64,000 nucleotides of DNA from Vicugna vicugna (GCA_013265495.1 MU057640.1:567303-631302); one strand, 5' to 3'. Shown: positions 1 through 64,000, counted from the first letter of the stretch. Numbers and translations: made by a program. Notes: generated by a model not told the origin, from the letters alone.

Positions 1-135
1 CCCTCACCCCTCACTGCCGTTTATTGAGCATCTATTATGTACTATGTACTGAGTGTGATACTATACAATTATTATTAATAATCCTTCAAGGTAAGTAGTA
101 CTGTTATTTCAGATTTAAGAAAAAGGCACAGAGAT

Positions 136-172
136 AATTACCTCCTCCCAAAAAATCAAAAGTAAAAAAAAA
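136..172 (+). mobile_element. Heavily 5'-truncated Vic-1-like SINE tail with TSD, inside a MIR
   Basis: aattacctcctccc + A-rich tail resembles the tail of the 53128-53308 SINE; TSD aaaaggcacagagat (121-135) / aaaagacacagagat (173-187). Confidence 0.65.
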
Positions 173-299
173 AAAAGACACAGAGATTATGTATCTTGTC
201 CAGTTTCACACAGCAAAACTCCTCAGTTCATTTTTGGAAGTCAAGATAACCATAGAGATGAAAATCATGATAAAAGGTGGGCCAAAAATTGTAGCTCTA

Positions 300-780
300 T
301 CTCAAGTCTTAGTATGGATGCAAAATACAAAATTAGAATATAGAATGCAGCAGTGTATCGAATAGATACTATGCTTTGACCAAACGAGGTTTATCCTAGG
401 AATGCAAGAATGGCTCCCTAGTCAGAAGCATTAGGAGATCAATATAATTCACCATATCAACCGACGAAAGGAGACTCATATATTAGCAGATGCTGAAAGG
501 GTGGCTAATAAAACTCTCCTATAATAAAACTCTACGTCAGGAGTAAGAGGACCTACTTAAACTTGATAAAGATGAAAAACTAGCTACTTATATCACATAA
601 ATCCAACTTCATTAAAATAGGAAAAGCTTGCTTTTTCCATTTAAAAATGTTGTCTCGATATTCTTACAAACAAATTAAGCTAAGAAGATAAAAAAGTTCA
701 TATAAATATGAGAAAGAAGAGATGACATTATTTTTTGCCAATGGTTATAATACCTGAAAAACCTCCGAGATCCTAGTAAG
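300..780 (+). mobile_element. Degraded L1 ORF2 fragment (old L1M)
   Basis: ttatcctaggaatgcaagaatgg...aattcaccatatcaac...gatgctgaaa...gatgacatta...tacctgaaaaacc resemble RT-region motifs; no intact ORF. Confidence 0.65.
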
Positions 781-1529
781 GAAGAAAGCCCTATCAGAAG
801 CAACGAGGAGATGGGGTGAGATGGCTGGGTCCCTGCTCTCCTCCACACTGTGGCGGTCTCGCAGCTGGTCAGCGCCTGGCAGTGGGATTTGAACCCAAGT
901 CTGATAATGAAGTCTGTGCTCTTTCCACCTTGTGAAGTGTTCACACTCTCTGCTGTCGCCCAGTCACGTGAAAAGAGAGCCTCTTCAAGCTGGCAAGCTC
1001 GGGGGCTCCAGCAGATCTGGTGGGGATGGCTCTGCTGGGAGAGGTGGGGACAAGATGAGAGGGTTGGCACCAGGTTTTTCCTGGAAGACCCTCAGGCTTC
1101 TGCTACCATCAGTGCCACCCCTCCAGGGGCTGAGATATTGGGCTTTGTGGCTGAGGGAAGGGTGCAGATAGTGGTCCAGTCTTAGCCACTTAGCCAGACT
1201 TCTGCTTCTCAGGTACTGAGCAGCCAACCCACGGAGCTGCCCCTTTCTTCTTGGCTCCAGGAAGCCGTATTTGTGTTGCTTGTTGTCCTTGTCTCCTACT
1301 GTCCACTTGAGAGGTGGTGCCTACCAGGACACATACTTAGAGATTTGGGGTATCAGACGCTTCCCGGGCCATCAAGGGCATGAGTTCTTGGTTGCCACAT
1401 CTACCAAGGATGCCTCGGACTCATGTTTTCATGATGGAAGTGGAATGTGTTTTTCTGGCACAAAATCACTGGGTGATACCTTAAAAATATAACCCATATA
1501 AAGCTTTTGTGCTTCATGCAGAGTCAACC

Positions 1530-1900
1530 ACAGAGTGGTGAAAGGAGTACCGCATGGGAAGCCAGGAGACTGGGCTCTCTGCCACAGCTAGCTGTGTGTC
1601 CCCAGGCAAACCACTTAGCCTTGCTGAGCCTCACTTGTCCCATCTGTGCCATGGGGTGTTGGAACTCAGTAGATTCCCAGTGTCTTTTAACTTCAAAGTT
1701 GTTACAATAATTATCACCCTTATCATGTGCCCAGCTCTGTTCCAAGTGCTTTGCATAGAGATGAACTCATCATAACCCTTTAGCTAAATACTATTATTAT
1801 TCCCATTTTCCCTGTGAAGAAACTGAGGCCCAGAGAGGGCAAGTGACTTTCCCAAGGGCTCACAGCTAGGAAATGATGGTACTCTTACACTGTTTAACTC
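1530..1900. mobile_element. Two oppositely oriented MIR SINE fragments
   Basis: Core motifs ctgagcctcacttgtcccatctgt and cccattttccctgtgaagaaactgaggcccagagagggcaagtgactt. Confidence 0.7.
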
Positions 1901-2123
1901 CCAGCCTCTACTTGTATGGCTGTACTTTACCTGGGGTTGTTTTGCTGTAGTGATGTTGGTTCCATCCGGTGGGATGGGGGGTGTTGGGAGTAGGAGACTT
2001 TTTTTTAAGGGAAACCCAGCCCTGGGGAGGTTGGACAGGAGTCACTGCCTGGGAGAATGATGGCCAGGACCGCAGAGGTTGCTAACCTTTGTGTTTTCCC
2101 TTCCTTTCCTCTTTCCCCTCTAG

Positions 2124-2261
2124 TTTGCGGCAAGCGCTACAAGAATCGGCCGGGACTCAGCTACCACTATGCTCACACTCACCTGGCCAGCGAGGAAGGG
2201 GATGAGGCCCAAGACCAGGAGACCCGGTCCCCACCCAGCCACAGAAACGAGAACCACAGAC
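2124..2261 (+). CDS. DPF3: DPF3 internal coding exon (138 nt; exon 7 in human numbering as recalled): C2H2 zinc finger C-terminal part and acidic linker
   Basis: Pyrimidine tract + TAG acceptor (2122-2123), GTGAGT donor at 2262; phase 1/1; encodes (I)[45 protein letters not shown], recognisable d4-family/DPF3 sequence. Confidence 0.97.
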
Positions 2262-3341
2262 GTGAGTTCCCCGTTGTGGGGCTGGGGGAGTGATGAGGTG
2301 GGTGGAGCGTTCCTTTTTCTCACCTCTGGCATCTTCTGGTGGCACCTGGTGATTGGTCTCGATGACCTGTGGTGAGTTGGGTATTTCAGCCCAGCCCCAG
2401 ATGCCCCTGTGGGTCAGCCAAGCCCCAGGCTGGGAGTGAGCTGGACAGGGGAACATACCCAGCTCTACTCCCGGAGGACAAAGGTAAGTATTAAGGCAAA
2501 AGGGGAACATCCTTACCTGGCCATTGTCAAACGACAGACCGGCTACCCTTTTCCTTCAGCTCCAGAAGATCTATTCACGGCTGCTCCCCTGAGTTGGGCA
2601 TAGCCCTGCAGTGTGTCAATTCAGACAGACATTCCAAATGTCTCCTTGGCCACCAAGAAATGTAGAACATTCTCAATCTATTGTCTTGGCTCTTATAGGG
2701 TCACATTTTGGTTCAAGGCTCTACTGCCTTGGAAATACTGCCCTGGAGCCTCCATGCTCTGTGTTTGAACGAACATGACCTGGGTGCTCTTGTCATTTGA
2801 GATGCTGGACTCTGAAGACCCCAAATGATCCAGAAGACTTGGGTTTCCATTTCTATTCCTTCTTTCCTTCCTCAAGTTCCAGTTACTATTTAGGGAGTCA
2901 CAAAGGGCTTAGCATTCACCACGTGACTTACTTCTGCAACATTCCTTATGGCTTCTGGGACTACCCCAAACTCAGAATGGGATGAGATAATGGGATCTTT
3001 AGGGCTTGCTTTAAGAGATGGGTCATTCTAGGATCATGAGGTGAAGGATAATTGTGGACATGCCATGTGTTTTTTATTTGGCTCATAAGATTTTGTGGTT
3101 GGTGTTCTTAAAATGAACAATTCAAAGTAATTAAAGAAATCAGACTTTTCAAAATATTCAGACTCTAGGGTTTAAGGGTGACTCCCATGGCTTTCAGTCA
3201 GTCAGCTCAGTCAACTGATGTCAACTGGCTGTCTTCACCAAGTATTTGAAATAATGAGCACAGCTCGGCCAAGACCTTTCTTTGCATTAGTGTGGGTTTT
3301 TCCTGACCCCCAGCCCTCTTTCCCCTTGTGGCACTGCCTTC

Positions 3342-3756
3342 TGTCTGAGTTTGCCTAGGCTGCCATAACAAAATACCAAAGACTGGCTGACTTGAAGAAC
3401 AGAGATTGGTTTTCTCACAGTTCTGGAGGCTGGAAGTCCCAGATCAATGTGCCACCAGGGTAGAGTGTCTCTGAGCCTCTCTCCTTGGCTTGCAGGCGCC
3501 CACCCTCTTGCTGCCCCGTCACATAGTCGTCCGTCCCTCTGTGCGTGCGTACTTCCGCTGTCTCTTTGTGTCCAAATTTCCTTCTCTTAGGACACCAGTG
3601 AGATTAGATTAGGGCCGATCCTAAGAGTCTCATTTTAACTTTTGTTCTTTAAGCATCTCTTCAAAGGCCCTACATCCAAATATAGTCACATCCTGAGGCC
3701 TGGGAGTCAGGGCTTCAGCACGCGAGTTTTAGAGGGATGCAGCTCAGCCCACAGCA
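3342..3756 (-). mobile_element. MLT1 (MaLR) solo LTR
   Basis: TG...CA termini, 5-bp TSD CCTTC (3337-3341/3757-3761), typical ttctcacagttctggaggctggaagtcc motif. Confidence 0.85.
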
Positions 3757-6014
3757 CCTTCTGTAATTCTTGCTCATTTTCAGGATTCAAGCCTTACATG
3801 TGAGAGACCCCTTATTTTCTTACCTTCTATTGTCATGTGGGCAGAGCCTGAAAAGCAGGCAGGAGGCGCTCACCTCCCCGCGCCGGCTTCTGGGGAGCTC
3901 CCACGCTGAGGTCCCCGCCTGCTCCCTGGTCGGGGTTCCCTTGGTCCAGACACCCTGGTCTTCCAGAAAGGAAAATATATTGACCTGTACTGATCAGCTG
4001 GTTTTCGCATTTCCCCATCTCCTTCTCTGATCTAAGTGGCCAAGGCGTCGCTACTGTCTCCTGCCGTGAGGCGCCTGAGAACGCTCCCCTTTGATTGGGG
4101 CGATCTGGGCTGCCACCTGGAAAGTGTGTATTAGAGATGGCTGCTCTTTCTAAAGTACTCCTGAGCGTGGTGTTATTTCTCACCTCCCCCCCACCCCAGT
4201 GCTGGCTTATCTCCTCTACACCTCTTCTCAAATGTCAGGCCGTTTTGTCCCCGTGTGTAGGGCTTTCCTCACGCTGCGGGGCTTGGAGTGCTTCTCTTTT
4301 GTCCGGGTCCCTTCCATGGGTGTGCATGTGATGGCAGCTGCAGAGGGAGGCTTCTTGTGGACCCCCAGGTATCCTGCGGGCCCCAAGTGGACCAGGGGTC
4401 TCCTCCTTAGCGACTCCTCCCCACCCCTCCCGGCTGGCTGTTGACTTCGAGATGGGCCCCGGCCCACATTTTCCTCTGTCTGCCAGGACTGCCTCACGCA
4501 GTCTCGTGGGTCGTTGTCTTCCCTCCCCTCGTGTCCTCACCGTGAGGCCGGGCGGCCTTGCTTAGGAAGGAAGCGGGTCCTTTCTCCTCCTGGATGGAGA
4601 CGCAGCCCTAAGAAATCGTACCCCGTTGCGTGTTGTCCTCTCTGGGGATTTGTCAGTGCTTGTCTCTTGCTCCGACCCCCTCCGCCCCTCTTCTCTCACC
4701 CTGCTGATGAGAAACGGGGCTCTTCAAAAAGGATCGTCCGACTATGCAGTTTTAAACTGCATAGAAAAGAATAGCTGTACTGGGGCTTTATCTGGAGCCT
4801 CCTCACACGAGGAAGGTTCCAGAACCCTCACAAACAACTTTTTAGGGACATCTCTTCACAAGGCCTCTGAGAAGTCTGTGATTACCTCTAATTTTACTAG
4901 CGGGCAAGGTGGGGCAGAAAGGCCCTTAGTGTCCACAGGAGCCATCCCTTTTCTCTTCCACTGTTTCTCTGGACAGATCCGAGAGACAGCGGCTCTTCCC
5001 AGGTTCTCTGCAGCACAAACGCCACTGATCTGCTTGCTGCTCCGAATGTGTGCTCTGTTCCCTCCCACATTCCCCTGGGGGGTGCCCCGCCCCTGCAACC
5101 CCAACCATCTTCTCGTGAGCGCTAATTGCCAGCATCATCAATACCCAGTCATTAGCTGCTCCCACTGTTTGGGGTGGGGGGTGGGCTCCCATCCATCCTG
5201 CCCCTAAACGCCACTGGGCTGTGTGGTGAATCAAATGTGACGGCTCTGCAGCATTCTGAGGTCTCCGCTTTGTGGTCCTCCCTTGGCAAAGCTTTTGAGT
5301 GGGGGAGGGAGACAGGAGAGGTTCATCCAAAAGGCTAAGCTGCAGTTCCTCCAGGAAAAGTTCTGGGTGCCAGCGAGGTGGGAACGCAGACTTTTCCCTC
5401 TTTAGCAGAGCTGCGGGGGGGACCCTAGCTGCTTGTGAGCACAGCCCTGCAGACTCAGGAGTTGCCAGTGTCACGGGCATCCATGTTTGTACCACCTGCA
5501 GCAGTTGAGACCTTTTGACTTTGGTCCTCCTGCTGTCCCTGGCGGCTTCCCCCCAGCTGGGTCTCCAGCGAAGCCCATTGCTCATCACTGCTCCTGCGGC
5601 TGCTGAAAGGGCAGAACGGAGTGCTGGAGCCAGCACTGACCTCCCCCGGCCCCGCTGCCCCGCACTGCCAGCTCAGCACTCACTGCTGCTCCTCCTGTCC
5701 TCCCGCCCCTCCCGGCTCATGCTCTCCTGCCTTTGTTCCTCTCCTCCTGTCTCATTTTCTCCTGAATATATGCTTCTTGTCTCTCCTGTAGGTTTGTCCC
5801 CTTTCCTTTGTGCCCTTGCCTCTCTGCCTCAGCTCCAGGCGGCCCAGGGATGCTTGGCGCTCAAACAACCCCCCTACCTTGGGAGGTAGGACTTTTCTGA
5901 TGGGGTCTTCCCCGCCTGAGCTGCTGCCCTTCTCCTCCCTGTGGGAGGCTGGATTCTCCTGCCTTCTTTTATTTCTCTTACCACCTTCCTCTACCTTCTA
6001 CAAATGAAATCACC

Positions 6015-6102
6015 GTGTGTGTATGTGTGTGTGTGTGTGTGTGTGTGAGCGTGCGCACGTGTGTGCATACAGATACATGCACACATAGACTACGTATATA
6101 TA
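6015..6102. repeat. (GT)n microsatellite extended by alternating purine-pyrimidine sequence
   Basis: ~16 GT units with one interruption, then gcgtgcgcacgtgtgtgcatac...tatata. Confidence 0.95.
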
Positions 6103-6416
6103 AATAAAAGGAGGGAGGGTCTGGGGAGGTTAGGACTCTGAGAGGTGCCACTCAGAGGCATTCTTTGTGACTCCTAAATGCCACCTCAGTAAACAAAAAG
6201 AGCATTGGATTAGTAGTCAAAACTCCTTTGACACAGGTTCACAATGTCAAAGCTCTTCTTGAATTTATTTTGACCTCCTCTGCACAGTGGGAATCTATTA
6301 TAGGTGATTTTTTCAAGGTTCCTTTCTGGGAGGTGGGGTGGGTATGGGCATTCGTGAGATCATGGACCTGGATGGACAAGCTGTGTAGATAAATTCAGTC
6401 TAATACATTCATCTGT

Positions 6417-6452
6417 CCATCCATCCATCCATCCATCCATCTACCCATCCAT
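6417..6452. repeat. (CCAT)n tetranucleotide repeat
   Basis: tccatccatccatccatccatccatctacccatccatc. Confidence 0.95.
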
Positions 6453-6604
6453 CTTTTGGTTTGGTAACCATGTTGTGAGTACAGTCTAGGCTCCCATCCT
6501 TGAGGAGCTCATGGTGGTGAGCAGGAATGTGTAATAGGGTGTGAAGAGAGTGGCGAAGGAAGCCAAGGGCTCAAGGGCACAGTACACTCTCTGCTCCTTA
6601 GGAC

Positions 6605-6772
6605 AGCAGTGCTGTAAGTGTGGCATCAGCATCACCCGGGAACTTATCAGAAATGCAGATCCTTGGCTCCACCAGACCTCCTAAAACAAAGACTCAGAGG
6701 TGCAGGCCAGCAATCTGTTTTAAAAAGCTGTCCACAGCATTCCGGTGCACAGGAAAGCTGGAGAATCATTGC
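6605..6772. mobile_element. MER5A-like hAT-Charlie MITE
   Basis: gcatcagcatcacccgggaacttatcagaaatgcaga...gagaatcattg signature. Confidence 0.7.
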
Positions 6773-6779
6773 ATTAGGG

Positions 6780-7110
6780 GATTTGCAGAGGCTTCCCTGA
6801 GGAGGTGACATTCAAATTAGTCCTTGAAGAATGAGGAGAAATTTACTGGGAGGGAGAGGGCTTCCCAGGTAGAGGTACTGTGTGTACAAAGGCAGGGAGA
6901 TATAAAATAGCATGGTGCATTCACACAGTTGGTTGTGGTTGGATCTGACACTTGTGTTGGAGGAATGGTGGAAACATGGGCAGGGCCCACAGCTGGAAGC
7001 GTCTTCCCTGTCAGGCTGTGTGGCTGTCACCCTGCAGGAAAAGGAGAGCCGAGGTGGCCATTACTAGAAGTAAGAGCAAATGATTCATAAAGAAATCCGC
7101 CTGGCATGTT
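6780..7110. mobile_element. L2 LINE fragment
   Basis: gaggcttccctgaggaggtgacatt...gtccttgaagaatgag...tgtacaaaggcagggag. Confidence 0.6.
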
Positions 7111-8714
7111 ATTCATTGTTATATGGTGTATCTCTCTTATTTAATAGCATCAATGAATATAAAATGCTCTCTACAACACACTTGGAGCTCCTACGAGGGA
7201 AATGTGTTTTAAAATATGGATCTTCCAAATTTATTCCAAGCCTGTTTCTCAGGTCCCTGGAATGGAAGTCAGGCTGTCCTCGGTCCCGGGAGGTCTCGGT
7301 CTTCTGGCTAATAATGGTGTGCCTGGCATATAGCTAGGCTCTCAATATCTGTCAAGAGAAGAAAAATCCCCACCCCAGTGTGCCTTTGGAGGGCATGTGG
7401 TACTCTGCAGAGCTGGAAGAGGAGAGCCGAGTTGATTAAGGGTAATGTTGGCTGATTAGATAATCTGAAAATTAGTCTGATAATGTGCAAATTATCTAAA
7501 AGAAGCCTATGATGTCATTGCCACACTGATGGGAAAGATCTAACAGATGTTCGTCTTCTGACATCTCTGTTCTCTGACATACGGCCCAGGGGCAAGGATG
7601 CAGCTTTAAAGAAGAGAGTGAAAAATCATGTTTGACACAAGCTTAAGAATTTTGGATCAGTCTGAAAGGTGCCTGAAAAGCCATAAAACACAGACAACTC
7701 ACCACTTACCCGGCCTGGAAGCAGGAAGTGCAGGCTTTGTGGCGCGGGAGAGAGAGGACCACTTAGATACACGGCTCTGCCTGGGAGAGCGCGCTGCTTC
7801 TCGCTCCCTAAAGAGCAAATTTGGAAACTAATGACAGGTGTTCCTTAGGTGAATTATTATTTAACTAAACAGTTTACACATTACAAAGCAAAGAAGAACC
7901 CGAGGGGTGGGTCTGGCCTTGAAGGTATGCTTGGAGTTAATCCTCCAGACCCATGGGCCATCCACAATCTTGACCTACTGGCTGAGAAAATGGCACTGGA
8001 CTTGGCTGGGCCAGTGTGCAAATGACTCTGCTGCCCTGACATCTTCTGTCTGTGTAAATGGGGGTCAATTACTTACACTTCTCTGCTCCTTCGTTGCCTC
8101 CTCTGTAAAACAGAGAGAATCATCATACTGACCTCATGGGGTTACCGCGAGCCTTCAGGTGCTGTGGGTGTTTGGCACCAGGCCCGCACACCTTGGACCA
8201 ACAGAGCACGTCTGGGACCACAGATGGCTAATCGGAGTCAGGGCTGGTCTGCGGCTGTGCGATACTGGGAAGCTAACTGCCTATGGGGGGTCTCATTGGC
8301 ATCAGGCGGAACTATCTGGCCCTGGAACATTCTTTGCTAAATCTTAGATATGGGACACCAATCCTTCCTTACGGGTTAAACATGAATATTTATTAAGCAC
8401 TTACTGTGCATGCCCGCACTCGTGGGGCCAAGTGTAATTGGGTCTCAAAAGAGGCATACCATGTGGTCTTGGCCCTAAGACAACTTCTGGTCTGACTGGG
8501 GAGATCAGATGGGTATGTGAGATCCAGAGGGAGGAGGCTGTGGAGCAGATCTGGCCAAGTGTGGCATCTCTGTATTGACCATCCGTTTCCCCAGGATCAG
8601 GCATCTACCTGCCCCTTGCCTGTCTGTGAGCCGCTTTTATTTCTTTCTCAGTTTTGGCCTAATTACCTAAAATGTTCAGGATTGAAGAGTTCCACATCCT
8701 GATCAGTGACAATG

Positions 8715-9170
8715 ACAATAATACTTGTTGACATTCCTCAAATGTGTCAGACACTGTGCTAGGCATGCCACGTTTATCTCATTCATCCCTCACAGCAACC
8801 TTATAAGGTAGGTGCTGTATCCCCCAGAGGACACTGAGGCACACAGAGACCAAGGGCTGTGCCCTTGGACCTGGAGCATGAATGTGAATTCTCCAGCCAC
8901 GTGTCACTTCTTGGGAAAGCTTACTTATTTAGGCTTTTGATTTTTTCCCCCTGCCTTTTCAGAAATAAAATTATTTACAGAGGAAAAGAAAGAGGGAAAG
9001 GCATGATGGAATATCTACTAGGTGTCAGGTAATGTTTGCAAGTCTGTGAGGCACGTGCTTTGACTCTGTTTTACAGCTGAGGAAACTGAGGCTCAGAAAG
9101 GTTGAGGAACTTGCCCCAAGTCACCTGGTTAGCAAGATGAGAAGCTGAGATGTGAATGTGCTTGAGTTGG
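8715..9170 (-). mobile_element. MIR SINE fragments
   Basis: cctcacagcaacctt...actgaggcacacagaga; ttttacagctgaggaaactgaggctcagaaaggttgaggaacttgcccc. Confidence 0.7.
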
Positions 9171-9327
9171 ACGCCATTCAGTTATGTCAGGATACTGAAA
9201 CCCCAAGTGACAGACCCCAGTCTCAGCCTGGGGTCTTTGGCATGGTCCTACTGCTGTCCCTTAATTTCCCCCCAAAGGCCAATTATCAAACGCATTATAT
9301 TACACAGTGGTTTTCAAAAGAAACAGG

Positions 9328-9723
9328 TGTACTAGTGGGCAGTGTGAAAGTCAGTGTAACAAAATAGCATAGACTGCGTGGCTCAAAAAATAGGAGTTTA
9401 TTTCTCACAGTTCTGGAAGCTGGAAGTTCAAGATAAAAGTGCTGGCAGGGCCGGTGTCTGGTGGGGACACTCTCCTTGGGTCAGTGATGGCCATCTTTTT
9501 GCTGTGTCCTCACACGGCCTTCCCTTGGTTACAATCAATAGAGAGAAGCAAGCTCTGTAGTGTTTCTTCTTATAAGGGCACTGATCCCACCAAGAGGGCC
9601 TCATCTTCATGACCTCATCTACACCTGATCACTTCCCAAAGGCCCCATCTCGTAATGCCATCACATGGAGGGGCAGGGCTTCAGCATATGCATTTTGGGG
9701 GAGAAACACCTCAGTCCATATCA
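9328..9723 (-). mobile_element. MLT1 (MaLR) solo LTR
   Basis: tttatttctcacagttctggaagctggaagttcaagat motif; similar to the 3342-3756 copy. Confidence 0.8.
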
Positions 9724-10264
9724 GGCACATTTAATCTTCAAAGGAAACTAGCTGTTTGTGATGTTATATGGACCCCTCCCCACCCTTACAAATTCTGCTT
9801 GAGGCTTTAATTTGTAAATGAGTTTTGTTCTAGAAAAAAAAATCACACATCACTCAGTTCAATAATTTTTCTGCATCTTTCTCATTCCATGTCTCAGTCT
9901 TTCCTGACTCTCATATCTCTTTCTGAGCTTATTCTTTAAAAAAAAAAATAATACTATACCTAAAGTGAAAGTCCTAGGATTCCCCCTTGGCTCTGTTTTC
10001 CTTCACACACATTTTGGCTCCCCATCCAAAATGTACCCCAAATCTGTCTCCCTGTCTCCGTCTCCCTCACCATCAGCTCCTGCCCGGATCACTGCAACTT
10101 CCTTATTGGTCTCTCAGCCTTTGTTCTTGCCTCTTATAGTCTTTTCTCCCTGGAGTGGCCAGAGGGGCCTTTGTAGAGTATAAAATACACTATGCCATGC
10201 AACGCTTGCGGAATGTTTATCACACTTGAGAACAATCCAAACTCCTCACCTTGAGGATCTGCAT

Positions 10265-10545
10265 TTTTGCTTCTCAAAGTGTGGTCCGCAGTATCAGCAT
10301 CACTTGGGACTCAGGTGACCACCTTGTCCAGGTTTGCCCAGGACATTCCCAGGTTTAGACTGAAAGTCCAGTGCCCTGAGAACCCCTCAGTGCCAGGCAA
10401 ACCTGGACAGTTGGCTGCCCTGTTGGGGAGCTTGTAAGAAACGTGGACTCTCAGGCCCCACCTGGACCTATGAATTCTATTCTGAATTTTAACGAGATCC
10501 CTAAGTGATTTATTTGCATAGCACTCAAATTTGAGAAGCCCTGGC
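10265..10545. mobile_element. MER5A-like MITE interrupted by a nested element
   Basis: cttctcaaagtgtggtcc...atcagcatcacttggga // gagcttgtaagaaac...tttgagaagccctg. Confidence 0.7.
10312..10422. mobile_element. MER81-like hAT-Blackjack MITE nested in MER5A
   Basis: Perfect 14-bp inverted repeat tgtccaggtttgcc (10325-10338) / ggcaaacctggaca (10396-10409); degenerate 8-bp TSD ttgggact/ttggggag. Confidence 0.65.
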
Positions 10546-10857
10546 CTCCAGGGCCTGGCAGCCACTCTGATTTAACGTCCTTCGGGTGGGTGGCTGTATG
10601 TGCCCGTGGCCGGCTGGTGTCGGCTGGTCCAGCTAAGAGCCACGCTGCCTGGGCCCAGAGCCAGTGCAGCCACTAACTAGCGTGTGACCGTAGATAAGCT
10701 TCCCTGTGCTTTAAGTAGCACCTGTGTGAAATCAGAACACTAACACATCTGTATCATAGGGCTATGTGATGATTAAATAAATTAATTTATATGAAGCACA
10801 GATCTAACAGAAAATGTGTATGACACAATGTGATACCACTCTCACGTGTCTCGTTAG

Positions 10858-11010
10858 AGCCATGGTCCTCCAGCCTGAGTGCATCGCAGTCACCTGTTCC
10901 TTACTTTAAATGCAGACTGCCCGATCCCGCCCCAGAATTTCAGATTCAGTAGGTCTGGGGTGGGGGCCTAGAATTTACATGTTGAAGAAATCCCCTTTGT
11001 GAACCATTGC
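10858..11010. mobile_element. MER5-family MITE fragment
   Basis: aaatgcagactgccc...cagattcagtaggtctggggtgggggcctagaatt signature. Confidence 0.65.
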
Positions 11011-13193
11011 CTTAGAGAAATCCCGCCTTTGAAGACTGATGGCCAATCAGTGTTTCTCTTAAATTCTTTTTTTTCTTTTGGGTGCCCCCGAGGCAGGTAA
11101 CCAGGAATCAGGTTCCATTGTTAAATCTGGGGAAGGGGTAAACTTCATTTTCATTCTTTTCCTAAGGCTCTGTCCTACCTCAGGCAAACGTCTCTGTGGC
11201 TCCCAGTACCTGCCTCCCGGCTTGCTTTCTGGATGTGTCACTAGTCTGGGCCTTCATCCCTGGGCTGAGCCGCCCCTCAGCTCTGTGGTCCCTGAGCTCT
11301 CCTAACCCTTGGGGCTGGTGCTTAAGGCTCACCCCTTTCTCCTTCTTGAGCACTGTTTTCAGTCTCTGAAAACGCTGGTCCCTTGTAGACTGATGGGGCT
11401 GACACACCCGAGTCCCGTGGAGGTGGTGGTGGGAAGAGGCGCGGGGAGGGGCAAGGCTGAGCACGAGAGGAAGGGGGCTTGCTGAATTCTGATACCACGA
11501 TTATGATGTGGACGAGGCTTCTGCTCTAAATCTCCGGGATGTCCTGCAGCTCTCTAAGGGGGAATGACACCACTTCATTCACAGCCCTGTCGACATAGTT
11601 CCTCTCAAGTTAAACGTTTATCCCCTCAACTGGCTCATTTGGTGGTGATAACAAGTCGCTTCGCTGGGGCATGAACTGACCCACATGACCTTCCACTGGA
11701 AAATGGAAACATCTCCCCGTGCTTTCTTTAATCAGCACTGAGAAAAGTCATCAGCCTTACTTGGTCTTTTCCTCGCTCTTCTGAAGCATCAGTGACACAG
11801 CCTGGGTTGCTGGCCTCAGGCTGGAGCACAAAGGACATTACTGATGGGCCATGTGACCATGTAGTCCCAGAACTGGTGAGATGGTGTCCAGACTCCTGGC
11901 AAATTGCAACCCTAACCAAATGCATCCTTTAAGGTGGAGACATCTGTGTGAACAGACACGTGTTTTCTGATTTTACAGCACAGCGTCTAGGAGTAAATAT
12001 TTACAGGGTATGTGTTTAAGGTATGAGTTTTGTGTCCCATAAAGATGGAGGAAAAGAGGATAGGTACAAGGAAGGGTAGGATGATGGGCATTTTACATTT
12101 TTAGAAGGACTGGATGGCCACCAAAGCACATAGTGAGCCAGAGCCTGTGTTCTCAGTGGCTGCTTCCAGGCTCCTGGTGAGAGAGCAAACACAGGGTTCT
12201 CAGGGCTCCGGGGGGCCAGCTGAGCCAGGGAGTTCTTAACCCCTTCCATCCCGGTTTTCCAAGTAATGCCTGAGGGAGAGGATTCCCCTGGGAGGGGCCT
12301 TTTGGCTTTCTCCCCTGTAGCTTTATTTTCTCCAGTGGGCCCCCCCACTCTTTGTGTCCCCTGTTATGGACAGGACTGATGCTGGCAGTGCTTTAGGATG
12401 GTCACTCAGTCCTCAGGGGACACTTCACATCTGCTCAGTTCCTGGTCTTTGACTTCCCTTTGCCTGGCAGATTGTTTTTTTTTCCTCCTCCGAAAAGCCT
12501 CTGTGAAGATTTGCCCATCCTTTCATTAAGTATTTATTGTCAGCTCTGTGTCAATCACCGTGCCAGGTGCTGGGGATTCAGAGATTAAAGACCCGCTCCT
12601 GCCCTCAGGGAGCTCACTGCTAATAGGGAAAGAGACACAGACACAAATAGAAAGCAATGATGAAAGGCTGAGTTCCTCTGGGTTTGGAAAACCTCGCTTT
12701 TCTGTCTCTTCTTTCCCCCTGTTATAATCCTCAAATAATGGGCCTAAAAGGGGCCTCAAGACGTCCTCTGGCATATTTCCTTGCTTCTGGCTAGGCGTGC
12801 ACTCAAACAACCCCGGGCCAGGGCCCCCTTCCCAGGGGCAGAGACCTCGCCACAGACGCCTCCTTCCTCCGACCATGCCTTTGACTATCGAACCACCTTC
12901 ATTTCCGGCTTTCTTGTAGCAGGAACTGCCATTTCAGCCTCTCTGTCTCCTGTTGTCCTTGACAATGTGAAGCCTGGCAATTTAGGCCCATCCATAAACT
13001 TGAAGACTTACTCAGTCAGCCCTCGGCCTTCTCCTCTCCAGGAGGACTGATCGCAGGGCCTGGAGTCAGTCTGCATCAGCAGCGCCCCTTCCTCGCGGTC
13101 ATACGCTCACACTGTGCGCGGTGCCAGGCAGCAGAAGGGCCCGGGAGGCTGAGCGGTCACGTGCTGCGTGGCTCCTGGTGTTCCCTCCCCCCC

Positions 13194-13444
13194 NNNNNNN
13201 NNNNNNNNNNNNNNNNNNNNNNNNNNNNNNNNNNNNNNNNNNNNNNNNNNNNNNNNNNNNNNNNNNNNNNNNNNNNNNNNNNNNNNNNNNNNNNNNNNNN
13301 NNNNNNNNNNNNNNNNNNNNNNNNNNNNNNNNNNNNNNNNNNNNNNNNNNNNNNNNNNNNNNNNNNNNNNNNNNNNNNNNNNNNNNNNNNNNNNNNNNNN
13401 NNNNNNNNNNNNNNNNNNNNNNNNNNNNNNNNNNNNNNNNNNNN
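13194..13444. other. Assembly gap (251 N)
   Basis: Run of N flanked by C-runs. Confidence 0.99.
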
Positions 13445-14225
13445 CCCACCCCCGCCGGGCTCCCCCCGTTGCCCCGCCTTCCCCATGCAGGGAGGAAGGC
13501 GTCGTTTGTCTTCCTCTGGAGCCCCAGGGTGGGGCCCGAGTTGCTATTAAGTGACCAGGAAGAACCAGCCTGCATGGAATCCCAACATTTTTATTCCTGG
13601 GATCTGTGGGGTTTATTTTTTCATCAGTTCTAGGGAAGCAATGAAAAAAGGTGTCAGGCCTTGGGGATAATTTATATGAGTAAACACGTAAGGAGTAGGG
13701 TGAGCAAGAGCATGAGAATTAAGGCCATTTATCCAGGCTTCGAGGCTCTGTGTGCCCTCTGGTCCAGCCTTCCGCACAGTCTCTGTCTCGCCACTTTAAC
13801 CCTCTCCTGGCTCTACTCCGCGTGGGCCCGGCATGGCTCTCTTCACAGCCCCAGCCTTCCACTGCCTCCCCCGCCCCTCCCTGGTCCCTCATTAAAGGCT
13901 GGGTGGAAGGGAGCAGGCGGTGGCGGTGGCCTCCAGCTGAGGCCTGCTCGCTGATTCTGAAGGGAAGGCAGTTGGCTTACCCCCTCCCTCCTTACCCTCC
14001 CCCGCCTCCGCAGCTTCTTCCTCTAGCCTGGCCTGTCCCTCGTGCCCTGTGTGGCCAGCCTGGGGCCACCTTTGCTTCCCCTCTTTTCCTCGCCCCTTAT
14101 CTTCACTCCATCCTCTGAAGATGCGTTCTGCACAGCCAAGTGGCACCGGGCTGGGATGCTTTACACTTGAGAGATGAAGTAATAACAGGTGGCAAGACCA
14201 GAGGCTGCCGGAGCCCAGGATTCCG

Positions 14226-14239
14226 GTTGCCATGGCAAC
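14226..14239. promoter_or_regulatory. Perfect palindromic RFX X-box
   Basis: GTTGCCATGGCAAC, exact 14-bp consensus. Confidence 0.65.
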
Positions 14240-15246
14240 ATGACAGACCTGTGGAGGGATGAGAACTGTCAGCCGTGGAGGGTGGTGGGGGGCACCAAGA
14301 GAGGCACAGCGCCTCCTGGAGGGCTCTTCTCCCTGCCCCCGGGTTACCCAAGTGCCGCACGCCCCTGCAAGCAGGCCCTGGGAAGACAGCTGCTGGGCTG
14401 GGGCTGGGGTTGGGCTGAGTGGTGGCCACGGAACACAGCCACGTGTCTTTGCATACCAGGCCCTGGCAGGCGGTGGAGCATCTGCTCAGGATGTGAAGTC
14501 ACGCTTTTGTGGATATGCCATGGAGGAGCCTAAACTTCTGGCTTGCTTCCTCTTTCTTTAGGACGCTAGGGACACAGCTCTGGTCTCAGCAGAAGTAGGT
14601 GAAGGGCTGTGGCTGATGGCCAGATGTCCCCACTGCTCATTCGTCTCATGAGTGGCAGGCGTATCGCAGCAGAAATTAGACTGAAAGGGGGAAAGACAGC
14701 CCTGTCTGGGTGATAATTCCATGGAAGACTTTGGGCCTTGTTTGCTCTCGACACGTGGCCTGAATGAAGTAAAAAATCCTGCAGTGTGGTCGTGTGCCCT
14801 GATGCCTTTCTAGAAGGACTGTTCACTCTTTCCTGAGTGTGCTGCTGGGACTCTTTGGAGCCTGGCTTTTCCTTTCTCTTCATTTGATTTATTTGAACGT
14901 TGCTTCCCACCTTCTGTTATTTATTATTAATTTTTGCATGAACTTGGTTCTTGGTTTCCATTTTTTTCACCCTTTGAGCTTTTAAGAGTTATCTCCCCCA
15001 GGTAAACTCCTAAACTCTCAAGGCTCACTTAATTTTCTCAGCAGCTTCCTTATATCACTTATATGATCTCAGCCCATGAACATTCATCAACAGAAAACCA
15101 AATCCATCACTGGGGACGCCACCATTGAGATACCACTTGGGGCTTTGGCCTCCCCATCATCTTGTTCTATAAAGCGAGACCCAATTTCCCATAAGCAGAA
15201 GCAGAATCTCTATTTAAATCCCACTTGCAAGGTCTGGGAGAGCTTC

Positions 15247-15256
15247 CTATTTATAG
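15247..15256. promoter_or_regulatory. MEF2 consensus site
   Basis: CTATTTATAG matches YTA(W)4TAR. Confidence 0.35.
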
Positions 15257-18200
15257 TAAAATCCTTTTTATAATGATCTCATAGACGGTGCCAAGAAATT
15301 GCTCACGGATGGGTCAGGCCAAAGGCCAATAAAGCCACGGTGTGAGCTTTACTTAAAAAAAAAAAGCCATCATAAGTCTCTGGAATTCTCTGGAGAAGTG
15401 TTTTCACAGAGTATAGGACAATAAACAGGGTCACCAGGATGGATTACTGCAGTAGGGACATTAAATTCAAGTTCAAAGGGAATTTCCACTTTTATCAGGC
15501 CAATCTCAATACATTTTTTTTTATCGCTTTGGGCTTCCTAAATAAAGTAATGGGTGAATCATGTTGACTCTAAAGAGATTTATGAAATATTTCACATGCA
15601 AGGTTGGCTCTGGACTTCCCAGGAAGCAGAGAAATGTGATTAGAAACAGAGTCATTGGGGACACAGACAACCCGGGGGTGAGTCCCGCCTCCTCTACTTC
15701 TTAACTAGGGCCTGAAGGCAGCCCCTTAATCTCTCTGGGCTTCAGTTACCTCATCTGTCAAATGCTCCCTACTTTACCACATTGTTGTGAGAATCAATGA
15801 AGTTGCGTGGCTGAAGCCTCAGCGTAAGATCTGTCACAGTTCTATAGTGTAATATACATCTGCTTCTTTTTCTTCTCAAAACGCAGGTGAGTGAGACGGA
15901 GCTGAGTGGGTGGGCACAACCTGGTGTCCCCTTCTCAAGAGACAGTGACTCATGGACTTATCCTTTTCTTGTATGTTGTGTATAAGATGATACTTCACTT
16001 ACTGTGCATAGTAGGGGTACAGTACAGGGTTATGCTCCCAGCAACCTGGGTTCCTTGGCCACCTACTCTTGTGGACACTGGGAGCTAGACATGACCCAGG
16101 CCAGATGACTGATCAATCCATTTGGACCATTTGGACGTGGACCAGCTCTGGGGACTAGGGAAATAAACCAGGCGGTGAGTGATATTCAGAGTGACAAATA
16201 ACCCTGCCTCTTTCCCCCAGGAGGAGCTCCCAATGCATCACTGGGCTGCCTACCTACTCCTCTGCCATCCTCTTCTAAGCCATTCATCTCACACATCCTT
16301 GTTAGCCATTTCCTGTATGTGGGACATGTAGGTTTTCCAACAATGAGTTGATGTGGTCCCCAACCTGAAGGAGTAAACCACTGAATATGGGGCGATAAGG
16401 TGTACACACATACACACAAGGGAAGGGTCATAGAAATGATGTCAACACCATGCTCTCCCCAAGGCCTGGATGATCTTTTCTGGCTGGGGAGTAGGGAGAG
16501 CTCTGTGGGAGATCTCTCACCCTGAAACTAATGCTAAATACCTACAAGCTAAGAGAACCAGATGTGAAAGCTATGGCTTAGCCCATCCTGTGCTGCTTTA
16601 CCAAGATGGAAGCCAGCTTTGGGCTCACTGCCATGAGATGAGACTAAGAACTGAAGCAGAAAGGATCTCACTGGAAAGTGAAGCATAACTGCTCACTACC
16701 GCTTTCTATACTGGGCCATTGCTGGACTAAAATGGTACCCACTCCCCCAGCATGTCACACCTGCACACACCAGAGCCTGCAGCTGGGACTTCAGCATCGT
16801 CTTTATTCCCTTGGCCAGCAGCTTTGTATAACCAGCAACCAATGCAAATATATGTGGGGACCCTGCTCTGATTCCATCTCCTCAGAAACTTCTCTTCATC
16901 AGATGAATTAAATTCTGTTTCTTTGGTCTTTCCATAGGATCAATTTCTCCATCATTGTTTCCTTTGCTCTACTAGATCGTTTCTGAATTTTTTGTTTCAT
17001 GCCGTATTGGAATCCCTGGTTCAATAGGATGTTCTACTGGTGGTCTGTTGGTGGCAAAAACTACAAAGAATCATCTGGGAGCTCTTAGACTCTATATTCC
17101 ATTTCTTCATCCTCGTAAATCACAAGGAATGCAGTGAGTTGGAGAAAACAAGAGTCCGTGGCTGCTTAAAGATTTTATGAAAGGGGAGAAGATCTGATAT
17201 GATGAAGGGTCCCTAACAGAACAGGAAAGAGACAGCTGATGAGACTGGGCCTCCTGAGAGGTCTAGGGGGATGACATACATGGGAGCTGCGACCACTCGT
17301 CATACAGGAAGCCACCTAAGTTGTGATTGGCATCTCCACATTTTACACCTAGTTCATACCAATCTTGGAGCTTAGCTTTGGTTTATACTCAGCCCCTAAA
17401 CATAACGTAACCCACTTCTTCCTGTTCACCTTTTGATTGGCTTCCACGATAGTCTCTTAATGAGGAAACCCTGAGTTTATTTCCTTCCTAGACATGCTTG
17501 GATTTTCTTAAGAGAGTTCTAAAAGTGGTTAAGATGGCAACTGAGAGAGAAAGGAGACGAGGGACTTCCTTCTGGATTGGGGCAATGAAAATGTTATAGG
17601 CAGAGTAAAATTTCTGCAGGCCTCCTGGTTTTTGGAGATTATTTGCAAAACCATTCTGTATGACACACAGATGTCTTTGCGATGCAGTGACTGATGAAGA
17701 AAAGCCCACACTCCCCCGGCCACAGGGTGTGGCCAGCTCCCCTGTCTGCCCCAAACAACCAACACTTTTCTTGCAGAGAATCGTCTGCCTCCCTGAAGAT
17801 GAAAATCAATGACTTAGAAACTGATTAAACCATCCAAATAGCAACTGATAAATGGATTAACCCTCTATAATGTAATTCTGTGAGCTTTTGTCTTCCGCCT
17901 TCCCCAGGTAAGTTTTTCTATTCCTGGAGGCAAAGCAGAGGCATGGAGGAAGCGAAGGCCAGGGGGAATCATATTAAAGTGGGTGAATCCGTTTATCACT
18001 TACTGTCTGGATGGTATTTCTGCTCACATATCTACTTCCTTTTACAGATTTGTACCCTACGGGACCCTGATTAATGGTAGCCAGTGAATAATGAGAGAGC
18101 GGCAGACGTTGGGTGTAGCGAGGAGGAAGATGCCCTGGTGGTTTAGGCTGATCCCATAAACAGAGAGACTTTTTTTCTTCATCACGGAGAGTGTTAATAT

Positions 18201-19104
18201 GACAAAGAAGTGTCCACAATAGGGAATGAAAAACAAGGAAAGTGGAGGTATTTTTCCAGGGCTCTTTAGCCAGCCCCTAGAAGCTAAAGGTTTAGTGCTT
18301 GAGGACGTGGGCTGTTCTCGCAAGGCTTTGTTTTTAAGATCCTGCCCAAGATACTTCTTTGCCTTCGTGTAAGGCCTTTCAGCGTGGGTGGCTTATGAAT
18401 GTCTTAAGCCTCCAGACATGCTCACTAACTTACCATTCAGCCCATCTCCAGCATGAGACTAAGCGTCCAGTTCTGATTAACTAGTCCTGGGTACTTTCTA
18501 TGACCTGGACATCAGGGAGATGAGGCTAAACAAAGTGGACACCTGCGTACCTGCCAAGATGTTCCTCAGAGTCCCCAAGAGCCTCTGCAGGGTCCTTCGT
18601 GGAAATGAGCACCCATCAGTGCCTCTTTGTTTTCCTTTTCAGAGACAGGAGGAGTATCTCCTAAGCATGAGCATCTTTCCCAAGGGCAAGGCCTAGGCAG
18701 TGACCATTCTCCCTCCCACCAGTGTTGATGGCTGCTGTCTGATGTGTCGGGCCTTGGCCTGAGGGCTGGTTGTTCAGGGATGAGAGAAGTTCACTTGACT
18801 AGGAGGCCTTCTGGATGCCCTGCTCATTGCCATCAGAGGAGCAGTGTAGTTTCTTTAAAAGCACAGAGCTGGGAAATAGTGCAAAAATCAAACTCAGCTC
18901 TGGATGGCTTGTAAGACATTAGCTGAACTGAGGAGGACCCTAAAGGAAACTTAGCCCAAGTTAACAACTTGGCTGTCAGAAAACCTCAGATTCTAAACTT
19001 CGTATTCTTTCTGGAACAGATTCTGCCGCAACCTGGGAGAAGAGGGGCCAGTGGAGACTCACCTCAGCCTAACATTGGATTTTTTTAAAAAAATGTCTCC
19101 ACAG

Positions 19105-19233
19105 CCCAGAAAGGACCGGATGGGACCGTCATTCCCAATAACTACTGTGACTTCTGCTTGGGGGGCTCGAACATGAACAAGAAGAGCGGGAGGCCGGAAG
19201 AGCTGGTGTCCTGTGCAGACTGCGGACGCTCTG
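19105..19233 (+). CDS. DPF3: DPF3 internal coding exon (129 nt; exon 8): N-terminal half of PHD finger 1
   Basis: CAG acceptor 19102-19104, GTGAGT donor at 19234; phase 1/1, joins in frame to previous exon; encodes [43 protein letters not shown]. Confidence 0.97.
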
Positions 19234-22074
19234 GTGAGTGCGGCCCCTCCTCGCAGCGTGTGCCCGTAGCCCAGGAGCTGTCCCGCTCGCATTCCTCTGC
19301 CGTCCTCGGTGGAGGGCGGGGGGGCCTGGAGGTGGGATGGAGTGACGGTGGTGGTGATTTGGAGTGGAGAGGGGTTTTCAGGTTATTTTGGTATTTTTCT
19401 TCTTTGAGTCTTAAGAACCATAAGTTATGCCCTGGGATCCAGGTAAAGAGAAAGGAGGTTTTGGCTTCTGTCTGTCCGGCTTTTCCATGAGGTGGATATG
19501 TTTTGTGTGTTGTTGTTGTGGACAACAGGGAGTCGGTGTGGAAACACCCTGGAGATGGGCAACATGCTTCCTTGTATCGGGTGATGTGCATGTAATAAAA
19601 ATGATGTGTTTGTTCTGTGGAAGAGCCCGGGGCAAACCGGAAGAGTATGGAAACATGAACACTGGGGGAGCTTCTGGAGTTGTGGGAGTCAGAGGCCTCT
19701 GGGCTCCTGGGAAGCTGCATAAATACCACCTCCATTGACCACTCATCCCATTTTCTCATACGGAACAGACAGAAGGGAGCCTGAGAGTAGATCAAGGAGG
19801 CAAAAGAGTCGGTGTTCTTAGGGCTCATCTGGAGTTGACTTGGAATGCTTAGAAATTTTCATCTTTATCCAGAGACTAAAATTGGTCTTGTTCTTTCCTT
19901 CTTAAAATGAGTTCAGGTCTTCAGGTTTTGTTCAAGCCATTGTCTTATTTTCCAATTCCATTATTTTTGGCTGGTCGTGGTTGGTTTTTCGTATTGTTTT
20001 ATGTTATAACTAGACCAAAGTGCAAGGCAGGGAGGAGAGAAGGTTTACAGTTGGAATACAGTTCGGTGGGTGGTTGGTTCCGGCAGCCAGGAGCCGGGAC
20101 TCTTGTCCCACCTTTCCACCCAGCAGCTTTTCTACTCTGAGTCCTGAGAGGAGGCCTGAGATGACCAGACCTGGCTTTACCATAGCAGCTCAGTTCTCCC
20201 CTTGCTTTGTCCACAAACCTTAGCTTTTGTCCTTTTATATTTGGTTTTGGGTTGCTTAAGCTTTCAGACTGACTTGAGCGGCAAATCAGGAATTGGAAAA
20301 GCACTGTGGTTTCCACTGCACACAACCCTGCACGTGTAACCCTTGAGCACCCTGAGGGGGTCGCCCGTCTCCTACAATCCCGTCAGTTCATTTACTTGCC
20401 AAATGTGATACCTAATGTCGAACTTTTCAGTCCTACTGGTGCCAACTTAGAAGGGAGGGCCCATGGGATGGTGGACTCTGGGATTTAGATACTCAAAAAG
20501 AAAATGAAACAAATGCAATCTAATTCAGCAGTTTTTAAAAGCAAGCGATCGGACAAAATCTCCGCCACCAGAAGCACAGTTACTTGGTGGCATGAATGTT
20601 ACAGACTGCTGTGGGTTTGGGATGCATTAGGGAGGGCAGCTTCAGCATTCAGTGAAAACTGATGAAATTTCCCCTCTTCCTTTCCTGTAAAAGGTGGGGT
20701 ACTTGAATCTGATCCCCGGGGGACCAGAAGTGGGCAGTTGGTTTTTTTTCTCTCCAAAGCCTCTCTCTCACCGTCTTTGCTCGGCTTACTCTTCCCGGGA
20801 TCTGTCTGTTGTGGGGCTCAGGGGGTCATTTTATACCAGTCTAGGTGTTCTCATTGCATTTTCCAAGGATTCATTTTGATGGATAGTTTAGTCAAGGTCT
20901 GACTCTGATGTTCCTGAAATAGTCGACACCTTGGGAATAAACAGGTGGCACTAACCCATGGGATACGCTAGTTAAGGCAAGTGGGCGAATACCTCTCAGG
21001 GCCTCCCTGGAGTCCTTCCAAGGAGGAGTGTGAAGCTCGGAAGAGCAGTCTTGTCCTTCCCAGCTACCCGGCCACTTCCTTTTCCTGGGGGAGAGTGTGA
21101 GAGTCCTGAAACTGGCACCATCAGTGGTGCCTCATGACCTCATTAGGGGGTTGTCCCAGGCCCCATTTAGAATGTGGAAAAGCTTCAACTTGACTTCCTT
21201 AGATTTGAGGACACTTTCATTGGGCTTTGCCACCCCTGTTTCCCACTTTCTCAGTGCTCTGAGTTAAATATGAGTAACTGGGCTTTCTGGAGTAACTTTC
21301 TGGAGTAACTCAGACCTGAGTGCGTTTACTGGCTGGAGGGCTGTGCACGGGCCCGCGCGTACACCGCGTGCATGTGTATGCACACGTACGTGGGTGCAGA
21401 TCACAGAACTGTCCTCCAGCGGTGAAAGAAAACCACAGGCTCTTTTATTACCTACTGCTTATCAGACTTGCCGACTTCTTTTTGCTTTTAGAGCAAATGA
21501 GCTACATGGTGTAAGGGCAGCACTGAAAGGGTCCAGAAAGAATGGGATTAGAAATGGGTAAAAATCAAAAATAAAACGGATGGAGGCTAACCACCTTGAC
21601 CGGGTTATCTGACAGTAATACCTTTGTAAAGCTGACTGTCAAAGTGAAGGACAAACATTGTGCAAAGAAACGCCTGCTGCAAACACCAAAGAAATACCAA
21701 CCGGGCTTAAAAACCACCGAGGAAATGCATTGTCTGGGGCGGGGTTGAGCGAGCGTGCATGCCAATGTGTGCCTACGGAAGAGAAGAAAGAAAGATCGAG
21801 GTTGAATCTTGCGCTGTCAGAGCTGTGGACACATGTATTATGGTAGAGATGATGCCTTTTCAGGGAGGGGAGAATCCTTCTCCCTGGAAATGTTGGCTTT
21901 GTCCTGTTACCCCAAATCCCTGTTGCCAGGTGACGCACACCCAGTTCACCCCTTTTTAGTGTGAAATGGTTTATGCGCTTGCTATTAAGAATAACCCGGT
22001 AATAATGTAATAAGAATATGAATAATGCTGTCTGTTGCTTAACCATGTGCTGATATATTCATCATACATGTCAG

Positions 22075-22277
22075 CTCATTTGGGAGGAGAAGGCAGGAAG
22101 GAGAAGGAGGCAGCAGCCGCAGCACGCACCACGGAGGACTTATTCGGTTCCACGTCAGAAAGTGACACCTCAACTTTCCACGGCTTTGATGAGGACGATT
22201 TGGAAGAGCCTCGCTCCTGCCGAGGACGCCGCAGTGGCCGCGGTTCGCCCACAGCAGATAAAAAGGGCAGTTGCTAA
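22075..22277 (+). CDS. DPF3: DPF3a-specific alternative terminal exon, coding part (truncated PHD1 isoform, disordered C-terminus)
   Basis: CAG acceptor 22072-22074; phase 1; encodes AHLGGEGRKEKEAAAAARTTEDLFGSTSESDTSTFHGFDEDDLEEPRSCRGRRSGRGSPTADKKGSC-TAA(22275-22277), matching the DPF3a C-terminus as I know it. Confidence 0.95.
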
Positions 22278-23373
22278 ACGCACGGAACAGACTCTCTGGG
22301 CAATTAGCCATCACCCTCTGACTTTGGTCCTTGTTCTGGTTCTGATATATATATTTTTTAATGAAAGACAACTTAGGTTTTCCCTTCATCCTTGCTTTTT
22401 CCTCTCACCTTCCATGTGTCCCTGCCCCCTTTCCCTCTCTTTAGGGTATGTACAACAGAAGCACAAACTACTGAAACAAAACAGAACAAAAGAGCACAGA
22501 GTAACAGTCCTTCAGAGAGATGGCATCGTGATGTACTATTTATTTTCTATAGAAATGGGAAGTTAGGCAGAGTATCTCTTTTTGGGGGGGAGGGGACCTT
22601 TTTGACACGAGCAGAGTTGATTTCCTCAGTTGTCCTATTTATTGGCAAAATGAAGAGAGGAGGAGCATTGGGTTTGGAAACAAAGAACCGATAACCGTTA
22701 AAAATTATTATTTATATATTCTAGCTATTGTTAGAAGCAGACTTTTTTTTGAGAGAGAGAGAGAAGGGAAATCAAAGACGTGGAAGTAATGTCCTGTTTA
22801 GAAGACAGCCACTGGGGGGAGGATTGATTCAAAGCGCCCCAATCAGGAGGATCTCCTCGATGGCAGAGGATGGCACTTTCTGTGCCCCACGGAGTTGGTG
22901 GCTCCCCACGGCAGACCCCCCTCCCCGTTTCTCCTCCCTGACCTTTCCATCTTCCTCCCTGCTTGTGAGGAAACGGCTGCAGTCCCTGAGAAGCCCGGGC
23001 TGCCCGTGTACGGCCTCCCTCCAGCACCTGGGCCCTGACCAGCAGCGCCTCCTGGCCTGGGACCCTCCTCCTCCGTCAGCATAGCTGCTGTTTGGTTGTT
23101 GCTGGGTTTTTCCCTCGCTTTCCACCTGGCGAAGAGCAATTTCCACATGCAGGAATGGAATATAAGCAGAAAGGCATGGACTCAGCGGTGACAAACAACT
23201 CGAGGCTGCGCTCATGGAAGAAAGAATGTTACCTCAGTCTGTTTCCCTCTTCCCCTCGCCCCCTGTTTAAAAACGTATAAATACCCGTTGGATGATCAAG
23301 TCTCCTGTATTCTTCTATTTTTTTATAGTGCCCCCCAGGCACTTTGTTTTATGTTTCCAATAGCACCTCCTGA

Positions 23374-23379
23374 AATAAA
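23374..23379 (+). terminator. Candidate proximal polyadenylation signal of DPF3a
   Basis: AATAAA preceded by TGTA (~23306) and U-rich tracts, ~1.1 kb after the stop. Confidence 0.6.
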
Positions 23380-24619
23380 CCAAAGCAACACTTGCTCAAG
23401 GCCCCTGGGGTGACGGAGACCATCCACCTTGTTGGCAGCCCCGAGGATGAACAGCTGTGCAGTCCTAGTCAAAAGGTATGTCTTGACTGATCTGTCTTAC
23501 GATGAGGGAAAACCATCACAGTTGCTTTTTTTTTTTCTTTCTTTCCTTTTTTTCCTTTCCCTCCTCCTAACTCGTCTTTTGTTTTTCTGGGTTCAACCCC
23601 ACTTATTAGTGTGGGTGTGGCCACTGGAGCATCTTCTACCAGCCATCTGCTGTCTGAGTGTGCATGTGTACCTATGCGGGCCTGGGCCTAGGTGTGGGAT
23701 CTGAAGCTTGTTTGGACTGTGGGGGGCTCTGTGTGGAGAATGGTGGGCTTATGGCTTCCACTGCAAGAGAAGATGGCTGTGGGGAGTGCTTGGCTAAGTC
23801 TGCCTTCCTGGGCTACGTCTGGAAATGGAATCCGGGGAAGTGAGGTTGGAGTTGGGTGCTATACTTGGGTAGGAATGAGGGGACTGCATGTCTAGGGTGG
23901 ATGGTCCAGGTACCAGTTGAACAGCCAATTAAAGAAGATCTCTGATTTGGCACAACATTCAACCCAGTTGATCTGAAGATCCCGAGCTCCCAGTAAGTAG
24001 GGTCAGGGTCTCCGGCCTTCATGAGAGCATAGGTCCAGATACTCAGGCACTGCCATTTGGCTTGGGTTGGGGGCTCCATGAGGCCACCCAGGCAACAGGC
24101 TGTAAGTGTCTGGAAAGATCTGCTTTGACAGTCCAGCCTTTGCAAGAGCCTCATGCATCAGACCTCTCATTAAAATAGCAAACCAACCAAACAAAAGCAA
24201 GGACCGAGCAAAGAAACCCGCAAATGAACCCTTTGTGCTTCCCTGGTAGGCTGAGAATGGAAAGGGCTGCTGCTTTTCTCCTGCTTGAAATGTCTAAGTG
24301 CTTGCCTGGGCATTTGTTCTCAGTTGTGAGAGAATGAAAGTAACCATGTCACTCATTTTGGGGATGCTCTGCCTAATCTGTGTGTGGCCCTGATCCTAGG
24401 AAATGCAGCATAAACCTCCAAAGTTGTAATATTCCTGTGTGCTCATGTGTGTGCAAAAGCTATCCCAGATGGTTCCAGTTGGTTTCTTGTACGGGGATAT
24501 AGCCTGCTCTTGCTGTCATTCTCTGCCTCTTTGCTTCATCTGTTCATTGACTTTGACTCAGATATTGGATTCATAGCCTTATCACTTGTTCTCACTGATG
24601 AAATGTGAGTTTCTACATT

Positions 24620-24625
24620 AATAAA
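24620..24625 (+). terminator. Candidate distal polyadenylation signal of DPF3a
   Basis: AATAAA followed by GT/T-rich sequence (tgtatatgtc...tgtagttgtttgtag). Confidence 0.5.
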
Positions 24626-25309
24626 AAGATGTGCAACCAATGTATATGTCATTTGAACTCCATGTAGTTGTTTGTAGTCCTGAAGTTCTCAATGACAGCT
24701 TGCCTTTGAACTTGAAATTTTTAAAAACCTGCATAATCAAAACAAATTATAAAAAGTCACCTCATTTCAAGGTCTAGCTTAGAGTCCTGATGGGGCACCA
24801 AGAATGAGCTGTCTAAATGAGACAAACTCCCACAGAGAGATTTATCTGAGGATGGCTATTGCTGATCTATTTCCGTTTTGCTAGTCTAGCTTGATCTTCA
24901 AGGTCCCCTCTTGAGGGTGGTAGATGTCCTCATCTTTCTTAGTTGGCGTAGCCAAGGTGAGCATCAAAATGTATCTTAGCACTGCCTGAGGACCTTGTCT
25001 CATCTTGCTTATAGTATCTTTCTACAGACTCAGAATTTATATCCTTTGAAAAAACAATAAAGGACTGGAAGGGACTTTGACGATGATGAAGTTCAAATCT
25101 TTCACTTTTCATTGAGAAAGATCAACCCAGAGATGTTGAGTTACATTGAAGAGGGTGGAATGGAGGTTACTTTGGAGGCAAGTATCTTGAAGTGAAGGAA
25201 GGAAGGCAAGACTGAGGAGGCAGTTGAGGAGGAAGCTGGCTGCGCCAGGGTTTCCAAAATGCCTTGATGGTCAATGTTACATCATTATCCTCCTTCCGTT
25301 ATATAACAA

Positions 25310-25530
25310 TGGCCAACATTTATATGCCAGATCTTGTTCTGTTTGCCCTGGAATGGTTCATTGAATTCTCATGACTGCCCGTGAGGAAGGTGCTTGTATT
25401 ATTCCCAGTTTACAGATGAGGAAACTGAGGCCTAGTAATTAGGTTAAGAAATATACCTGAAACCCCACAGCTAATAAGAAGCCAGGTTTTGATCCTTGGC
25501 AGCCTGACTCCAGGACTTACAGTCTTTACT
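25310..25530 (-). mobile_element. MIR SINE
   Basis: attattcccagtttacagatgaggaaactgaggc core. Confidence 0.75.
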
Positions 25531-26714
25531 TTTATTATTGTTCTGTGCTGCCCTTTGCACATATATATGTATATATGGAATATATGAACATGTGTATACA
25601 TATATATACATTTATCTCCCTTCCTCTTTCTTGGGTCCACCTGAAGAAAGGAGTGTTTGTAATAAAATAGCTTTAAAAGTTACCCTTATTAAAAGCAATT
25701 TCAAAACTGAAGAGTACCCAATTAGATCCCCCAAAGAGAATTCCAATTAAAATTCTGTGCAGCATTTTATAGAGAGCTCATTTTCTAAACCATCATTTCT
25801 AGACATTCCCTCCTGAATGCCTGTTAGGGACATAGGTCTACTTTTTTGCAACCTTAGAAATTGCTAGAGTTGTGTGAGCAGTCAACTCATCTACCATTTT
25901 GTTGTTGCTTTTGTTAAATAAGTATTGTTACTCAAATAGTAATATGAAAGAAATTGGAATCACCAGGATGAAAATGGTCTGACTAGTTTCCTTTGTCCTC
26001 AGCTCAGCAAAGCACCATCCCAAATCCTTTAAAAGTGTCACCTAATTTTCTGAATCCTAACCCAAAGATAAGAAAATCAAAGATACAGAACTTTCTAAAT
26101 TTGTTACAACATTCAGATCCCCCAGGGGGAACTGTTGATGTAAAGGTGATTATCGTTGTTTTCTATCTGTTGTTTTTTCCTGCCTAGGACAATCCAACCC
26201 TTTACATCTGTTCCTGAGACTATGTAGAGATCAGACCCTCTTATCACCTTTAACACTGGGAGTGAGAAAATATGCATTTAATTTTTTAAAGGTACTTTAA
26301 AGTCACTAATGCAATTTGCTACTGGTATTGTGGAGAGAAGGACTTAATAAAAATATGATGCTCACATCAACAGCATCCCTTTAAGTCTTCCTGCTTACTT
26401 TGCATCTCTCTATGCACCTAATGGGCTGAAACCTGATATTGCCTTTATATGGCACTTGAGGGAACACAAGATCATTACTCGGGGAGAGAACTAAAGGCTG
26501 TTTGGAGGTTCTCACTTCATGGTGGAATAAAATTAATTAATATTATCCCAATATGCCTCCTGTTACATCTGATGAATATGATCTTGAACTTGTAGTTAAA
26601 AGTTTGAGCAGACGCATGTACTAGGAATTATTCTGCAGGGGATTTTGTTTGGCCTTTGGAAGTGAAGTTACTTGTGTCTTTTCTGAGTGAGGCATTTTTG
26701 ATCTAGTGAGTAGA

Positions 26715-26990
26715 AGCCTCGAGTGGAAAAGTCCTGGGTTCTGGACTCAGTCCCTGTGTGAGTTTGTTGCCATGAATCTCTGCCTCAGTTTCTCTATCCC
26801 GAAGGTGTGGACATTCCTTATCCTGTCAGAATATATAACCAACATGGCCTCATGAGGATTCTTAAAGCCACCCTGCAAGGTAGGGTAGGTGTTCTTTATT
26901 CCCATTTTACTGATGAGGAAACTGAGATTCAATCAGGTTAAATGACTGGTCTGAAGTCCAGGGTCAGTAGGTGGCATCTGGGTCTTCTAA
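26715..26990. mobile_element. MIR SINE fragments (both orientations)
   Basis: ctctgcctcagtttctctatc; cccattttactgatgaggaaactgaga. Confidence 0.6.
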
Positions 26991-27354
26991 TACTCCTTCC
27001 TCAGTCTGTACTGACTTCTCCACAGATCTTGTTTTGAAGATTTCTTGAGTAAAATCAAGAAAGGGCTCTGAAGTCTTTCATTCAAGACCTCACTGGGTTG
27101 AGAAGAGGTTAACTGATGCTGTAAAAACCAAACCAAACCAAACCAACAAAATAAAAACTCCAACATATCATCACATTGGAATCCTGTTGAGAGGTGGCAA
27201 TGTCTAAGTCTTCATGAACTTTCCCAAAGAACAACGGTTGAGCTTTTTAAATGATCAGTGTGCTGGTGGTGACATTGGGGTTGGGTGAGGGAGTAGTGAG
27301 GTCGCAGGGTGAATCACTTCAAGCCCTGTTTTGGTCACATATCCAAGTAGTTCT

Positions 27355-27609
27355 TTTTTTTTTTTTCCTATTTTTTTAAAACATAGTTCTTCTTCTTCTT
27401 TTAAAGACAAGTGCTTTATTTTATTTAAAAAAACTTTTTTGATTGACGTACTGGAAATTGAACCAGGACCTTGTGCATGCTAAGCATGTATTCTACCACT
27501 GAGCTATACACCCCCCCCTTTTTTTTTGTTAGCGGAGATACTGGGGATTAAACCCAGGACCTCATGCATGCTAAGCATGCACTCTACAACTGAGCTATAA
27601 CCCCACCTT
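27355..27609 (-). mobile_element. Dimeric Vic-1-like SINE (two tRNA-like heads in tandem) with 18-bp target-site duplication
   Basis: Two heads (~27445-27518 and ~27533-27607); TSD acatatccaagtagttct (27337-27354) / acatatccaagtatttct (27610-27627). Confidence 0.8.
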
Positions 27610-27861
27610 ACATATCCAAGTATTTCTAGCACTAAAATATTGAATTATATGATACTGTTGTATTTAATAAGAGTGATTTCTGACCATTTACTCAAAATAA
27701 CAGTATAGGAAGAACCATTCTGCTTGATTGATTTACAAAACAGCTGAGGATGATAGAAGATCCTTGTTAGAAGTAAATTATTAGCTAAAAGATATTGGCA
27801 GTTAGGTTTTCAAAGTGTCCCAACACTGGCCCTCAACCAACAACTAAGACTTTAAACACTT

Positions 27862-28335
27862 TTTTTTTTAACATTTTGAGATAATTTCAGATTTATGAAA
27901 ACTTATACAAATAATACAAAGAATTCCCATATCCTCTTCACTCAGATTCTTCAAATAATCACAGGACAATAATCACAATCAGGACATGCACGTTGACGCA
28001 ATACCACAGTCTGCAGACGTTAGTCAAATTTTGCCAATTGTCTCACTCATGGTGTTTTTCTGGTCCAGGATCCAGTCCGGGATCCCATGTTACATTTAGT
28101 TGTCATGTCCTCTTAAAATCCTTTAACTTGAGTCATTAGTTTTGCATCTTTCTTTGTCTTTCATAACCTTAAAACCTTTGAAGAATACTGGCTATCATTT
28201 CATAGAAAGTCCTTCATGTTAGGATTGTGTACTGTTTCTTAATGATTAAAATCAGGTTATGCATTTTTGGTAAGACTGTCATAGAAGTGATGCTGTATCC
28301 TTCTCAGTGCATAGTATCAGGGAGCACATGATTGA
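27862..28335 (-). mobile_element. L1M 3' end fragment
   Basis: T-tail then ttttgagataatttcagatttat...aaagaattcccatatcctcttcactcagattc. Confidence 0.7.
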
Positions 28336-29382
28336 TTTACTCGTCTCCAAGTGACTCAGACATTTGGCCTTTCAGCTGAGGTTCAGGCTGGTATGGCTGC
28401 AGACCTTAGAGGATAATATTTTCATTCATTTGGCAACTGGGGACTGAGTAATAGCAGCTCAGGCCTGTGAAGGATAGGATGAAATTAAACATGGGGCCCA
28501 TGGATTTATTGTCCATTGGATTTATTTGCAACTTAGTTTGGCAGACTAGATATTCACAAGTAGTTAAGAATGTGTAAGAGTATCGTGGGGTGGTTCATGA
28601 TTATTTTCGCTTTGGCTCATAGCAGTCAGGGAGATTTTCTTGGAGGAAGCCATCTAGATCAACAAAGAGCTTGACTGTGGCTATTTAATCTGTAGGCAAG
28701 AATGTCTGTTGTCAAAGAGAATGGAGATTGAGCTGAAGGAAAAGCAAAGCTGGGATTTATATAAAATGGCAAAAATCACAATATTTTAAAAAAATTGCTT
28801 AAGTATTGTTCTGTAGCATTTTGTTCATGTCATTGGTATTAATGCTTATCAAAACATATTGTGATTGTTTGTAGCCCTTCTGATAAAGCAGATGGTGTGT
28901 TCCTTGAGGGCAAAGATGATGTCATGCATGTCCCTCGGACAGTACCCGACACCATTGTGTCATAATTACTTGTTGAAATAAGCACAACTGAGCAATGTTT
29001 CTGAGCTAATTAGTGGAAGGAGTTGGTGTCTTGTTCTATGCATAGTGGGCGCTCAGAAAGTGTTGCTGACAGAAAGGTTGAAGTCGTATGTGGACACAGC
29101 ACCCGCTGGTCAAGTCAAGGAGGTGGATGGGAGCCAGGAAGCCATGAAGTGGTGGTGAGGGGTGAGGGAGAGAATGAGGATGTGAGGACGGGTGAAGGGA
29201 AACTGAAGATGTGTGGTGGGCTGGAAAGTAAGCTTCCTTGAGACTTAGGGGGGACTGAGAGCAGAAGACTGAAACATAGCAGGACATTCCCAGTGGCCTG
29301 CAGTTGGCCCAGGAAGAGAACATGGATGTGGAAGGACAGAGTTGGGAACCAACCAGCTATGTGGCTTAGATGGGACAAAAGA

Positions 29383-29385
<3 letters not shown>

Positions 29386-29423
<38 letters not shown>
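29386..29423. repeat. (GT)n microsatellite (~19 units)
   Basis: Uninterrupted GT run. Confidence 0.97.
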
Positions 29424-29426
<3 letters not shown>

Positions 29427-30998
29427 TTGGGGGGTCAAAGGCAGAAATTTGAGGAAATGGAAAGGGCATGGGGGATGGTTATGAAACAGACTCACTAACT
29501 GAGTGGCAGAGGGGCCAGAGAGGGGTGAGAGGCATTGGGTGAGGGACAGAAAGACTCCTGGCAGGGATGACAGTCTGACTGGGTGCCCAACCAGAGAATA
29601 CTTGGAACCCCTATGGAAGGCCTGGCGAAAGGCCAGTGGGTTCTATCACTGGCGCGAAGGGGTTGGAGGAGGTGGCACAGTGAAGAGATGAGCACCAAGG
29701 AAGGAGGGGGAGCCTGGGAGGGGGCAACAGAAAAGCAGATCCTAGAGGGAGACAGTGGGATGGACTGGGATGGGATGGAGAGGAAAGATACAGGAACAAG
29801 TGTGGAGGGAGGGCTTGGTGGTGGGTGGAAATGAGACCTGTCTCAGCCTCCCTTGGAAAGCATGAGTAGATGGATAGAATCAGCTTTGGAAGTGCAGCTG
29901 ATCCAGTCCTGTACACCTGATACATGAGTGATGCCTCAGGTACTAGCAGGAGAAGTTGGGGTGCAGGGGTGGGTGGGGAGTTTCAACTTGGAAGAGGCTG
30001 GGTGGCTCACTTGATTTTGAACTTTGTTCCCTGCCACCTTGGCCACTGTCCAGTTGGGCACCCAGCCTTCCTTTCCTCCCTCCCTTGCCACTTAGCTCAG
30101 AGTGAGCTGGACACTGTTAGGGGCACCCATCTCTGCCCTCAGGAACGGCTTCTTGGGTGAAATGTGATAGTATTTGGTTTCATTGTACTCTTTCATGCTG
30201 GCTACTCCATTCCAAAGACCAAAATAACTTAGCAGATTTCATTTCAGCTAGAAGCAAAATCCATGCATGGTTGGTACCTGTCAGGCTAGAGGACTCACCT
30301 GGTGTGAACTGCCACCAGATTCCAAGGCTGACAATTGGGATCACTGGGCTCGTTGAGGACTGGAACGGATATGCTGGCTTGGTTCTCTCTTTTGAGTGAT
30401 TCTGACACCTGGAATCACTTGGGTCAGCACAGGGGTGAGGTGTAGGCATGAAGCAGTCTCCTTTTGGCCTTCGGCCGAACGGGACATCCGTTGGGGTTTT
30501 CTGTGACTGCAGCTGGTCCTGTACGGAAGGAACTCCTCATGTCCGCTTAGGTGAGGCGACAGGTTGTATCATAATGGTCTTTCTGGAGTATTTAACACTG
30601 AAAAGATTCAGCTGGTTTCATTTCCAAGCAGAGGAGGGAAAAAGATTTTGCTAACACCCAGTTTTGCCAGCTACGCCGCCTAGGAATTGACAGTCTCTCC
30701 GTGCCCTCTGAGCCTTGAGTCATCCCGTTGGCCAGGAGCAGCTGCCCTGCCCTGTTCCTGGCTGATTTCGAGCTGCTGGTGGTGAAGGCACAAGGCACTA
30801 GCCTGGTTCTCCTGTGCATAGGCATGGCCTTGTTCGTGTGGCGATTCGCTGTTTGCGGTCTTTCTTTCTTTCTTTCTTTTTTTTCCCTTTTCCACTCATT
30901 TCATGTCCACCACCCCCTTAATGTAGACCTTTCTTTTTTAGGCATTTGTCCTGTGCTGTTGTTTTTTGTTTTATCTTTCATTGCCTTTCCCTCTGCAG

Positions 30999-32750
30999 TC
31001 AACGCTCTGACCTGGGGACTCCAATATCCTTCAAACAAGCCGTTTCTGAAGAAGGTGAAAAGAAGCCACCACGATCTGCGCCTCCTCCTCCTCCTCCCTT
31101 GCCTGGCCCCCTCCTGCGCACGTGTTTCTGCCAACACAGGAGCCTGGATTGCGGAAAAGCCTCCAATGCAACTCAGCTCAGCTCAGCGATGTCTCGGGAA
31201 CGGCCTAACTGTGCAATAAGAAGAATTTCTTTTTTTCCTCTTTTTAAAATTCTCCATTACGTTTTCTCTAAGTGTCCGTGAGAAAGTATGCAGGTCAGAC
31301 TGGGATTGCTCTACAGTAGAAATAACTGAACACGAACAAACTGACAAAAAAAAAAAAAAAAGAGTTAACTATTTTATTTATTTCAATATTTAAAAGAAAA
31401 GGTGCTGATGTGGCAGAGTATTTTTGTTTAAAGTACCTTCTACTTCAAAAGTTAAAAGAAATTTTGTGAAGACATGAAAATCAAAAGAGGACTTAATGTA
31501 AAATAAAGACTGCCTATTAACTCTAAGGAAAAATACCCCACATTTTTAATAAGAGAATAAAGATCAACTCTGCTCTCTCGGGGTTTTTAAAAGCCATTCA
31601 TGTATGTGCTTTAGGTATTTTTATTTCTGCAAGTTGGATGTGGTAAGTGAGGAGTGATCGATTTTTTTTTTCCTTCTTCAAAAGTCTATTGAAAGTGTTT
31701 GATGATGTCTTAAGACTTGACTGAAATAAATTAGGCACAAAGGCGGTCAGCAGTCTCTCCGAGCCTCCCCCCAAAACAAGTACCCAAGCAAACAAACAAA
31801 CAGCTCCCCCCTTACCCTGGGCAAGCCCCATTTACCCCGTTTCGAGAAGCAGCCTGCCTCCTGATTATCGTGTCTGACGAGGCCTAGTTCTGAAAGGAAT
31901 TCCATCTAGTGATTAAATATATCTCTGCAGATTCAACAGATTTGGATACGGACAGCTTTGTTTAAAATAATGTGGTGAAGGAAGAGAGAGGGAAAAAAAA
32001 GAACAAAAAAGTGTCACTTGGGATGACATTAATTCTGTTCCCTCACGGCTCCTGGGGGAGACGTGTGAAGGGGGCCTGCTGCTGAGCCAGTTCCTGGGGC
32101 CTGACACAGTGAGGAAGGCCAATGTGAAAGATGGAAACCTCAAATTTGGTTGCTGGTGGGGGTAAAAAGGGAAAAGGTGAGAGGTCTGACACGTCCTTTT
32201 ATGGCCATGTTGGTGGAAGGAACGTTTTGGACTATGAAATGCATTCAGCATAGTGTCTGCTGCCTAGTGAAGGGGCTGAGTTGACTGGCTGGGCCACTGG
32301 GTTCCACCCCCAGTCTCTTACCTGTCCACGCTCTTGAGTGTCCCTCACTGGTAAGAAGTCACAACCAATGTACCATCTAACTCTGGGTATTCCTCTTAGC
32401 AAAAGTTTTGAGTTGACAGTGTTACTGAAATGGTTCTGAGCCCAAGAATCTCTCTTTTGCCTTTGCAAGGGGGAGACTGGATGGGCACAGACTTCCTGCC
32501 AGCCCTGAAAAGGCCAGTCCCCCGAGTAGATCACCTAGAGTCTCTCTGTATCATTTTGTAGCCCTTTTCTGTGACGTTTTCTGATAGAAAATGTCCCTTT
32601 CCAAAATGCTAATAATTATAATAATAATCCTCTCTCCCACCCACTCCCACAAGTTATAACATGTAGAATTGTGATAAAACTTTGCATAATGTAGGGTTTG
32701 TATCAAGTTTGTATAAGTTTCTGTTAAATAAAAGTCTGTTTCCAATGCTT
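30999..32750 (+). other. DPF3: Candidate additional alternative terminal exon of DPF3 (coding to 31219 if joined to the exon ending at 19233, then UTR-like sequence)
   Basis: Very long pyrimidine tract + CAG at 30996-30998; phase-1 reading open to TAA ending 31219; repeat-free UTR-like sequence with AATAAA at 31502, 31556, 31725 and 32727. Confidence 0.5.
32727..32732 (+). terminator. Strong candidate polyadenylation signal
   Basis: AATAAA with four TGTA (CFIm-type) elements in the preceding ~70 nt and U-rich downstream sequence. Confidence 0.6.
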
Positions 32751-33512
32751 CTATAGCATCTCTGTAAATTTTGCTTTTCCAACCTCATCCTGCATAAGTT
32801 CAACTTTCATACTGTCCTGTAGAAGGGACTCTGCCCATTTGCATGTCCAGGATTTGCTGAACCTTAATTGTTTTGTGTAGAAACACAGTCTAGAACAGTG
32901 GTGGCCGCTGGCTTGGCTGACAGGTGGTGTCTTGGGAAGTGCACCAAGCTCAGCGTTGGTGCCAGCACCTGCGCTTTGAGTCCAGACATGCTGTCCCCTG
33001 CCCACCATCACCATGGCCATCATCACCCTCTCCATGGCCAGAGTGAATTTATGAAGAGCCTGGTTATATGTACTGACTTAATATACCCAGCGAATGTTGT
33101 CGTCACACCAGTGCTAAGATAGTTTTGCACAAGAATGCAAGGTTTAGTGTGTGCTTGGAAAAAGCTGAGAGGTTCATGTTTCTATTGCCTAAAAAGTGCT
33201 CTTGGTGTTGCCTCTCCAAGATGCTGGTTGGTATGGCTGTAAACCAGTCCCCCTGAGACAGGTTTCTCCTTGTGTGTGGACGTGGACACTCTTCTCTGAT
33301 GGGTCCTCTAGGTCAGAGAGAACCACACCAGCCTTTCAGGCCAAGTCTTGCTCTCTGAGCATTGCTAGCCTCTGCTGAGGCCAGGTGGAGATGGAACATG
33401 ACTTTGTGATGCTGATGCTAGCACGTTCTATCCTCCTGTAGACTGAACGCCACATTATGGCATTCATTGTGGACTTTATACATTTCCCTAGCAGAAAAAG
33501 GGGTTTTCCCTC

Positions 33513-33955
33513 TTTTTATTGTGGCTATATATATATATATATATGACATGAAAATTACCATTTTAACCATTTTTAGGTGTATAGTTCAGAGGCATTAGTT
33601 ACATTCATGTTGTTGAACACCTGTCACCACCATCCATCTCCAGAACTTTTTCATCTTCTTCAATTAAAACTCTACCCATTAAACACTAACTCTCCATTTC
33701 CCCCTCTCCCCAGCCCCTGGCAACCACCATTCTACTTTTTGTCTCTATGAATTTGACTATTCTGGGTACCTCATGTAAGTAGAATCAGAATATTTATCCT
33801 TTTGTGACAGACTTGTTTCTCTTAGCATAATATCTTCAAGGTTCATTCATATTGTAGTGTGTCAGAATTCCATTCCTTTTTAAGGCTGAGTAATATTCCA
33901 TTGCATGTTCATGCCACATTTTCTTTATCCATTCATCTGTTTCTAGATACTTGGA
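33513..33955 (-). mobile_element. L1MB-like 3' end fragment
   Basis: aaaattaccattttaaccatttttaggtgtatagttcag...ccccagcccctggcaaccaccattctactt...ggctgagtaatattccattg. Confidence 0.8.
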
Positions 33956-34979
33956 GTCAAAAGGAAGTTTTGCACATTTATTATACATCACCCACTTCCT
34001 GCAGTGACTCAGATTTGAGACACTAGGTCCAATTCAGAGGTTACCTAGGGGATTAAATATCTTTTTAGGAGGGAAGTGATTGCACCTGAAATCTTCTACT
34101 TTCTACCCTGGAAAAGGCTACTTTGATTCTGATGGGCAAAACACTCTTTACCTAAAGTGTGTGTTACCTCTTGACTAAGGCTTTCTTTGGAGAGACTGTC
34201 TTTGGGCTGCTTATAGGAACAGGCTGTCTAGTGTGGGGCTGTAGTTTCAGTGTAACTAAGGAGAGAGGAGACCCGGGAGACTCAGATGTCACTGGCAGGT
34301 GGTGAGGGCAGGGACTGCCTTTTGCAAATGTCTGATGGGGCAGCAGCCACGTCAGATTTATCCAAGATCTCCTTTTTAGCCCTTACTAGAGGATGCTTGA
34401 TTGTTTGGAAAGGCTCACTAATTTTTCAGATCTCAGGATACCTTTAAGTGGAGCATATTGCTAAATTCTCCTAGCTACTTCCAGGTTTCCTTGAAAGGGC
34501 AGGGGTTGGGATGGGCATTTATATGCCTGCTCCATCATCTCTGAGCTCCACTCTGTGAGCACATCTGAGGTCACCCAGATGTCCGTTTTTAGGCATAGAC
34601 TAGAAGGAGAAATATTCTTCAGGCCAGAAGTTAGAAAATCCTGTTACGTATTTTACATAAACATGGCGTGAGCAGCACGATCCCTTGGTTACCTGATCTT
34701 TCCTTACATCAGAACAGGAAGTACTTTGTTGAGAAGTGGTAACAGTGCTCATCAATGGTTTAGCACCAGTCTGACTAATACAGTTATGTTGGCTGTGCTA
34801 TTAGTGATCACTTGGCAAGGCATAATCATGGCTGAGATGGATCAGGAGGCCCTAGTGGAACACTGGCTGAAAGAATATTGTGTTGTTTATTTTTAAGTAA
34901 GGATGATACCAGGCTGTGTTATGTGGGGACTAACGTGCAAGGGCTGGGAGGTACTTCTCCACTCCTATTTAATATTTGA

Positions 34980-35360
34980 CACCACCATGTTCAAGTTAGC
35001 TGAAAATAACTGGAAAAACCAAAGGGAACCAAAAAGATGATTAACAATGTTTAAAGGGATGGACAATAAGCCCTAAAGAAAAAGTTAAAGGATTTGGGCT
35101 TGTTTAACTTGGGGAAGAGAATTAGGGGTCACTTAATAACCATTAGTATTTGTATCATGAAGAAAAAGAGACTGACCAGTTGCTTTTGGTCTCTAGAGAG
35201 GACAGAAGTACCTCGGGCTTAGAACAGGTTGACAGCCCCTTTTGACATCAAGAATTTTTGACTGTTGAGGCTGAAATGGAACCCACACCAAGCATCTTCC
35301 CTGTGTGGAGTTAGGGGCACAGGCTAGATGACCTCTTGGGGACCCGTCTAGCTCTGTAAT
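34980..35360 (+). mobile_element. CR1/L3 LINE 3' fragment
   Basis: gttaaaggatttgggcttgtttaacttggggaagagaattagggg resembles the conserved CR1 3' motif. Confidence 0.55.
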
Positions 35361-38300
35361 GTTTTGAACCGCAGCTGGGCCACTCGAGAGAGTTAGTGCC
35401 TGACTCACCACCCGGGAGTGGGAGGCATGGGGAAAATTAATCTCACGAATGCGTATTATGATCATTAACTAAAATTACATTTCTAGGCTGGTTCCTATTC
35501 ACAGTGGAGCACTGTCCCAAGCCCATACGAGGCGGGGGGCTTGTTTTGACTGTGAGGCACCAGCTGGAAAGTGAATGGGGTGGCAAGAGACATTCTCCTC
35601 CAGAGAAGCACCCCGTATGTGAAAAAGGAACAGCGAGAAGCAACAGAAAAGGACAGTAAGGCCGAAAGGCCACAAAGTGAAAATGATTCTGCTGAAAACT
35701 CTATCTGAGCTCCTCTCCAGCCCCAGTGTCATTGGACTCACCATATCCAGCACCGTCCTTGGTGCGTGGACTTCATAGTTGCTCATAGGACCTGAATATT
35801 CTCAGCTTGATTTGGGTTGAACGACTTAACTACTTTTCGTGGTTGTCCTCTCTCTTCTCCACACTTTGGTAGGGCAAGAAAGGCCTTGTTAGAAGACAAA
35901 GTTAGTTTTATATTTATACATATTAAACATAAGTTCTGCTTGGGAAAGGCAGTGATCAGGATGCTTTGGAATAACTTAGAAAAGAACTCCTATAGAATAG
36001 TTTTGCTCTGTGTTTGATTTAAAGAAGTAGCAAGGATTATACTCTATTTAGTGTGTAACGTCAACTTTCTGTGGGCCAGAAATAGAAAAGAGGGTGGGGA
36101 TGGAGGTAAGTTGCGTAAGAAGGGGTGAAGGAGGGGCGTGACGAATTACTCACATGAACGCTTAAGCTGAAACTTCTACTTGGCTGAGTTATGGGTTCAG
36201 ACAGACTGGCAGTTTGTAATCCTGAAAACTTCTTTAGTTAAAATAGATTGTTTTCCCTCTGTAGACATCAGCCTTTTGTCCATAATTGAAAAATAGATCA
36301 ATACATTTTGACCACATACTGTTACTTTGTATAATAACCCTCCAGTTATTGGTTTGCTTTATGCTGCTGGTCAATTAATCAAACATTTATTGAATGCCTT
36401 CTGTGTTTGCAATATGGTGCTAGGTTTTGCAGGACAGAAACAAGAAGCAAAGGGGAATCGAAACAAACTTTTGAGCATACTTTCTATGTGCTAGTCACCA
36501 ATAGGTGTTGGCCTGTGAAAACCATATTTAGTCCTTTCAGGTTAAGATTATTATTCCTATTTTACAGGAATGGAAATTGAGGCTCAGAGAGATGGAGTTG
36601 ACAATAGTAGTAGTCACAGCTAGTAAAGTCTGATAGTTCCCATGGAGGATTCTCTGGCTCTCAGACTCTCTCCACCATATAAGAAACTTTTTCTGTTCAT
36701 GAGGAGAGACAGGTGGTTGGTATATTATTTAAGACAAGACCATTTCTAATTAAGTGCCAAGTTGGTGCAAAACGTGAGCATCAGGCGGGCTCAGCAAAGG
36801 GAGTTAGGTGGGCAAGCAGGCCAAAGTGGGCGGGGTGGTCTTCATGGAAAGTTGAGTGGAGTCAGGTGGGCAAAGAGCAGGCCGACCACTGACGGCAGCA
36901 GTGGGAAACACCCGAACAAAAGCTCAGGCGTGTGTGTGACGCTGGAGGTTTGATGCCAGAGCAGAGATGAGCCTGAACGGAGTGGGGGGGGAGCTCCGGG
37001 GCGGTGGTGGGAAGTCATAGGGATGTAAGGAGCGTCTGCATGGTGTGACCACAGCAAAGGAAACAGGAATGGCAGGAAGTCAGGGGCGTTGTGAGCTCTT
37101 GAGCAGGAGACTGTGATGTTTAGGATGGTGATATGAGTACAGCCTCACTGTGCATGTCAGGAAGTTTGGGTTCGTATCTGCTCCCCGCCACCAGGATGCC
37201 TCTGACCCTGTCGTGGCTGTAGGATCCTAGCCCTTGTGGAGAAAAGTGATCAGCATTCCTTCCAAATGAGTTGTAACAGAACCCCAGTGTATCCCATCTG
37301 CTGTATTGATAGGTGCCCAGTTGATGAAACGTTCATCTTGCTTAGTATCAAACGATTCCGTGGGCATTTTCCACTAAGCATATTCTGAGACCAGAGAAGC
37401 TGCTGTTATACTGCCGATGGGGTTGTAATGCATCTGGGGAAGAGGGTGGGGTATTTCAAAAGGCTGACTGGCCCCAGAGAGCTTTGTATCTGAGAGACCA
37501 ATTGGCATTAGGGATCAAAATCTGTGATTGTCCTCCTAGTCAAGTTGGAGAAAGGGGTTATTTGAAAAAGTACCCTTTAGACTGAAAGGTCAATGAATGT
37601 CATTGAGGAAAATTGAAGAGACCAGGTTTAGATTCTGGCCATGGCCCTTGTTTGGGTGTGGAGGCTCCTTTCAGTACCACTGTCTGGACACCCTTAGCTG
37701 ATGGACATGTTGGAGGGTCAAGCAGCTGAGAGACTGCAATCCCTTGTCCTCACTTCCATTTCCATCTCCCGTGTTCATCCTCCACACTTCATCTTGTTGA
37801 TAGATTCCTCATTGGCCTCTAAGGCTGGAAGAATTGTAGTTATGTGTGAGGAATATGGATTGTGAGTCCAAAGATCATGGGCCATCTTCATGGTGGTTAA
37901 GAACAGCTGGCTCTTCCTGACATGCTAAGTAACCACCACCTTCTCAATGGAATCTTCCTGGCAGGAGTTACTGTCCCACTTAGCAGATGAGAGACCAAAA
38001 CTCAGCAGGGTTGAGTGACTTGGCCAAAGCTACACAGAAGGGGTAGGGCCCAGACTGGACTCCAGAACTTCTTTCTGGTATTTACACGAGTGTATTTACC
38101 ATTGCTTATTAGTCACCTGTAATGTTCAGTGACAACAGCCTTGGCTTAGGCATGGCTCAAAGTGGCAGAGCCCTAGGCTGAAAAGGTTATCTGAAAGCAG
38201 AGTTGAAACCCGCAATAGAATAATATCCACCTTCCCTCGAAAAATGATTGGATGCTTTCCCCTCCCACCTCCCAACATTTATGCAGCACGTGGGCCTCAT

Positions 38301-41300
38301 ACAGTGCCGTCTCACCAAACTCTTTCAAAATCGCTCTTTCCTTCATCTGCCTTCAGACTGTAACCTTCTGCAGATCTGGTACAGCCGACGTTCCAGGGCC
38401 GAGCGTTAATTGCGTCTAGTGCACTGTTCTGTGTCTGTCTCATGCAGCCACCTGCATTGCCTAGGGACTGGCTTGAAATTTCACTGTGCGCCCCGGCAGA
38501 GAACACCCCGGGCCCGCCTCTCATGGTGCATGAGGTCTATCACAGGCAGCCCTCAGAGCTGGTTTTGCCCTGCAGAGGCTGAGAAGGTTGGCTTTAGACA
38601 GTCTCTGCCTGGTGATTGGCGCAGGGAGACAGATCTTCAGAGACAGCAACTTGCCCTCTCTGCTCCCTCTCCATTAATTCCAGGAAACTCTGCAGCTGCT
38701 CTGCCTACTCCCCCGTCCTTCTGGTCTCTCTGCTGTGCTAATCACAGCTCATTTCTGTTGCGTGCCTCATTTGGGGGAAGAGCACTCCAGGGCTCCCAAA
38801 ATGTGAAGAGGGAAATTAAGGACGTTTGGCCAAATGAGTCAGCCCATCGCCATGGGGACTGCGTTCCTCCTCCCTAGAAAGGCTCCAGTGCCTTGTTCCA
38901 GGGCTCACTGGGCGAGAGTTTCCCCTTGGGCTTTTCCTGGGACCAGGTGGGGCTGGCTTTGTATTCTAAGGAGAGAGGGGAAGCCGGCTTACTGAGCACC
39001 AACTCCATGTCATCATAGGTTCTCTGATCTCCCCACCTCCTTTAACAACCTGTGATGTCCGGCTGTCTTACAGTGAGGGAACTGAGATGGAGAAGGGTTA
39101 AGTGGTAATTTGCCTGAAACCAGGCAAATGCAAGTGTCTATTTGAATTCAAAGGCTGTGCTCTTTCTTTCCTTTCCTTTTCCCCCCCTTTCTTTCCTTTT
39201 TAACCATTGCCTAGGGAGGGGGACCCTCGCTCGTCCTTCCCCTCCTTCCTTAAACCATGGGCTCTGGGCATCTGTTCATTCTTGTTTCCTCACTTCCAAC
39301 CTCCTCTGAGAACCTTCCCTGTAGTGACAAAAATCCCACTGGCTCCTGGGCGAATCCATCCTTGCCAGGAGTCCTGTTCCCCATTGGCTGGCCAGCACTG
39401 TGGTCTTAGCCGTACGCCAGTGAATCCAGGTTTCCCAGCAAGGACAGCCTGGGCAGTTGTAAAGAGCCAGCTGCCCTGGCCAGGCTCCCTTGTGCCAGAC
39501 AGCTCTGTCGGACCACGTTAGGGGGTTATGAGCCTGTCAGGAGGAGAGCAAAGAGCTCCCTCTCACTCCCAGGCAGGGCTCTTTTCCTTTCCTGGGATCT
39601 CTTTGCCTTTCATTACTTCTTTTTAAAGTCCCCAGGCATCATTTGGTTGACCTGCTTCCAAAGAAATTCAGTCTCCATCTTTGTAACTAAGGAATCCAAC
39701 CTGGTATTGGCCAGATGATCTTGAAAGTTCCAGGGTGCCATTTTAGTGAGAATGGGACTTAAAAAAAATTTACCTTTTTCTTCCATCCCCCTGGTTTCCT
39801 GCCTCATCCCCACTGTCCAAACAGGAGAATGTTTCTTGGGAGAGTCCCCCTTCTGTGAAAGCCTTTAGAGCTATCCCTTCTGGAAACTTCTCCTTCCCAG
39901 AAGGCTGTGGAAAAGGGAGCTGGATGCAGAGAGGACAGTATCTAGGAATATTCTGGCTGCAGGGTTTTGATGTGCATTCATCCTTCTGGAAGGCAAGGTC
40001 AGGGAGGAGTCGGCTGGCAAGGCCCCAGGGCGCTTGTCTGCTGTGGTGTCTGAACAGAAGCAGGGGCAGCCCTGGGAGCAGGATGCCAAGCTGCCAGCAT
40101 GCTCAGGCACACTCCCAGGGGCCAATCCTCACTGCGGAGGACATAGGAGACTTGGGTGAGCATCCCAGCCCTGCGGCCATCTTGCCCTGTGACGCTGGGC
40201 ACGTTGCTTCACCATTTGGGGGCTCAGTTTCCTTGTATTTTTTAAAGAAGAGATTGGACCAGGTGGTCCAAGGCTCACTCTGGTGCTGACAGTCAGAGGC
40301 TCGAGTGGATCACGTCAGGAACATGACATTGTGCTGTCCTGTATGAGAAACTGGTTTGCATTTTAACTGTGGCTTTTTGGAGGTCAGGTGTTTAAGCCAC
40401 TGGGGTTGCTTCAGTGGTGGCAGTTTCGGGCACTGTTACAGGGGTCTGTGGAGCAGAGATGGCAGTTTATATCCGCGCTCCCTGCCCCTGCAACCCAACA
40501 TGACCACTAATCATGTCTTGGAACTAGATGCCGTCTCTGTCCAATCTCTGTCCGCCCACACCTGTGACTCCCCCGACCCCAAGCTCCACCCACCTCTTCC
40601 CTGACTGAAGAGGCAGACGGAGACCGGCTGCATTAGGGTTGGACGGGGCATCTTCCCTGTGGGTCCGGGACCCCTGTGGGGTGCACACCTCCTGAGAACC
40701 ATCAGCCTCTCCCAGCTCTGGCCTTCCAGGGTCAGGCCCCACTGTCCCACCCGCTCGGCCCATTTCAGACCAGGCTGCATTGGCCCCACATCCTGCCCTG
40801 TCCTAGGCTGTCGAGTGTCGAGAAGAGGGCTCAGACCTGATCCGATAAAGGAGGAACCAGAAACACAGGAGAGTCATTGCCACGATCTCAGAGCTCCCCG
40901 GAGCCCTGCAGGCGTGAGGCTCTGGACTCCCAGTTGAGTGTTGGCTGCCTCTCCGGGCCACTGCCCCCTCTATCGGGGCTCTGTTTTGCCCCTTTTGGTT
41001 TCAGGGAGCTAATGAACTTCTTTGCCTTTTAAGCCCTTCCAATTCCTCACCTTTAACTGTTAGGGCGGGGTTTGGAGATGGCCTTGACCTGGTTTTGCCC
41101 CAGGATAATTCGGAAGTGCTTTTAATCCCACATCCTAGATTAGCTGCCTGGGCTGGGACAAGCAGTTCCCACAGATCCTCATGCCACCCTGCTGAGTCCC
41201 CTCAAGGGCAGCTCGGAGTGTGGACGGGGAGGAAAGTGGGACCTCGGCGCAGGTGGGCATCCCCCTGACTGGGGAGGCCTTGGGGTAGTCAGTGCTCTCT

Positions 41301-42154
41301 GGGGGGATGCTCGTGGGTGCCCCCCGGCCCCTGCATGTCAGGAAAAGGGTCCTCCCCACTGCCTGTTTCCTGTGGCCCAGTGGTGTGGTGGTGACCCGCC
41401 TGGAGATTGGGATAAGACGTGGGTTTACATCTTGCCTCTGCTACCACCTTACTAAGTCGTCTTGAGTAAATTCCTTCACTGCTCTGAGCTTTAGCTTCCA
41501 TCAAATGGAAACAGTGACACACGAGTCACAGGTCGTTTTTAGAATTAAATGAGGAAATGTGTTCAGAGTGCCTAGCACCCAGGAAGCACGTTGATAAATG
41601 GTAACCATTAGTAGTCCTAGTACTCTTACCCCTCTAGGGACGACTCAGAGAACTGAGTTGCTGCATCTTTTTAAGAATTCAGCCAGGATTCTGGTTGTGT
41701 CTCCTGAATAAGCAAGGATCAAAATCTCTTTTCTGGGTTCTTAATTTCATTCTCTTACCCATTCCTTCTAGCTGCCATCTTTTTTAAATCTCTCTTCTTT
41801 CTTTGTCTCTTCTCTTCCTCCCCCCAAGATTTACTAATTCTTCCTCTTCTCACTTTCTCTCTCTCCTCTGTAGTCATGATTCTGGAACCTGTGATGACCT
41901 CTTTTCTTTACTTATTCATGATCCAAAATGCATCCTGGAGATTTGGAAGGCTGGTGCCACCAGCTTTTCTACTTTCTGGGAGTTCTACCTCCCACCCCTG
42001 GGACGATACTGCAGCCACCGCCCTCCACCACCCCAAATGTAGGCTCCCCTCCTGGCTTCAGGGTCCCCACCATCCCTTGAGATGGGAGTTTTCCCACAAT
42101 GATCCTTTGCCATCTTGGATCTTTCTTATTGTCTATTTGGGTTCCCAACCAGCG

Positions 42155-42700
42155 TGGCAAGTGGATATATGAGTCTGGAACTCAGGGGAGAGGTTTGTGC
42201 TGGAGATATCAGTTTGGGAGTGACAAGTGTGTAGATAATATTTAGGGGATGTGAGTCTAACTAGATAAAAAGAGTCTGGAATAAGGAGAAGGATCCAGCC
42301 AAGGAGACAGAGAAAAGACAGCCGGGGGAGGGGGACAATGGCAGGTGATTGTGCTGAGGGGCGAGTGTGCAGAAAGTAGGGTGGAGGGCACTGGCCCTTT
42401 CAAGAAGTTGGGCTAAAAAGCAGGAATTGGGTCCTCGGTGGAAGGGGATGCTCAATCACGGTCTCTTTGAAAGATGGGTGCTCTTACAGCGTATTTTATA
42501 TGCTGGCAGAATGGTTGACCAGAGAGAGAAATTGATGATGCAAAAGGGAATTATGGCAGGAAGAAAGTTCTTAGGGAGGTGAGAGGTCGGGATCCAGGCA
42601 CAAGTGAGGCACTGGCCGTGGGAAGGATCTGGAAGAGTTGTTCTTGGTAACGGGAGGGAGACATGCATAGGGGCACAGGTCCAGGGGGATGGGTGGAAGT
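42155..42700. mobile_element. L2 LINE fragment
   Basis: gtggatatatgagtctggaactcaggggagaggtttgtgctggagatatcagtttgggag. Confidence 0.6.
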
Positions 42701-45700
42701 GCGTGGAGAAGATGAGGACGTTTCATTCTTATGACTTATATGTTTTTTCAACTAAATAAGAAGAGTGAGAGAAAGGAATAAGAAGTATGGGAGATTTGAG
42801 AGGATGGGGCAATGTGGGAGAACGGCTTCACGAGAGATTTATAGGAGTGCTGCCAAGACGGTGGTCACTATTGTATGGGGACCGGTTAGCACTGTGGTGT
42901 GATTTTCTCTTCCTGGGTGCAGCATGGAGCTGGTGGAGGGCTGGGCTTCACTGGAGTTGGGGCGAGTAGGAAAGAGGGAGAGAAGGGTGAGCAGATATAT
43001 ACAAGGGTGTGGTTTCAGGGATGGAGATGGGGTCTATGGATACAGATGTACGAGAGGCGATGGCAGAGAGCGCGGTATGTGGTGAGAAGTGGCGAGATCA
43101 GTGGGTCGGAGCCCCTGAGCCCACGAATTGATGGCATCCTCAGTAAGTTAAGACCACGCTGGCTATCACTAGCTATGCTCTTTTGATTTGGGCGCAGGCA
43201 TATCCCTCTTAAAATAATTGAATAGACATTAAAATAGGAAATGGTGAAAAAGCAATGCTTGTTCTGGGGCTGTTGAATTCGCTCTTCGTTCAGTGAGTGT
43301 AGTTTAATGAGGTTGCAAAGATCTTCAGTGGTTCATGGCGACACGAGTGGAAATGATGTCTTACCTCTTTCCTACTCCTGTAGATCAGCCCCACAAACAA
43401 TGGGATGGGCACTTGTGTTTGTTCTTATTGGCACAAAGGAAATATTCTAAGTGCTTTGTCATCTGAAAGGCCTTATCTTGGGGAGAGAGTGTATGTTGCC
43501 TGTTTCAAGCTGCTGAGGGGAAGCCAAGGCCTCCTGTTTATGCACAAGACCCACAGGTCTCTGGCAAACAGAACTGCTATCAGGAAGGCAGCTTATGCCT
43601 GGACACTGGCCAGTATGAATTGATGTCCTTTGTATCCAACAATCACAGGACTGTCTGAAACACTTAAGAGTATGTTGACAGTAGGCTATGAGGTTGAGAG
43701 AAATACAGGGTTTCTGGGAATGGGAATGGAGGTTTATTTGTGCCAAAAAAAAAGTGAAAGAGTGGTAAAACCTTGCCTGAACAAAGAATGTTTCCCACTT
43801 TAACAGAGCAGTAGCACATACCCTATCGCCGTGATCCTCACAAACAAGGACGAGGTGGGCAGGAAAGCACCTTCGGAGCCCTCATTTGACCAAGGTGGAC
43901 TCAAGGTCAGGGTGGCTGGCAGACTTGCCCGTGGTCCCACACGCCTGCACCGTGTCCCAGCCTGCTGGTGTGTAGGCGCCTCCAGGAGAGTCTAGGAAGC
44001 AGACGGTCACCAAGTGCAGCCCCAGGACCCCGCATCAGGAGCTGAGGGTTTAAAACATCTGCCCCAGTTCTCTAAAGCTGGAAAGCCACTGGGTCACCAA
44101 AGTGGCATTGCTGGGGATGTGGGAAAACCAGCAACTGGTATTTCCTCTCTAAGGTCTTCGTTCTCTAAGGGAAAAGGAAAAACTCCCCCTCAAGGCAAGG
44201 ACAGTGAAAGAGGTGGGCTCTTGGGATGTATGTTGAAGGAAGGGAGCAGACATCCGTCTTCAGGGGGATTGAGAGACTGGGTATAGGCACCTCGGTGGTT
44301 GAGAACCTGAACAAGGGAAACTGATTTAGGTCAGCGCACACAGGGGCTTCGTCCACAAAGCAGCTTTCGACTTGCCACGCCCATTGCAGCCGTGGAGCTC
44401 CGCCCTGGGCGGTGGCTGTGAGGGGCTGCTGGGGGAGGCCATGAGCATCTTTCCTGATGTCATTGTTACAGGTGGCCCACTGCGGGCGCCCCGGGTGTGC
44501 ACTGGGCGTGGGGGTTTACCCAGCCTCTCAGCACACTGGTTTCCTTGTTTGCACTGGAGAGCAGTAATGTCTTCACAGAAGTGGGTTATTTGGGCTGGAC
44601 TTGAAGGGTGAATAGAAGTCCCAAGGGCAGGCAGGAGTGGAGGTGATATTTCATGAATCCATTTATTCATCCATGGAGTGATGAATTCCCTCATTCAGTG
44701 AGGGTCTTCTTGCTGGAGGAGTGGGGAGGTAAGTCAGATTAGAGACAAGGAAGACCAGGTGAGAACCCCAGAAAGGGAGATGGGGAGGAATTTAGGGCAG
44801 TGCATCTTGTTAAAGTGGGGAATTAGCTTCGTAGGCCTGGGGTGGGTGTTTCACAAGCCCCCAGGTAATTCTCACGCGGCTGGTTCATGGACCACACTTT
44901 CTGCTTGACGGATTTGGCTGTGAATGGGAGTGGAGAGACAGGACAGAGAGACCTTTGTATACAAAAGTGTGAAGTGCAAAAGAAAAAGCAGGCTTTTTGT
45001 GTGGGGGTGGTGAGGGGAGGGAGGGTTATGGCAAGTACGTTTCCATGTGACCGTCGCATAGGGTGTAGAGATGGTTGGGTCAGTGGTCATGAAAGAAGAT
45101 AAATCTGAAAAAGGCAGTTGTGACCAGGCAGCAAAGAGGCTTGTAATACTAACAAGCTTATTTCCCGCCCTGGGCAATGAAGGATATAGGAATTACTTAA
45201 GGAGAGGTGGGTTGGTACCTCATAACTGATGAAGTAGAAAAAAAAATTTACTGCTATTGAAAGAATTCTTTCTGGAAAGGGTCTTTCAGATGATTTTCTG
45301 TGAGCACAGAAGTATGTGACCGCAGGAATACTGTCTGTAAGTCCAATCACAAAACAAGGCTACCACTCGGTTTGTGGTCCTAGTTGTTTTTATAGGGTTT
45401 CTGACTCACAGAAAGCGAAACAGGAGTTAAATATCTGTTTGGTGACCTTAAGGTTTGAATCCTTAATTTTCACATGAGACTTTTAACCTGTTAAGCTTAA
45501 CAGCTTCTAGCTGAGAAGTAGCAACTAGATTTCTTCTTGTACACAAACTCATAGGCTGGTCATGGTTGACTGGAGTGCTGTGTGGAGAAGGAGCCAAAGA
45601 TCTTAGTGTGAGGAGTGAAGAGAATGTTGCATTGATTAGTGATGTCTGCCACGAGTATAGGATGGGAGAGTGGCATGTGTGCCACATATTTAGCTCTCTC

Positions 45701-47479
45701 TAAAGGGAGGTCAGATTTCTGGTGATGAATATCCTTTTTTTTTTGGTAATGAATATCCTAGTTCTCTCACACCTATTCCTTGGGTGAACTAGAGCCATTT
45801 CAGAGCTCCTCAGTGCCTGAGTTCCCCTGGTTATGGAATTGCGTTGATCACCACTTATCCAGAGGGGCTTTGTGAATCTTCAAACAGCTGTGAAGCTCCT
45901 GTCTACATTTACAGAATACCAGGAAAGGCTCTCCTTTGGCATTACTCTAATATCGATGGGTGTTTTGGTACCAAATAAACTATGTGTCTTAGGGCATCAT
46001 TTCTATTAAATCTGAAGACAGATGCTGGTAACTGGAAATAGCCATTGATTTGCTTTCTCTTGTACTATCTCAGCTCCCTAATTTATCCAGAGGGAAAAAC
46101 AAAGCCCATGTAAAATCAACTTCTCTAGCTTTCTAAATAAACAGCGAGATCAATTCTCATTCATGAATTTGTTGGATAAACATTTGTTTGAGTGTAAGGA
46201 AAAGTCAGATTAATCTTAGATGAGAATTTGACGGCTGGAAAATGATCTATGAATTGGACTGAATGCCCAGAGTTGCAGGACGAGGGGAGAGCTGGTGGTG
46301 CCTTTGTGCTGGGAGTGGGAAGCCAATGCTGAGTTAATGCAAAGCCAGACAGATGGTGCTGGGTTTTGATGGACTCCCATGGCACCCGGGGATGTTTCTC
46401 CTGTAAGTAGGGTTGGTTCAGTGTGGTTTTTATTTCCTTCTTATTGAGGATGTTGAAGGATATGGGGGACCCCAGGGGCTCAAGGAGCCGGGGTGAGAGG
46501 CTTTGGGGGGAGCTGGTTGTCACCACCATCATCCTCATTCCCCATTCTCCTGCCATCACCATTGGAAAGTGGACTAGTGATGTGGGGGAACCGGGGGGTG
46601 AAGAAGGAAAAGGATTAAAGGGGGCTGGTGAACCTTTGCTGGGGCTTCAGGGTGAGGGGTAGGGTTGTAGGGCATCTTGATTGTGGTGCAAAAAGGGGGG
46701 CCCTTTCTGTCTGCTCTTTTGTTCTCCTCAATTAGGTGAGTAAGGAACATTCCTATCCTTTCTTGACTGACAGCGTAATGGAAGTGTCGGCTGATGCAAA
46801 ATTGGCTTTGGATGCCAGATGTCTTTTTGTGCTCCTCTCAGGGGCTCTACTGCAGGAGCTGGTGATGCGCCATCCATTCAGGGCAGCTCCAAAAGGGATA
46901 ACTGGCCCAGCAAGGCTGAGTGGGAGGGGAAGGTGGGGGGATGGGGAGGTGGGGAGAGGGGAAGGAAGGACACCTCCCCACTCCAGCCTCTGGCAGAGGA
47001 GCTGCTGCCAGTGAGGTCTTGGGACCCCTGTTGAGATTCTTGGAAGCCGAAGCCCAGTGGTGCCGCCACGGGCTGCTGACCTACTTCCGGCAGCCTCCAG
47101 GGCCCCTGTGTGTGGGCTGGACTGGCTCACTCCTGGGCGATTCTTCCCCAGGGTTTTCCAGGATTAGTCACTGCCAGATGGTGAGGACTCAAGGCCCTGC
47201 CTCGCGTGAGCAAGCCCGGCTTCTTGAGGGATTTCGCTGGAGGCATGGAACACTGAGGCCCAAAAAGGCCTGAGGGGACAACTAGTCCCCTTTGTGTGGT
47301 ACAAATTGAGGAAACTGAGGCACAGAGAAATTCAGTGGCCTGCATTGCTGTGCCTTAGCAGAATTCTTGTGAATAAAAGGGGAAAATGCTGTTACATTTA
47401 ACCTCTTAAAGTAGGGAGCTGAACTTTAGCTGGGCCGCTACATTTGGGCTGGCCATCTTGGATCATAATGTAGTGAGAG

Positions 47480-47690
47480 ACCATGGCGGGGAGTCGAGGA
47501 CTGGAGTGTGAAGACACGGCTTCTAGGCCTGGCATCACCTCTTGCTGTCTACCTGGGCTGTTCTGAGCCTCAGTTTCCTCACCTGTAAATCAGGAATATT
47601 TATATCTGCCTGGCTTGCCTCACACAATTATTGTGGGAAATCAAAGGAAACCAGTGACTAGAAGGGTGTTTAATTGAGAACGTTATGAGA
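47480..47690 (+). mobile_element. MIR SINE
   Basis: tctgagcctcagtttcctcacctgtaaa core. Confidence 0.7.
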
Positions 47691-48209
47691 ATTATCATTA
47701 AGATGTCCAATCGTGGCTTTCTTTAGGCCAGAATACTGGCTGTTGGTGGCCACTTTGCTCATATCTGTTTGTGGAACTTCTAGGAAGTCCCTGACTTTCT
47801 AAGATGGGGGACTGGTTCCAGGGAGCCTACATGGAAAGCTTGTTGGAGGTGAGAGAGAGGCTCAAGAAGGAGGAAGGAGGGTGGAGCAGGGTGAGGGTGA
47901 GACCAGGATACAGGTCAAGATCAGAGGCCAAAGATGGCAGCTTCTGTGGTGGAGAGGTCCCCTTTGGCCCACACTGTGCAAATAGGTTGGGCCCAGGAAG
48001 CTTTGGACACACTCTAGTTGACTTGTGAGATTTCACACCTTTTCACTTCTTTTTTTTCAGTCATCTCCACGTTGTTGTGTAAATTACCATTGTTCAGCTC
48101 AGCACGGGCCCTTGCCGTGGCTGGGACTCTGCCTAAGCAGGAGTCCCGTCAAATGTCTGGTTTGTCTAGAGCCTTCCCACCAGACCCCTCACTCCTCCTC
48201 CTTTGCCAC

Positions 48210-48775
48210 TGTTTTAGTTATCTGTGGCTGTATAAGAAACTACCCCCAAACTCAGCAGCTTAGAACAGCAAACACTTATTACATCCTAGTTTCTGAGGAC
48301 CAGGAATCGGGGACTGGTTCAGCTAGGTGGTTTTGGTGCGTGTTCCCTCATGAGGTGGTGGTCAAGGTGTTGGGTGGGGCTGTCGTCATGTCAAGGCTTG
48401 ACTGGAGCTGAACAAGTCACTTCTGAGCTTGCTCACACGGCCAGAGGCCACTCTCAGTTCCTTGCCATGGGGGCCTTTCCATAGGGCTGCTCATAACATA
48501 GCAGCTGACTTTTTTCAGACTGAGTAGGGAGAGGGATTGGGAGTGGGTGGTGGGGGAAAAACAGAGAGAGAAAGTGATCAAAATGGAAACTTGAGTGCCT
48601 TTTTATAATTCAGTCTCCAAAGATGTATATTGTCACCTCCTTTTTTTTTTTTTACCATATCTGTGAAAACAAGTCACTAAGTTCAGTCCACATTAAACAG
48701 TTGGGGAACATCCTCCACCTCTTGAAAAGAGGAGGATCATAGAACTCATTGGCCTTTTTTTTTTAAAGCATCACA
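48210..48775 (-). mobile_element. MLT1 (MaLR) solo LTR, longer subfamily
   Basis: TG...CA termini, 5-bp TSD GCCAC (48205-48209/48776-48780), ccccaaactcagcagcttagaaca motif. Confidence 0.8.
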
Positions 48776-49559
48776 GCCACCAGCATTGCACCCTGGTGCT
48801 CATTTCCATCCTCTGCATTGTTCACTCTGACTTGCAAGGCTGCTCTCCTGCCAGTGGCACCAACTTCCCTCCTGGATCTGGGCGTTCTTGGAGAATATGC
48901 ACAGCCACTTGACCAGACTCTGGAGCTGTGAGAGGAGCTCCACCAGAACCTGGCTCAACCTTGCAGGCAGGGCTCTGCCACCTGGGACAGAAGAGTTTCA
49001 CTCCAAGGTCAGAAGGAAAGAACTGACTTCCAGAGACTTGATGCATCTCCTAGGGCCAGATGGAAAGTGATGCTGGCAGGGCCTGGCTTTGGCCATGGAA
49101 CCCACATCAAAACATGACCCCTGCTATCGATGAGTGGAATCAGATAAGACAGCATTCCCAAGGCTATTTTATACGGTGTTTCCGCACGTGAGCATGATGG
49201 ACCAAGCCAGTGGAAAGAGAAGCACGCTGTGAGGTGATCTGCTCATGAATTCTTCCCTCTACAATGTTGAAACCACTAGGTTATCCAGAGGGAAGAGGGC
49301 CCACTACTCCTGGGGATCACTTGATCCAGTTCCAATCAGCAGTGGCTCAGTGCGAAATACTTTCTCTTCCTTTCTTGTCTTACTTCATCTCTCCCTTGCT
49401 GGTGGTGGCCATCCTTTTCTCTTCCTGGGATGCCATGAAGGGCTCTCTCCAGGTTCTCCTCCTTCTATGACCACATTGTCTCTGTCCTTCTCCTTGATCT
49501 CTTCTTGATGCCCTTTCATGCCTTCAGTTTCCATGGTTACCCTTCTCCCTCCACCCAAC

Positions 49560-50620
49560 AAGATCCTTTTCATTTTTCCCTCTGTGGTCTCTCCCTGAGC
49601 ATCTCAAATGCCAGGGCTTCATCTACCACTCACACCTGATGATTTCTTAATCTGTATCTCCAGTTTGGTCCTCTCTCCTGAATATGGACCCATATTTTCT
49701 CACCAACCCCTGGACATCTCCACTGAATGTCTCATCACAACACACGAAATGTGCCAGTTTTGAATCTATTGTTGCTCTCCGCAAGCCTGCTGTCTCCATC
49801 ACAGCTCACAGTGTTATCATCGACTCTGTGGCCCAACCTAAGAATCCTAGTGTCATTTTTTACTTCTCCATCTTGCTGACACTCATGTCCAGGCAGGCAT
49901 CACGTCCTGTTCACTAATTCCACCTCTCAAATGCTTCCTACATTTATTACCACTGTTACGAGGCTGGTCCTGGACCAGTGCTTAGACTAGAACATAAACT
50001 CCACAAGAGTAGAAGCTTTTATCTGTGTTATTCATCGCTTGGCACCTCCCACAGTGCCTGGCATCTCCCACAGTGCCTGGCACATTGTAAGTGCTCAATA
50101 AACATTTGTTGAATAAATAGATATTATAACTGGTCACCTGGCCCTAGCTGTCTCCACTATATCTACCCTCTGCCCTATCACTGGAGCCATCTCTCTAAAG
50201 CATGGGTACAAGCAGATCAAGTCCTTGCTTAAAAAAACTCTGAGGATTCCTTGCTGTTTACGGAGTCAAATTCAGATCTGTATACCTGAATAAGGGGCCC
50301 TTCACAATCTTTCTTCTTACTTTTCTAGGATCATCTTTTGCCACTTTCCATTTCCTCTGCTCACCTTGAGCTCCTCTGCTTTGCCTGAACAAATCATGCA
50401 CCCTTAATTTCTTATAATTTCTTCTCCCTGTAACTCTCTTTACTCTTTTTTTTCTCTTAGAAACTCCTATTCATCCTTCAAGGCCCAGCTCAAATGCTAC
50501 CTCCTCTCAGTGGCTTTCCTCAAGCTCCTGATTATTTATCGCTTCCCCATCTGTAAGTGCTTTATTCATGCCCCTATTATAGCACTTATGACATTGTATT
50601 GTAGTCTTTAAATACATATA
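49560..50620. mobile_element. L2 LINE fragments
   Basis: tgatgatttcttaatctgtatctccag...ctggacatctccactgaatgtc; acagtgcctggcacattgtaagtgctcaataaacatttgttgaataaat (L2 3' end); tcctattcatccttcaaggcccagctcaaatgctacctcctc. Confidence 0.7.
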
Positions 50621-50627
50621 TATAACC

Positions 50628-51198
50628 TGTAAAGGTTGTCTGTTGCCATATAACAAATTACTCCAAAATGTAACAGCTTAAAACATAAATGTTTATTATC
50701 TCATAGTTTGTATGGGTCAGGAATCTAGGTTTGGCTTAGCTGAGTGCCATTGGATCAAGGTCTTTTACGAAGTTGCAGTCAAATTGTCATCCAGAGTTAT
50801 GGACTTATCTGAAGGCTTGACTGGGAGAGGATTGAATTCCAAGCTCACTCAAATGGTTTTGGGCAAGATTCAATTCCTCCCAGGCTATTGGACTGAGGCC
50901 TCCCTTCATCTGCTGCCATGTGGGCCTCCCCAAGGACATCTCACAACACAGCAGCTGGCTTCCCTTAGAGTGAGTGAGTGAGAAGGCATAAAAGAGAGAG
51001 CGCTGAAGATGAAAGCCACAGTCTTTTTATAACTTAATATTAGGAATGACAGCCTATCACTCCTGCCATCTTCTGTCTACTTGCTAGAGGTGAATCAGTA
51101 AGTCCATCCACCCTCAAGGGGAGAGAATTACAGAAGCTTATGGACACCAGGAGAGGGGGATCGTTGGTGGCCATCTCAGAGGCTTCCTGCCCATCACA
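50628..51198 (-). mobile_element. MLT1 (MaLR) solo LTR inserted into an L2
   Basis: taacaaattactccaaaatgtaacagcttaaaaca...ttattatctcatagttt...gggtcaggaatct motif; ends ...catcaca. Confidence 0.75.
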
Positions 51199-52353
51199 CC
51201 TCCTAAACCTGAGCTCCTCAAGGAAGGATCTTTGCCTCATTCATCTTTGAAACTTCGGCACCTAGTATAGTTCCTGGCAGGAGCAGGTGCTCAGTGAATT
51301 TAGTCAAATTCAATAGAACTATTTTTCTATAAGAACCTGATCACAATAAAATAAATTACAAAGTCAGAAGAGCCCTCAAAATTAGACTAAAAGTGATTTA
51401 AAAAGTAAGGTGTAAGACAAAGTATCTTAAGTGTCATGGACACACGGTCAGTCCTCTGCGTCCAGGCACTTCTGGGATTGCTTCCCGGTCTCACAGGGAA
51501 AAGGATGGAAAAGCAAGAAAGTGTCTTTTTCCTTTTGACTTTGCACAAGTCTGAAACACTTTTAAAAGAAAAAAGAATGGAATACCATCTCAAAGCTCCT
51601 CAGACAACTCGAGAACTTGACCACCCATGAGTCCATCCTCCAGTTCACGGAAGATCAGCAGTTGGAGGATCACAGGCAATCAAGTGCTGACTGATCACTG
51701 ACCTTTTCTACCAGCTACCCATCAATTATACCATATACTCCGCCAGGACAGAGGGCAGCACAGTGATTACAGGGTCTCCAATTTGAGCGGCAGTTTCTTC
51801 ATCAGACTCACTTTTCCAAAGGAAACCCAGAGCCTTCAGCCAGGCCCGTGGCCAGGTGCGCCCAGTGCCCAGAGAGGCCTGTGTCAAGGATTCCCATCTG
51901 CTGCTGTTGTGGGCTCCGGACAGCGATTCAGGCCGGCCTCCGCACACTGACTTGCTCACGTTGGTGACCTTCTGTCAGCCCCTGCCTGGCGGTAGCTGCC
52001 TACTGTCACACAGCAAGCTCAACCCAGATCTGATATTGCTCGTGGGTGAAACCTCACCCAAGGCCCCCGCCCGCCTGCAGATGCATTGACAGCCCATCTG
52101 TACAGGGCCCGCGTATGGCCTGGGGGTGGTTGGGGTGCTTGGTGAAAAGCGCTTTCGGTTTCTAGATTTCTTTTGCTTTCTGCTGTGGTTTTGGGCTAGG
52201 AGCGGGCTAGTTCAGTGGAAGCGTTGACAGGAATTCTAGCAGAACTGGGTATTTTAATTTCCTTCTTAGTTTCTTTCACTTTGAGTTTCAGCTGGCAAAC
52301 TTTGGAAGGCTTGTTTACCCCACCAGATGGGCAGTTTGGGATCAATATTATCT

Positions 52354-52363
52354 CTAAAAATAG
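52354..52363. promoter_or_regulatory. MEF2 consensus site within an E-box/MEIS motif cluster
   Basis: CTAAAAATAG; CAGCTG 52289, CAGATG 52324, TGACAG/CTGTCA x4 in 51972-52230. Confidence 0.4.
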
Positions 52364-53127
52364 TGTTTATGGGTGGCACAGACAGAGCCACAGCTTCAGG
52401 GATAGAAGAGTCCTATCCTTTCATTTAATATATTAGAAAACTAATGCCCGGAGATGCAAAGTCCAAGGGACTCCGATGCTGCCGCACGTCTCGGATTGTG
52501 GTACTTGCTCCACGAGAGGAGGTTTTGGCTTTTCTCACTGCTGGGTCCCCAGTGCCTAGAAGAGGGCCTGCCATGGTTATTTATTCAACAAATACTGTTG
52601 AGTAAATGAGTAAATTATTCTTGGTCCTCAGCTGCAGTGACTAATTTGGGGCACGGGGACCATTACTGTGGTTCCTGACATCTTTCTGGCGCTATGCCTC
52701 GGCCCCAACCTGGGCCAGTCAGGTAAGTTACGTAAATCCAGGTCAAGACCATCCCATCCCCTTGTTTCACTTGAAGCAGCCCAGCCTCAGAGCCCTTAGG
52801 GATATAGATGAGACTGGGCTCGGACCATACTTGACCATGAGAACTTGGGGAGTTTCTAGGGCCATTTGAGAATGGTGCCATGAGGCCTTAGCTGTTTAGC
52901 CCCATTAAAGGTGCTCCTAATGTTCTCGCATGAATGTGCTTTCTGTGGTTCTTGACGGTCACGATTAAAACAACAATCCCTGTGTCTTGCCTCCTGTGTG
53001 GTACCTGGGTGCCAGAGAGTTTGACAGCTTTGAGGGAGGACAGGCAGTCCTCTAAAATGTGTTGAACTTGCTGATGGTAAAGTGTTTTTAGCTAAGCAAA
53101 AGACAGCTGTGGTTCACACTGTTGTTT

Positions 53128-53308
53128 GATTTGATTTGATTTTTTATAGGTTAATTTATTTATTTAATTTTATTTTTGGGGTTTTTTTAGGGGGGGGTGG
53201 TAATTAGGTTTATTTATTCATTTTATTTTTAGAGGAGGTACTGGGGATTGAACCCAGGACCTCGTGCATGCTAAGCACGCACTCTACCACTTGAACCATA
53301 CCCTCCCC
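53128..53308 (-). mobile_element. Full-length tRNA-derived camelid SINE (Vic-1-like)
   Basis: Reverse strand reads GGGGAGGGTATGGTTCAAGTGGTAGAGTGCGTGCTTAGCATGCACGAGGTCCTGGGTTCAATCCCCAGTACCTCC (A/B boxes), then AAATAAACCTAATTACC and an A-rich tail. Confidence 0.85.
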
Positions 53309-56300
53309 ACTCACATCATTGTTTATTTTTGATGCATTTTTTGTTTGTTTGGTCTTCATCCTTTCTACTCTGTCTTCTGTGTCCTCTTTGAGGTACGTTA
53401 AAAATGATGAGGGGGAAAAAGGAAGCCATGTGGGTGCCTCTGGGGCACCATTGTGGTTGTCAATTTGTAGATGTCTTAGCGCTAGAAGTAACGTCTGCAG
53501 ATGAGAGGTGAGCCTGCAGACCACCGGAGAAGGTTTGCAAAGCAGGGCTGGAGAAGTAATCCATGTGAGGGAGGAATGCCTGGTTAACATGCTTGTCATG
53601 AGATATGTATACAGAGGTTGAATTCTTGACTGCTCAGGATTCGTTCCCCTTTACAGATTACGTATAATGACGTACAGACTCATTCCCTCCACCTGACAAG
53701 CTGTGTCTAGGTGGAGGGGGATAGAAAGAGGAAGAGAGAAAGGGAGGAAGGGAGAAAGGGGCAGAAACAGAGGAGAGAGGGACAGAGAGAATACATGAGA
53801 ATGAGTGGATCTGATGGAGTGAGATGGCTTCCCAAAGTGAGCTAGTAATAATTTTTCCCCCAAATTACTCTTCAGCGTGGAGGATTCAGATTTGACTGCA
53901 CTGTACATAAAGTCTTTAGCTAACGCTTCTTATATATTTTTGCAATATGTAAATATTAGGAATTGCATGTGTGTATGAATATAGAGAACTGCTAGATATT
54001 TGAGCCAAATTATTTTCTAATGAATCCCTATGCAGACTTGTTTTTGGTGCTATTTCAGATTGGAATTGATCCTACGTATTTTATATAATATGATTTCTAC
54101 AAACCAGGCATCAGGCCAAGGAGCGCAATTTTGTATTTTGCACGTACTTGCCTGAGAACCACAGCTATTTAAGTTCTCCTTTCTTGAGAAATTAGTTCTT
54201 AAGAGATCAACATTGATAAATAAGGTAATACAATATAATTGGGTGTTTATAATTTCACAATGAATAAATAATAGACCATACTAGTTCCACAGTTATTTGT
54301 ATCTGTTTTATTTATGTTTTCAGCACATGCTTAGCGAGGTAATTTTTTTTTCCCCTGGAGCTCTAATTTAATCAGTGATGTGGCTTAGCCTAGTCCAAAT
54401 TAAATACTGGCAATAATGAAATAAAAACTCTTTTAATAAGGATCATAATGGAAGAGACACATGTCATAGCAGTTTGTAGATTTCGTTTTGCCCAGGGTTT
54501 GTTGAAAATGAACTGTTTCTCTCACTGTGCCGAGTATCTATAGAGCGCCACTGACTGGCTAATGACTTCTGCTAGCTTCTAAGTCACATTTGTAATGTGA
54601 GCTCAATCCACAAGGTATATTTAGATATTTTTGTCCCCGAAAGGTTGGAAATACCCATGTGTGTGGGCAGTGTGTATAAGCATGTGTGCGAGCAGGCAGC
54701 TATGAATATGAAACTAACACTGGTTTTGCCTAGATACTCATCTGTGAGCCTTCTCACTCAGACAGCACAAAATCCTGTTTGCTGTCCCTGGAACATCTCA
54801 GCATCTATGCACGTGCGTTCTGCAAAGACATGAGATGTGTCCTTCAGGTGGCAAGGGGGCAGTCCCTGCTTTCAGATGCCCGCCTCCTCTTTTCCACTGG
54901 GCTCAGTCGACTGTAATGTCATACACACCAGCCTCATGAACAATCTTCTTTCTGGGAAGCTTCTCACAGCCGGCTGGTTTCCCTTTTTCTACCCATCTGC
55001 TGAAATTGTACCCTGAGGCCAAATTTTTATTGTCTGGAAGCCCTGCCCAGAAGTTAGGTCTCCACACATGGTGGCCATGACTTATACTTCCTGTTTCAAC
55101 TTTTAGCGAGGATTGAGGTCCATTTTGGGAAGGTTAGGGCTGGATTAAGAATGCCTCGTCACACCAAGTTCACCCCTGGACCAACTAAACGAGGGGGCAG
55201 AAGATTTATTGAACTGTCCTGATAGAACAAATTCGGAGGAACACTCAGGAAGGACTCGGTTTTTAATGGTCTGGCTGGGGTGAATCATGCACACCACGCC
55301 ACTTTCTAAATCCATTTTGGTAATTGGAATCTTATAAATGTCCTGCTGAATCATCTCACCCCAGGGGTCTGGGAAGGGTTGTTTCCCCTTCATTCCATTG
55401 GGCTATTTAAATAGCAATACACACACCCTTTGCTTTAAAAAAAGAAAAAACTGGAAATATGGAATATCTAGATTTCCAAGCAAGCACGGTAGAGAATAAT
55501 GGTTAACTTTACAAAAGAGATTAAGGCAAGAATCTTTCTGTAGTGAGTGACCGTGAATATATCACTGAACTGCCAATGTGCCTCTTTATTTTCTACCATT
55601 GCTGAATTGGAAGGACTATTATCCATTTACTTCCAAGGATTTTAGAAATTAGTTCGGGGCAAAAATAAGTTCTAGTTCTAGCAGTAAAACTTAGATATGG
55701 GCCTCTGGCACTTTCCTTGGAAGCTTTTTCTTTGTCCAACAGTGGCGTTATTTCAGTCATTTCCATGGATAGATAAGAAATCTTATCTTTATAGTTTTAT
55801 CTGGGGAATGACTTCCGTCTGTAGAGGCAGGCAGCAGACGGGTGCCTTGTTGTGGTGGCACAGAAAGGAGGACTTGGTTCTGGGCAGAGTTTCTGCACCT
55901 GCTAATGGCAGCTTGGGTGACTTACCTCTCTGTGTCTCACCCTCCCTGGCTGAGAAGTTGCATCACCTCCTTTCTTCTCCCATTTGAATGATGTCTGAGT
56001 TCCAAGCTGAAGGAGCTCTGCATCCAGAGCTGAGGCTAATCTGAATTTTAATCCTGAATTTTACCGGAGGTGGAGGCCTTGTGAGCTTCATTCCCTTTCT
56101 TTGCCTTTGAAGGTCTTTCTGAAGACATGAACAGAGAGAACCCCATGAGGTTTTTTTGAGAGACTTCCAACAGGAGTTTCCCAAGCCTACTTGCTTCTGT
56201 TCACTGGTCCAAAGCTATCCCAGAAAATGTCTTCAGAGCTCAGCATGGTGGTCAGAGAGGTCTTGAACAGAGAGCAGGTGCTCAGGAAATATTTGTGGAG

Positions 56301-56629
56301 TGTGGTTGAATGAATGAAGCATACACATCACCCCTCACACCCATCCTGGAGGCAGCTCCAGATGCACAGCTGGCTGCGGAGTCCATGTCTTGTTCTGGAA
56401 TGTGCTGACCCTCCTTCCCAGGGAAGATGACACTGATGAAGGGCGTCACTATTAGTAGGGCAGCTTCGGCTCTGCTCTGTCAACACGCCCTCACTCGGGG
56501 TCCTTATTGAGCAATGACAAACTCAAGCACCTGTGGTGGTCAACACAGCTGACCGCCCTCTCCCTGATGTATCTGTGGGAGAGGGTGAGCTCTGCGTCCT
56601 TCTATTCCACCATCTTGAAGCCCCTCCTC

Positions 56630-57300
56630 CACCCTCTCCCTCTTGAAAGCTCTCCTCTTGGCCACTGTGACCCATACTTGCCCAGTTTGCATCTTACCTC
56701 TCTCTGGCCGTCCTTTCAACTTTCATCTGTTGGTTCTTTCTTTTTATCTTCAAATAGTTGAGTTCCTCAAAGTCTAATCTTAGACCGTTTCTCTCTTTTC
56801 TCCTCTTCCTTTCTCTTTTTTCCCTTTTCCTAGGTAATTTCATGAATTCTCAATGACCATCTATTAAGAAAAAACTCCTAAATTTACATGTCTAGTCTGT
56901 ACTTCTCTTTTGGGCTCTAAACCCGTATATTCAACCATCCACTTGACATTTCCACCCAAACTCTCACAGACTTTCAAATTCAACATGCTCGAAACAGAGC
57001 GAAGCCAGCTCCCCTCCCCATTTGGTCCCTATATGCTTTCTATAGCCTTCCTCACCGGAGTACGTTTCACTGCCACCTGCCTTGTGTCTTTGGTCAGGAT
57101 ATTGAGAATATTTCTCATCATCTCTCTTTCCCACACGTCCAATGTTCAAATAATGGTCAAGTCCTGTCAATGATTTCTTTAATATTTCTTAAATCTCCAC
57201 CTTAGTTTCATCATCCTTGTCTCTCTCCTGGCAGCAGCATCTGCCTCCAAACTAGTTTCCTGGCAACAATTCTTATGTCTCTGCACCCCCTTACCCTCCC
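56630..57300. mobile_element. L2 LINE fragment
   Basis: actccctaaatttacatgtctag...cccgtatattcaaccatccacttgacatttcc...caaattcaacatg. Confidence 0.6.
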
Positions 57301-57429
57301 CACGTCCCCCTGCACTGCTCACCCCAATTCTTTCCCTAGACAGCAGCTCCTTTCCTTCCCTCCCTTCCTTTCCTTCCCTCCTTTTTGTTGATTTAAATTT
57401 TTATTTGTGTTTTCCTTATTTAAAAAGAT

Positions 57430-57745
57430 CTTTTCAACTTTTTCTTTTGAAATAATTATAGCTTCACATAAACTTGCAAAATATATTACTGAGAGGTCCC
57501 ATGCACCCTTCACTCAGTTTCCCCCCAATGGTAGTAACATCTTACATAACCATAGTATCCTATCAAAACCAGGCAATTGTCATCGATGCAATCACAGACC
57601 CAATGCATATGTCATTGGCTTTACATGCACACACACATGTGTGTATGCGTGTGTATTTGTAGTTCTATGCAGCCTTATCATGTACGTAACCACCACCGTG
57701 ATCAAGGTTCAGAACTGCTTCACTACCCTGAAGATCCCTTGTGCT
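57430..57745 (-). mobile_element. L1MC-like 3' end fragment
   Basis: tttgaaataattatagc...gagaggtcccatgcacccttcactcagtttcccccaatggta. Confidence 0.7.
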
Positions 57746-57784
57746 GAAGCGATGGTCCTTTAAAAACACAATGTAACAATCCAG

Positions 57785-57878
57785 GGATTGATGGATGTGT
57801 TAAGTAATCTTATTGTGGTAATCATTTTGCAATATATACTGATGTTAAATCATCATGTTGACATGTTAAAAAAAAAAA
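57785..57878 (+). mobile_element. Short L1 3' tail with polyA
   Basis: gatggatgtgttaag...ttgtggtaatcattttgcaatatatac...aaatcatcatgttg + A12; approximate flanking duplication. Confidence 0.6.
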
Positions 57879-60071
57879 TCACAGTGTAATCCAGTCACTG
57901 CGTTGCTTAAAATCCTTCAATGATTTTAGAGCCCCAAATCCTTGAATAAGGGCCACAAGTGCTCGTGTGTTCTGGCTCTAACTACTGGAGAGCCAGGTGC
58001 TTCTTGCCCTTCTCCTTCTGCCCGCCAAGCCTCTGCTCACTGGCCTTGCCCTTCCTTTGAATGTGCGAGCTCCCCGCTGCTCAGAGCCGTTACACGTGCC
58101 GTTCTCCTCACGTGGAATCCGCTCCCCCTCCCACCCAGCTAACTCCTCCTCATCTGCCAGATATCAGTGTAAAGATCTGTCTCAGAGAAGATTTCCTTGA
58201 CATCTCAGGCTAGATTCGATTCTCCTGTGATTTTTTTTCATCTCCAGTCATGATTTTCCTTCCTGGCACGTACAACACAGTTGTAAGAAAAGAGATATGT
58301 GTGTCGTTTTTTAACTGGCGTTCCCTCTGACCAGACTAGAGGGATCTGGGGATTCGTGCCCAGCACTGTGTCTTTTCTGTCTGGTGCAACAGCTGGCTGA
58401 GCAGGTGCTCAGTCAACGCTTGTTCGGGAGCGGTTACTGTAAGCTGGCTGGTTGTGGCTGAGGGTGCCCTGAGGCCATGGAACTGGGCAGCAACCACCTG
58501 CTGATCTGGGTGTCTGCTCCGTAAATTCATCTTCATCCTTCCCAGATGTCCTGTCTGCAAACCTGGGCATCTATGACCCAGGCCACTCAGAATCTCAAAC
58601 TGGTATTTCTTCTCCTGTTCCCATCCCACTATTTTCTGTGAGAGATTGGAATAGGGAACAACCCTGGCCAGTGTTCTACTTAGACAGATCTTTGAGATGC
58701 TTTCAGGAATGTCGGTCAGCAGAATGTTCATCCAGGCCTTTCATGGAAGGATTCTTTCTGTCCAGGGTCAGTGACATGGTGTCACGTTGAGACAGTTATC
58801 AGTTCAGAGCTGTGTGTGTTGGGGGGTCCTCAATTGGATGGTGCTTAAGAAGTCCTAGAAAATCTTTTAGATCAGTCCTCTCCTTAGCACTTCCACCTGC
58901 TATTTGCTAAGTGTCTCCACCTCCCTTCACCACAAGTCATTTCCACCATCACTCCCACCCTCAGAGGTAATTCAGTGTGCTTGGTGTTTGTGGGGCTCCA
59001 GATCTGAAGGGGGCCTTATGTTGACTGAATAGACAGTATCTCCCCCAAAGGACCATGATGTAACCAGCTCCGTGAGAATCTGGAGGAGAGGAAATGAGGG
59101 TCTCCTGCTGGGCTGTGCCTTTGCCAAGGAGGGGTGGTACCAGGTGGGGTCTTGACTATTGGTGGAGGACACTGGGTTGGGGGAGCTGCCGCTAACGGAT
59201 GCCTCTGTCTATAGCATCCCTCTTTAGAAGCACACAATCCCTCCTGTGAAAGAGGCAACACAATGCGTGATAGAGTGGATTTGGCAGAGTTGGGAGCTCT
59301 GGAGATGGGTGAACCAAACCCCAGCAATGCATGAAACCATCAGTTCTTTGTGAGAGTCAGTAATGGGCTTTCCCTGGGCTCTCTGGGTGGATTCTGGTCT
59401 GATTCACAGCCCTGGGAAAGCTGGGGATATGATCCCAGTTTCCCTTCCATGTCAAATACAGGGTCAAGGTCTTCACGTTCTGTGGCTCAGAGTTGTCCTC
59501 TCGCTGCCGGCGTCTGTCTTTTGCGGGAGGTATGACTGAGAGCAGAGCCCAGCTCTGCAGGCTGAGCCTCAGATATTAGTCTGCTGGGGCTGTGTGCTCG
59601 AAGGTCACATTGATGTCCCTCCCCATTTTGCTGCTGGCTTGGCTAACGTGATACTTGGGATGGAGAGAAGAGTGAGAGCCAGTGACCAGTCCTTTCAGGA
59701 TTGACCTGACCGTTGTGTGCCCACTGCAGTGACGCACCACTTCTCCGCCCTCCCCCCACAGGCCCTGTTCCTGTGCAGGGCGTGGGCTTCTGCTAGTCTC
59801 CTGGGCGTGGGCACGACACTTGAGATAGCAGTGCAGTGCCTCCCAGTGCTTCTGAGCTCTGTCCCTGGGAACTTCACCCGCTCCCTCTGACCTCCTCCCC
59901 CGTGCCCTGAGGCAGCACGAACATCTTTGCAGGTTAGAAGGCCCAGCCCCAAGTAGCTCTTATATGTTGCTCCCGCCACAACTGATGCTGGAGCTGGGGA
60001 GATGATGCTGGTGACTCTCACGCTGCTGCCTTTTGCTGTGCGATTTCCTTTCTCTTTCCCTTTGATCACCA

Positions 60072-60131
60072 CTTTCTGTCCTCATCAACTGGTTGTACAT
60101 CTTTCTGTCCTCATCAACTGGTTGTACATCT
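60072..60131. repeat. Perfect 29-bp tandem duplication
   Basis: ctttctgtcctcatcaactggttgtacat x2 (60072-60100, 60101-60129). Confidence 0.97.
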
Positions 60132-60391
60132 ACACCTAGCTCGTAGGGCAAGAGGATTTGGGTGATCTCTAGTCCCAGCAAAAGGGTAATGCCCGTTTCT
60201 CTCTTTGGCCCTTGAGCTCATGTGACTGTGGGTGGTGGTGAGGAGTGTGGGTAGGGCTCCACCCACGTCCCCGGTTTGCTTCCCAACCTGTGCTACCCCA
60301 CCCTCTCTCCAAGTTGGGCATAATGCTGTGGTGTTGAGGGGTGACAGGTAGGACCCTCTGGCCCTAATGCTGCCACTTCTGCTTCCTCCAG

Positions 60392-60504
60392 GTCACCCCA
60401 CCTGCCTGCAGTTCACCCTGAACATGACTGAGGCTGTGAAGACCTACAAGTGGCAGTGCATAGAGTGCAAATCCTGCATCCTCTGTGGGACCTCGGAGAA
60501 TGAT
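60392..60504 (+). CDS. DPF3: DPF3b-specific exon (113 nt): completes PHD1 and begins PHD2; the gene continues beyond the window
   Basis: Branch-point-like CCCTAAT 60362-60368, pyrimidine tract, CAG acceptor 60389-60391, GTGAGT donor at 60505; phase 1/0; encodes [38 protein letters not shown]. Confidence 0.97.
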
Positions 60505-60884
60505 GTGAGTGTGTGTTTCCTGCATGGGAGGGAGAAATCCAAGGAGCTGAGAGTCCTCTGAGGGTTGGAGAGAACGGCAAGACTCTGATCACTGGGCTCC
60601 TGGGGAAAATGTCTAGGACCTCCCCCTTTCCTATTGCCCCCAGGACCTTTGGGACCCTTGCACTACAGGGATCTTGGGTTCTCTGTGTGTCTATGGAGAC
60701 CGGTACAGTAGGTGATGGCCAGAGGCTGCCTTGCTGGCCATGGTCCTGGAGGGTTCAGTGACAGATAATGGTACCCACTGCTTATAGTTGGGTGTAGTTG
60801 GGTATATATGTGGCTCTTTACACCACATTCTAGAATGTGTCATCTCACTTGGTCTAAATGTTAAGTGTAATAAATGCAGAATTT

Positions 60885-61855
60885 TAAAAATCCTACTTTT
60901 TGTTACCAACATTTCAGATATATACAAAGATAGAGAAAATAATGAAACTGATGTATCCCATCACCAGTTTCAAAAATGATCAATACATATCCAATCTTGT
61001 TTCATAAATATTGCCACCTCTTTCTCCACAATATTATAATCCTGGTCATAATATCATTTCGCCTATAAATATTTCATATGTATCTCAAAAATATAAGGAC
61101 TTACTTTTAAACAAAAATATTAACATAGATTTAAAAAAATCAATAAGTCCTTAATAGAATCAAATATCCAGTCAACATTCCTATTGCCTCAATTGTCTTA
61201 AACATTTGTCTTAATTACCTTAAACTGATTTAAAAGTTTTCATCACAGTGTTTATTTAAATTGGGATTCAACTAACGTCCAAAGATTGCAGTTAGTTGTC
61301 TTTAAAGTTTCTTTTAATATATAGGGTTTCCCTCTATTTTGCTCTCTTTTTTGCTCCTTGATTTTTTGTTGAAGAAATCAATTTATTTGTTCAGTAGAGT
61401 TTCCCATGACTGTATTTTACTGACTGCATCCCTGTGGCAGCAGTATTTGACATTTTCTTCTGTCTCCTGTATTTCTTGCACATTGGTGCTTGGAACTGGA
61501 GGTTTGATCAGATCCAGATTCTCTCCTTCTCTGTCTCTTTCTCTCTCTGTCTCTAATGTATATAGAAATAGCAAGACTACTTCATAAATAGTGGTGTATA
61601 CTTTATCAGGAGGTATTAATACATGGTGTCTCTTTTGGTGAAGGTAGCAGCTGTTAGAGATCTTTGACTACAGACTACTTTATTAGGGGTTGCAAATAGT
61701 GATATTCTATAATTTCTTCTTTATTAGTTGGAGTAGTTCTAAAAAGAGAAAAATTTCCAGCCTTGTATTTAGTTACCCTCAAGTATAGATTATGTACAAA
61801 AGGCAGAATAAATACTTGATTCTTTCCCTTTATTTATCAGTTTTCAAAATAAGGG
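60885..61855 (-). mobile_element. L1MC/ME-like 3'UTR segment, minus orientation
   Basis: Begins with a typical reverse L1 3' end (atttcagatatatacaaagatagagaaaataatgaaac...tatcccatcaccag). Confidence 0.6.
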
Positions 61856-61859
61856 GGGT

Positions 61860-64000
61860 GGATTCAACACCTATTTATAATCAAAACACTCAAGAAAATA
61901 GAAATTGTGGGATACATTCTTAACACGATAAACTCTTTATACCTGAGAACTAAAGCCATTATCTTATTTAATGGGGAAATACTAAAGGCATCTCTAGTAA
62001 GATCAGGAACCAAGTAAGGATGCCCGCAATTTCTATTACTATTTGTCATTATTCTAGAGACATTAGCTAATGCAATTAGACAAGAGAAAGCGATGAGAAG
62101 TGTAAGAATGATAACAAAGAAATTTTTTCTCTATTTCATAAACTTTAATAGTATATCTGGGGAACTCTAGAGAATCAATAGTAAAACTAACTCAAACATT
62201 AAAGGTAGCAGGATATAAAATTACCACACAAAACTTAATAGCCTTCATATGCACAAATAATAACCAGTTAGATGACATTGTGGTAGAGAAACTCCACTTA
62301 CAATAGCAACAAATAAGAAAAACTTAGAAATAAGCTGAACAGTAAATATGTAAAACCTATATGAAGAAAAATTTTAAGTGCTTTTGAAAAGACAGAAATA
62401 TATTTGAGCAAATGGAAAGACAGTGTGATCTAGATAGAATGACTCAACATTGTAAAGATCAGTTCTTCCTAAGTTAATTTACACATTTGATTTGAACTCA
62501 ATAAAAATACCAACACACTTTTGAATGGAACTAAACAAGTTCATATGGAAAACCAAATATGAAAGAATAGTTAAGAAAACACTGAAAAACAACAAATTAT
62601 GAAGGAAGTCTAGCCCTACCAGATGTTAAAACATACTATAAAACCTCTTAAATTAAAACAGTATAGACACAGAGACCAATGGAATGGAATAGAAAACCCG
62701 TAAATTGACCCAGTGACATGTAGACATTTAGCATAAAATAAAGGTTGCATTTAAAATTACTGGACCAAAGATGGACATTTTCATGATCAGTGCTGGGACA
62801 GTAGGGTGACCATTTGGGAAAAGGTAAAATTAGGTCCATATCTCATGTACTATATCAGAACAGTCATCAAATGGACTGGGGTTATAAATATAAAAAATAA
62901 AACCATATTAGCACTAGAAGAAAACATGGGTGACTTCCTCTTTAAACTAAATGTAAGGAAAGATTTTCTGTGACTTAAAATTCAGAAGCAGCAAAAGAAA
63001 ATAGTGACAAATCTGACCATGTAAACATTTGTATAGTAAAAAACCCAATAAAGTCAAAAGACAGCTGACAGGAGAAAATACTTGCAGCACACACAGTGCA
63101 GTATATGTGCAGATTAAGGTGGTAATGTATAATATATAAAGCACTCTTAAAATCTGAGGGACAAGGGACCATAAACCTGATAGCAAACGGGAAAAGGATG
63201 TGAAAAACAGTTCACAAAAGATATAAAAATAACCCTTAAACATTTGGGAAAAAGATGTTTAAACTCACAATTAAATTCAAATTTAAACAAAATTGAGATA
63301 TCACTTTTTACCCATAAAATTGGGGGTGGGGGGAAGGTGACAGTGCATCCTATGGATGAAGCTGTGGGAAAGCTGGCACCCTTATACACTGTCAGTGGGA
63401 TCACAAGATAGTACAACCCTCCTGCAGGGAAATTGAGCAATACCTAGCACAACTACTGTGCACTTACATTTTGACTCATCTACCTCACCTATAGGAATCA
63501 ACCCTAAAGATATAACCACACCACTATGAAAATACGTATGCATGAGGTTACTTAAGGTCACACTGTTGATAATTGCAAAATGCTGGAAATGACCTAAATG
63601 CTCATACACAGAGTGGCTGAATAAGTAAGGGCACTAGGAAGTTTTATGCAGCTATAAAACAACAACAACAAAACCAGGAGGTAGATCTTTATGAATTAAT
63701 ATGGAGAGATTTCCAGGAGAATTTGTTCAATAAAAACAAAAGCAAAGTAAAAACAGTATCTGTATCTATAGTATGCTGCCATTCTTATAAGACAGGCATA
63801 AGAAAATAGACATATGTCTGTTTACTTGTGTAAAAGAAACACAGGAAAGATAAACAAGAAACTAAAGAGCTTAGTTATCTACAGGGTGGGTAGGAATGGG
63901 GTACAAAGAATGGGGAAAGGGGTTGGATAGTAGGGATGGGTGGGGGAGGGGTGACACTTCTCTGAAAACGCCTTTTTGTGCAGCTCTGACTCTTAGAACC
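61860..64000 (+). mobile_element. Degraded L1 ORF2 3' part and 3'UTR (L1MC-like), plus orientation; runs off the window
   Basis: attcaacacc..., agatcaggaaccaagtaaggatgcccg, aatgcaattagacaagagaaa, gtagcaggatataaaat, aaatggaaagac, tagccctaccagatgttaaaacatactataaa: collinear with L1 ORF2 but frame-disrupted. Confidence 0.85.

What the first reader, a model, noticed from the sequence alone, without database searches (positions are those of the whole stretch)
30822..32750. Candidate third DPF3 terminal exon: three in-frame acceptors, an open C-terminus and its own strong polyA site
Seen: a ~100-nt AG-free, pyrimidine-rich zone (30822-30924) and a branch-like CCTTAAT (30916-30922). Only three AGs follow (30925-26, 30940-41, 30997-98), spaced 15 and 57 nt, so all three are phase-1 entries into one frame. 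Phase 1 is the phase of the donor at 19233. The frame runs to TAA at 31219: [DLSFL][GICPVLLFFVLSFIAFPSA]VNALTWGLQYPSNKPFLKKVKRSHHDLRLLLLLPCLAPSCARVSANTGAWIAEKPPMQLSSAQRCLGNGLTVQ. About 1.5 kb of repeat-free, UTR-like sequence with four AATAAA follows. Established: DPF3a and DPF3b differ by terminal exon choice after this donor. Inference: a third isoform lacking the double PHD reader, or a spliced 3'UTR exon. The 30941 acceptor would add a hydrophobic, possibly membrane-anchoring segment.
Basis: partly seen in the sequence, partly recalled or inferred. Interest (0 to 1): 0.75.

Follow-up and report, generated by a model that had tools for sequence, protein, structure and literature searches.

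The report
Spliced untranslated tail exon of DPF3a
This stretch is a real, conserved final exon of the chromatin gene DPF3, but it is the non-coding tail of the known short form DPF3a, already in the human annotation, and not a new protein end; whether splicing in this tail shortens the message's life appears untested.

Summary
The signals are real; the coding reading is not supported. The acceptor at 30999 is joined to a donor inside the DPF3a 3'UTR (last exonic base 23475, 1198 nt after the stop at 22277), across a 7523-nt intron. Of 65 database ORFs mapped back to the window, 11 cross exactly this junction, in all three frames. One deer gene model joins the same two regions with an offset. 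None carries exon-8 residues, and none enters at 30927 or 30942. The 30927 AG is absent in 20 of 20 homologs; the TAA at 31219 is matched by 0 of 27 representatives, and 10 of 27 shift frame earlier. A published Ensembl table lists five human DPF3 transcripts with one 3'UTR intron 1184 nt after the stop, implying last exons of 958 and 1791 nt. These match the signals at 31912 and 32727 by length. So it is already annotated. Likely working: a distal 3'UTR intron that exposes DPF3a mRNA to NMD (inferred, about 50%). A conserved-looking AATAAA 101 nt before the donor might give an intron-free escape form. No reads were laid in this species.

The parts
19231..19239 (+). Donor of the last exon shared by DPF3a and DPF3b (last exonic base 19233, phase 1). 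No evidence that it joins the candidate exon.
   Evidence: 0 of 65 ORFs link this exon to the candidate
22075..22277 (+). Coding part of the DPF3a-specific exon (exon 9), stop ending at 22277
   Evidence: translation; naming as the DPF3a tail rests on recalled motifs and on the exon-9 description in bioRxiv 10.64898/2026.08.25.746968 (passages)
22278..23475 (+). First part of the DPF3a 3'UTR, 1198 nt (human annotation: 1184 nt from stop to intron)
23374..23379 (+). AATAAA 101 nt upstream of the UTR donor: candidate proximal polyA signal; use not shown, downstream element weak
   Evidence: 19 of 19 homolog ORFs that reach the site read E-I-N across it, which is compatible with the hexamer but does not prove it
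23473..23481 (+). Donor of the 3'UTR intron, AAG|GTATGT
   Evidence: best match to the P0007 junction flank among 932 G|GT sites; unspliced homologs read G-M-S or R-Y-V here in 8 sequences
23476..30998 (+). 3'UTR intron, 7523 nt, itself nested in the 41-kb intron that DPF3b removes
30822..30996 (+). AG-poor pyrimidine-rich 3' end of the intron, with branch-like yTnAy at 30918-30922 and, nearer the acceptor, 25 and 18 nt upstream of its end
   Evidence: L-N (compatible with the TTAAT) in 20 of 20 homologs that cover it
30925..30926 (+). First AG: weak and not conserved; probably not an acceptor
   Evidence: rank 342 of 4582 on a crude matrix; incompatible with the residues of 20 of 20 homologs
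30940..30941 (+). Second AG: good consensus, 20 nt after TTAAT; possible minor acceptor, use not seen
   Evidence: rank 32 of 4582; used by 0 of 11 junction ORFs
30997..30998 (+). Acceptor AG used in other mammals; exon starts at 30999
   Evidence: 11 of 11 exact junction ORFs
30999..32755 (+). Non-coding last exon of DPF3a, about 1750 nt (human 1791 nt by subtraction); end position inferred from the hexamer
31912..31917 (+). ATTAAA; probable signal of the shorter annotated end (about 940 nt here, 958 nt in human)
   Evidence: match by length only
32727..32732 (+). Distal AATAAA with upstream TGTA and T-rich flanks; probable signal of the longer annotated end
   Evidence: match by length only
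60392..60500 (+). Start of the DPF3b-specific PHD exon (context; end coordinate approximate)

Best explanation
The region is the second, non-coding exon of the DPF3a 3'UTR. The shared exon splices to 22075 and translation stops at 22277. The UTR runs to a donor at 23475, a 7.5-kb intron is removed, and the exon from 30999 is cleaved and polyadenylated after 31912 or 32727. Shown: this junction exists in other mammals, and a 3'UTR intron at the same distance is annotated in human. Inferred: that this species uses it, and where the ends lie. Inferred mechanism (about 50%): the splice leaves an exon junction complex about 1.2 kb behind the stop, so the spliced DPF3a mRNA is translated into normal DPF3a but turned over faster by NMD, as for Arc. 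The exon tunes DPF3a amount and 3'UTR content, not protein sequence. The confidence figure is for the exon's identity, not for the NMD step.
For: Junction ORFs: P0007, P0013-P0015 (phase 1; 4 sequences on 5 Logan contigs); P0035, P0057, P0036, P0046, P0047 (phase 2); P0055 and P0043 (phase 0; P0043 has one extra residue at the join). Unspliced counterparts diverge from them exactly at the donor (P0033 against P0007, P0038 against P0035) or at the acceptor (P0050 against P0043). PMC7310861 S3 Table, human sheet: ENST00000366353 and ENST00000381216 (UTR 2142) and ENST00000541685, ENST00000610283, ENST00000614862 (UTR 2975), all Type 1 (distal), distance 1184. Window distances are 1198, about 940 and about 1750. 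No coding constraint and no Pfam family. The 50-55 nt EJC rule and the Arc case: PMC13223760 passages, PMC5934489 abstract.
Against: No reads or contigs were laid on the window, so the junction is not shown in this species. The human match is by lengths, as the table has no coordinates; the 958-nt last exon could be another exon. No Dpf3 row occurs in the mouse or zebrafish sheets of that table (all 5 hits are human). Against the NMD step: in HCT116 cells, introns lying exclusively in 3'UTRs were not predominantly NMD-sensitive, whatever their distance from the stop (PMC13223760). DPF3a is also the main isoform in kidney tumours (PMC9363427). The ORF sample is biased: one search was seeded with a junction sequence, and alignment A2 held P0007 and P0011.
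Confidence: 0.9

Rival explanations
1. Third coding terminal exon: exon 8 splices directly to 30999, 30942 or 30927 and gives a conserved, functional PHD-less DPF3 with a new 74-98 aa tail.
For: All three AGs are phase-1 compatible and the frame is open. 10 of 27 representatives keep this frame over most of 31025-31193. PMC11678306 calls the exon-8 donor a conserved splicing 'hotspot' for truncated isoforms (passage).
Against: 0 of 65 ORFs carry exon-8 residues, including a search of proteins of 171-2000 aa (183 candidates, 5 hits, which the tool itself calls weak evidence) and a profile search of 1.84 billion representatives (18 hits). The stop is matched by 0 of 27, 18 of 27 shift frame just before it, and 10 of 27 shift earlier, although the searches favoured open frames. 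RACE in human kidney cells found no new DPF3 isoforms (PMC8456159 passage; Figure S8 not seen). Rare skipping of exon 9 as splicing noise is not excluded.
Confidence: 0.04
2. The exon is real, but the splice is regulatory neutral or stabilising: it mainly removes 7.5 kb of intron to give a defined 2.1-3.0 kb UTR, and the mRNA escapes NMD. This differs from the best explanation only in mechanism.
For: PMC13223760: exclusive 3'UTR introns are not predominantly NMD-sensitising, and some rescue transcripts from decay. DPF3a is abundant where measured. Three DPF3 NMD or UTR paper searches gave no report of DPF3 as an NMD target (listings only).
Against: The stop-to-junction distance (1198 nt) is far beyond the 50-55 nt rule. 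In zebrafish EJC mutants, distal 3'UTR-intron genes rise as a group (PMC7310861 passage).
Confidence: 0.4
3. Chance intronic sequence, a retrocopy, or the end of an unrelated transcript.
For: Each signal alone is only moderately rare: tenth-longest AG-free run; 31 AGs in the window outscore both good acceptors on a crude matrix.
Against: Exact junction ORFs in 7 sequence groups. Single copy in the own genome by DNA and by the second-frame peptide (other matches E 0.047 or worse). Human annotation.
Confidence: 0.03

Closest known systems
Human DPF3 transcripts ENST00000541685, ENST00000610283, ENST00000614862, ENST00000366353, ENST00000381216 (Ensembl GRCh38, in S3 Table of PMC7310861; rows seen)
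   Same: One distal 3'UTR intron 1184 nt after the stop (1198 here); last exon 1791 or 958 nt by subtraction (about 1750 or 940 here).
   Different: Matched by lengths only. That these IDs encode DPF3a is partly recalled; the table gives the gene, not the protein isoform. Small indels differ.
Arc 3'UTR introns (PMC5934489, abstract seen)
   Same: Conserved splicing wholly inside the 3'UTR of an mRNA for a full-length protein, far enough from the stop to permit EJC-dependent NMD.
   Different: Arc has two introns and tested NMD and translation effects. DPF3a has one 7.5-kb intron nested in another isoform's intron, with no functional test found.
HIV-1 5' LTR poly(A) site suppressed by U1 snRNP at the major splice donor 195 nt downstream (described in PMC3694450, passages seen)
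   Same: A polyA hexamer lies shortly upstream of a strong 5' splice site (101 nt here).
   Different: Use of the AATAAA at 23374 is not shown, its downstream U/GU element is weak, and nothing about U1 was tested. It is a resemblance of layout only.
DPF3a (XZ) alternative last exon (PMC11678306, passages seen)
   Same: Same gene and same transcript; the candidate is its downstream UTR exon.
   Different: The XZ tail is described as highly conserved across vertebrates, whereas the candidate's frame and stop are not conserved. That paper has no occurrence of 'UTR' or 'untranslated'.

Membership tests
Coding alternative last exon of DPF3 | Spliced directly to the exon-8 donor | tested here: not met
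   0 of 65 ORFs; indirect, no reads laid
Coding alternative last exon of DPF3 | Reading frame and stop conserved across mammals | tested here: not met
   stop matched by 0 of 27; earlier frame shifts in 10 of 27; frame largely kept in 10 of 27
Coding alternative last exon of DPF3 | Translation (peptides or ribosome footprints) | not testable with these tools
   no proteomics or ribosome-profiling tool
Distal, exclusively 3'UTR intron/exon | GT-AG intron with both ends downstream of the normal stop | tested here: met
   donor 23476 and acceptor 30998 lie after the stop at 22277; junction ORFs in other mammals
Distal, exclusively 3'UTR intron/exon | More than 50-55 nt from stop to junction | tested here: met
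   1198 nt; human 1184 nt
Distal, exclusively 3'UTR intron/exon | Junction present in RNA of this species | tested here: inconclusive
   14 RNA or guessed-RNA contig sets hold 0.31-0.50 of the exon's words, but none was laid
Distal, exclusively 3'UTR intron/exon | Own polyA site at the end of the last exon | tested here: inconclusive
   hexamers at 31912 and 32727 fit the human UTR lengths; no 3'-end data
Arc-type NMD-regulated 3'UTR intron | Spliced form stabilised by loss of UPF1, SMG6 or the EJC | not testable with these tools
   no DPF3 NMD report in the listings; the supplement of PMC13223760 could not be read
U1-occluded polyA site (HIV-1 5' LTR type) | PolyA hexamer shortly upstream of a strong 5' splice site | tested here: met
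   AATAAA 23374, donor 101 nt downstream
U1-occluded polyA site (HIV-1 5' LTR type) | The hexamer is a working site that is activated when the donor or U1 is removed | not testable with these tools
   weak downstream element (8 T in 45 nt); needs 3'-end sequencing and a minigene

The most novel reading that the evidence does not exclude
DPF3a output is set by a built-in switch. A conserved polyA signal sits 101 nt upstream of the UTR donor, the layout by which U1 snRNP silences the HIV-1 5' LTR site. With U1 bound, the transcript reads on, splices to this exon and becomes NMD-sensitive. With U1 or splicing limiting (differentiating muscle, stressed heart, tumours), it is cut near 23400 and gives a short, junction-free, stable DPF3a mRNA. 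That would couple U1 availability to the amount of a reader-less BAF subunit without changing the protein.
Probability: 0.15. Interest if true: 0.6.

Novelty: already known. Interest (0 to 1): 0.22.

Why it matters
It removes a false new isoform and fixes the gene model for this genome: the DPF3a exon 9 has a working donor, and its mRNA can end about 9 kb further on. The DPF3 papers searched here do not discuss the DPF3a UTR ('UTR' occurs 0 times in three of them). Yet five annotated human transcripts carry a junction 1.2 kb after the stop. DPF3a has roles in muscle and is the main isoform in clear-cell kidney cancer, so whether its level is set by NMD or by polyA choice around this donor is a cheap, open test. 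cDNA overexpression constructs that carry only the coding sequence would miss this layer (inference).

Tried and rejected
1) Retrocopy or pseudogene origin: the own-genome DNA search gave only the self match; the second-frame peptide gave no meaningful other match. Rejected. 2) Second open frame 30922-31281 as coding (phase 2): no Pfam family, and homologs switch in and out of it. Rejected. 3) Membrane anchor at 30942: explained by the T-rich tract (the control windows overlap and used a 55% T cut-off, while the segment has 53%). 4) Structured RNA: Rfam over 22000-33500 found only a tRNA-like match at 27533-27604; no informative pairing between the intron ends. 5) Sequencing runs: 24 listed, 20 holding the stretch, 14 RNA or guessed RNA with 0.31-0.50 of words. 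None was laid, and 13 of the 14 are only guessed to be RNA, so they are not used as evidence. 6) My splice-site matrices are crude and rest on recalled frequencies: two true acceptors rank 1051 and 1220 of 4582. 7) Dropped from junction counts: P0011 (deer gene model, four extra residues at the join), P0056 (upstream part does not map) and P0052 (unrelated repetitive hit); all three remain in the n of 65. 8) Literature: searches found no paper on a DPF3 3'UTR intron or third terminal exon (listings seen). Lange 2008 is not held. The supplements of PMC13223760 and PMC8456159 could not be read. Only 12 of 34 supplement files of PMC9203280 were searched, with no DPF3. bioRxiv supplements are closed. 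These unseen files may already list the event or its UPF1 response. 9) Earlier scan notes: none near this place, none on DPF3.

Full report
Setting. The window holds the 3' part of DPF3 on the + strand. Translation places the last shared exon's donor after 19233 (phase 1), the DPF3a-specific exon at 22075 with its stop ending at 22277, and the first DPF3b-specific PHD exon at 60392 (the exons were located with short recalled motifs). The candidate therefore lies 8.7 kb after the DPF3a stop, inside the intron that DPF3b removes.

Observation. The AG-free zone, the branch-like heptamer, the three AGs, the open frame and the four AATAAA are all as described. Each is only moderately unusual. The zone is the tenth-longest AG-free run on the strand. 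0.6% of 177-nt windows are as AG-poor. Four hexamers have P about 0.04. A frame this long follows 3.9% of 4463 AGs. A second frame is open for 119 codons. The exon is single-copy in the genome as far as the search sees.

Which donor is used. No reads were laid on the window, so I used ORFs that gene callers had marked on public contigs; such ORFs cross a splice junction when the contig comes from RNA. All 65 were mapped back to the window. Twelve match both the DPF3a UTR before 23475 and the exon after 30999. Eleven of them cross the same junction, in all three frames: P0007 and P0013-P0015 in phase 1; P0035, P0057, P0036, P0046 and P0047 in phase 2; P0055 and P0043 in phase 0 (P0043 with one extra residue). 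The twelfth, P0011, is a deer gene model with four extra residues at the join. Unspliced partners pin the ends: P0033 is nearly identical to P0007 up to the donor and then reads on into the intron; P0038 does the same against P0035; P0050 shares the exon with P0043 but enters from the intron. The P0007 flank fits 23476 best among 932 G|GT sites. None of the 65 has exon-8 or DPF3a coding residues, and none of the 11 enters at 30927 or 30942. Caveats: the organisms are unnamed, so I count 7 sequence groups, not species. One search was biased toward this junction, and the profile included P0007 and P0011. Contigs may contain errors. P0007 itself came from the unbiased.

Coding test. The AG at 30925 cannot be present in any of 20 homologs that cover it, given their residues. 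Tracking frames in 27 cluster representatives: 18 shift frame just before the window's TAA, none matches it, and 10 shift frame between 30999 and 31190. Pfam finds nothing. The hydrophobic 19-mer is the pyrimidine tract itself; 12% of 75 T-rich control windows are as hydrophobic. PMC11678306 (passages) describes the true DPF3a tail as highly conserved. PMC8456159 (passages) reports RACE with no new DPF3 isoforms. The second AG (30940) has a good consensus and may be a minor acceptor; its use was not seen.

Known annotation. S3 Table of PMC7310861 (rows read; column meaning) lists five human DPF3 transcripts with a distal 3'UTR intron 1184 nt from the stop and UTRs of 2142 or 2975 nt. By subtraction the last exon is 958 or 1791 nt. 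The window gives 1198 nt, and 913 and 1728 nt from the acceptor to the hexamers at 31912 and 32727, about 940 and 1750 nt with the usual 20-25 nt to the cut. Three lengths agree within about 2%. The match is by length, not coordinates, and the mouse and zebrafish sheets have no Dpf3 row.

How it works. Shown in relatives and annotated in human: splicing within the DPF3a UTR. Inferred: an exon junction complex stays about 1.2 kb behind the stop and can trigger NMD, as with Arc (PMC5934489, abstract). I put this at about 50%. PMC13223760 (passages) found that exclusively-UTR introns are not predominantly NMD-sensitive in HCT116 cells, while PMC7310861 (passages) found distal ones rise as a group in zebrafish EJC mutants. 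DPF3a is the dominant isoform in kidney tumours (PMC9363427, passages), so any decay is incomplete or avoidable. One route of avoidance is visible: an AATAAA at 23374, 101 nt before the donor, within a block that reads E-I-N in all 19 homolog ORFs reaching it (compatible with the hexamer, not proof). A polyA signal just upstream of a strong donor is the layout of the HIV-1 5' LTR site that U1 suppresses (PMC3694450, passages). Its downstream element is weak, and nothing here shows that it is used. An AATAAA at 24620 with a GU-rich flank is another possible end for an unspliced form.

Novelty. The exon is already annotated in human, and 3'UTR introns are a known class (489 human genes with APPRIS-supported distal ones). 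Searches for DPF3 with UTR intron, NMD, alternative polyadenylation or miRNA terms (listings only) found no study of it. Subscription papers, Lange 2008 and several supplements were not seen. The scan's earlier notes hold nothing on it. Other papers touched: bioRxiv 10.64898/2026.08.25.746968 (passages), bioRxiv 10.1101/2024.01.10.575007 (passages) and PMC9203280 (12 of 34 supplement files searched).

Verdict. Real exon, wrong donor and wrong product in the headline reading; already known; interest 0.22. The remaining interest is an apparently untested post-transcriptional control of DPF3a, with a 15% chance of a U1/polyA/NMD switch.

Noticed in passing
window 22378-22451: Inside the DPF3a UTR, a 66-nt AG-free pyrimidine tract ends in AG followed by one G and GTATGT: a strong acceptor-like site directly abutting a donor-like site. 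It could be a cryptic or recursive site.
   Followed up: no
window 24620-24680: AATAAA with a strong GU/U-rich downstream flank, 1.1 kb inside the UTR intron; a possible end of an unspliced DPF3a UTR. Homolog ORFs show similarity continuing for about 400 nt past the donor (P0033, P0065).
   Followed up: partly
P0011 (NCBI OWK09305.1, Celaphus_00006023): A deer 'hypothetical protein' that is probably a spurious gene model built on the two halves of the DPF3a 3'UTR.
   Followed up: partly
window 27440-27610: Two tandem tRNA-like elements, probably SINEs; Rfam tRNA match at 27533-27604 on the - strand, 56 bits.
   Followed up: no
window 5677-5792: 113-nt AG-free tract ending in an acceptor-like AG in the intron after the C2H2 exon; no obvious DPF3 peptide follows.
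   Followed up: partly
window 56809-56840: Highest-scoring acceptor-like site of the window on my crude matrix, directly followed by GTAATT (AG/GT juxtaposed), deep in the long DPF3b intron; possible recursive splice site.
   Followed up: no
window 23661, 23885, 27474, 27565, 28925, 30264: TGCATG hexamers (RBFOX-type motif, recalled) in the UTR intron, two within 410 nt of the donor; enrichment not tested.
   Followed up: no
window about 13195-13445: Assembly gap: the window holds 251 N.
   Followed up: no
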